DNA of 64,000 bases, taken from Octopus vulgaris (lineage: Eukaryota). The stretch spans positions 148,552,001 to 148,616,000 of the forward strand of contig OX597816.1 in assembly GCA_951406725.2 (NCBI GenBank), written 5' to 3'. Made by a program: the position numbers and the translations under genes. A model generated the notes under the pieces. It saw only the letters and a list, made by a program, of their open reading frames with translations. It had not been told where the DNA came from and ran no database searches. Below are positions 1 through 64,000 of this stretch, in pieces; the first letter of the stretch is position 1; each line of letters opens with the position of its first letter.

Positions 1-8
1 ACGGACGA

Positions 9-85
<77 letters not shown>

Positions 86-149
86 ATACATATATATATA
101 TATTAATTATTTATATCATTATATCATATCATATTCTAACTCAAGATGT

Positions 150-373
150 ATTTATATATTCTTTTCTACTCTAGGTACAAGGCTCGAAATTTTTAGGGAG
201 GGGCCAGTCGATTAGATCGACTCCAGTACGCAACAGGTACTTAATTTATCGACCCTGAAAGGAAGAAAAGCAAAGTCGAGCTCGACGGAATTTGAACTCA
301 GAACGTAAAGACAGACAAAATACCGCTAAGCATTTCGCCTGGCGTGCTAACGTTTCTGCCAGCTCGCTGCCTT
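150..373 (-). mobile_element. tRNA-derived SINE, family A (tail variant 2)
   Basis: Reverse complement matches 24070-24235 (ggcggcgagctggcagaaacgttagcacgcc...gagttcaaattcc...gactttgcttttc...gtcgataaattaagtac...gtcgat), with A-box and B-box-like motifs. The 3' tail differs (ggcccctccctaaaaatttcgagccttgtacctagag). Confidence 0.85.
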
Positions 374-684
374 TAAGAGAAGATAATATTAAATGGCAAC
401 GATGTATATGTGTTGTCTGTGACTGTTGTTGTTTATTGTTGTTGTTGTTGTTCCTGGTAGTCAAGGTAGTTGTGAGTGTGGCGATGACGTTGCTGGACGA
501 CAATCATTTGCACTGAAGTACATGCGTGAAATCACATGTCGCTCCCCAAATTTTAGATTACAATAATATATAACTTCCTTCTAAGATTCCTTACAATAAT
601 GTATAACTTCTTTCTAAGATATTATAAGATATCCTATCGTACATCACCAAAACTAACAATTACGGTTTTCAGTTTATGTACGAG

Positions 685-733
<49 letters not shown>

Positions 734-754
734 AGATCGGTAGCCACTACACAC

Positions 755-1070
<316 letters not shown>

Positions 1071-1504
1071 GTACGGGCACTTGTATATGATTAAACATCT
1101 CTTTCAATTCATGTTTGCTGTTTGTTCCTTTTTCTCTGCTCTTTGTCTGTTATCTGGTCTGCAAATAATTTTTATCAAAATCTCCTTTTCCATTTCTCTT
1201 CCACTCTCTCCACTCTCTCCCTACCTACCTCTCTCTTTGTCTCTCTCGCACTCCAATTGTCTTATCTATCTTGTCTGCTATTCGCCATCGTCTTCACAAT
1301 GATATTAACAGAACAACAAAATTTTACGGTTCGCGCTAGTAGATATAATTTCATAATCATAACATTTCAATCGACCGAACAATCGTATATCCTTATACAT
1401 CGCTGATCACAATGCGCTACAATTCTTATATATATATGTATATAAGTATATGTACATATGTAAATATGTATGTATATTTATATATGTATGTATATATGTA
1501 TGTA

Positions 1505-1548
<44 letters not shown>

Positions 1549-1657
1549 TACATACATATATGTGTGTGTGTACGTATGTATGTATATGTATATATATATA
1601 TATGTGTGTGTGTGATTGTGTATGTATGTGTGTGTGTGTGTATCTATAAATATATAT

Positions 1658-1876
1658 AGTAGACGAGTTCAGCAAAAATTTTAGATTCAGATGAATATGG
1701 TACTTACGTTGAGGCACCAGTATTTAGTACGGTATTATCCATACAATTTCAAAATAAGGTTATTAAAATCAAAATAAGTAACAAGGATATCCAGAGGTAA
1801 TGCACTACCATCGTTTCACGCAACACCATTTAATTGAACATTACAACCATTACATCAATTTAAATGCAAAGCAATT
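1658..1876 (-). mobile_element. Truncated copy of the hammerhead-bearing element at 29293-30284
   Basis: Clear alignment to 29302-29513. Retains GAAAC-GATG-GTA on the minus strand but ends before the CUGAAGA box. Abuts a TA/TG microsatellite. Confidence 0.75.
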
Positions 1877-3197
1877 TGATTAATTTATATCCATAGATAT
1901 CATTTAATAAGTTAATATTCAGATAGATCATACGTATAAATATTAAACTATCTTATATGTAATGTTCTTTTACTCCCTTTATTGTGGTAAAATTTGGTAT
2001 ATGAAAGTGAGACCTGTCAAAGGGTGGAAGGGTGGAAGATCTAATGAGGAGTCAACGGCCATCCAACACTATGTGTACATATGTATGTATGCGTGTATGT
2101 ATGCACGGGGACGTGGAAATACCTGGGTTGGTGTCTAGGCGTGCGGTTGGCCCACTGGTTGTGAGAGGCCCCTCTGTTGTTGTCACAACATCTCCCTAGA
2201 AGAGGGAAACCACAAGAAGGTATTTCTGGTCATTTGAACGCTTGTCATTGAATGATGAGTAAGGCCTGTTTTCATGGGCTGTTCGGGGACACGCGTTAGT
2301 ATCAATACGTCACAGGCTTCTGGTAAGTGGAAAGCAGTTCTATCGCAATGAATGGAACTTGTTTGTCTTACTCTCGTAAGAAATTTCAATGAAATTTAAA
2401 TTTTAGTCAAAATTTATATATGATTTAAAATTAGTGAACAGTTCATTCTTGGTAAATGCATACACACATGTACATACATATATTTCTATAAGTGTGTGCG
2501 TGTTTATGCATGTGTGTACGTTTGTTTGTTGCGTACATTAATGTATGTGTGTAAAGTTATCATTATGGTCATGTACAACAACTACTTGAATAATTGAGCA
2601 ACCATACCTATATGTAAATAAACAATTATATTAATTCACATGAAATGCTATATAATGTTCATTTATGCAAAACTATAATTTGTTCCATACCATATATGCG
2701 TCTAAGTTTGCTTGTGTACGTGCAGATATTTATGTATAAATATGAATATTTTAAAATTTTCATTTATGCAATAAATCTCTCTTTATGCATATATATTTGC
2801 AATCGTAAACATAATATGCAATATAATGACAATTAGTTGCAGTTCAGGATCATGACCTACAGGATCTTAATGGATATAATGAGCATTTAGGTATCATTTG
2901 ACGTTCACATAACAACATGCTTGAAATGAACTTTTCGAAAGGTTATTTCGAAACAATGGACAATAACAGCTTTTCGTGATGCACCCTTTCTTCGTTTCGG
3001 CGACAATATTGTAATAAAATTTCTGTACTAAAATAACGATGTTGGTGTGCAGATACTGAGGGAAAATTCATAGTAAAAATAGTTGAGGTGTCAGATGTTA
3101 ACGATCCGTTCACGTTCAAAATTGCTCGTGGCTTTTGAATTTCTTTTGACCAAGTAGCATTTGTTTTAGGCAAAAATATTGTTGCCACTCTACTAGC

Positions 3198-3260
<63 letters not shown>

Positions 3261-3263
3261 CGT

Positions 3264-3348
<85 letters not shown>

Positions 3349-3399
3349 CATATATATGGTCAGGTCAAGAAAATGTTGCTTCTGGTTCAAGGTAACACA

Positions 3400-4965
3400 G
3401 AAATACTCGTTTTATGGTCCAGTGTTCGGCGACTAAACCGGATCCCCTACCCTGTTGATCCAGGTGAGAAAAGTGTAGTGGACACTCTGCAGATCTAAAA
3501 AGAAAACCTATCAAAAGATGGGTGAGCTTATTATGAGCCAGCAGCCATCTACAAGAGTGATGTCTTGTAATAACATCTTACATGTAGGTTGGCGAACCGC
3601 ACACCTGGTCTAAGACTGTAGCCACAATAACTCAAATGAAAATCATACTGCTCACTTCTATCCCGGCTAAGACGTAGCCCGGTTTAACAATCCCTTCCTC
3701 AACCTAGGGAACTCTTGTGGGCCTGACGAAGAGTATTCTAAAAGAAACAACAAAGACCAGCCTTGGATTCATCCAAAACCGACTCTCCCTCAGATCCACC
3801 TTTTGACAGCTTACTCTTCTGGCCTCCTTCAACACTCGCACGATAAACTCACTCTAGAGACAAGGCGATCTGATCGCAGAGACCGACAGACTTAAAGTCC
3901 TAGCCGTTAGCATTCAAGAATACAGAATCCATGGCCCAAACTTTCTAATATCGTTTACTACTCATCAACTAGTACAGCGAAAGACGACATAAATATCTTC
4001 CATGATGATATGCACCAACCCTCGTTGACTGGAATGCATGTCTACTGATCCCACTACAAAATTCATGGACATTTTCAAACAAATCAAATAGAAACTCTAA
4101 TAGCTTTTCAGACTTTCAGTCAGCAACCGTGCTTTTCTCTGAAAACACAGACTTCTGCAAGCGACAAGGCAATTTTTTTTTGGGGGGGGGGGGCGCACAA
4201 AGGTCCACGTAAAACGTTGTCACAAACTGACGAAATGGTTTGTCATTGAATATATCGTAATTCTATTTGGGACTGCAATATCTACACATTTCGTCCAATC
4301 GAACGAGACCATAGGATCCTGGCTGCTACGATAAAACTCATCTCCGTTATAATCAACCAAAGAGCAAAAGTCACTTCGATGTATATGGTCTTCCTCATCC
4401 AACCTAGATACTTCCATATCTTTTGTTATAATATGCAAGAATACATTCGCCGAACTCAATGTAGAACTTCCTGAGAAAATCATCACAACTTGCAGAAAAT
4501 CATCTCATTCAACAGCAACACCACTTCCACGGACAATTTTGTTGTAACATCAATCTCAACACTGCTCACCAATATTCCACCTGATGAAATTAATTTTATG
4601 GAAGCACTAACTGCTGCTAAACAGCTCAAAACTAACAAATTGTGTGGGGCAGATTGTGTGCCTCCTAAGGTTCTTCGGAATCTCGAGTTACTTCTTTTAC
4701 TTATTTTTGTTCTAAATTCAATTTATATCAGCTGTCAACCTCCGTCAGAATTCAAGCTGAACTGCGTCATTCCTGTTCTGAAATAGAGAGGTCTATAAGA
4801 ATACGGCTTCTGTTGTGACATTAGCCTGATGTCATGCTCAGCCAAACTTTCCAGCTATATCATTCTCAATCACACCCAAAACCCTATCGAAACGCTACGC
4901 CCATCAAAGAAAAACGGTTTTTGCAAAGGTTGCTCCACCGTTGAATCTATTTTAACTATTTTTAA
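3400..4965 (+). mobile_element. Decayed non-LTR retrotransposon (APE endonuclease plus RT N-terminus, RTE-like)
   Basis: Translates to LASFNTRTINSL...VLAVSIQE (APE motif I, about 3820-3925), then KQLKTNKLCGADCVPPKVL...VIPVLK...ISLMSCSAKL...KNGFCKGCSTVESI (early RT domains, 4580-4960). Many stops and frameshifts. Confidence 0.75.
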
Positions 4966-5366
4966 TCTTCACATTCTTTTATAATCCTGTGACAAGTAAC
5001 GGCTGATACCAATGTCTGTCCATAAAAATAACTCTCCTACAAGAATGAGATTTAATTTAATGGTGACTAAATCGATTTAGAAAGCAACGTAATCGAAACT
5101 TACGATGAAGAATTTGTGACTGACGTTGATAAGACTGGGGTTGATGATGACGAACTTAAGAAGGAGACACTGTACGTGTATGTATGTATGTATGTATGTA
5201 TGTATGTATGTATGTATGTATGTATGTATGTATGTATCCATTCATATTTTTGTATCTCAATGCATTATAGTCGTCATCACGTATTTTAATAAATGAATTA
5301 AGTAATCAAGTCTAGATTTTATAAATGCAAATGAGAGATTTAGTTATTTCCCACCGATATTCGGGC

Positions 5367-5475
<109 letters not shown>

Positions 5476-6271
5476 TTTAAAGAAATTTATGCAGATATTT
5501 GCTTCAATAACGATAACTATATAAATAAAGGATGGGGAAATCATTTTCAGCTCGAATCAAAAGTATATTGCAAACTCGAATTGTTGAAATCTTTTACTTC
5601 ACGTCGTCTCTTCGAAATACTATTGACAATATGGATTCCTTGTATATTAGACACAACAAGCCTGTATTTTAGGAGAAAGAAATGGGGATTCTGATATTCA
5701 TGCTTTTCGCAGAGACATTAACTGCCTAAGGAAAATGGAATGACTTCATTCAGAAATTAAATCTTATCACTAACTCAGTTGGCCTTACTTTTCTCAATGC
5801 TTGCCACAAAATTATCGACAATACTGACAGTTAGAATTATAATATATTCATTCATTTGTTCTGCTTTTGAAGTGATATGTTACGTTCTTGCTCATAAAGC
5901 CCAAAGAGAATACATCAATTCAAAATATAAGAATTTCAGTGTTTATTACAAATAGGGACAAAATGCATTGGAATGTTATTAATATCTTGTCATGACGAGC
6001 TGTTGAATTATTTTTTTCTTTTATTGTTATGTTAATAGAAATACGTTTTCTTTTCAATATCGTTGTCGTCAGTCTTAATCTATATTTTCTGTTCCTTCCG
6101 TAAATCATTTTAACGTTCCTTGCTGCCAATAACTTGCTCACTTAATTTCATATTTATATGATATTTGCTAGGAATTTTACAGTAAAGCAACACTTTTCTT
6201 TCTATAATTCTATAGTTTTCCCATTGTTGCATAACATCTTACTGTTAATTTACTTTGTGTGTGTGTGTGTC

Positions 6272-6375
<104 letters not shown>

Positions 6376-6446
6376 TAGATAGATAAAAAGCTAGCCGTTA
6401 TCTACATTTACAAAACAATTTTTCTTTCCATTTATTTTTCTCATAT

Positions 6447-6499
<53 letters not shown>

Positions 6500-6538
6500 G
6501 TATGCATGTATATGTGTATATATATGTATATGTACATA

Positions 6539-6610
<72 letters not shown>

Positions 6611-8329
6611 CGTATATATATACATATATATGAATATTTACATGCATATATATGCATATATATATGTATATACACATATATATATACATACATGTATATG
6701 TAAATATATGTATGTGCGTGTGTGTATGTATATTGCTTTCTCTTGTTTGCTATAACTGGTCTGTTAGATTATTTCTGTTATTGTTATTCCAGAAAGTATT
6801 GTTGTTCTTTCTTTTGTTGCAAGCTTTTATGAAAAACACGTGCAACTTCCGTTCCAATGCATAGGTGAGTGTATTTGATTAATACGTGTTTATATATACA
6901 CATACATATTTTTTTAATATTATATATTATATGCGTGTGTGGTTATATACAAACATACATACTCATGAAGGCATTTACATACACACACGTGTATGTAAAT
7001 GTAATTATATATGCACACATACATGTGTTAATGCATCTATGTATATGCCAGAGTATGCGTGTGTATGAGAGTATGTGTGTGGGCGATTTTTGTTGCTTTT
7101 TTGGTTTTTGTTCTTTAGTATTTTCCTTTCCAGCAGCATTAAGAATATGTTTTCATTTCCTGTTTAGTTTTATCGGTGATCATTCAATTTTATATAAAAA
7201 GGATTTTAAAAGAGAAATAGAAAATCGAGAATAAAATACCTAATTAATTTCTACATTAAGGTTTTAATATATTCCGCGATAATAAAAGTTAGCAATTCTC
7301 AAAGAAGAAACATTTCCCACAAGTGTTAAACTAAATTCCAATTCCCATCAACTCAAAACAAGTCAGTAACATATCTGATTGAAACTAGTCGACCATTATA
7401 TCAAGTTATTTGCTGGTTTAAGTCTAATGTTTCTCCATCATGGCCTGCTTTACTAAATCCTACGCAAATTCACCAAGTTGAAAATAAATCATTATTACTC
7501 AATATTTATAATAACGTGGCCGAAACGTTTGAATAGTTGACTTATTTGCATTGGAGGAGCAATGTGACTTTTTTGTGTTCGATACTTTGGTCAAATCTCG
7601 TTCAAAAGGTTCCCTCTTCGATGTTGATGAGTATCCAGCTGAGTTTTACTAACTGAACATAGCTATATGTAAACAACAAGGTGTTTAAAAGTTGATCATA
7701 TATACATAAATATGCATATATATATCAAATCTATACTTCTTCCAGCAGATCGGCTGTGGCCATGCTGGACGTCGACATTAATGTTAGATTATTTCATATC
7801 CACGCCCTCCTCTCTAAGATTGATTTTCGTAAAGAAAAAGGTGCAAATTGCTACCCTTATTTGTGTTTCCTGCCTTGACATTGGTTCAGTCTGTGATCCC
7901 AGATAGAAAGCCGCCAAGGTATATGTTTAAATACATTTACATTTACACCTGGGTCTTAGATAATATATTAAAATTTGTGTACCTTTGCGCCCTAAGCTGT
8001 TACTGTAATTGAATCACGCCCTTGATGGTGGGGAATATGTTGAAATATTTTCTGTTCCTTCCATAAATCTTAGAAAGGTTATTACGTAAGAACTATCGTA
8101 CATAACTTATAACTATTCGAAACACATGTATTAAATACATTCAAATTTGGTTTTGTGTTTATTCTGGTGTATATAATCCACGCTTGTATATATATACATA
8201 TATATACATACATGCATACATATATATATATATATACACAGATACATACATTCATACATACATACATACAGACATATATAAATACATGCATACATACATA
8301 TCTAAAGCACAAAGAATGATGAAGAATTA

Positions 8330-10065
8330 TATATTTTCAATTCTTAATTTATAATCCATAATTCGCTTGCGCATGTTTCAAATGTGTCGGTGTTAAGTAA
8401 TACAATGATGCGCTAATTCTGCACTTAAATCGTTCTGTAATTAACCGAGAAGAGTATTACATAGATCTAGAAAGCCAACGCTCGTGCATCTTCCTCAGAG
8501 CAACCACATTGCGAATAACGTAGAACATAGAACTATCAGGGTACTAAACCGCTCATTTCTGTGCAAAGCCAGTAATGGGTGAAGGGAAATATAATCCTTA
8601 TAAAATGTAAATCCCATAAGGCTGAGGTGGTATTGCAAAATGAAACGGCTTGACCTTCTATTGTAGTTATACTTTTATTTTCCTAGACTAAAATTGATAA
8701 AAATGGATGAGACAAATATATTCCAAGTAGTACCAAAATATATTACTATTTAGGTCAGACAAATTGCTAATACTGATACCTACAGAGAAGTCATTGGCGT
8801 AGAAGACAGACTAGTTAATTAAAGTTAGAAAGAGAAAAATGATCTGCGATTTAATTCTATTTATGAGATTGTAATCTGTTGATGAGAAAATATTTCAAAA
8901 TTAAGCTAAGAAGAATGAAATGAATTCAATATGTATGGTAGGATTTAAGAACGAAAGAACTGAAAGGCCCTCAATAGATAAAGCACACCTGATTAAATTA
9001 ATAAATCGATGGGAGAATTAAAATGCTAGAAAATGAAAGCTAGTTAAGAGTTGTAAGATAACTAAATGCATCGCCTTAAGAATTACTAAGGATAATCAAG
9101 ATACGAACACTGTTAAAACAATTAAAACCAAATAAGAGAATATAATATGAATAAAAACTAATAATAACACTATATCATTAATGAAATTAAATCAAATTTT
9201 AAAATTCAGTACCTTCTAGTATAAGAATTATAGTAACACTAGCGCTAGAATTACTATCATCTTTTCCTCATACTATACTTTATTTGGTTTTCATCAACAT
9301 ACTTGGTTTTAATGGTTTTAAAATTGTTCATATCTTGATTATCATAAGTAATTCTTAAAGCGATTTATTACACTTAAATATCTTTAATTTTCTAGCATTT
9401 TAATTCTCTCCAATTTAATCAGTTGTACTTTATTTATTGAGAAACCTTACAGTTTTTTCTTTCTTAATTAGTGTTTTTTTTTTCTTAAATCCCACCATAC
9501 ATACTGAATTCATTTCATTCTTCTTAGCTTAATTTTGAAATATTTTCTCATCAACAGATTACAGTCTCATAAATAGAATTAAATCGCAGATCATTTTTCT
9601 CTTTCTAACATTAATTAACTTGTCTGTATTCTACACCAATGACTTCTCTATAGGTATTAATGTTAGTAATTTGTTGGATCTAAATAATGATATATTTTGG
9701 TACTACTTGGAATATATTTCTCTCATCCATTTTTATCAATTTTAGTCGAGGACAATAAAAGTTTAACTATAGTAGAAAGTCAAGCCGTTTCATATTTCAA
9801 TACCATCTCAACCTTATGTGATTTACATTTTATAAGTATTATATTTTCTTTCACTCATTACTAGCTTTGAACGGACGTGGGCAGTTTAGTATTATACCCT
9901 GACACTTCTGTGTCCTACATTGTTCGCAGGGTAGTTGCTCTGAGGAATTATGGATCGGTTTAGGTGCAGAATTAACGCATCTTTGCGTTAAGCAACAGAG
10001 GCTAATCGGACGAATTATGAATTATAAACGCATGTGGACGAATTATGGATTATAAATATGAAAAA
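8330..10065. repeat. Long inverted repeat (arms about 8330-9135 and 9300-10065) with degenerate hammerhead motifs at the outer ends; Penelope-like fold-back
   Basis: The arms align as reverse complements over about 750-800 bp; 8824-8951 vs 9482-9609 has 3 mismatches. Minus strand 8363-8503 reads ttgct-CTGAGGA-agatg...cattt-GAAAC-atgc-GCA-agcga. CTGAGGA is on the plus strand at 9940-9946. Confidence 0.9.
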
Positions 10066-10341
10066 CTATAGATTATAAATCTGAAAAATATATATATAAT
10101 TCATATATGTATATAATGTATGGATAATAATATATTCTTTTACAATATACTGTGAAATTTTCAAAGCCGAGAATTGAACTTGGTTATCGGAGAAACGTAC
10201 AATTGTAATTGATTGGACTACATGGTTCACAACGGTTATCCCTCATCGTTCTAGTTAGCCAAGTGCTGTAACTACAGAGTGCTCAAAAATGTATTTGACC
10301 ATCCCTACTCCTTTGTATATATGTGTATGCATGTATGTATA

Positions 10342-10411
<70 letters not shown>

Positions 10412-10704
10412 GATATAGATATACAAGTGAGCATATGAATGCAGAACAAGGTGGTAACGATAGTACTCAAATACCGAAGGTAGATTAATATGCTTTTTTT
10501 ATTAAAGCTGGAAAAACATGATAAAAAACTGTTAATCAAGTTCCACTTTCTCGTTCGTCGGTCATTTATTCCCATAAACGTGAACGTGAAACTCTGGGTA
10601 ACAGCTTTTTGTGATGGTTTTATAGTTTCAACTATTATATATATGTGTGTGTGCGTGTATACATATATACACACATATATATATGTATGTGTATATATAT
10701 GTAC

Positions 10705-10771
<67 letters not shown>

Positions 10772-10874
10772 TATATATATGCATATATATGTATACACGT
10801 ATAGATATATATATATATATACATATATAAATATGCATATACATATAGACATATATATATACACATATATACAG

Positions 10875-10964
<90 letters not shown>

Positions 10965-10967
10965 GTA

Positions 10968-11019
<52 letters not shown>

Positions 11020-11199
11020 GAAGGAATAAATTGTATAGCTATCAACTTTATGCAGCTCAACCAATTAGCGCTCTAATGAAGCTTCAGGATTATAAAATTT
11101 AGAAAGAGATAAGCAAATTTCAAAGCTTGGTGTATATATTCATTTAATCTATTTCAAATTAGCAAAATTCTCCACAATATATATTATACATAGATGCGT

Positions 11200-12360
11200 T
11201 TACATATATAAGACATGATAAAAATTTATAAGAATTCACAAACACATATGCATACGAAGGTTTATAAATAAATACAAATTCATAAATATATAAACATTTA
11301 TAAATATTAATACATTGCGAGGTCCGAATGTCCGTATTTGTATCAATGAGAAGGGTAGATAAGAAAGTTAGTATAAGATGATTTATGAGGAATCCTTAAT
11401 AAGTACAAAATCTTACAGCCGTTTCGAGAAGATATTGGTTGATTTGGGTGAGCTAACTCCAACCATAGCAGTTATCTATACTTCTGTCATCAGAGTTAAA
11501 GGTTTCAAAGAGTTGTTGAAATTTTAATAGATATAAGAGGTTTGAGAATTTTTCAAAAACGAATGTTTAGTCGAACCATAATCTTCATGCAGATGATATA
11601 ATTAAAATTAAAATTACAGGTTAAGATACATTACGATGCTATATATAATAGTATTTTAAGAAGAGTCCATAATATGAAGGGTGACTAGATTAGGGTCCTA
11701 TAGGCTAACTATTTTTAGGGAAGAGTTTAAAAGTGCAAGACATTTATGTCTAAAGGTAATTTTGACATCAGATATCTTATTAAGTAAGCTAATTTTGTTG
11801 GCACCGATTATGTGGATTGCCTCCTTCATGCATAAATTGCAATTTTTCGTGTATCTATTATATGGTGTGGTTTCTGTTATTATAGACCCATCTAGACGGA
11901 ATTCTTTATTGTGCATTTTTAATCTATTGATGTGGGTAGCTAGTGTGGTTGAATTTTTTGTTTCGCGGTTAGCAAATGAGTTTGTATGCGCCTTATATCT
12001 AACCTTAAAATCAGTCGTACTACCTATGTAAATCTTTTTAGATTCATTAAGGGTTGAGACATCAACTTTTTATACGACATTTCTCATTAAACAGAAATCT
12101 TTAGGGGACAACTCTTCCTATTACGACAATTACATGTTTTATTTGTTTTGTTTCCCGGTTTAGTCTTTCTATTTTTAAAATCAGGGTTATTATTATTATT
12201 ATTCATATTAAGGTCAGCTAAGTTATCATCTCTATTAGTGTCGTTATTTCTACGTTTAAGTCTATTGTTGGCCGCGATTATAGATCCTAGATTGGGTGTG
12301 GTTGAGTACGATAATTTAAGGCAGGATCTGTTAAATATAGAGTGATATTTATTTGTTTCC
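11200..12360 (-). mobile_element. Penelope-like element 3' part (linker, GIY-YIG endonuclease and pLTR with hammerhead)
   Basis: Minus-strand translation gives SIFNRSCLKLSYSTTPNL...CNCRNRKSCP..CLMRNVVY...IYIGSTTDFKVRY...CNLCMKEA...LLNK...FRHK, the GIY-YIG signature of Penelope-like elements. Confidence 0.9.
11409..11498 (-). ncRNA. Type-I minimal hammerhead ribozyme motif in the Penelope pLTR
   Basis: aact-CTGATGA-C-AGAAG...TGGTTGG...TCAACCA...CTTCT-C-GAAAC-ggct-GTA-agatt. Long stem II, C/C mismatch at the stem II base, weak stem I. Confidence 0.7.
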
Positions 12361-12489
12361 CACTAGGAAGGCGTACTTTTACGACCAAGCCACCAAGTGT
12401 AGGTGGTTCCCACCCAAATTGAGAATCCTGCAAGCCAAATATATAAACCAAATATATGTGTATGCGTGTTTATATATATTATACATTTC

Positions 12490-12738
12490 TCATCTTTTAT
12501 CTTTTAGTTTCCTTCAGTCATTTGACTGTGGCCATCTGAGAGCACCGCCCTGAAGTGTCTTAGCCGAACAAATCGACTCCAGGCTTTATTTTTTGAAGCC
12601 TAGTAATTATTCTATCGTTCTCTTTTACTGAACCGCTAGATTACGATGACGAAAGCGCACCAGTACCGGTTGTTAAGTGGCTGTGGGGGACAAGCGCAGA
12701 CACAAAGACACACACACATGAATATATACATATACATA

Positions 12739-12776
<38 letters not shown>

Positions 12777-12968
12777 CGTGTGTGTGTGTGTGCGTGCGTG
12801 TGTGTGTGTGCGCGCGCGCTTCTTTCAGTTTCCATCAACCAAATCCACTCATAAGGTTTTGGTCAGCCCGAGGTTGTAGTTTTGGTCAGCCCAAGGTGCC
12901 ATGCTGTGGTACTGAACCCGGAACCATGTGGTTGGGAAGCAAACTACTTACCAGACAGCTACGCCCGC
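12490..12968 (-). mobile_element. tRNA-derived CORE-like SINE, family B, with internal microsatellite
   Basis: Reverse complement aligns with 28342-28760 across the head, ggcaccttggg domain, internal TG/CA tract and ggcggtgctc...caaatgactgaa tail. Confidence 0.85.
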
Positions 12969-14691
12969 ATATCTTTTATGTCTTCATTCCAAGAAATAAA
13001 GCCTCACTTTTCTTCTACTTCGCATAATGGCTCATGCGTAGAACCGAGGCAATTTTTTTTTTGTTTTAACAACATTGGATTATTAGCAATCTTGTATGTT
13101 AGATTACGTTATAATGTAAGCCATTCTATGAATCTTTTGGCTTTGCGCTTACTTCAATAATGTAATATCTGTTAGCAAATTATAAACATGGTAAAATTAG
13201 AATTTTATCGGGTTACTGGCAGAATGATGAACGAATTTCATCCTACCTCCTATACTGCCCTGTTTACACATCCAAGATAGCTACTTTTCACTGGGTAAGT
13301 CCTTCTGGCTGTAGGTCTTTAGTTACTTTGTTTCAGTTATCACAAGCTAAGCTTATGATGGAGCACCGCTTTGAACAGTGCATAAAGAGATTTTACTAGT
13401 AAAAGCTGAAGGAAAAATGCAAAATAATAAATGACCTTTAATTATTATGACCTTTAATTAGCCTGCGTGTAACTGTCTATGCATTAGAATATATAACATG
13501 CCTGTTAAAGAAAGCGGGAAAGACAAGGCATAAAATGCAATCTATGTGTAAGATAATCCATGGAAAGTATTTTGTTAAAAAAGCATGGTAATGTCCACCA
13601 TGAATTGTCTGAAGATAAATTCATGAAAATGATTGCGTTCAGAAACATAAATATTCACTGGCACATCAACCAGAAACTTCGATAAAACACGAATAACTAA
13701 TAGATAGAAATTCAGTGATGTATAGAAAGGGCGAAGGAATACACAGATGAATGAGCGGTAGCTGAGATGTGAATTTCGAATATGAGATACGAAACAGCAA
13801 ACACGCAAATACGAATACATATAGATGCAAGCACGAATCCACACACATACACACAAACACATACTCAACCACTCACAAACACACGCACACACACATATAC
13901 ACACACACACGCACAAGTCCAATGCAAATATTCAAATATGTCTGTATGCATATTTATATAAATATATAAACATAGATAGATAGGTAGATTGATTGATTGA
14001 TGTATATATGTATATATATGTGTGTGTGTGTGTGTAATTATATATGTATATTGTATATATATATACCTATTTGTATGTGCAGACATTCGTGCGTATCTGT
14101 GTGCCTGTGTCTGTCTGTCTGTATGTATGTATGTATATATGTATGTATGTGTTTATGTATGTATGTATGTATATATGTATGTATGCATGCATGTATGTAT
14201 GTATGTATGTATATACATATATTTCACGCTTAAAAATCTGGTAGTAACTTTTCTTTGATGATGTCCAATAAGACCAAAATATGCCAGGGTTGTTCACATG
14301 CACTTTCACGAAGTCGCTCCCACAACATTCTATTTGAATGGAATGTAGTGGGGAGAGAGAGTAACTTTTTAATTAAAGTTAACTTAAATTCCTAGAATTG
14401 TTTCCTATGCTTACGAGTATTCATGAATATCATTATTGATTCTTCTCGCTACTTGTGTAGTTTTAATGAATTGAAGTTTATTGGTTCACTACATTAAGTT
14501 TTGTTACCGCAAACTCTAGCAATTGAATCAGTACATATCGCAATGGTTATGAATTTATTTTCACAACCACGTTGTTCTGCATTCGGTTGGACTGTGTGCC
14601 AGCGTGTGTAAATATTTTCGACTGGGGCTTAGATTCACCAACATCTTTTCAGTGAAAGTTAAATGACGAAAACGGTACAAAAGATTGTCGA

Positions 14692-14786
<95 letters not shown>
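14692..14786. repeat. (GATA)n microsatellite, continuing at 16332-16480 on the other side of the LINE
   Basis: Direct inspection. Confidence 0.95.
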
Positions 14787-14787
<1 letters not shown>

Positions 14788-16331
14788 CTTTCTATATTGA
14801 CCACATAGGGCTGAACACAGAGGGGACAAATACAAATGTAGAGCTTTTATTTTCGAAAATGAAAAAAAAGGAGAAAAATAAGAATGAAAATAAAATTCCG
14901 ATCAAAAGGGATCGGGAAAAAAACACGATCAAAAGGATCGGGAAAAAACATGATCAAGAGGGATCGTTTATCACAGAAGAGTTTTAAAATTATTTTAAAT
15001 TAAGAATAGGTTTATCCGTAGAAAGAAAAGCCTACAGAAAAGATCACAGTAACCTCAAGCAAGGAGAGAATGAACACATGAGAGCAAAGTGTTCTCACTC
15101 TTTTTTCGATTTACAGGATCATGCTCAAAGTTGTGTTTCACTCGCATGCACCATCTTTGTTACATTCACCCGCCCTTTTTTCAAACTTTCACGAGACAAA
15201 ATATGCCTCTCCATTCTCACCTTCCTTTTTAAGTGGTCCGAAATGGTTGGACACTGCGCACGAGTATATGCAGGACGGTTTCGTAGCTCTGACCGCATCT
15301 CGGGCAAGTCGGCCCGGTGTGTCTCGAACCATGCCTGTAGAGCTTATCCCGAACAGGTAATGCTTCTCGATAGCACTGCCAGGCCTGGGATCTTTGGTGA
15401 TTGCCCATAGGTCACGGCCTGAAGTTGCCTAAACAGGCGGGTCAGATGTTCTTCGTCGACGCCCAGATTCTGCCCGAGAATGTCGTCACACCTCCCCTCC
15501 ACTAATCCTCTATAGAACGCCTTTGTTGTAATGAAGTCGCACAAGTTTGGTCCCGGACGGTAGAGTTGCTTAAGAGCAACGTGACTCTCGCGGTGCATTT
15601 CGCCTAACCTCGGTTTCTGTTTGATCCACAACTGCAGTTCGACCAAGGAGACGAGCTTCGGAAAAGCGCGCCGCACAAACGGTGACTACACCTGTTCACC
15701 GTCGTCTATGAAGAGCCGGAAATGTCGCAGTCTCAGCACTTGTCTGCGCATCATCAACCACGGCATGCCTAACGCTCCATTTAGCGGGTGTTGACAGCAA
15801 ATGGATCGCCTAACCATCGAAACGCTTCCCTTTTACAAGAAGCGGAAGAGTATGCGTTCCAGTTTGGTGATGGTAGGGTGGGGACAAGGCAGGACGGTCA
15901 GACGGTACTCGATGACGGATACGATGTACGCGTTCGCCACCTCCGCCCGACCTTTCAGGTATAGCTTCCTCTTGGCCCCTTGCTTGGTGAGAGTGGCCAC
16001 CCTAGTCGTTATTTCGCCCGAGTTCTTCTCCATTTGGCATTCCGGACCGAACCAGATTCCGAGCAATTTAACAGGTCCGTCGGTCCGGCGTCTATGATGG
16101 AGACGATAGAGGCATGTGCTTGCTTCTCCAGGTGCCGAGCTGCAAGCCCACTTACTTCTCCCGGTTAATTTTTGCTCCCGTTACCGCTTCGTATTCTTTT
16201 AGTGTCTCGCCGACCAGCTCGATGTGCTTCAGGTTCGACACTATGACGGTGACGCCGTCCGCTTATGCAGACACGCTCCTCCCGCATCCCAGTTCTCGTG
16301 GGATGACCCTCAGCGACGCCAGCTTCCGCAA
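14787..16331 (-). mobile_element. 5'-truncated Tx1/L1-clade LINE inserted in (GATA)n
   Basis: SAYADGVTVIV, LLGIWFGP, LKGRAEVANAYIVSVIEYRLTVLPCP and the CPRC...HILVQCP zinc knuckle. Homologous to 24685-27214. Confidence 0.92.
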
Positions 16332-16391
16332 TAGATAGATAGATTAGATAAATAGATAGATAGATAGATAGATAGCTAGATAGATAGATAT

Positions 16392-16480
<89 letters not shown>

Positions 16481-16749
16481 TGGACGGACGTAAAGCTATA
16501 CATATATCTGTCAAATGTAAATAATGTAAATAATGTACGTAATTCCTCATCTCTTAAAATATAGAACTGTAACACACAAACATATATTACATCAAGTAAA
16601 TGCAATTGAGGCAATGGCTAAAGGGGGTCGATGGTAGAAAAAGATTGGCGACCCCAGTTCTAAAGGATAATGAAGCTATTGTAGTTATTGATTTTCCTAT
16701 ATATCGTTATCAATTTCTAACGTATGAATTCGGAACTTGCATTCTTTCC

Positions 16750-17465
16750 CCATGAACATAAGTACAACTATATGTTGTTCTAAGCGGGTTGACACATATC
16801 TTATTCCTCAATTGATAACAGGTATGAAACTGAAAGTGTATCTTGGTTAGTGTATTTACAAATTCCTTCGTAATGGTCTATAAACTTGTTTTCTTTCTCC
16901 GGCATATTTCTGACTACAATGGTGTCCAGAGCACAGCTGATTTCCACAACGGAGCCGTTTTTGTTTTAACTTGGTAGCTGTTTGAATTAAGTTCCACCAG
17001 TATTTTATTTTGAATCACCAGTCTCAATACAATCAATTTCGTCTGTTGGTATTTCTTCTTCTTAGTTTGTTCCAGATTGTTCTGACCACCTCATCATGCC
17101 TCATGGGAAAATAATATATGGAAGACAATCTGTCGAAGTTGGCAAAGATGTGGCTAATGATGACAGTCTTAGTTGTTTCACAACTTACATTCGTCGCAAG
17201 GACGTCTTAGAGATCTTTTGTTAATAAACTGCATAGCGGTAGCCTTGAAAATGAGATGTCATAAACTTATCGGTACACCGTGCCAAGCTTTCGATATGAT
17301 TTTTTTCTATGGTTTGCGTCTTTCGTACCAGGTACCCATGCACTACTTTTTATTATTCTTTTGTTCTTCTGATAATTGAATTTATCAATGCACCTAGGTA
17401 GATGTCTGCATCACCTGTTATTTCATGCCTCTCCTCTAGTTCATTGACTATCCTAATTATGCTGT
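16750..17465 (-). mobile_element. Dong/R4-clade C-terminal fragment (zinc finger and restriction-like endonuclease region), decayed
   Basis: Minus-strand fragments VHGYL, DKFMTSHFQGY, YYFPMRHDEVVRTIW, YWWN, VVEISCALD and RYTFSFIPVI resemble R4/Dong RLE motifs. Confidence 0.65.
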
Positions 17466-18535
17466 TGATTTCGTACTCAGTAACTACGGTAACATAGACA
17501 GACGGACGGGTAGACAGGGTGTGTGTGAGTGTGTGTGTGTGTATGTGTGTGTGTTTGTGTGTGTGCATGTGTGCGTGTAAATGTGTGTAAGTATAGGTAA
17601 ACGTATGTAAGTACTTACACATATTTACACACACACACACAAACACATACATATATATTTACACACACACACACACACAAACACATACATGTATTTACAC
17701 TCACACATACATACATACACACAGTCTATCCATTGGTCTGTCTGTTATACGGTTGTATATACGTATGTATATATATATGTGTGCGTGTGTGTATGTATGA
17801 ATGTACACATGGGTAGATGGGGTATTATATGTTTTTTTGGTTATTAGCTATGTCAGCATGAGGGAAAATGTATGTTAGTGTGTGAGGCAGAGGATACATA
17901 CGAGTCTGTTATGCGTATATACATATGTATATACGCATCCGTTTGATATACACTGCGTAAACATCTACATATAGGTTATCAAACATCATTTCTGACGATC
18001 TATACTTATAAATAATCTAGATGAAATCATGGTGACCATTTGTTGCTTTTTACGACTTAGCCTATACGCATTGTAGTTTCATAGTAAGTAAAGTCTACTG
18101 TTTTATTTATCTATTATATTTCTCTTGGCAAAAATTACCATAGTTTATTGGTCCGAAATCTTATTAGATGTGTTATTTTATAGCCGATTTTCTTGTCGTT
18201 TAAGGTAATTGTTTGAAAAGGTAAGAAGAAAAAAGGAATCAACATAAAAGAAACCATATAAAACTAAATTCCTTGATGTTCATGTATTATTCAAAATAAA
18301 ACAGATGAGAATGAAGCCTTTCGTTGTTACTAAATTTGTCTAGTCCAAACCAGACTAAATATTACGTGTCTATTTTGTTCGCCAATAAACTTAAATAAAT
18401 GAATACCAGTGTATTCATATATACATATGTGTGTGTGTGCGTGCGTGTGTGTGCGCGTATGTATATGTGTATCTGTGTGTATATATCGATAGAGGCGTAT
18501 ATATACATACACCCTCATGCACACACACGTACACT

Positions 18536-18609
<74 letters not shown>

Positions 18610-19449
18610 CATGCACACATGCATGTATGTATGTACGTATGTAAGCATCTCAGTATACGGTGTGTGTGAGAGAGAGAGAGAAAAGGAGGACTGAATACAT
18701 ATGATCACACTCATTAAGAACAATCTTAAATACACTTTCACAGATAGACCATTTTTTCTAATCAACCACCTTCAGTACTTTAGCTATGCAAATCGTACAT
18801 TTCCATAGCGCATTAATCGAAAGAATTGGCTTCCATTTTTAATAATGTAAGTGAAATAGTCAATGGTGTCTTTTTGGGGATCTTATTCAAACAGCAATCA
18901 GAATCTATTTCCATCCTCTCTTGTCTTGTTCATTACATAGAGTTCCATTTATTCAACACTTATAAAATATTCAGTCTACCGGAAATTGTGTAGAGGTGCC
19001 ACCATTTCTAGCTGCCGGAGGACATGAATTTTGCAGAGCAAATCTGTTCCAAGAAGTTCTATTATTTCGAATAAATATACTCACAGTAGCTTAATGCGCT
19101 TCGTCAGTTATAGATAAATAGCGTGATACGGTTTACCTTGGTGAATGATAGAAAAATATAGAAAATCAACAAATGTTTCGTAAGCCGCTAAATCACTCCA
19201 GTAATAAGTTCCGCTCATTATTGGATGAATTTCGTTCAAAAGAGGAATAACGGAACTCTCAGTGGAAAGATTTTCCAAGCCAACTCTCGATAATCAAAAA
19301 ACAAAGATGGTTTTATATCCATGTTCATTATGTCACTTGACTTGTTATTTTAGACATGCCGAACATGAAAGTGGAGAACAAAAACATTTTTTGGTTCATT
19401 TTATAGTTTGTTGACTTTTTCTCGTGTGCCCCTATTTTATTTATAAATA

Positions 19450-21830
19450 TATAGAGTGAGTTCTATTCGGCTATAATATTCTTTAGTGACTCGTGTTTTG
19501 TTACATGTGCCATTGGAAGATATATTTTCATCCACCCCTAGATATTTGTAACATCCCTCGTCATATACAGGCGAAACAGTCAAGTCATTGATGCAGATGT
19601 TACTAGCCTGGTTTACACTTTTCCCCCTTTTCACAACCATATAACAAAATTTATCCTGACCAAACTCCAACCTTACATCCATTGGGAGTGTTGTAACTAG
19701 GTCAAGGCACTTTTTCATCTCATGCATATTCTTTGCATAAAGTTTTAAGTCATCCACAAAGAAACAGTGTGTAGTTTTGTTATTCCTGTTTCCTGTGAAC
19801 CAGTGAGATATCCTTCAGAATTCCTTAACATGAATAATAAGGGGTTTACAGAAAGTATAAATAACATCATAGACCAGCTGTCCCTTTGGACTATGCCTTT
19901 GCGATACTATATTCTATCAGTAATAATACAGTCACTCTTTGTGTTTGATTTTAAGATGGCGACCCACGATGAAGTCAAGTCAGCTATGGCTTTGACTATT
20001 CCCACTCGAACTTTAGCAAGTTGAAGGGCTTCTAGCATCCATGAGTTGGAAATAGAGTCAAAGGTCTTCTTGTGGTCTAGCCACATTGAAACAAGGTTCC
20101 TTCTGTGCTCTCGCAACTCTAACACCACAGTTTTGTTGATTAACAATTGCTCGGTACATCCTCAGACTCCGTTCTTCCCAACTGCTTGTTCAGTGTTGAT
20201 GATGTTATTGATTTCACAATGGTCCTGGAGGAAGAGGCTTAAGCATGTTTTATATATCTTATACATTAAGTTCTGACATGCAATTGGCCGGTATTTTTAT
20301 TTTTTCCATGCGGGTGGTTCTGCATTTGGGGATCAATTTTGTCTCTGCCAGAGCTAACCAGTGTGGTATGTTACTGTTCCCATTTACAGCTTGCTGGTAC
20401 AGACTGATAAGATATGGTCAGTAGAAGGTTAGCTTCTTGTATCAATATCCATCAATCAAGTCTTTTTCAGATGCTTTTCCATCCTGGAGTTTCTACATCA
20501 CAGTTGCAAGAGTATCACCATCAACGCTGTATGACTTGGGTGTAACGCAGGAGCAATAACTTCTTTGGATTTTTTTCAGCCACAGAGCATCTTGGTTAAA
20601 CTCCTTCTCTTCGCTCCAGATTTTCCTCCAGAAGGAGTCTGTGTCTTCTCGTGAAGGAGCTTCTGTGATGTTCACTGCTCTTCCTCTCATGTCTCTGCAT
20701 ACTACTGCCTGGTTCCGGTTATTTTTTTATTATTTATTGTTCTTCTCTCGGTTATTCTCTTCTGAGGTCGGAGTTTCTCACTGAGAACATTTAGCTCCTG
20801 CTTGAGGGTAATCAGTTTGCAAGTGAGTGTCCTTTTTTGCTTGTCTCCAAACATCATTTCTATCTCCTTCTTTACTTTCAGTTGGTGAGACGTATAGTAA
20901 ATTGCTTGTTTGCATGCAATAGGCATCATCACATAGCTGATGGTCGTTCGTAAACTAGTTATTTTTTTCTCTGTCTTCAAAACCCATAATGGTAGTTTCT
21001 TTGTTGCTTCGGTTTTGTTCCCTTTTTGAATGTCATTCATGTACTGCTTTGCAGTAGTAGCCAGAGCATGCAGACAAGCTTTAATATGCCAGAATGTGGA
21101 TTCATCACACTGCTGTAAATACTCACCACCAATTTCCTTAACAGCTTTTAATACCGTGTCTGGTCACTTTTTACTTACTTTGGTAGAGAATATTCTCTCC
21201 TCGAGAGAGTACTTCAAAGCCAAAATTATTTTTCGTCAGAAAATTTCAGTAAGGGCACATTTCAGCAGTATATAATCCTAACAACAACTACTACTACAAT
21301 AATCATAGCAGTTGTGCCTGCTATTTACCATAGTCGTAGTAGGGAGACAGTGGTCAGTTACTTTAGCCAGTAATGTAGCTTGGTTGGCAGGCACTACGGA
21401 ATCTGTTGGAATGTGGTGGTCTCACGTCATTCAAGTTTTCGTTTTTGTTTATAGAGTTAGGAATAAGGTTAATTTTCGATTTTTTAATAAAGTTACAGTT
21501 ACTAACCTTGTTCCTATATTCTACAAATGTTGCTCGTTGGCGTAGTAAAATGATTTAATTCTGGATGCAGATTTTTCCCAATATGATTTCAATCGATTCA
21601 TATATACAACAGCGGGGTTTGTTTCGCTTTTCTTGTGTCAATTAAATAGATCGATATTTCAATTCATAACTCCAAGAGAAATAAGTTTTATACTTACGGT
21701 TTCTTCTATAACTACATCTAGAAATAATTGATTACTTGTTGAGCTGTTGTCTTCGTTTTCTTTCTGTTCCTCGGTTGTGTTGCTATTGATGTAGTGTCCA
21801 GCCATGTTTTTGTAGTGACTCTCTGCATGC
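19450..21830 (-). mobile_element. Dong/R4-clade non-LTR retrotransposon, N-terminal and RT region, decayed
   Basis: FWRKIWS, GCTEQLLINKTV, MWLDHKKTFDSISNSWMLEAL, FFVDDLKLYAK, LEFGQDK, YKYLGVDEN. Confidence 0.85.
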
Positions 21831-22030
21831 TAAATTCAAGTTTCAGTCGACAATCACAACGATCGTGAATAAAAGGCTCCCTCAGTTAATTCATCTGAAG
21901 ATTAACCGGTTATTTAACAAGGCTGATATTTGTGGCTCCAAAGTATTCATCGTATTTTCGATAAATAGTCTCCTGCGCCAAATACGCAGCTTGTCGATTC
22001 GGGTTCGTCTGTATGTATGTATGTATGTAC

Positions 22031-22108
<78 letters not shown>

Positions 22109-22167
22109 TTATGTCATTACATATGTATATTGTCACTATTCACAATAGGAGAAATTAATGTCAACAC

Positions 22168-22248
<81 letters not shown>

Positions 22249-22955
22249 CAATAGTTAGAATTTTTTAGTGTTTCCAGTTTTAATATTCCTATCAAAATAA
22301 CCCATGAAAGTAGCAGTAGATTCGCTGTGTTTCATAATGTTTAATATTTTGTATTAAACTATAATTCCTCTTTTGTTCAAAATGGCTTCAATTTTCCCTT
22401 GCGAGTTATCGTAAATGCAAAATTCTAATGAATTACTTAGCTTACATCCATGTATATATTTATCACTTACTTTATGATTTATTACATAACACTACTATTT
22501 TCTGACATATACGACTACATAATACATGTAGGAATATTATGAAACTTTTATGTTATCCGATTTTTATGAAAGTTTCGATGTAGTTTCATTTTATTTTTAT
22601 TTTTAATCTGAAATATATTTATATTTATGTGTGTGCACATGTGTGTGTATTTATCTGCGTGTGTGTTTGAATAAGTGCTTCTGTGGCTTTCTATGTGTGT
22701 AGAAAGAATGGTATTATCAAACATGCTGGTTTTTGTTTGAGATATGCTTCATGAAAAAAGAAAAACAAAATGAAATCGTTGCGTTTCTAAATATTTTATT
22801 TACTTCGTATTCCTGTAATGTCTTAACAGTTAATGTAAATTTGGGGTTTAACTTTTCTAAGTAAATGCGCTTGTTACTTTAGCAGTGTGAATATGCATGC
22901 GTGTACATTTATGTATTCATAAACATGCATACATAAACACACACACACACACACA

Positions 22956-23039
<84 letters not shown>

Positions 23040-23660
23040 TGCATACATATATATGTATATAGGTATACATATACATACAGACACAAACAAGCAAACACAT
23101 ACACACATATATATGCACGCGTGTGTATGTATGTGTGTGTATCTGCAATGCAGATATTTTTTTATTTTTGTTTTTCATTCTTTTGTTTTTTCATATAAAA
23201 TAACAATAATTTTATTTAATGTGATCTTCCGAATTCAAAATTCCTTGTCAAACAGAAATGGTTACTTGTAACAAATATGGAAACGTTTTGGATTATTATG
23301 GATGGAAAAAAACAGAAACCAAGGTAATAGTTCAATTCTTGGACTGGGTGAGGCGTTGTGTCTTTGAGCAGGACATTTTGTTTTACATTGTTTCAATCTA
23401 CACTGCTACAGTGAGTACTAATCAGATGCGGGTGCAGACCTTTCTGTTTCTTCTAGCCGCCGTATCCTGGATGTTCCGCTGAGTCAAAAGTGGAAGGGGT
23501 CTCCAAAATACCATCTTTGTCTCCAAAGGCAATTAACAAGAGCTTGGTATATATTTCCAGAATACTATTCGTTATGCACTCGCGAATAAAAGACGGTTGT
23601 TCCTTACTATACGAGGTTAGGCTCAGGATGTCATATACTGTATTTTTTTATGTAGACATA

Positions 23661-23877
23661 GGAGTGGGGGCTGAAAAGTTCCTGGCTTTAAGGGTATCGC
23701 GAAAGGCCTTTTTAGAGACCCAATCATCCGAGTTCTTTTACAGGGCTTAGAAAAACTGAAGGACCACTGCAATAAGTGTGTGAATCTGAGAGGGGAATAT
23801 GTTGAATAAAATCATAATTAAGTGATCCTCCCGTATTTTCTTTTATCCAAAGCCAAAATCTCTTCAACACCCCATCG
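23661..23877 (+). mobile_element. Internally deleted mariner (MITE-like)
   Basis: Degenerate TIRs (ggggctgaaaagttcctggcttt / aaagccaaaatctcttcaacacccc) flank the transposase C-terminus EFFLQGLEKLKDHCNKCVNLRGEYVE*. Confidence 0.8.
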
Positions 23878-24069
23878 TTTTTGCTAAGGATTTTGAACGA
23901 ATGTTGTTGACTTTAGTTGCGTTTTTTTTCTTCCTTTTTATCCATTATAAACTCAGATGATGGTTTAATTCATGGCAGATGTTCGCAGTAAGTAGTAACA
24001 CTGAACTCGGAACTCCTTTGTGGTGGTAATCGATGAAATTTACTTCAGTATGTCAGAAAGATAAAATAA

Positions 24070-24300
24070 GGCGGCGAGCTGGCAGAAACGTTAGCACGCC
24101 GGGCGAAATGCGTAACCATATTTCGTCTACCGTTACGTTCTGAGTTCAAATTCCGCTGAGGTCGACTTTGCTTTTCATCCTTTCGGGGTCGATAAATTAA
24201 GTACTAGTTACGCACTGGGGTCGATATAATCGACTTAATCCGTTTGTCTGTCCTTGTTTGTCCCCTCTGTGTTTAGCCCCTTGTCGGTAGTAAAGAAATA
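24070..24300 (+). mobile_element. tRNA-derived SINE, family A, full length, with Tx1-like tail
   Basis: Pol III-type head (gagttcaaattcc B-box), central gactttgcttttcatcctttcggggtcgataaattaagtac module and tail tttgtcccctctgtgtttagcccc...taaagaaata. Partial TSD gaaagat. Confidence 0.9.
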
Positions 24301-24684
24301 GAAAGATGAAAGACGTTGTAACTTTAGGAAGAATTACAGAAAATGATGAGTTTTGTTGTTGTCGTTGTTGTTGTTAGTGTTTGTACTCTTATTCCACTAG
24401 ATTAAAATTTGATGTTCATCTCAATATGGTCCACAAATTAAGTTCCAGTAATGCATTCAGTTCAGTAAGTTTTCCAGCAACAAAAGCTCTCATTCGTTTC
24501 TATAACTGAAAAATGTCTTACGCGTAACGAAATCAGTGAAGGCTTCTTTTTGTCTCAACATATTTTAAAGGAAGGAAGACTAGGATTTTGTGACGTTCTT
24601 ATCTTTCCTGATTGAATAAGTAGGGCAAGAGTAGTTTAATTCATTTCAACGATAAACTGAAACCATATCACAGCCTTGCTGTGC

Positions 24685-27214
24685 TGGTAACAACTCAACC
24701 ATTCGATCCTTGACGGACCCAAATGGTCGATTAGTAAACGAACCCGAGGAAATGTGCAAGGTGTTTCACGATCATTTCGCCCAGCTATTCGGGAGGAGCG
24801 GCGGACTGGAGCGCGGGGAGGAGCGGCGGACTGGAGCGCGGGGAGAAGCTCGCAGAATTCCTAGCCGGTTCGCCGCGTCTATCGAGGCTGGACGCGGAAT
24901 CTTGTGAGGCGCCGATCACATCCGAAGAAGTCGAGGATATGTTGGCAGACTGCGGCGGGGACAAATCGCCGGGACTCGATGGTCTGCCTTACGAACTCTA
25001 TAGTAGCATGCCAGACTTGTTTGGGCACCTACTTGCATGCGTGTACACCAACTGGCAGTAGAACGGGAGAATTCCTAAGTCTGTGAGCCGAGGGGTGGTA
25101 GCGCTGTTAAGAAAGGACCCAAACAAGGGGGATTTAATTGGTAATTTTCGGCCCATCACTCTGCTTAACGCAGAGTTGAAGATTTTGGCCAAGGTCTTGG
25201 CAAAAAGGTTGGCGCGGGTCGTGGGTGAACTTGTTGGCGAGGCGCAAACTTGCGCCATCCCTGGAAGGACCATCCACGACAATCTCCACTTTCTACGCTA
25301 TGCCTTAGAAAGGGTAAATAGGATTCCTGGCAAGGGTGGGGCTATGGTCCACTTGGACCAATCGAAAGCGTTTGATAGGGTGGACCATCAGTATCTGGCG
25401 GCAGTCCTCGCGGCGGCTGGCTTCGGCCCGACCTTCCGCGGATGGATCAACGCTTTATACAGCAACATCGAATCGGTAGCTCAGGTAAACGGTTTCTTTT
25501 CGAAGCCGTTCAGCATTGAACGTTCGGTACCTCAAGGGTGTCCTCTCTCTCTGCTTCTCTACGTTTTGGCCCTCGAGCCGTTGCTGAGGAGGTTGGAAAC
25601 TATGAGATGCACTCCGCAAGATCTAGGATGCGGAAAGTCAGCGTCGGCGTATGCGGACGACATCACCGTCATCGTTTCCCGAGTCGAGCACCTACAGTGG
25701 GTGGGTGAGGCCTTAAGGAACTATGACGCGGTGACAGGAGCGAAAGTCAACCGGAATAAATCGGTCGGCTTGCAACTCGGCACCTGGAGGGGCAAGTCGA
25801 TGTCTTCCGACAGCGTCGTAGGGCGTTGGACGGAAGAACCGGTAAAAATGCTTGGAATCTGGTTAGGTCCAGATCTCCAGATAGAGAAGAACTGGAGCGA
25901 GGTGGCGAGAAAGGTGGCTCTCCTAACTTAGACATGGTCTGAACGGAAGCTGTCCTTGAAAGGGAGGGCGGTGGTTGCAGAGGTGTTTATCGCCTCTGTA
26001 ATCACTTACCGCCTGACCGTCGTGCCTTGCCCCGATTCGTGGCTGAACAAACTGGAACGCATGCTCTTTCGCTTTTTGTAGAGGAGCAGCAGACCTCTTG
26101 TAAGACGCTCTATTTGCTGCCAAAAGCCGCTGAAGGGTGGGTTAGGGATGCCGTGACTAAAAATGCGCAGACATGCGCTCAGGCTTAGGCACCTCTGGCT
26201 TTACTTGGACGGTGAGCAGGTGTGGTCTCCGTTCGTCAAGCTGTTATTTCCACAGTTCACATCGTTTAACGAACTGAACCCATGGATCAAGTGTAGACCG
26301 AAGTTGGGCATGTGGCATGCAGAGTGCCATCAGGCACTCGTGCTTCTCTCCCAGTCGGGCAACGCCGGTGGCGGGGGTACTACCTCGTTCTTCTATAGAG
26401 GGTTAGTAGAGTTTAAGTGTGACGACGTCCTGGGAGAAACCCTGGGCTTCGAAAAAAATCAACTGGCCAGCCTGTTCCAAAGAACATTCGGTCCGGGGCC
26501 TATGGATAATTACCAAAAGTCCCTGTCCTGGCAATGTTACAGAGGAGCTTTACCGGTTCGAGATAAGTTCTTTAGACATGGGTGTGAACCTACACCGGTT
26601 TGTGCAAGATGTGAGAGGGACAGTGAAACTGTCCTGCACGCGATTGTGCAATGCCCCAAGGTGACTGAACTCTGGGTTTATGTCGAACACCTGCTGTCGC
26701 AAGAGTACAATTGTCGAGCGAATCTGTAATTAAGATAGTTCCGCCGACCTCCCTGAATAGGGAGGAGCGAGCCTGTTTTCTCTCGGTAGTTGCTATGGCG
26801 AAAGAAGTAGTGTGGAAGACGAGAGTAAAAGGAATTGCAACAGGCATGTTTATCTCCAGTCTCGAGCTAATCGACATTTTCGTTTTCCACATGAAACGGA
26901 AAATAAGGCTGGAGAAGAAATGCCTGTCGCAAAGTGTGTTTCGTAAAAGATGGGAGTCTATAGCAAGTACGTTGCGAGTGAAAGAACCTGTTTAATCGAG
27001 AATGCGAAAAAGGAGAAAGCAAAGTCTTCAGTGTGAGTATGTGGTTTGTGGGGTCAACGGCGTCCTCCGCTTCCTTTTTTGTTATTCACCCATTCTCATT
27101 TAATTGTATATATTTCAATTGTTTGTTTATTCATACGTTTCGTCTCATTCGATACCCTGACCCCAACGTTTGTTTTGTCCCCTCTTTTTCTCAACCTTAT
27201 GATGAATAAAGAAA
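24685..27214 (+). mobile_element. 5'-truncated Tx1/L1-clade LINE (RT, zinc knuckle, 3' UTR), pseudogenised, ending in (TC)n
   Basis: KSPGLDGLPYELY, NFRPITLLNAELKILAK, LDQSKAFDRVDH, SVPQGCPLS, SAYADDITV, CARC...HAIVQC. In-frame stops and a 25-bp duplication at 24791-24840. aataaagaaa precedes the TC repeat. Confidence 0.95.
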
Positions 27215-27882
27215 TCTCTCTCTCTCTCTCTTTCTCTTTCTTTTTCTCTCCACTAATTAATTAACTAAACACTTTTGTACTTAATATTCAAATCCTACTT
27301 GATATCTATAAATTACATTAAGCTACTGATGTTAATTCAGTTGATTAAACCCGCTGTTTCTGCATAAATCGTTATTGTACTTAATATTGGGATAAGCATG
27401 AACTTCACAACTCGCCATTTTGTTCTCTTTAAACTCGGACACGTAGTTAAATAGAAGCAGAAAAACAGTTTCTCTCATAAAAATATAACTTTCTTACTGT
27501 TATATTCGATGAAACAAGTAGAAAAAAATGAAAGAAACGACAACATAAAACAAATAATACAAAATACAAAAGAAAATAGCATAACAAACTAAAAAAAATG
27601 TTGAAGCGGTTAAAAAATGGCGAATTGAAGTCTGACACTAAAGGCTATCAGGTCTGCCAGGTTCCTGCAGCTAATGTTGTCTGACTGAAGTACATTAACA
27701 AATCATCAGTTGGTATTACAAAAAAAAAGTAGCTGAATTTATTTCGTTTGTTCAGAGGAAAAAAAAAGAATTTATTTTTTTCTTTCACTGTTCTATAAAA
27801 CTTACATACGCACATACATACGCGCATATATACATATACAGATACATACATGCATACACACATGCATACACACATACATACA

Positions 27883-27916
<34 letters not shown>

Positions 27917-27967
27917 CATACATACATACATACATACATACATACATACACACATACATATATTTCC

Positions 27968-28325
27968 ACGAGGTATTATCAAAAAATAGTTCCGGGATTG
28001 CGTGTGTTGGTTGTTCAACAGGAATGTGTACGCAGCTGCTGATCATTTGCAACCACCAGCAAATACATTTCATGGTATCTACTCGCGTTCACATATTACT
28101 GGAAGCTTTTTAACGTATTAAAACGCCCTACGGTCTTTTCAAATAATTGACAAATTCTAGCCAATATCTGACTTAAATTTTGCATCAAGCTCGACACATC
28201 CGCAACCGTGACCTTCGAAATATTTTATCAGAGCCTTGGTCATCTTGTTATTGTTGAATGCAGGTTTTTCAGTGATAGGACCACTTTAAAGATAGGTGGA
28301 GTGTCGATTCAGAGGAGTGATAAAC
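27968..28325 (+). mobile_element. Mariner 5' remnant (TIR and N-terminal HTH)
   Basis: cgaggtattatcaaaaaatagttccggga TIR-like start. LKFCIKLDTSATVTFE...QVFQ..DHFK resembles a mariner N-terminus. Confidence 0.6.
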
Positions 28326-28341
28326 ATTTAGAGTGACAATA

Positions 28342-28760
28342 AGCGTAGGAGTGGCTGTGTGGTAAGTAGCTTGCTTACCAACCACATAGTTCCGGGTTCA
28401 GTCCCACGGCGTGGCACATTGGGTAAGTGTTTTCTACTTTAGCCTCGGGCCGACCAAAGTCTTGTGAGTAGATTTGGTAGACGGAAACTGAAAGAAGCCT
28501 ATCGTATATATGTGTATGTATATATATATATGTGTGTATGTATGTTTGTGTGTCTATGTTTGTCCCTCCAACATCGCTTAACAACCGATGGTAGTGTGTT
28601 TACGTCCCCGTAACTTAGCGGTTCGGCAAAAAAGACCGATAGAATAAGTACTAGGCTTACAAAGAATAAGTCCTGGGGTCGATTTGCTCGACTAAAGGCG
28701 GTGCTCCAGCATGGCCGCAATCAAATGACTGAAACAAGTAAAAGAGTAAAAGAGTAAAAG
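28342..28760 (+). mobile_element. tRNA-derived CORE-like SINE, family B
   Basis: Head gtggctgtgtggtaagtagc...gggttcagtccc, CORE-like ggcacattgggtaagtgtttttctactttagcctcggg, internal TA/TG tract, tail ggtgctccagcatggccgcaatcaaatgactgaaacaa followed by (gtaaaaga)n. Confidence 0.9.
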
Positions 28761-29223
28761 CGAGTAGGGGTGAACATTAGATGAGGATTCCTAAGACTAT
28801 TAATAGTAGCACCCCTACCTCACACAAAACCATTCATTCAGTTTGCTGATTCTTTCAGTCTTACTTCGAAATGGCAGAGGAGAAAGACCCTAATCAAACT
28901 GCACCGGTTGCATATCCAACAGTGAGTAGTCACAGCAGTTGAAACACGTGTAGGTCCCAAAAAGATGCTGTAGATAACATTTAAATAAAATTATGAATGT
29001 GAAAAATCACCGTTCTCCTTATTATTATTACTATTACTTACTCAACTGAATATATGCAGTCCTGAACAGGAAACTCGGATTTGCCCAGCAAGAAAAGTTA
29101 CCAGAGCCTAACAACTTATTGTTAGTTAGAGTACCACATACAGACCGTTGTGGTTAGCCGGCATCTGAAATCGACTTGAGACGAAACACAGTTATCACCA
29201 GAATAATATATCTCTTTAAACTC

Positions 29224-29292
<69 letters not shown>

Positions 29293-29437
29293 TTTGGGTA
29301 TGGTAGATGAGTTCAACAAAATTTTAGGTTCAGATGGTACTTAAGTTGAGGCACCAGAATTTAGTACGGTATTATCCATAAAATTTCAAAGTAAGGTGAT
29401 TAAAATCAAAATAAGCAACAAGGATATCCAGAGGTAA

Positions 29438-29524
29438 TGCTGTACCATCGTTTCATGCAACTCCATTTAATTGAACAATGCAATCATTACATCAATTTAA
29501 AATGCAAAGCAATCTTCAGCTGCA
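29438..29524 (-). ncRNA. Type-I hammerhead ribozyme motif (left arm)
   Basis: Minus strand: tgcag-CTGAAGA-ttgc...gttgcat-GAAAC-gatg-GTA-cagca. Confidence 0.6.
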
Positions 29525-30163
29525 CAAAGACATAGAGTTTAATTCAATTAGGACAGCTGGACAGCTTAGTATAATTATACTTAAAATCTCCAAGAAGTTA
29601 AGGATATAGACAAAGAACATGCCGTCTCACTCCAGTTTAGAAGTTACTGAATTTTCCAAGAAAATATACATTGTTACAGACTCTACCTGTCACTGATTTT
29701 TTGTTTTTATGGGGTCAGTTTTAATTTATAGACTAGTTTATCAAATCCCTTGTATATCTAAGGCTGAGAGAACAGAGTGCAGTGTCTGTTAGGGGTAGGG
29801 CTGAGGGAGCAGACAGACATCATAGTGGGTATAGTCATAAAAATTAAGATATATTAGAAACAATATCATGAGGTTTGGTAAAGGAAAACTTAAAACAAGA
29901 TGTTAGCTGACAATTAAGGGGATCACCCACTTGCAGACCATTGATAATGAAACAGGGGAAGTTTTATCATATAATACTATAGTTAAAAAAGAATCAGTGA
30001 CAGTGAGAGTCTGTAACAATGTATATCTTCTTGGAAAATTCAGTAACTTCTAAACTGGAGCGAGACAGCATGTTCTTTGTCTATCTCTTTAACTTCTTGG
30101 AGATTTTAGTTATAATTATATTAATGTGTCCATCTGTTCTAATTTAATTAAATTCTGTCTTTG

Positions 30164-30250
30164 TGCAGCTGAAGATTGCTCTGCATTTTAAATTGATGTA
30201 ATGATTGCATTGTTCAATTAAATGGAGTTGCATGAAACGATCGTACAGCA
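30164..30250 (+). ncRNA. Type-I hammerhead ribozyme motif (right arm)
   Basis: tgcag-CTGAAGA(30169)-T-TGC...long AT-rich stem...GCA-T-GAAAC(30234)-GATC-GTA-cagca. Palindromic stem III ACGATCGT. Confidence 0.7.
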
Positions 30251-30282
30251 TTACCTCTGAATATCCTTGTTGCTTATTTTGA

Positions 30283-30325
<43 letters not shown>

Positions 30326-32189
30326 AACATACATGCATACATGCTTGCCGGAGTGTTTATGTAACTATGTTTAAATATGAAGAAATTTCAATGCTAGCTA
30401 ATAATAAAATCTATTTCGATTGCCCCATTTTTTATTTGGTGCTTGGGTTTGCTGCGAATAGAATCGACTGCTTTGTTTTAGGTCTAAATAACGGAAATGT
30501 CCCAGGTAGCTTAAATGCCACTCACAGACAGAATTACAATTCAATAGAAATGTGCCAATGAAAAGATGCAGAAACCCGGCAAAACATCTTGAAATAGTAG
30601 GTTCGTCCATTTTCTTGTATATGTGTGCGTGTGTGTATGTGTGTATGCGTATGTATGTTTGTATATGTGTGATTTAGTTAAACGTTTATGAATACAGTCC
30701 TCAGCTAGCATTAATCCACGGGGTACTACTGATTTTAAAGTGTAAGCCGCTTAACTGTTTTCCTCCTTAAGAAAGTAGAAACTTCCTTCAGGATATGTTG
30801 TTGAGATAAATATTATATCGGGTGAAGGAAGTAGCAGCCTTTTTTCATACAAATCGATGGCTATAATATATAAAATGTTTCAACTTTTTTTTAGTTAATA
30901 ATATATTATACTTATTCGTAAAATAGATCAAATATATATACATTTTTATGTGTACACAGTTACCTTTATTGCTACCTTTGATATATACATCATCTCAAAC
31001 ATAGCATGTAATTATATTTCTTACAGTAAGAGACGATAATTTAATGTTTTCGTATGACTCTTAACTTTGATTCTAACTTATATATATCCCTTGAGGTTTC
31101 CATTGCGCAGTTTGTATTATATACCCATACATCTTTAGCTGTGAGTTGTGAGCTATGGAAAGTATTAACGAAAAAAATGCAATCATAGGAAATAAATTTT
31201 TATTCAGGCGAATCGTGAGTGGATTCAGAATTATTGTATGTTTTTAAGATTGTTGTCGAATTGAGTTAGTAAAGTTCTGAAGGCTGGTTTAAAAAACAAA
31301 AATTAAATATTTGGAATTGTAGGCAAGTAGCAGTACTAGCTGAACTTTGGGTTTTGAATAACTGCTGATTGTCGCTGTTAAGAGATTCGTCGGGTGGCCG
31401 CTAGCGAACTGACAGCACAATTGATGACTTCTTGTCTGGTTTACTGACTCACAGACTACAAAAGCTTGTGTGTGTATTTTGTTCCTTTTTTTTTATAAGA
31501 ATGTTGATGTGTGTGTTTTTTATTTTTTATAAGAATGTTTGGTGTATGTGTATTGGAGTGTATGGTAAATGACTTTGCAGACGTTGTTTACGAGCCGATA
31601 TATTTTTCAGATATTATATTGAGATATCGACTCATTCTTAATATGATCTGGAAAATTTGAACGCGAAAATTTAATCGTTGTTGTGTTTTCGTTATCGGAG
31701 AACAGAAAACCTCTTCCCTTTAGACGATGTGTATTCATGGCACACGCGAAGCACTGGAATAAAGAAATTTGAGATTCGGCAGTGTTTTAACCTTGTTTTT
31801 CTCCTCTGTCAAGAAATCTATCCCGCTGGATCAATGAATTTCACAAAAGTACGAACTTTTGTTTATAGAAATCAGTAAGTTGATTATTTGTTGATGGGTT
31901 CTGTTGCTCGCCAAACACAATAATTCAGAAGGGGCATGCAGAAAAACGAGAACCTAAACAGTAATGTATCCATTCATTCTTAATACATTCAAGCCCTTGC
32001 ATGCTGCTTTTCCAATGAACTTTGTGTTAAAGGATCCCTTTATTGTGATTTTTTAGTGCGAAACCAAGCGAAGATGAGGGAGCAGCGTAATCGAGGCACT
32101 TCTCTTTGTATTTTAAGTGGTTATCAGTAATATATTTTTCGTATGTTGTGATGGACTCCTCGCGCATACACTAACTCCTACAGAACAGC

Positions 32190-32550
32190 AGTATTCAGGG
32201 TTAGTCTGTACAGTACTCGTCATCCAAACTCATCAGACCCAAGATGACATACGTAAGAAATGAGATCCACAGGATAAGCAGTAAATGCAGCGAAGCAGGA
32301 GACAAAGAGAACCAGCACCAAGCAATTCCGAAAAGTCCTTATAGAGAATGGCTATCCATACTCTTTCACGACATCATGAGACTACTCAAGAAAGCCCACA
32401 CATCAAATGATAACATGCCAAACTTTAATGAGAAAACGACTGCTGCAATCCGTCAGACGATCCGTCTGGAGGGATTGATTATACGTTTGGCACTATCCGA
32501 ACTCTCCCAAAGTGGTTCCGAATTAAAAACCAACACACAACAACGCTGAT
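32190..32550 (+). mobile_element. Penelope-like RT C-terminal/linker remnant
   Basis: VRNEIHRISSKCS...FRKVLIENGYP, then MPNFNEKTTAAIRQTIRLEGLIIRLA. The NGYP motif is typical of Penelope-like elements. Confidence 0.6.
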
Positions 32551-33157
32551 TAACTTTTCCTGAAGAAGGGTTCTTACTACATCTTATTTCCTTTGTTTCG
32601 TTTTTCTTGCAACTCATTCTTTTGACTTTTCAAATACAAAAAGATTACAATGTGTATGTTCTGATAGCGAAGATAGTTTTAATAATTCAAGAAAGAATTT
32701 ATATTGTATGTTACTAATATATACTTTTATTCGTCTTTAATGCTCAAACCATGCCACTAACCGCTCTGACCTATTTCTCTACTCCTTTTGCACATATCTA
32801 AGTATTCTGCTTGCTAGAGACCGGGTGGAACAATTACTGTCTTGATGAGGCCTACTGATTCAGCGGCACGTCTATGGCAGACCCAGTATCTCTAGACAAT
32901 CAAATTGCATTTCCCTTAATGGCATATCCATTTTGGTCATTCAATAAAATTATCTCCCCTTTTCATTTGAAGCTGGTACTGATACCATCAAGCTATTGTA
33001 CAACCCTCTCTAATGGCGGAGTTCATTTCAGAAAGTCAATACTTAATTAATATACCCTCAGTCGTCTTTGATGTTCAATTATTTGCGAGTAGCCACTTTT
33101 AATGATTTATATTAGCTCCTTTGTGTTTTATTATGATTTGTGTGTGTGTGTGTGTGT

Positions 33158-33210
<53 letters not shown>

Positions 33211-34179
33211 CAATTTCACATTAATACGTTTTTCTTCTTTAGTCCAAGGAGATTTGACTGTTGATATAAGGTCAAAGAAAATAAGGAAAGGATCTCAGAA
33301 GTATTTAAAACTTTGCAATCCTAGGGAATACGGATGGAGGAGTAATTAGCGTGAAGTTTTGTTTATGAGACCGTGAGAAGATGAGGCGGGGAATAGAAAG
33401 ATATTTTAGTAGGTTTTGACATTGAATCAATTCATTTGATACGCTAATTGTGCAGTCTACACCGTTAAATCATTTATTATTAACATCCTGATTAAATGAG
33501 AATGCAGAGTTTTGACTACAACGAAGCTGACTATACTTTATCTATGTCAAAATTGATTAACTGATTTACAACTCATTTATAGATTTATTCCATGACGTTC
33601 CAGCCGTGACTATCCTCTCATTTCTTCTGGTGCAGCTTATCTAAGACCACATTGATAAAAGATTCTTGTGACAGATATGTACACACATTTTAGCATGTCG
33701 GAAGACGAGAGACCGGGTAATGACTCTCTGAGTGTATTAATGCAAAACACCTATAGAACAAAGTTATATTTACACAAAATGCTGATGAGAATTAAGAGTG
33801 TTTCTGTATAAAACTTTTACTGATAATTAGTCTTAGCAAGATATATTTTTATGACAGAAAACAAGATTATAAATACTTTTAATATCACTTCTGTTAACCG
33901 ACATAAAATATTAAAACATAGCAGACAAAATTTCTCAAGTATATTACATTTGTATAAAATCATTTCTGCTGATTTCATGGGAAAAAAAAACTTGAATTAC
34001 AGTTTGATATCATATTTAAAAAGAAAATACAGAGACAGATTCATGAACTTAAATACATTGAGAAGCTTTCTTTTATTTCTTTCCTTTATTACAATGATTC
34101 ACACGCACAGATAAGTATCAGCCATACTGTCTAGACATATCTTTTTGGAATGAAAATATTCTTGGATAAAATGGAATTG

Positions 34180-34287
<108 letters not shown>

Positions 34288-34292
34288 ATATA

Positions 34293-34333
<41 letters not shown>

Positions 34334-34404
34334 GTATATGTATATGTGTATATATATATATATTATATATTTATATATTATATATATGCACACATCTCTC
34401 TCTT

Positions 34405-34494
<90 letters not shown>

Positions 34495-34622
34495 TATATT
34501 TGTTTCGTCCTGTGCATTTGAGTTGTTAAAAAAATTATTTCTTTTTATAGGCGAACCACAATCAAATACACATGCTTGACATTGCAATGTATTCTTTATT
34601 TTAAGCACCCATTTCAACTTAA

Positions 34623-35744
34623 ATAACTTCTTTTGTTTAAATATCGAATGGAAATGAAATGAATATTCAATACACGCACACAGATAGCCAGCTACATATG
34701 TATGTATATATTCATGCAGCAATGTGTGTATGATATAAGTTTTGATGTTTATCTTGAGACCAAATTTCTTTAAGCACATATCGTTAACCAGCATGCTGTC
34801 GTCTGCATACAGTATTTCTGAGTATTTCTCACTTATACAGATCTGAGTATTTCTCACTTTTGCTCAAAATTTTGCGTCGCTAAAGAGGTAGTGTATGTGT
34901 GTGGATGTATGTTTGTTTGTGTGCGTGTGCGTGTGTGTGTGTGTATGTGGTGTATACTTATCTGCGTATGTATATTTTATCTTTTACATGTTTCGAAGAA
35001 TTTTATATGAACGAATCGACCCCAGCACTTACTTTGTTTGAGCCTGGTACTGTCAATGCATCGAATGGCAAAAGTAATATTTAAAAAACTTCATACAGCG
35101 TTGGCAAAAATTGGCGGTGTTCCATCCTGCTGAAACTATGTGCGAGCTCTTTATTCGGTAGATAAATCATTTATTAGAGGCATCAATAAAGATTTGAGCA
35201 TTCGTAAATATGTCACAATTCACTGTACTGTCGAACAAGTAGGATCCAATTATTCTTTCACTTCTCGTGCCAGCCCACACCGTAACCCAAGGGTTGTACA
35301 GAGAATTGTTGTAATCTATCCAACATGGACTGGCATCTGACCAATACTGGGCGTTATGCCTGTTCGTCTATCCAGTACGATGAAAGATACCTACATCCAA
35401 AGAGATAATGTTTTTAATAAATTGTTGGGTTTTAGAAAAGATCCAATCACAGAATCCCATTCTATGGTCTGCTGGTTAACGATATGTGCTTAAAGAAATT
35501 TGGTCTCAAGATAAACATCAAAACTTATATCATACCCACATTGCTGCATGAATATATACATACATATGTAGCTGGCTATCTGTGTGCGTGTATTGAATAT
35601 TCATTTCATTTCCATTTGATATTTAAACAAAAGAAGTTATGTTCGTCTATCCCGTACGATGAAAGATACCTACATCCAAAGAGATAATGTTTTCAATAAA
35701 TTGTTGGGTTTTAGAAAAGATCCAATCACAGAATCCCATTCTAT
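34623..35744. repeat. 171-bp inverted duplication (34623-34793 vs 35470-35640) bracketed by a 105-bp direct repeat (35361-35465 and 35640-35744)
   Basis: Direct alignment; 2 mismatches in the inverted copy and 2 in the direct repeat. Confidence 0.95.
34735..34820 (-). mobile_element. Tiny LINE RT fragment
   Basis: EILYADDSML...KKFGLKINIKT (RT motif C region). Confidence 0.55.
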
Positions 35745-36129
35745 CGTCATGTAACTTCTGAACAAAATGGATTTTATACGGATGGAAAACATGCATTTTT
35801 TAAATACGCTGAACTGAACACATGTTGACACTAGTTTCTTGAGATAGTTTTCTTGACTTTATTGGACTCCGTTGAATATGAGTAAGTACATGCGTTATGG
35901 TTACTTCATCTTTTGTTGTTCCTGGTCTATCCCTACGTTCTCGATTATGGGTTAAAGCTAAACAGTACTATCCTTCTCTCTGAAACTGTACATTCTTTAT
36001 TTGGAATATCTCCTGAAAGGATAACTCGTCGGTTGTTCCATCTGTTTGTGTACTGGTGTTACGCCCTTTTATATACTAAAAACCTTAACTGAAATTTTTT
36101 TATATACCCAGGCATTTTCTCCATTTTTT

Positions 36130-38095
36130 AGGAGTGGGTAGCCACAAGACACACACCAGGCATTTCATTCACTTCCCAGCTCAAAGAAGCGAACCTCGTT
36201 CTATGTTCGGGTCAAGGCATAGAACGCAACCCTCAATATCAGCAGCGGAGCCCGACAATACATGCTGATTTATCCCCCCACCACCACCACCACTGCCGCA
36301 TCATGCTGATTCCGTACCCCTTTGAGCAACATCAAATTCATTCATTCGTCCTAAAACTCTCCAAGCTTTCCTACATTTATGAACACTCTTGCCTCTCTCA
36401 CTCCAACACCTCTAACCACCAAAGCTTTCCTCACTCAGACATCTCATATGAAACACACCTAGTCGCCTCTTTTCTGCCTCTCTCAGCCCCAATGTCGGCA
36501 CAATCATGCCCTCATACACACCTCTTTTCGCTTTCACACTCAATCTTTTTTCCTCTCAGCATACCTTTCACCACTCCATGTATTTTACTCCCCTCCCTCA
36601 CTCTGTATCCCACCTCCTCAGCCAACCCCCATGCGCCGATACACATGTGATCCCAGATACTTAAAAACACTCACCTCCTCTAACATCTCACCTTTCATAC
36701 TCACATTCATCCTACTAGCAATTCCATCTCTTGAACATCTCATCACCTTACTTTTAGCTACATTCACTTTCAGTTTCCTCCTGTCACACACTTTTCCAAA
36801 CTGTATCACCAGTCTCCTCAGCTGTGCTTCCGAATCCACCACCAGTGATGTGTCATCAGCAAACAGCAACTGACTCACCTGTCATTTCTCTCCATGTTCT
36901 CCTACCATTTGGGCTCCCCTACCAAAAGTTCTAGCATTTACCTCTCTCACCACGCCATTCATATATAAATTAACAGCCATGGAGACATCACACAATCTTG
37001 TCTTGCCCTCACATTCACATCAAATCACTCACTTACTTCACCACAAACCCTAACGCACATCCTGATTTTTCTATAAAAACTGAACAGCTCTCAATCTAAC
37101 ATCTACTCCATCCAACCGCAACACCTGCCACATTGCATCCCTATCCACTCGGTCATATGCCTTCTCTAGGTCCATAAAGGCCTAATACACCTCCCTCTCT
37201 TTTGCCAAGAACTTCTCACACATCCGCCTTACTACAAATATATGATCTGCACACCCCCTTCCACTCCTAAAAGCACACTGCTCCTCCACCAGTACACTCT
37301 CTGTCTTGTTCCTCATACTAAGAACCAGAATTCTCTCATACAGTTTACCAGCCACCCACAACAGACTTATACCCCTAAACTTTCCACACTCACATTTATC
37401 CCCTTTACCTTTGTACAGTGGCACTATACAGGCAATGCACTAGTACTCTTCCAGCCATATAACAAAACATTCATAAGTCTCACTTACCATTCAATCACTG
37501 TCACTCCTCCTTTCTTTAGGTATTCCACTGTACACACATCTATACCTGGCGCCTTCCGGTTTGCCATCTTCCTCAAGGATTCCCTCACCTCCGCTCTTCC
37601 AGTTGCACCGTAGTTCCCTAACAACGGGCATTCTCCTCTCTCCTCCTATAATTACTATACTTGCTTCCCTATCATTCTCCACATTTAACAGCTCACTAAA
37701 ACACCCTACCCATCTCCTTTGTACATCCTCACTTCCTTTCAGCAAATTTGCATTTACATCTAAAACCCTTCCTTCCCTTCCTCCAAACACCCTTCTTACC
37801 CTCTGTACCCCTTCCCAAAACATCTTTTTATTTCTTACAAAATTTTCATTCGACTTTTTCCCAAACCTTTAATTTGCCTCCCATTTCGCCACTCTCACCA
37901 CTCTCTTTACTTTCCTCTTCACTTCTCTGTAGCGATCATAAGCCTCTCCATCCCCTTTCTGCTGCCACTCTTCAAAGGACCTTTTTTTCTCTGCCACCGC
38001 ACCCCTTACCTGTTCATTCCACCACTCACTACCCTTCCTCACACCCATTCCAACCACTCGTGTGTCACTTACCTCAGCGCGCATCTCGCTGTTCT
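36130..38095 (-). mobile_element. RTE-clade LINE, 5'-truncated, decayed
   Basis: GSEWWNEQV, PLYKGKGDKCECGKFRGISLL, EEQCAFRSGRGCADHIF, AFMDLEKAYDRVDR, SQLLFADDT, LKVNVAKSKVM, FKYLGS. Confidence 0.92.
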
Positions 38096-38119
38096 GAGTA
38101 AAACTATAAACTACATTCG

Positions 38120-38350
38120 GAAGTAGGACACTGGGGCCCTGATTTCAGGGTTTGAGGAGTGTGGAACTACCTCTTAGCCACTATTGTTCCCAGGTGTACT
38201 CTGGCCCGGAGTGGCAGTGTAAGCGTCCCAGCTATGGGTTAGCTAGCAAACCCCACTGCGTCTGGGGGAATCGGTAGAATGCAGCCACTGTATTCCCTGT
38301 TTGGCGTAAGAGGCGACTAAAAGGAGTGGGAGCGAGGGAACTGGGAATCC
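38120..38350 (+). mobile_element. SINE-like or LINE 5' UTR-like interspersed repeat fragment
   Basis: GC-rich island with ctctggcccggagtgg and cgtaagaggcgactaaaagg, motifs I recall from invertebrate SINE/RTE 5' regions. Family not assigned. Confidence 0.4.
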
Positions 38351-39817
38351 TTTCCTTCTAGCAAATCCATACTCCTAAAAAGACAGCAAGAAAAAGAACT
38401 GAAATATGAAAATACAAATATTCATACAGCGAAATTAACAAAAGGACAAAAAAAAAAGAAGTCAATTTGGATAAAGGGATAGAGGACGTAGCTAACTTCA
38501 CTTTAAAATTTCTCAAAATGAACCCTATTTGTAGGCTTATAAGCTCAGCGGAAGCGGAAATATGATTAATAAGTACAAAGACCTTGAGAAATATACAAAA
38601 CTAGAATTAAGAGTCAAACTAGATCCATTTATTGTTAATACAGGTGACTTATACCATTGATAATATATTTTATTTACGGCCAAATTTAATCCGTTCCATA
38701 TCGTATCATTCCTACCTCTGATGTCTAGATCTGTACTAGATACGGTCCTGGATTTCGCCAAAGGATTTGTTTGCAGACTTGAAATAAAACAAGAAATTAA
38801 TACACATGTATATAAATAATGAAAAGTAAACAGTATCAACAAGCTTATTCATCATTAGTATGAGTTCATATAACAACGTGGATATATGCAACCTAATTGG
38901 TCTGCTATATACTGATCGTTATTCGGGCATCCAAGTAGGGCTTGTAACTCTAAATTTAAAAATAAAATCATTCAACGTATAAGTTAAATCAAGGCAATGT
39001 ATTCTTGTTAGACACTTATTAACATAAATAAATGTTTTTCAATTATAAAAATTTTCAATTTATTGATAACGTATGCTTGACTACATTTGATATTAATTTT
39101 ATGATTACAAAGAACAGCTCCAAGCGAAAAAGTCTGCAATCACATTCTCCCGCATGAATGCATATATGCATGGATGTAGTGTGTGTGTGTATGTATATGC
39201 ATTATGTTTGCATATATGCGCATACACATAGACACACATACATACATGTGTGTGTGAGTTCTAAGATATAGCATCACTGTAACTACCAATCTCAATAACG
39301 TGATTCTTAGATATATTGTTAAGTTTAGAATCTAATGCTTACAACCCTCCCTAATCAGCATCCATGATGTAAATGTTACAGACCTGATCAGTAATATTTG
39401 TAGAAATGTTTCTAATCTTTCATTCATTAAAGAAATTTTTAATAATGTGTCCTTCTAATGCAACCAAGATACATACACACACACACAAACACACACATAC
39501 ATATATACATACATACACACGCATACATACATACATACATACATACATACATACATACATACATACATACATACATGCCTGCATGCATGCATGCATACAT
39601 ACATACATACATACATACATACATACATACATACATACATACATACATACATACATACATACATACATGCTGTCATGGCTATATGGTTAAGGAATTCGAT
39701 TTGCACTAACGAGTTCAATCCCTATACCATAGTTAAAGATTCGATTGAACAATACCACCATGAGATTGAAACTTGATAGAGACAAAACATAGTGAAGAAA
39801 GAGAGAGAGAGAGAGAG

Positions 39818-39890
<73 letters not shown>

Positions 39891-39989
39891 GATTATAACG
39901 GCTGTATTTTTCAACTGATTTTCTCCAAACTAGGGACATACATTACTTATGTTCCAGAGATGGTTTTAGACTCTGAAAAGTTTTCACAT

Positions 39990-41035
39990 AGTGAGTAACT
40001 GGCCCCCTAGGAGCAGAAAACACCTGTTCCTATGAGATTCACGTTTTGAAAGTTTTTTTTAATATTTACTCCCGGTTTTCTACCGGCAGTGACGTCTATA
40101 TCTCTTTATCTATATCTCTCTATCCATCTCTATCTCTATATATATCTCTCTGTATCTATCTGTCTATAACTTATCTATCTATATCTATCTTATTTGTCTA
40201 CCTAAGTAGCTAGCTCTCTCCCTCTCTATCGTTTTCACTTTCATTTTTCAGACGCTATTGTTTCCACGGTAAGTTTTTCAATCGCTATTTACAAAAAACA
40301 ACGACAAATTACTGGCAGAAAGATGTTCACAATTACTGATGAAAGTAATTTCATACATAACTTACTGACAGAAGTAACTTCATAAATTTCACCTCAATCT
40401 GTACATTTCGTTAAATTTGCCAACAAATTTCTTATTTACTTTTGCAACGTTTTGTGTTTCTCTTTTGTTTGTTTTTGTTTTTTATGATGGAATTACTGGT
40501 GAAAGTAAGTTCATAATTTACTGACAGAAGTAACTTCAAAAACTTCACTTAAATATGCACACTTAGTTAATTTCCGTAAAAAATTCTTATTTACTTTTGC
40601 AACAGTTTTGTGTTTTTCTGTTGATAACGGCTTTTTTCCTGGTTCCTTCGATACTGGTTCTTTGGTTCACTGACAAATTTCGCTTCAACGTGTACAATTA
40701 TTTATTTTCCGTAAAAATTTTATTTACTTTCTGTCCGTTGTAGTAAGAAATATAGTGTCCGTTATCCAGTTATTTTCATTGTTTTCTATCTTCTGCACAC
40801 GTATATTTCTGTATACGTATATAACCATTCCTAGGAGGAAAGTGTCAAATTTGACTACAATGTCAAGGTCAGCCAAAAGAATGTCTCTCTCCGAGGAAAG
40901 AGAAGTAGCTGCAGAAAGGGAAGCATACCAAGAAACGAACCGACTGCGCACTACAAAAGCTAGAACATCTCCAATAGATGAACAGACGTATGCACGGCTG
41001 ACAAGGAATAGGATCTCCACTGCAGATCTTCTATT
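39990..41035 (+). mobile_element. Probable Helitron 5' fragment (microsatellite, diverged ~155-bp direct repeats, Rep-helicase-like N-terminus)
   Basis: 40827-41025 encodes IPRRKVSNLTTMSRSAKRMSLSEEREVAAEREAYQETNRLRTTKARTSPIDEQTYARL, like the R/E-rich start of animal Helitron ORFs. Repeats at about 40335-40470 vs 40492-40625. Confidence 0.5.
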
Positions 41036-41166
41036 CAATTTTAAGTCTTATATAAGTCTTATATGAAGTCTTATATAAGTCTTATATGAAGTCTTATATA
41101 AATTTTTTTATGTATTGGATTAAGTCTTTCTTTGATTGATTTGCATAATAGTGATTTTGTCTCTAA

Positions 41167-41342
<176 letters not shown>

Positions 41343-41654
41343 CCATAAGAGAGAAGAACTTTTCCATGGCAACTTCTGTGAATTTGCCTTTAGAAATTAA
41401 AATATGTCATAAATATATTCTAACTAACCTAGAATTCGTTTAATCTTCATGAATACCCTCTTCGGTATTTCCCGCTGAGAAAGGCTAAAGAGGAAGCAGT
41501 TGGCAGATGTGGTGTTTTTCCCTTTTTACCATACGAAGGAATTTTTCGCTACAGTAGCTGCAGTCAATTTACCTTTCAAAGTTAAAATGTTACAAACATA
41601 TTTTAACTAACCTAAAGCTCGTTTATTCTTCATCACTACTTGACGCTGACGTTG

Positions 41655-41690
<36 letters not shown>

Positions 41691-41793
41691 CGCAACCAAA
41701 CTTCCACATGTTACTTTTGACAATCTTTTTCCAAAGAGTGAAACCGGTAAAGTAAATAAACATCTTTTAAATTGCATTTTCAAACCTTCTTTC

Positions 41794-41841
<48 letters not shown>

Positions 41842-41849
<8 letters not shown>

Positions 41850-42938
41850 AAAGGGCTTAGTAAAATAAATTACTTTGCCGCATAATGAACTCATTAGAAA
41901 TAGCAGCTAAAAAACTTTTTTAAAACTATTTCTAATACTTAAAGAAAACCTCTCTCATATAGTGTTTGCTCAATTTAACTCACGAAAGTATATATATATA
42001 TATATATTATACTCGACACTTCTATCATCAGCTCAGAATTATATGAAAACACTGAAAGTGGGAGCATACCCTTTCGGCTTCTTATCGCTTCTGAAGATCT
42101 GCTCGAAACTAACAGTGCCAGCAAACTCAAAAATGCAAGCGAAGAATTTCTGCTCTCCCCTTTCCACCAGCATGGGTTAAAATCAGTAAACACTATGCTT
42201 ATTTCGGTAAAATCCGAAGCATTAATTAGAGAGATTAATTATAATTTCAACAATTGAGGGTAAAATTAATTAATTATTAATCAATTTCACCAAGTGTTCA
42301 GTATGCAAAGGGACCATTTAAGGCGAATTCAAATTATTACATTATATAAAAGGGCTTAGTAAAATAAATTACTTTGCCGCATACTGAACTCATTAGAAAT
42401 AGCAGCTAAAAAACTTTTTTAAAAGTGTTTTTTCAGTGTTTTCAAATCCAAACCAAATAAAGGGGAGAGCAGAAATTCTTCGCTTGCATTTTTGAGTTTG
42501 CTGGCACTGTTAGTTTCGAGCAGATCTTCAGAAGCGATAAGAAGCCGAAAGGGTATGCTCCCACTTTCAGTGTTTTCAAATCCAAACCAAGGAATTCTGA
42601 GCTGATGATAGAAGTGTCGAGTTTTTGACTAATCTTGAAACGTACGTTCTCAAATAACCTTTGCATTTGATTTTTTGATGTCTTTACCCCCATACTTTCG
42701 TGAGTTAAATTGAGCAAACACTATATGAGAGAGGTTTTCTTTAAGTATTAGAAATAGTTTTAAAAAAGTTTTTTAGCTGCTATTTCTAATGAGTTCAGTA
42801 TGCGGCAAAGTAATTTATTTTACTAAGCCCTTTTATATAATGTAATAATTTGAATTCGCCTTAAATGGTCCCTTTGCATACTGAACACTTGGTGAAATTG
42901 ATTAATAATTAATTAATTTTACCCTCAATTGTTGAAAT
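41842..42938. mobile_element. Young fold-back, circularly permuted hammerhead element in (TA)n
   Basis: 41842-41989, 42010-42040, 42044-42163 and 42244-42424 are near-perfect reverse complements of 42692-42840, 42593-42622, 42458-42578 and 42759-42938. Confidence 0.9.
42596..42654 (+). ncRNA. Type-I minimal hammerhead ribozyme motif
   Basis: tgag-CTGATGA(42602)-T-AGA..GTCGAG..TTTGAC..TCT-T-GAAAC(42637)-GTAC-GTT-ctca. Stem I tgag/ctca; palindromic stem III AACGTACGTT. Confidence 0.75.
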
Positions 42939-45900
42939 ATATATATATATATATATAGCGAGACCGAATGGAAGACAAGACAAAAATAAATGCATACACC
43001 CTGCTATGCATTTAACATCAAAATTTATATATCAAATATGTATATTGAAAACAAGTCTGTAACTTTACATATATTCACACTCGCATACAGACGCTTCAAC
43101 ACACACACATGCACACTCATACGCACGCGCACAAATACGTATAATTATATACGTGTGTGTAGCTATTAACATAGGTAACATTAGAAATCCACGATTTATA
43201 TATGTTATATATGTGTGTGTATGTGATCACGTGTGAGTGTGGCTGTTATAACCACCATATTTTCAATATGATTGTTTTGTATCTGAAAACGCCACCAAGA
43301 TTTAGCCAGAAGGCACCGTTATATTTAAATTACTTCTCTAAATATGTTACCTTTGTAGCGTGCCCAACATATTGTACACCTCGGAAAATAATATTTACCT
43401 CTGGAAACCAATAAATTTTCGCTAAATAATTAAAAAAAAAACTCTTTTCCTAATAAAGAAAAAATAAAGGAATAAATCAACTATGTACCCTCTAAACACA
43501 AAATTAAGCAAATTTTTAAAATCAATTTCGATATAAATTTATTAAAAGCAATTTATTTAATAAATATATTTTTAAATATTTTAAAATCCAAATACTTATC
43601 GGGGATTTTTTTTTAATTAAATACAAACTATAAAAATAGCCTCATGCCAATCGAAAGATTACATTTGATAGACATTCGTTGTAGGCTAAGGTGATTGTTT
43701 CGACTAGAGAGTCGATGGTTCAAATTTTGTCACCACTGTTTTGCACTTACGTCTCGCTGCTCCTGACTACATACAACTCACTTTGTGAAGCAGCAAGAGT
43801 TCGATGTGAATGACTAATGTTCTGTTAGCTTGCACTGGTAATAAAAACTCGATCCACAGAAATTTTTCCAAAGAATCCCTGTAGAGAACCTATTACTTAC
43901 ATCACTGACTCGATGAAGATCTGTGTTTTTAAGAAACTATTTAAAGTATTTTGTTATCAATGCTAATGCATCTTTTGACTAGTAAGGAAAAGATACTTCT
44001 AATATTCCAGCTTTCTTGAAAGAAAGTGACATAGCTACAACAGAGATTCGAACTAGAGTCAGTGATTAGATACGTCGAATATTTTTCGTACACACTAAGG
44101 CGTGTCATGTCTCTATACTTAAGTTTTTATAACATATAGGATCCTTTGTTTTTTGTTTCTGTTTTTAGTTATGGTCTTTTTTCTACTAAGCAATTTCTTT
44201 TTATTTTATGATGCAATGCATTGCTATAAAACTGATCTCTGTTATTGACATTACAGTATTAGATGTTCATTTCTGGAATCTACATTCGATAGAATTAAAT
44301 ATAAAAAAAAAATTGCAATAATCAAGAATGTTTGAATAATGTATATACTTTACTTCCTTCTATATATTAGCCATTAATTTAACTACATCTTGGCAGATAT
44401 ATTATTAGTGATGTCCGTCCAACAATCCACTAAAGGGTAGGTTCACATTTCTAAACAAACCTATCAGGGCAACACAACGCGAAAGCTATCAAATTTCCAC
44501 TTTCTTTCAATTGTTTGACATAATTGCATTCATGTACTCACTCCTTATACGAATTTGATCGAAATGGGATGGTTTTCATCTGCCTATGCTGAAATATACG
44601 CAGTAAATTTAGTTAGTTTCAATATGGAAGAATTTTAATTGCCATATATGATTGGCATTAGTTATTGCGTGTCGATGTCATAGATATTGCAAGCTGGCAG
44701 ATGGGTAACTTTTTCTTCCTATTGGATTTCTATGATTCAGCAAGCAAATATATTTTATCATATATCATTAAAAGCTAGAACAACGACTGAATCTCGTAAT
44801 CGACAGCATCGACAACAGTAACTCCTCCAACAGCATCTTGAAAAACAACTTCAACAGCATAAATAATAAACATTTTTTTTAAAAAAAACACATTTTCAAG
44901 TTTAGTTTATTTTATATTTGTTTATATTGCCTTCGGGCATTATTCAACATGGAGAATATGTTTTTGTATTCATTTACTGCTATTTCACAATAAAGTAAAA
45001 TAAACTATATCTGCGCCGACTATGATTGGTTGGTTAGTTTAATACACACTTCTTATTGTGTGGTATAAAATTGATTTTTGCAGAAAGAAAACTTTTTTGT
45101 ATATAACATATTTGCAGAATTATACACTAAAATATGCGCTTATTCAAAATGACAACGAAAAAGAGGGCTTGTGGCACATTAAAAATATTAGTTCCAGATG
45201 AAGTGTCTCTTATTTCTGTTTCTTTTACACCTGCAACTATTTTATTTCTACTATTTTTATCAAAACAGGATATCAATATATTTACTATTACTGTTCAAGC
45301 TACGTGATACAGCTACTGCCTTCCTTTTTAGTTCTGACGTGTCTTACTCGTAAAACCTCGTTGTAGTCACTTTGTATAATCCTTACAATCCAGAACCAGA
45401 GCCCTACTTTCTCTTTCTCTGCTCATGTTTTCCCTACAAGCACCAGTCTATGAATGTACAAACAAAACATCAACTGCATACAGTTCTGTATTGTAGAATA
45501 GGTTTCTAGTGTTGGGGACACTGCCCTTTCTTTTCAGATTGTGCTGGTATACATACTGCTATATGTATTCGTGTGTGTTGACGGTGGACGTCATTAATCT
45601 CCCCCATAAAATATCACCTTAATCCGTAGCAGAAAAAGATTAATATTTATGATGTATTTCTTTAATAAACTCATCCTTATACTTTCTCTTCCCCTCCTAA
45701 TAGTTGGTAGTAAAATTGTAAGTAGAACCGTGTTGTCTTCCTCACTACTATGCCCTCCAAAGGAGCACGTATTTATCAGAGTAAACTTACGAAACACCGT
45801 TATTACATGTTATTAGGTATTAGATATTACAAGCAACTACTTTAAGTATTAGAGGGAGCAAACGACCGTTAATTGAACAAGAGACAAGTATCAAAAACAT

Positions 45901-47648
45901 GGTACCGCACACAGTCACACTACATAGTATCTGGCATTCCCTAAACTCCAATTAGTTCCTTCGAATGTTCCTGTGCTTCACTGATAATTCTTTAGAAAAT
46001 TAGGCCACTCTTCAATGTATCTTGCTCTAGATACCAATGTATCTTGCTCTAGTTCGATGCTTCCAATGAATATGAACAAATTATAAAGTGCTAAAGTTTT
46101 TATGCAAACAGTATTATTAGATCTTTGCTCTTTATAATGCTGGTTACAGTGATATATTGATGTATGCAGGATCTCTGAATATATATGATCTAAGCAATCG
46201 AGAGTTAAATACCTTAGCTAATTATACCACGCATCATAATTGGGAACATACGAACTGTCGACCTTTGACTAACCGTTAAATTCTCAAATAATTCAACCAC
46301 CTTGGAATGCCTCACTAAATCACCTCGTTAGTTGAGTAGAACCTAATTATTCTACGAAGCAATCTTTAAGCGATACGTCTAAATGTATTGTTATTTCCGA
46401 ATAAATCAAAATTCTTAGATAGATCTTGCTTTTCTACGCTCACCTCTTTTATATTCTCAAACTCCTTGTCACCTTCAACATACTTTATTATTAGTTTCTT
46501 CAATCTTCTTTACTCTCACTTTTTCTCGTATTCTTTATTTTATTTTATTTTTTGTCCTCCTATATTTTCTCTTATATTTTTATAATTTTTATATATTTAA
46601 GAAAAATTTATTGTTTTTTTCTTAGTCACTTTTCTTCCTTAATTTCTTTTCTATCCTCTTATGCTAATTTTTCTCTTGAATCTATTTTTAATTGTCTTGT
46701 TTTTTTTTCTTTTTACTCTAATCATAATTTATTATTATTATTATTATTATTATTAATATTATTCATCTTCGTTTCTTTTTTCTCTTCCTTTTATTTTCTC
46801 TTTCTTTGTATCTTCGTAGTTTTCATCTTCAATTAATTTTTCTTATGAATCAATTCGTAGTTTTTTCCTCTTTATTTTTTTTTTACTTTTCTCATTGCTT
46901 CGTGTTTGAGCACGATAATACATCGTTTTCTTTCTGGTCTACTTTATCATCATCACCATCATCATTGTTTAAGATAATATATGTATATGTGTGTGTGTGC
47001 GTGTGTGCGTGTATGTATGTGTGTGCGTAGTGTGTGTGTAGTGTATGTGTACATATGTGTGTGCACGAGTGTGTGCGTTTGTGTACGTGTGTGAGTGTGT
47101 GCGTGTGCGTGTGTTTACACCGAATTATCTTCTTGACTGGATTATTGTGAGTATTTAGATTCTATTTCTGTCAAAATATTGGTATTTGTTCTGTTCATTT
47201 TGTTTTTCAGAAAAGTCTATCTTTAAAATGTTTAAGTCGTCGAGTATTGGACAGTCTTTTAAAAACAAAACAAAAGACAGGAAAAATAAAAATAAACAAT
47301 GAAAAATTACAATATTAGAGCAAAACGACTAATGTGTACAGAAACTAGGTATGGTGAAAGCAAATAAAGTGTTTTAAATTTATTTATTGGTTTGGTCTTG
47401 AGGAAAGAAACTCAGCCCAGGGTCTTCTTAATTCCTTAAAGATCGATGAGGTTTAATGATATTAATGGTCTTCTTTAACAATTAAAATGTTATGGGTGCG
47501 TGGGAAATACGCTACAAGTTTTGGAATTATTTACTTCTTACTTGTGTGTATTAATTTTCCTAGCATTTAGCCTGTTCTAGGACAGAAAATTCACTTGTAC
47601 AAACACAAACACACACACTCACTCACACACAAACACGCATACACACAT

Positions 47649-47723
<75 letters not shown>

Positions 47724-49354
47724 CATATATACATACATATACACATGAACTTGTGAGCTGATCCATGTTTCTGCATAAATGGTTTTCTTGGTTAGAGTTG
47801 CAGTGCCTGTTTAAACCAACCTCCTACTAGGTGGACAAGCTTAAAAACAAATAGTAAAAACAGAGTGGAACTTTTGTTCTGGTCATCATTTTCAATGTTA
47901 CGTAGTTTATGAATCACACAGGCATGTTACTTTTTTCAGTGAATATAATTCACCTATGATGGCTCAAGGCGGATTAAACAACTCGTTGTATCAATCTTAA
48001 TTGAATTTATGTTAAATGGCCAACTGACTTTCATAACTGTCCAGAGCACCTGTTATATTCAAGCATGTCACTAGACAAGACGTTAAGAGAAGCCTAGGCG
48101 TTAATGTCAAATTTCTCCATTCTTCTCCCTCTCTCTAGTACAGTTAACCTTTTAACGCTTAATGTCACCGGAAATATATTCCACTCATCTGCAAGAGTTG
48201 CTTTCATAAAACTCTTAAGAATAAAAGAATATCCTTAATAAATCTAGGAACTTGAAATACCCATATCTGAGAAATGAAGAAAAACTCATAAAACTCATGA
48301 AGAATATATATATATATATATATATAATATGTCTATTGATAGTGGAAACCTGTTAATTAATATTTTAATGAATTTATAAAAATTCAGAATCGTTAGACCT
48401 TGAATGTTTAGTTACTGTTTATAAGATTGTAATGTTTCGGACTATTAAACTGAAACTAAGATTTATTTTTAATATATGCATCTACAGTGCACACGTCGAT
48501 ACAAATATAGTAATGCAGCAATGCTACTCATGCACGAACATATAGGTTTACATTTTTAAGATATTTAAATTTTTTATTCGGTAAAGTTGGTTGTGTTAAG
48601 TTGATGTCAGCGCTCGCTTATTGGCTGAGTTTTCACCAAGCGTGTGTTGTATGTATTGCTTAGTTTTTTGTTAGCTTCCACCTTACTGTTCTATCAATTA
48701 TAGAAGTTGGATTTCATAGCAGTACATGATTTCTTTTTGCAAACTATACAGTCAGCCATTCCTCACTTATATATTTTTCTTCTTTCTCCTATTCTTACCA
48801 TTCACAAATGCATGGGATGTGATACAAACAGTCTTTATGATGTTGTATATGTAACTTACTCTCTAAATTTTATCAGATAATCCCTTACAATAAGCTAGAG
48901 TCGCTGTGGAATTTGGTTTAACTTCTGATTTTTATGAGAGAATACTTGTAAGTTTTATTTGATATGCTGTGTATTTGTTATTCAAATAGGAAAATTTCAG
49001 GTAGTTCATTTCTTCTGTGTAAACTTATAATGCGTTTGCATGGGCTGTATTGTCAGATGTTGTAGATATTAGAGAATCCCTTTCTTAGCACTGCATAGCT
49101 AAAATAGAATTCAGCACATCTTATAAAAACAATTGCTTATTATTTTCCTTTTACGTAGTAAACTGTATTGATGTTAATAGTAAGTTCCTGCTGTCTACAG
49201 GGATTCAAATCTCTTCAAAACCGATCACTTAGCCAAGCAGCATATTTCAGTCTCATACATCTTAGATCCAAATCTTGTAAGTATACCACGTAGATATTTG
49301 TGTTTGTTGTTTACAAAGTGTATCATCGATTTAGATATTACCCTTCCTTAAATA

Positions 49355-50545
49355 CAATAGTAATATGTCTATGTTGCCAGCGGTGTGAATCAAGACTGTG
49401 TCCTCGGGCCGACCCTTTTCACCATCATCCTTGGTATAATGCTCTAGCAGACCACTAACGACACTGATAATAAAAATGACATCTACATACGGTATTGTTT
49501 AGACGCCAGCCTCTTTAACCTGAGGCGCCTACAAGCTCACACCAAAACACAAAAACAACCCATCCATGGGTTACTTTTTGCAAACGATGCAGCTCTGCAA
49601 CGCATCACCACTTGCTTTGCAGAAGCTGCCCGATTCTTTGGTCCAGAAGTCAGTTTAAAGAAAACAGATGTTATCCATCAACCTGCACTACAGCATGAAT
49701 ACCACTCCCTTACATCACCATCGCGGAGACTAAACGAAGACAAGCCAATTCACCTAACTAGGATGTACCAATACGTCAGATGCCAATATTGATAAGGAAA
49801 TTGATAACAGACTGGCCAAGGCAAACAGTACATTCGGCAGACTGTACAACGGAGTCTGGAACAATAACCATCCGAGGGAAGAGACAAAGATCACCGAACA
49901 CAGAGCTGTCGTTCTGACCACCCTCTTGTGCACTCAGAGTCATTCGGCATCTATCGGCACCGGCTACGACTTGAGCAATTCCATCAGAACTGCTTTCACA
50001 TCCTCCTCAGTATCCTCTGGAGTGACTTTATCAAGGTGCTAGAGCAGGTGAAGTTAATCAGCATCGAAATAAGTCATCTGAAGATACAGCTATGCTGGGC
50101 AAAACACGTTACCAGAATGGCGGATCATCTACTTCTCATGATCACACTGTATGACGAACTCTCCTCTAATCAAAGTGGTGGAGGAGTACCCGAAAAGTAC
50201 AAGGAGTCTCTAAAAGAACTCTCTAAAGAACTGTCTTGATGCCTGTCACATTGTTTACCACCTATGGTGTGTTATTGCTGCTGACCGTGAAGCCTGACGT
50301 CTCTCTGTCCGCCGGGCAACAGTCTTTGAAGATATCCACCGGACTATCCTTGCAGACAAGAGAAAAAAGAGGAATAAAGGGGACATTACAACCAGCCCTG
50401 GTCAGCCTACCTTCCCATGCAGCCTCTGCGGTCATGCCTATTTGTCCTAAATTCAACTCGTTGGACATCAGCAAGTTGCAACAAAAGTGGACATCCAGCC
50501 CTCCGTAAATCTTCGCTCGCGAAGCGAAACCAACAGAGAGAGGGA
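49355..50545 (+). mobile_element. RTE/BovB-type LINE 3' half, decayed
   Basis: GVNQDCVLGPTLF, LFNLRRLQAHTKT, LLFANDAAL, EVSLKKT, DKEIDNRLAKANSTFGRL, LEQFHQNC, QLCWAKHVTRMAD. Confidence 0.9.
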
Positions 50546-51739
50546 GATTTATGCATGTATGTATGTACTACAAATTTTAGTTTAACAGCTGGGTTTTAAT
50601 ATGGAAATTAAAGATATTGTGTTAACATGATCTTTTTCCCAAGCTCTTAAGGACGCTTCTCCCTATATATAAGATATCATCAACTAGGTAGTTGGTTTCT
50701 CGTTAGGCTTGACTAAAACTTAACAGTAAAACTCCATCTGCCTGTAATACAACAGGTGAAGAAGTTTAAAATAAGAAAAGATTTCTGTAATCCGCTGGTA
50801 CAGGTTTCGGTGGGCATGATGCTCAGCCAGTTGTGCTGTCTGGGAGAAAATGAAGTGTGAAAGAAATAGTTGTGTTAGTAGAGAGCATTCTGGAAATTAA
50901 ATAATAAATGCAGCGCAGAACATACCAGTGGAATCGATTTGGACACAGAACAAATGAACACTTAGCAAGAGTAACAAATGCAGGCGAGATATTGTATAGA
51001 AGAAAAATTCGTCTTAATAAAGTGGAGGAGCGCCTACCAAAGGGAGTTAATAGACATGGCAACATGGGGCACAGCAGAACTACTGAAATTATTAAGAAAC
51101 ATGTTATGTTATATTAGTGGACGCCTTGTAGTCCCAAACATCTCTCATGGCCCTATATTTACTTCAGCTTCATTTTTTTAATAAATTATTTTCTACTGTT
51201 ATCGTATCTTGTTTATCTTATTCATCTTATGCACTTCTGTCTTCAGGACTTGAGATGCTGAATATAGTATTGAAAATACATTTTTATTGCAAGTGAGAGC
51301 CCGCTGTTGTTTATTTACATCAACCATAAACATATCCGTATATTCAACAAGCCTCTGTATTTATTGTGTTAGTGAGTATGTGTATACATGAATTCCTACT
51401 GGGTTTCGTAAAGGTTTGTGTTTTTAAATCTAATTTCACATATTATTATATCTATATGTGCCTATACGTATATTCCTATATATAACCATGAACAAACTGT
51501 CACATTATTTGAAGTTTTCTACAGTTTCTTTTGCAATTCAGACAGCACTCCTCTTTTCCACCTGATTCAACTTGAAATTGTCTTGAACGAATTGATTGAC
51601 ACAGCTAATGTAAAATGTATTATAAAATGTTTACGCAGATAATGGAGCTACAGTTTTCTGGCAAGTGATTGTTTTCATTCTTAGTTATACCGTTTGTGTA
51701 TGTTATGTACAAGTGTACCAATATACAACTTATGGGTTA

Positions 51740-52700
51740 CGGTAAACTAATAGTTAATCCTGGTTCGTTGTAAATTAATTTGTTTAGATTGGTTTCAGTT
51801 GTTTTGCTATGTAAACATTCAGGGAAGATTCTACATTGTTTATTTAATATTTGTTGGTTAATTTATATATTTGCTTCAAGATCAGTTTTGATGTAGACGT
51901 GGTTGTCCAGATGTTTTTTGGAATAGTGTATCTCGGAATATATGAAGCAAGTTTGTCCTGCATTTTATAAAGGTTTTTAAGTGGAATTTAAGGAAAATTT
52001 GGTTGCTACTTTTAAAGAACGTGTAAAGATTCTCGTTAACTTGTACCTAATAAAGTTTTGCGCATGTGTGAAGGGAACTCTTCAAAGGAATATAATATCT
52101 GGTCTTCTGGGTAATTGTTATGAAGTGTTTAACTTACATGTGGGTGTTAGAATTCGAATGCTGCTTGTGAAGACACGTATCAAGACATCATATGGAGCCT
52201 CTTTAATCTAATAACGGTACCTGAGGACATTAAGCAGCTTCTTAACACTTAGCTTCGGAACGTTTATAGATTCTCCATCAACTCCCTCTAACTCAGCAAG
52301 TCATTCGAAAGTGCGAACAACATAACATAAATTTCATCAAAAGGCGCTCCATTTGTGTATTTAACCGGACATAAATGCAAAGCTCTCACACAATGAGGAA
52401 ATTACGTAAGATGCCATAGTGTGTATGAATTAATTAATTCTGCATAAGAATATATTTCAAGCGTTATTGTAAAGCAATTTTAGTGTTTCACTCCTATAGA
52501 GAACACGCAGATCTAACAAGCGAAGATTCTCATTAAGCTTCGTTGCAATTAGAATCACCAGGCCCTTTCAGTCAAACTGTTTATATATCAATCAATATCC
52601 AGAATAAATCATCCGGGAATTAAAATTGTCAATTAGTGCACAAGTAAATTATGTAACACACCACGGAACATGCGAGTTAATTCCATAAAAGATTATATTC
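51740..52700 (-). mobile_element. Possible very old Penelope-like remnant
   Basis: Weak minus-strand fragments (PRRPDIIF..., C..YI.., ...PGL) in Penelope linker/GIY-YIG order; heavily degraded. Confidence 0.3.
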
Positions 52701-53301
52701 AGAACCTTAATCTAAAGTAATTTGTGAATTACAAGCCCTAAATAGAACAAGGGGCCTGTTCATTAATAAGTAGAAATATTGTTTTGATTTTGTTTGTACG
52801 CGTTTCTCCTTTGTTTTTCATTGGTGTTTTATTGGAAGAGTAATATAGTTTCATAAGTATCATTATATTGCTATTTCAACATCCTTTGTATGAAATGCAT
52901 CTTAACCCTGATGCGGTTATCATTTAAATATACGCTATGTAAATATCAAACCAGAAGTTTAGGAAAACATTCTAGAGGCAACTAAACATTTGCTTTGCAA
53001 CTATCTCCTGCCTTAACTATCCCCCTCTCTCTATCTCTCCCTCTCTCCCTCATAACTGGACGCACACAGCTCTAACATGTCTTGATTTGTCTAAACAATC
53101 TGTTTACTCTGCGTTTTCTGTAACAAATTAAGAATTCATAGAGGCTCTGGGTGATGCTTAAATGAATTTAAATATATGGAAATAATAAATCTCTAATAGT
53201 ACACAGTAATGCAAAGAATATATTCGCTATTCCTGTTTCATTACCTGCATGAGTTTTCTTCTTGAATAAAAACAGATTCACGTGAATCCAAACTATATAT
53301 A

Positions 53302-54728
53302 TTAGGTTGGCAACTAAGCTCCTGCGGGTTTTTTTTCAATTTAAACTTTTAAAAAAGGTTTAATAAACAATAACAGTTAATTAATCAATAATGTATTCAC
53401 CCTTGTTGTTTATAAATTCTTCCCAACGTTCAACAAGATTTTCAATACTTCGTTGGTAAAAGTCACCCGATTTCGACTCGAAAAATTAATCCAACCAAGC
53501 TCTCAATTCTGCATCAGTATTGAACGAAACTTCGCGCATAGCATTTGAAAGCGATCGAAAGAGGTGGAAATCCATTGGTGCCAAATCAGAATACAGCGGG
53601 TATGGAAGCACTTCCCAGACATGCGTTTGAATGGCTTCCTTGGTCATATTGGCGATATGAGGGCGGCCGTTGTCGTGCAGCAGAAGAACTCCATGTGTAA
53701 CTGTATTTCGTCTGTCGTTACGTTCTGAGTTCAAATTCCGTCGAGGTCGACTTTGCCTTTCATCCTTTCGGGGTCGATAAATTAAGTACCAGTTACGCAC
53801 TGGAGTCGATATAATCGACTTAATCCGTTTGTCTTTCCTTGTTTGTCCCCTCTATGTTTAGCCCCTTTTGGGCAATAAAGAAATAGGAAGAACTCCATGC
53901 TGCCCATTAGGTCTTTTCTCTTGAATAGCCGTGTTGAGACAATTCGTAATGGATAATCCCTTCCCAATCCCACAACATCATTTTACGTGGATGAAAATCT
54001 TGTTTCACACGCAATGTCGCTTGTTTACCAGGGCTAAGCCATTCCTTACGCTGCTTCATATTAATGCACAGGCACCATTTTTCGTCGCCAGTAACGATTC
54101 GGTAAAGAAATCGTTGCTTGTGTCCATGAGTTGAGTGGTGAGGAGCAAGCAAACCAGCGGAGATTGTGGCTCGTTGATTTTTGTTGTTGTCACTTAAAGC
54201 ATGTGGATCCCATGCTTCATACTTCTGAACCTTTCCCATCGAGTGAAGATGCTTCTCTATAGCAATATGGGAGCATTCCATTTTCTCTGCCAGTTCTCTT
54301 GTCGTTTGACGAGAATTTTCCTGCAAAAGTTGGTTTAATCGTTCTTCATCGAACTCAACTGGGCGGCCAAAATTTGAGGTCAAAATTTCCATTTTTTAAC
54401 TTGGCACACCAATCATGAGCGGTTCTTTCAGCTATGGCACCCTCTCCATACACAGCACAAATGTCGCGAGCAGCTTTTGCGGCCTTAGGACCTTGATTAA
54501 AAGCAAAAAGAAAGAGGTATCGAAAATGCTCGTTTTTCTTAACTTGACATTCCATTTTAATGATCTGAAAATAAACAAGATTTAACTAAAATTAACTAGA
54601 AAAAAAAAAACAAAATAGATTCCAAAACGATTCAAAAATAGAATTCTCGAAAAAGATAGATTCCAAAATTTAAAAACGCAATAAATTCCAAAATTTAAAA
54701 TAAAGCAGGAATTTAGTTGCCAACCCAA
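53302..54728 (-). mobile_element. Full-length mariner (DD34D) transposon, pseudogenised, with nested SINE
   Basis: TIRs ttaggttggcaactaagctcctgc / gcaggaatttagttgccaacccaa with TA on both sides. Motifs MECQVKKNEHFR, WDPHAL, IVTGDEKW, LLHDNGRPH, YSDLAPMDFHLF and NKGEYIID*. Confidence 0.95.
53696..53886 (+). mobile_element. 5'-truncated SINE family A (Tx1-like tail) inside the mariner
   Basis: Aligns with 24110-24300. 13-bp TSD gaagaactccatg at 53683-53695 and 53887-53899. Confidence 0.92.
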
Positions 54729-54748
54729 TATATATATGCGCTTGTGCG

Positions 54749-54779
<31 letters not shown>

Positions 54780-54888
54780 ATTAATGTATATTTTTATGTC
54801 AAGTTATAATAAAAGCAATTTCAAACTGAAGAATTACTCAATACTTTTTGTAGAGCACATATTTATTATTCTTTAACAAGAATACTAT

Positions 54889-54965
54889 AGACTGAAGCTT
54901 CAGAGTTTCGGCCTGCTTAGCCTTCATCAGAGTGTGCAATGAAGGCTAAGCGGGCCAAAACTCTG
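54889..54965. repeat. Mini fold-back (27-bp arms 54901-54927 and 54939-54965) made of hammerhead core sequence
   Basis: Minus strand: CTGATGA-A-GGC-taagcag-GCC-GAAAC-tctgaagcttca-GTC. The plus arm is a degenerate mirror (atgaaggctaagcgggccaaaactctg) running into (TG)n. Confidence 0.7.
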
Positions 54966-55469
54966 TGTGTGTGTGTGTGTGTGTTTGTGTGCGCGCGCGT
55001 GTGTGCATGTGCATGTATGTGTGTGTGCGTGCGTGTGCGTGCGTGTGCGTGTGTGTGTACGAAACTTAGGCTAGCTAAATAGCTAAAATATGTTTGTTAT
55101 ATATTTCAATTGCTAAAAGGCAAATACCGTGAAGAAAAAGTTATCTCTTACGGTAAAAGGTTTGAAAGCACCATATCTACTCAGTGCTTCCCACTTTTCG
55201 ATACCCAGACGCAGCGTTTCTGACTCTTTAGCCTTCCTCAATGAGAAATACCGAAGAGGAGTAACTCTAGACAGATTTAAAACCGTAGCTTTAACTAAAA
55301 AAAAAAAATCAGCAATATTGACGGAGTTGTGTAATTGGACCGCCCGGTCAAGAGAAAATCAGCATTCATAGCGCCAAGCAGTGTTTAGGTATAAGCTAGC
55401 TTTAGGCTAGTTAAAATATTTCACAAACAAATTTACCTATAGAAGTCGCGCATAAGGGGATCCTGTACA

Positions 55470-56030
55470 AGTCATATGTGATACGGAGGTGTCAGTGTGT
55501 CTCGGATATGACAAAAGAGAATTGTTCGATCCGTTCAAAGTACTCACTAAACAAATTAAAATACCAAGGAGCTGCAGTGATTTGGTTTTTCTTCTTTGAG
55601 GTAAATGGAAAGAACGACAGATGATTATGCAGAGGTTTCAACGGTCATGCATACTGAATTCTCAGCAACTGAGATAGTTCAGAGAATCATTAGCAACACC
55701 AAACAGGTCACGACTCCTCACTTAATAGTTAATGTCGCTGTATACACAGAGGTGTGGAAGAAAGGTGTGAGGGTCTGAGTAGACAGGGAAGACTATAAGT
55801 TTTCCAACACCACTCTATGCTATCTCCTAAGGTTAGAACAACTCAAGCGGGGTTGTGTGTCAATCTCCATGATTACATTCTCCTAGACACATAGCCTCCA
55901 AGCTCACCAGATCTCGATTTACTGGACTGTTACGAATGGAACATAGTCGAGAGAGGTCAATGAACGTCCCCATAACGCCATACAATCTTTCAAACCAGCC
56001 ATCACTAGCACTATATCCAAAATTGATGAA
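55470..56030 (+). mobile_element. Tc1/mariner-superfamily (maT-like) transposase remnant
   Basis: *PPSSPDLDLLDCYEWNIVER...NERPHN at about 55893-55980. Confidence 0.65.
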
Positions 56031-56092
56031 GGTAGGTAGACAGATAGACAGACAGATAGGTAGTTAAGTATAAAGACAGACAGACAGGCCGG

Positions 56093-56195
<103 letters not shown>

Positions 56196-57464
56196 CAATA
56201 AAAAGAGGAGAGAGAGAAGGTGACAGAGACGCACATATGCCCCATATGCCATATTTTGGTTCGTCTAAACCGGTATTTTCAAAACTTCTTTTGCCGATCG
56301 CCAACCTAAAATACTTAGATACTTATTGCCAATGATTACCCTTATGGCTATAATTAAACGCTAATGTATTGCTCACTCCACTCCGTAGCACTTAACGCCT
56401 CGTCTAAGAGGCGTTATAGACCCCTTGGGGACCACTTGTCTAATTGAAGTCTATAATCACTAATATTGTTCAAATACTAATTAGAAATAAATAAGAGCTA
56501 TGACCAATGCCAATGTGAATTTGAACAAACGTGGAGAAATAATTTGTAATATAGTTACATGACGAAAAACGCACTATTATCTTCCTTCTGGCACAGCAAG
56601 ACATTTCACTATCTACTTGAAACTTCAACCGATGTTGAGAAGTAATTCCAGATTCTTGTAAAACAAAAGTAAAAGTGAAATGGTTATTTGGGGTTGATAT
56701 AAAGCATGTGAAACGAAAATCGAAAAACATATTGAGGTAGACCATTTTGCTTAACTGAGGCAGGTATATACCTCATGAGAGCGGTGCTTGGTTATTTTAA
56801 GTTTTATAAAATAGGATGTGTGTGTGTGTGTTAAGCGAACGTGCATATGCCCCTTATGACACATTCTGTTTCTATTAAAGCTTTTAATTAGTGTTCTATT
56901 AGTAATTAGAAGTTGAAAGCTTATATGAAATTAAACGAAAAGAATAGAACCATACAAAGAGAACAAAAACTAATACATTCAGACATTAACATCGCAATAT
57001 GATAATCTTTCTTTAGCCGGCTTAGACATAAAAGATTCCTGTGCAGTCGACTTATATTTGGTGTAGTCACTTGGGGATAACATAAAGCGAGGGAGAGAAA
57101 AAGACCAAGACTATTTTATACGTCATCGAAAACTGTCCAACCGAAATATGCGTATACAGTACTTTAGCGGTGGTTGTTTAAGGTTAATAAAATTTTAAGA
57201 CATATACGTGATAAATGGCTGCAGATTCGATTAAACAAAGTCTTTGACAAGCAATATTCTATGACTAATTAAAGAGAATAAGACCTACAAATAATTATTG
57301 TACGAGTGTAAAAATACGGGAAAAAAATTCATCTCTAATACAACCATACAGAGAAAATGCAAAGTTAACTTCTTAGCCGTGCATTACTTTGTTTCACACT
57401 ACATACGTTAATCTTCGGCCGGTGATGAGTAAAGGCACCGTGAAACCGAAGAATACATGTGTGA

Positions 57465-57526
<62 letters not shown>

Positions 57527-57613
57527 CGGTTGATGATTACGTGCGGTTGATAAAAGCGTGCGAAACAGCAAAAGTAGACGAGACGAACGACTTTCTACAC
57601 ATACACACACACA

Positions 57614-57685
<72 letters not shown>

Positions 57686-57694
57686 TATATATTT

Positions 57695-57853
57695 CTCTCT
57701 TTGTTTTTCTCCTTGTTTTTTCTGTGTCCCTTTCTGTAGAAGAGCGTAGGTTCGAAACGTAAAAGACTTTCTATTCCTGGGCGTTATACTAATACATCTG
57801 TTTGTTTTGTACACCACCTGCCTTCGTCTTTTCTTTCTTTCGTAAACTCTCCC
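57695..57853 (+). mobile_element. Second copy of the short (TA)n-flanked variant-hammerhead element
   Basis: Homologous to 755-925. Motif at 57731-57766: ttt-CTGTAGA-A-GAGC-gtag-GTTC-GAAAC-GTA-aaag. Confidence 0.6.
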
Positions 57854-58053
57854 TATATATATATAGCTGAAAACACTACCTTACTTAGGCAGTGAAATGT
57901 TTCCGGAGTCTTCTACCGGGGATTATCTTACGTAGATTTCAAAACTACTTATGTATATATATATAACATTATTTCTCTGACTCTCTTCTGTTTCTGCTAT
58001 ATATGTGTGTTTGAGTGTATGAGTGCAAATGTGTCTGTTTTGTACGTGAATTT

Positions 58054-58094
<41 letters not shown>

Positions 58095-58394
58095 TGCATG
58101 CGTGTGTGCATTTTTCGATCTCGACTATTTTTAATGCCAGATATAGTTTCTTAAGATCTCGTTTCATTACTGTGCTTAAATTCCAAGAAAATATCAACCA
58201 AACATCCCATAAATTGTCCACGCATCTATCGTTATGCATGAAACGTATGTTCTACAAATAGTTCCACACACACGTCAAAGGGAATTTGCATACCAACACA
58301 CAATCTTGTGTATAGATTATACATTAATTGCCACACCCTCGTTTTACCTTCTCCAAAATAATATTCTTTGTTCCACAGTATTATCAAATGCTTT

Positions 58395-58434
<40 letters not shown>

Positions 58435-58584
58435 GAAATTTGTGGTTGACTTCGTCTTTTATTCCTCCTGTACGTTCATTAGATTTAGTCATGTTCAGTG
58501 ATTCAATCGATTGAATCAATCAATTATACAACGTATCCTATAATTTTCTTCAAATCAATATTTTGATCATAGAAATCATCAGAA

Positions 58585-58648
58585 TCATTATTGTTGCAGT
58601 TGTTGCATTTGTTGTTGTTGTTCTTCTTCTTCTTCACATTATTATTGT

Positions 58649-58703
<55 letters not shown>

Positions 58704-58751
58704 GGTGGTGGTGGTGGTGGTGGTGGTGGTGGTGGTAGTAATAGTAGTAGC

Positions 58752-58808
<57 letters not shown>
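58585..58808. repeat. Compound trinucleotide microsatellite (TTG/TTC/TAG/TGG/TAG)
   Basis: Direct inspection. A further (TAG)n lies at 58395-58433. Confidence 0.95.
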
Positions 58809-59194
58809 CATGAATTGAGAAATACATTTAAATTTCCTTTCTTAACAAATGCTGTGATTGTATCCCTCTCTTAACAATATTTAACGCTCCTCGTATAGCT
58901 ATCAAATAGGACGGAAGGCACCATTCCTTCACTGTTCAAAAAAGGTTTTTTTTCTTTTCTTAATTCAACAGAACAGCCAAGTTCGTGCTTTACCTTACCT
59001 TTCCTGCTCGCTTCTACGCAACGTTATAGTTATTTTTTATTGATATGTTGGTCATGGGAAATAATGTTAGGTCTAAGATATGTAATAATAGTTGTCTATC
59101 TGAATGCTAAACTTCCATACTTTAGCCTTGTTATTTCCCAACACAGACGATTATTCACATAAATACCACACAGTTATTTTGTTTTTGCTTCTGT

Positions 59195-59669
59195 GGAGGT
59201 GCAATGGCCCAATGGTTAGGGCAGCGGACTCGTGGTCGTAGGATCGCGGTTTCGATTCCCAGAACGGGCATTGTGAGTGTTTATTGAGCAAAAACACCTA
59301 AAGCTCCACGAGGCCCCGGCAGGGGGGGGGGGTGAACCTTGCTGTACTCTTTCACCACAACTTTCTCTCACCTGTATTTCAAAGGGCCAGCCTTGTCACA
59401 CTCTGTGTCACACTGAATCTCCCTGAGAACTACGTTAAGGGTACACGTGTCTGTGGAGTGCTCAGCCACTTCCACGTTAATACATGACCTGCGACGTCAC
59501 TGGTGCCAAGCTGTATCGGCCTTTAACTTTCCCTTGGATAACATCGGTGGCGTGGAGATGGGAGGTTGTATGCGTGGGCGACTGCTGGTCTTCCATAAAC
59601 AACCTTGTGCCTCGATGGGTAAAATTCTAGGTGCAATCCCATAGTCATTCATGACCGAAGGGGGTCACA
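59195..59669 (+). mobile_element. tRNA-derived SINE, family C, full length with TSD
   Basis: Head tggcccaatggttagggcagcggac...ggtttcgattccc (A and B boxes). TSD attttgttt(t)tgcttctgt at 59176-59194 and 59670-59687. Confidence 0.85.
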
Positions 59670-59894
59670 ATTTTGTTTTGCTTCTGTTTCTTTCTGTTTT
59701 TATTTCTTGTGGGAGTTGGGATTGCGTTAGGAGCTAATACATTAGTTTGCTATAGTGTCGTGTTTCTAGTTATATTTTGCCGGAGCTAGTGCGGGCGGCT
59801 GAATACAAGGAGATATATTATTTACGAAAATACACAACATAAGCGCTATGTTATCTATATTGCAGGACATGTGGGTATTTCCATATAGCTAATG

Positions 59895-60105
59895 GTGAGG
59901 CAGTGAATACACAATCGTTAGAGTGTCGGATGAAATACCTCACGTTATTTGTTCTGAATTTCTGCGCGCTGAGTTCAAATCCCGCCGGGGCCAGCTTTGC
60001 GTTTCATCCTTTCGATGTCAATAAAATTGTACCAATCTAGGATGGCGGACTGGCAGAGCTTTTAAAGAGTCGAGCGATAGATCTTGCGGAATCGCTTTAT
60101 ATTCT
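59895..60105 (+). mobile_element. Degenerate SINE family A fragments (two heads in tandem)
   Basis: gagttcaaatcccgccggggccagctttgcgtttcatcctttcgatgtcaataaa, followed by ggcggactggcagag. Confidence 0.6.
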
Positions 60106-60483
60106 GACAACAACGCCTGCGACGATACTAGCGCTAGGTTGTATGGACCCAAGTTAGCAGCCTTTCCTTTGGATAAAAGATTGACATTTTGCCATCAGAT
60201 GAAACATCCCACACAAAATTAGGGTTTGTCGCGTTTTTCTATTTAATGTATTTATTTCATCCTTCACTATTTTGCCACTTTAATTCACGGCAGCAAACAC
60301 CGACATGTTGATCTGATGTAGAAGGTTTGATCTTTTGAAATATATATTTTCCATTTTTCCTTCATTTCCTAATGCATAATAGCATCCAGTTCCAATGTGC
60401 ATAGATACTTGTATACACTGTCATCTCATGAGTTTATTCCATTAAAATGTACTATCATCCCTCTCTTCATTGCTCAAGCCGCA

Positions 60484-60558
<75 letters not shown>

Positions 60559-60960
60559 ATTATTATTGAGTGAGAGAGCAGTGCATGCCATCAAAGTGAC
60601 ACTGGGGTAAAATATACGAAGCCCAGTATACCCATCATGACTACCCGTCTAATAAGGGTACACCAGGCACATGCATCACAACTAAATGCGCAAGACATTG
60701 TGTTCTCATAAAGATAAACAGTACATGACCTTGCAGGTGGGGCCTAGTTAGAATTTCCTTCAGGTCGAGTAACCCATCCCACTCAAAAGGTCCCTGTATA
60801 AGGGTTGTTTAAAGATGTTTCCAGGGGTGAATTATTCAAACCCCAAAGAATTTTGCTCAACACATGACTATGATGCTTTCCCACAATTCTTGCTCGTGAT
60901 CAGAGATGTACATATTGTCAGCCACTAAGGGACATGCTCAACTGGTTAAGATCAAACTTC
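60484..60960 (-). mobile_element. Interspersed repeat ending in an (AAT)n tail; probable retroelement 3' end
   Basis: GC-richer block 60568-60960 directly abutting a long (ATT)n tract. Family not identified. Confidence 0.45.
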
Positions 60961-61041
60961 CTGGCCGTTTACCAAAATTTGAAACCATTATTATTAGTGT
61001 TGTTGTTGTTTTTCTTGTTGCTGCTGCTGCCGTTACTGATA

Positions 61042-61260
61042 AGGCGGTGATCTAGCAGAGTCCGTAACACGCTGGGCAAAATGCTTAGCGACATGTCGTC
61101 TGTCATTACATTCTGAATCCAAATTCTGCCGGAATCAACTCTACTTTTTATCCATTTGGGGTCGGTAAAATAATTAGCAGTTAAACACTGGGATCGATGT
61201 AATCTACTTACCCACTCCCTGCCAAGTTTGCTGGCCTTGTGCCAAAATTTAAAATCACCA
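61042..61260 (+). mobile_element. Diverged SINE family A (tail variant 2)
   Basis: aggcggtgatctagcagag...gggcaaaatgcttagcg...ggggtcggtaaaa...gggatcgatgtaatc...ctggccttgtgccaaaattt. Confidence 0.75.
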
Positions 61261-63457
61261 TTGTTGTATTGTTGCTGCTGCCACTGCTGCTGCTGTATGG
61301 ATAGTGCATTGATGTTGATGCGTTCACTCTCGCCGTTGGTGTGTGAATGACGTTTTATAAGCGTAACCTGTGTAGAAAACAGTAAATTTTATTCAATTAA
61401 ATTCTCCCCACTTTTAGAAAAGAAAGAATTCTACAGAACATTTTTTTTCCACTGCATCTCGTTCGGTTATTAACACCTTCCTCACAATTTGATTAATACA
61501 TTCACGTGGTTATGTCGCGTAACACTTTTTTATAAGGCGCCTTTTTTCATGAGTCTTTAGTTTAATAAATTACTTTATTTGGATATTTTAAATTTTTCTT
61601 CTGCTTCAACTTGATTCATCATGGCGTCAAGTCAACCAAGCAACATCCACATCAAAAACACAATGGAAATAAGCATATCTACTAGAACAATACAAAACAT
61701 ATATAAACGAGTCTGCTTTGTTGCGAGATATGCATTTCTATAAACAGTAAATCTCGCATGTTCAAAAAAAAATGTGTAGTGAGTGGTTTTGATAAATTCT
61801 TTGGATCCAACAGCTAGAATGGCATTGACACCTATACAGATAAGAATGTTGCCGGACAAAAATACACAAATGGAGGCACTTTGACCAAAATTATCCTTAA
61901 CATTCACTTGCTAGTGCGGAAGAGGCACTGTCCGAAGTGGAACAAAGGAAAAGTTGCATTCATAAGGATTCCATTCTTAACAGAAAAATTTACGCCGGAG
62001 AGAGTAAGCATAATACTGAACTGCCTATGAATCACGAAGAAGGAACTTTCTATGCATCTTCGAAGAATCACTTTGAGAGATCTCTTGCAAATTCATGCAC
62101 AAGCGTCCATAGAGAAAGATAAAGCCAACAGCATCTTCATGTGACTTCCAAATCCCAGCAGAATCTTGTTTTTTACCCCACATCAGACGTCTGTAAATAT
62201 ATTCTTTCCTGGCAAGAGTTGATAAACCAAGGCAAAGCAGTTAATTATTTTTCTCCATCTCCATTTATTCTGCAGTTATTTACTATATTTTGCTTCATTA
62301 CATGCTTTTGTTATTTGTAGACGGAAAGGCTTTGACACTTTGTCTAATCAAGGACCATTCAATAACAGTTATGAGATCTACGCATCTCAACAAGAGTCAA
62401 CAATTTTATTATCTGCCTTTTATGTGATTTCAGTTATCGGTTTTCTTTTTTTCTTCGTAACTATCTTCCAATTCATCCTCTGTTTTCTATATGTTGGCTT
62501 CATTGAAGACAGAAAACATTGGTTTGTTCGTGTTTTATACACATTTGTGTAAAATTTTCCAATTACTACTAAACATTTATGTACTCTTACAGTAGATATT
62601 TTAAAGTAGTTTTTAACTGCATAAGAAGCCGCCTCCCTACTACATTGTATTCGCGGTAAAGATCTTTATATAAAATTTAAGATCGCATAGTCTAAATGTG
62701 ATCATTATTTTTTTTTTTTGTGTTTCTCTACTTTTGCTGGATCATTTAGCACCCATTTCAGAATATTATAACAATAACTTATTACAGAGTCATCGAAATG
62801 GCTCTTATCTTCGGTTTTGCATTTACTTTTCTAAGTATAAATCTAATGCATTTATAATATTCTTTCTTAATCTTTTCCTAAATTTACTTGGAACATTGTG
62901 TATAAAATTTGTAATGTATATACAGGCGTGGAATGGTACTAGCTGTTACACTTTGTCTTAGAGAAACTTCTCAAGGAGATTTGTGCATTAAAAATCACAG
63001 GGTTTCACTCAAAGTGCTGGAGGCTCACCTGGCAGGGGTGTTTTGAACCTGATTTGACCTTCTCAGTGATGAATACCTTGGATAATCTGAGCCAAGCCGA
63101 AAACGCTTCTGTTACGATATGGAAATTTGTAAATAAAACATTTTCTGATTCGTGCGAAAGCTAATCAGGCTAAACTTAATTTGATATATAGACTTCAAAC
63201 AGCCTTACATCCAAATATAGGAGTAAGAACAAACATGGAATGACAGTATCTGGAATATTTCTTGTTAAAGAGATTTCGCTCAGAATGCCGATAGATCGCA
63301 TGGCATGGTGTTTCAACAGGATTTGTTGTCCTCGGTAACGAATATCTCTTTTCTTTATATTGTTTTGTTGTTCTCATCCGATTTTTGTAAGCCAACATTC
63401 TGCAAGTCATCAAGAGTTTGGTTTGTCTCATTATTTAATTTGTTTATTTTATACGAG

Positions 63458-63512
<55 letters not shown>

Positions 63513-63704
63513 CAAGAGTTAAGGAATGGAGTAGATTCGGGCTACATATGTTTCATAACGAGCAGAACCTCCGAAGATAGAATGGACAAGAATCGTGTTG
63601 ACTACAACTAACAATCAATTAAGGAGTGTAAACTTACAAGTACATACGCCAACATACACCTCTACTACTTCATATTTGTAAACACGCTTCACCGCACACA
63701 AATA

Positions 63705-64000
63705 TATCAGGCTGAAAGTAAGCAACGTTTTGAAGCATGAAATTCATCAATGCGGAAATTTTATTTATCAAAGTAAGGACCATTACAATCAACACATTTT
63801 TGCCAACGAGTTACAAGTTTGTTTATTCCGGTAACATAAAAATCTGGAGTTCTGGAGCTGATGGACTCTTTGAATGCACTTTCAGGATTGGTTTTGAGTT
63901 TTTAACTCCTCTCGCAGGAAACCATCAAGGTGCTTGAAAAAATGGTAGTCGGTAGGAGAAAGGTCTGGGGAATAAGCTGGGTGGGGAAGAACTTCGTGGC
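63705..64000 (-). mobile_element. Mariner 3' end (runs off the window)
   Basis: Minus strand ISSRTPDFYVTGINKLVTRWQKCVDCNGPYFDK*, followed by a TIR-like end and TA. Confidence 0.85.

Follow-up and report, generated by a model that had tools for sequence, protein, structure and literature searches.

Anatomy of the octopus insertion

The window, that is, the whole 64,000-nucleotide stretch of Octopus vulgaris DNA analysed here (contig OX597816.1, positions 148,552,001 to 148,616,000), carries at its positions 41842–42938 two head-to-head arms of a non-coding 560-bp repeat, inserted into a (TA)n tract. The parts of the insertion and its flanks are listed below in window coordinates.

41795–41841, no strand: left (TA)n target tract
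41842–41991, minus strand: outer part of the minus arm (the short-site arm), unit positions about 232–381, its end being the S site; equal to 42692–42841 with 1 mismatch in 150
41992–42010, no strand: TA-rich filler replacing 69 nt (42623–42691), whereby the second hammerhead loses its GAAA, stem III and cut site
42011–42043, minus strand: 5' half of the second, disrupted hammerhead, in which 30 nt match 42593–42622 exactly and 3 nt replace 42579–42592
42044–42163, minus strand: unit positions 1–120 of the minus arm, 120/120 against 42459–42578
42164–42243, minus strand: 80-bp segment completing the 560-bp unit (about 481–560), found in all genomic tandem arrays examined
42244–42424, minus strand: inner part of the minus arm, from the preceding unit (about 297–480), 181/181 against 42758–42938
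42425–42458, plus strand: head-to-head junction including a 26-nt duplicate
42459–42938, plus strand: plus arm (the long-site arm), unit 1–480, intact across the predicted cut site, with 117 scored genomic matches
42589–42661, plus strand: type I hammerhead, predicted cut after 42648
42747–42790, plus strand: hairpin of self-complementary sequence lying upstream of the S site, with the 3' arm in a stretch common to related families
42842–42938, plus strand: the tail, about 98 nt between the S (about 42841–42844) and L (about 42936–42938) end sites
42939–42957, no strand: right (TA)n target tract

A first-pass annotation of this DNA had claimed that the minus arm repeats the end of the plus unit and then runs through an 80-bp linker, and exact matching bears this out: minus-strand 42424 to 42244 is identical to 42758–42938 over 181 of 181 nt, and 42243–42164 is an 80-bp piece without counterpart in the plus arm. 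The arm was further said to resume the plus-unit start at 42458; the identity of 42163 to 42044 with 42459–42578 (120 of 120 nt) upholds the resumption, but the true start is 42459, one base off. The claimed monomer of about 560 nt also holds, as 480 + 80 = 560 matches the 558–564-bp period of the genomic arrays. That the element crosses its own monomer junction, on a tandem or circular template, stands as far as the template is concerned. However, the junction at 42244/42243 is the main 3' start site of copying (the L site) and not the ribozyme cut, and therefore indicates that the template was tandem or circular but does not discriminate between the two. Farther out, the minus arm extends to 41842 (150 nt, 1 mismatch), and its hammerhead is disrupted twice, 14 nt being replaced by 3 nt and 69 nt by a TA tract. 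At the arm junction, 42431–42456 is a templated duplicate of 42565–42590 (26 nt, unit positions 108–133).

The closest sibling of the window copy is at locus L002. Two A/G changes in stem I of the hammerhead distinguish the arms of L002, one of which stops at unit position 133, a point that it has in common with the duplicate at the arm junction of the window copy. Elsewhere in the window, Pfam detects fragments of a LINE-type reverse transcriptase with zf-RVT at 25062–26729 (plus strand) and of a Mariner-type transposase (PF01359) at 53907–54395 (minus strand), and 40307–40720 holds diverged repeats that are spaced by 135–160 bp and 74–82% alike.

The hammerhead and its family

The plus arm contains a type I hammerhead motif with the core CUGAUGA at 42602–42608, GAAA at 42637–42640, the palindrome ACGUACGU at 42640–42647 and the triplet GUU (GUA in other copies) at 42646–42648. 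The predicted cut follows 42648, so that the predicted RNA monomer would begin at 42649. Stem I is UGAG/CUCA, extended by AAGG/CCUU; stem II opens with a U.U mismatch, followed by AGA/UCU, an internal loop and GUC/GAC. GUU is a poorly cut triplet. The well-formed hammerhead with palindromic stem III that had been placed at 42596–42654 is confirmed as a motif, and a 28-nt piece of it has 1,783 exact matches in the 2.8-Gb genome against 0 for the reversed control. Rfam reports no hammerhead in the window, nor in 41980–42940 up to E 10, and the modelled free fold of the window copy differs from the active fold.

Core positions C3 to A9 are invariant in 97 of 97 loci apart from the free N7 (U or A), the CUGA–GA core positions lying outside the search patterns used to collect the loci. 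Across the same 97 loci H17 is U or A and never G, the distal loop is variable, and the pair 161/167 is kept throughout as C-G, U.G or U-A. At the U.U mismatch, 18 of 19 changes create a pair, which represents a few subfamily events rather than 18 independent ones. Core motif, conservation and pair-keeping changes support a putative hammerhead that is conserved exactly where catalysis needs it, self-cleavage itself being a prediction from sequence. A palindromic stem III has been described as working in dimers (PMC4209133), and U.U at the base of stem II has been described for the axolotl retrozyme HHR_Amex2 (PMC7229834).

The first 100 of the 1,783 matches listed fall into 38 loci within 113 Mb, a density that by extrapolation corresponds to some 700–900 loci. 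The best of the 117 scored genomic matches of the plus arm, at L002, shows 100% identity across 459 nt, and the family is therefore young. A shorter pattern has 254 matches with a different base in the cut triplet, and the first 100 of them listed all have A; these GUA copies belong mostly to a subfamily with a period of 545–546 bp. The first-pass annotation had proposed a recently active retrozyme-like or solo-pLTR family (pLTR, the terminal repeat of Penelope elements) and a young insertion, and had suggested counting genomic tandem arrays. Arrays do occur with periods of 558–564 bp and 545–546 bp and up to about 14 units, an arm of at least two units being present in 10 of 38 census loci; together with near-identical copies and no ORF, they agree with the retrozyme-like part of that proposal. 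The unit has a GC content of 33%, and its longest stop-to-stop frames are 74 and 101 aa. There is no LTR pair, insertions ending instead at fixed internal sites. When the unit is opened at the cut site, its predicted fold has z = -6.6 relative to shuffles. By its type I hammerhead, tandem units, low GC and lack of an ORF, the repeat is classed, on its genomic copies, as a new family of animal non-LTR retrozymes.

The longest array (L182, at 97.078–97.086 Mb of contig C3 in genome G000) has 14 units with recurrent unit variants at a rough three-unit spacing, one site varying in units 2, 5 and 8; the spacing hints at a trimer template or higher-order expansion. Two other long arrays are near-uniform, one of 12 units with 0 and one of 11 units with 2 variable sites, one of the two being bounded by unread bases. 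Divergence within a locus is lower than that to the nearest locus in just 40 of 67 two-armed loci and therefore does not single out a circle over a tandem template. Contigs of four runs, whose RNA origin is a guess, cover 22–30 of 30 bins, the unit junction being spanned by some of them; they show no ends, strand or level and have no silent-stretch control, and so do not count here as evidence of expression. An ADAR editing footprint in the DNA copies was ruled out, A>G and T>C changes numbering 21 each.

A second retrozyme-like family of about 600 bp (L111–L140 and L154, on many contigs) was found through a common 3' region that is 65–72% like that of the 560-bp family, with 30 loci collected and 2,060 first-look candidates. 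Its hammerhead combines the same ACGUACGU palindrome with GUC as the triplet and has a long stem II, and its stem I differs from that of the 560-bp family yet is still paired. Further diverged relatives (60–78%) with the common 3' region, each inserted in TA tracts, lie at L068:2505–2780, L087:292–525, L098:6673–6816, L214 and L223. The diverged relatives are, on their similarity, a superfamily with a putatively conserved recognition end. About 40 solitary and mutually unlike hammerhead motifs at L218–L247, not in tandem, carry the same palindrome and mostly a GUA triplet; they are probably old Penelope ends.

End sites, arms and coding Penelope-like elements

A total of 98 non-redundant loci, chosen for containing the hammerhead, were mapped: 35 best hits, 38 from an unbiased census covering contig C1 over its first 113 Mb, 22 GUA-subfamily loci and 3 others. 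L211 and L230, cut off inside arrays, and L223, consisting of short pieces, were excluded. Two head-to-head arms are present in 67 of the 98 loci (26 of 38 in the census). Outer ends occur at two sites about 98 nt apart, the L site around unit position 480 and the S site around 382, and all 62 two-armed loci with classifiable ends combine one L with one S end, with no L+L and no S+S; the remaining 5 have one odd end each. The 31 single-armed loci end at L (17), S (10) or elsewhere (4). A (TA)n tract, scored as (TA)4, adjoins 129 of 134 outer ends of two-armed loci; because both flanks are (TA)n, a target-site duplication is unreadable. The 600-bp family follows the same pattern, with L+S in 11 loci and no L+L.

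Inner ends, by comparison, are dispersed along the unit (chi-square p 0.18). Such a pattern, in which 3' ends are fixed and 5' ends vary, has the polarity of reverse transcription. Microhomology of at least 2 nt is present in 24 of 38 insert-free junctions, against 19% for random joins, and an insert was scored in 29 of 67 junctions, some of these being merely mismatches to the references. Of the 176 arms in this sample, which was selected for the presence of the hammerhead, 152 extend across the cut site; just 2 of 134 inner ends fit it, with 0.56 expected. The template was therefore a circle or an uncut tandem RNA, and a cut linear monomer is ruled out.

In 15 of the 62 loci, including the window, each arm has sequence absent from the other, so that neither can have served as the template of its partner and the insertion requires two primings; the geometry of the other 47 fits either two primings or the copying of one arm. 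Two primings per two-armed insertion are accordingly regarded as probable for the family. Both arms stop at one point of one unit in 11 of 62 loci, and the inner ends lie within 15 nt of the same unit position in 14 of 67 junctions (3.7 expected); shared stops are expected with two reverse transcriptases on one RNA, or after fold-back. In L1 twin priming, two target ends prime one insertion, giving a head-to-head inversion with a microhomology join, and the second site is variable and lies at the inversion point. The 560-bp family is like it in the two-ended priming proposed here and in its microhomology joins, and unlike it in that the second site is fixed. Arrest of the L arm at the S site in the manner of L1 is ruled out, since 4 of 62 L-arm inner ends lie there and 3.4 are expected.

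At least two young coding Penelope-like families are present in the genome, and both end in (TA)n at two sites. One (L091–L096 and L103–L105) has many intact 781-aa RT/GIY-YIG frames, which appear Neptune-like by their zinc-finger linker, and, upstream and overlapping, a 479-aa frame for which Pfam gives nothing above cut-off. Its hammerhead is minimal and degenerate (core UUGAUAA, palindrome ACAUGU), its tail is 35 nt long, and the single two-armed locus seen is L+S. The other (L171–L178, L188–L189) has a 717-aa frame, 2.6-kb tandems and inverted arms, and appears Hydra-like by resemblance to the description in PMC8557442; its hammerhead has the core CCGAAGA and a GUU triplet, its tail is about 70–85 nt, and its two-armed loci are L+S in 7 of 8 and S+S in 1 of 8.

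The first-pass annotation had held that the retrozyme-like reading would fail if all other copies were attached to a coding Penelope element and no circular or monomer-length RNA existed, and on the DNA side none of the 98 loci is joined in register to a Penelope ORF. Unrelated Penelope fragments lie near 3 of the 98, separated from them by TA tracts, and homologous pieces beside Penelope-like ORFs were rejected as partner ends, being separate insertions in TA tracts. Comparison of five coding Penelope-like ends with the tail of the 560-bp family gave similarities no better than shuffles (z -0.8 to 1.4), and none of about 110 loci with Penelope-like hits holds the 560-bp sequence in register. 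Among these ends and loci there is thus no sign in sequence that the repeat derives from a named Penelope-like element. The partner search scored 150 of 6,136 candidate places for GIY-YIG and 150 of 9,462 for the Hydra-like protein, and Poseidon, Nematis and Naiad types lay outside the queries. Hammerhead patterns excluding the two main families gave 7 and 41 matches; neither in the 37 loci examined among them nor in 60 further stretches was there a coding element with the end of the 560-bp family.

A proposed two-ended copying model for the retrozyme

Non-LTR retrozymes are tandem type I hammerhead repeats with linear and circular RNA, for which Penelope elements have been proposed as movers (Cervera and de la Pena 2020, PMC7229834). 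Retrozymes have since been linked to Penelope pLTRs, with cleavage in vitro in 1 of 9 dimers and none in 8 of 9 (Li, Clavereau and Pollet 2026, bioRxiv 10.64898/2026.07.22.740005). The octopus family resembles animal non-LTR retrozymes in its non-coding, low-GC tandem units with one type I hammerhead each and a short palindrome-capped stem III, and resembles axolotl HHR_Amex2 in the U.U mismatch at the base of stem II (PMC7229834). Its unit of 560 nt differs from the 150–450 nt given in 2020 and is to be set against 51–972 nt in 2026, and its GUU/GUA triplet is a further difference. Two-armed insertions, fixed end sites and TA targets, as seen here, are not described for retrozymes in the accessible text of PMC7229834 or of the 2026 preprint. 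Circles and cleavage have been demonstrated for published retrozymes and are predictions for the octopus family. The words hammerhead, ribozyme and retrozyme are absent from the main text of the 2026 octopus repeat annotation (PMC13282606), as far as it is accessible.

Penelope elements have inverted 5' copies, a tail that is often one-ended, and TA targets (PMC8557442), and pairs of hammerheads on opposite strands 100–700 bp apart were noted in 2014 (PMC4209133). The octopus repeat is like the EN+ Penelope-like elements Neptune and Hydra in its partial tandems, inverted 5'-truncated copy, one-ended tail, (TA)n targets and hammerhead near the 3' end (PMC8557442; PMC4209133). It is unlike them in having no RT/GIY-YIG ORF, a tail of 98 nt rather than 30–40, and no match to the coding families tested. 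The Poseidon enzyme PAc of the anole, predicted to be a dimer, cuts and extends both strands from two internal RNA start sites, and it inserts without need of ribozyme cleavage, unprocessed RNA being its main substrate (PMC11167929). Both systems have two internal start sites of reverse transcription that define the tail and, on the model proposed for the octopus family, a cut in AT-rich DNA, extension of both strands and a dimeric enzyme. As far as described, however, PAc shows no difference in start site between strands, whereas the arms of the 560-bp family always use different sites; and the PAc sites belong to an AC-rich stem-loop that is part of the ORF, whereas both sites of the 560-bp family are UA-rich and could pair with a TA primer (PMC11167929).

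These resemblances suggest that the 560-bp family very probably owes its mobility to Penelope-type enzymes and likely works like a non-autonomous Penelope derivative. We cautiously favour, as a whole, an account in which a hammerhead retrozyme is copied by a Penelope-like enzyme from both ends of a cut (TA)n tract. Tandem arrays would be transcribed, and it seems marginally probable that neighbouring hammerheads pair via the ACGUACGU palindrome and release 560-nt monomers, slowly because of the GUU triplet, for a host ligase to circularise. A dimeric Penelope-type RT/GIY-YIG protein would bind the conserved 3' region and cut a (TA)n tract, and both DNA ends would prime reverse transcription, one cDNA starting from L and one from S. 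The cDNAs would differ in how far they extend, continuing beyond the cut site and going round the unit as many as 13 times, and the cDNA ends would be joined head-to-head by microhomology or a short templated patch. More tentatively, one dimeric enzyme may hold a single 560-nt circle and prime on it from both ends of a broken TA tract at the two fixed sites, both active sites then rolling round it and displacing each other's cDNA, which would yield inverted arrays of up to 13 units in one step.

The identity of the template is where this account meets its most serious rival. The same enzyme might copy an uncut linear read-through of a tandem array, the hammerhead being idle, no circle being formed and the arrays lengthening later by DNA recombination. 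We consider this unlikely, although it would explain why ends do not pile up at the cut site and why most copies have the weak GUU triplet, and it agrees with the preference of the anole enzyme for unprocessed RNA (PMC11167929) and with the recurrent variants of L182, whose rough three-unit spacing is as in DNA-level expansion or a mixed multimer. However, an idle hammerhead is at odds with conservation at the positions required for catalysis. The two near-uniform long arrays (12 units with 0 and 11 with 2 variable sites, one bounded by unread bases) also speak against it, and each round of copying from a linear template could only shorten arrays. A different rival retains the enzyme and reduces the primings to one, the inverted arm arising by fold-back of the first cDNA or by second-strand copying and a nuclease trimming it at the other site. 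The tail has indeed been ascribed to endonuclease resolution (PMC8557442), 47 of 62 loci are geometrically compatible, and the excess of junctions with nearby inner ends (14 of 67, 3.7 expected) would be accounted for; but two reverse transcriptases on one RNA also give shared stop points, and the private sequence of each arm in 15 of 62 loci, the window among them, makes a single priming improbable.

The two remaining rivals concern what the repeat is. That it consists of truncated ends (solo pLTRs) of a coding Penelope element yet to be found would fit its Penelope-type ends, tail and hammerhead, and the partner search scored just 150 of 6,136 and 150 of 9,462 candidate Penelope places. Yet the units are directly head-to-tail without coding sequence, and in none of the 98 loci is the repeat in register with a Penelope ORF, so that we regard this as very improbable. 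We give still less credence to the idea that the repeat is a satellite or a MITE-like fold-back element working at the DNA level, its hammerhead being a passenger or a chance motif. Inverted arms, tandem arrays and the lack of an Rfam match are what such an element would present, but the arms are of unequal and variable length, the fixed 3' and scattered 5' ends have the polarity of reverse transcription, and the conservation of the motif obeys hammerhead rules.

The class, the Penelope link and one-ended tails are already in print, and what is added here is detail on mechanism rather than another kind of element. Neither a strict one-long-one-short rule nor two-ended priming for retrozymes was found in the literature searched, and the supplements of the 2026 preprint may list such families. 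How retrozymes re-enter the genome and how the tandem and inverted structures of Penelope elements arise are stated as open in the accessible text of PMC7229834, PMC8557442 and the 2026 preprint. The 560-bp family offers a short, non-coding RNA whose two start sites are exactly mapped, a natural contrast between GUU and GUA, and two intact candidate enzymes in the same genome, and these features make such questions of retrozyme and Penelope mobility testable in vitro. If the reading with one dimeric enzyme on a single circle is true, the one-long-one-short rule, common to the coding elements, would be a general explanation of Penelope inverted repeats and one-ended tails.
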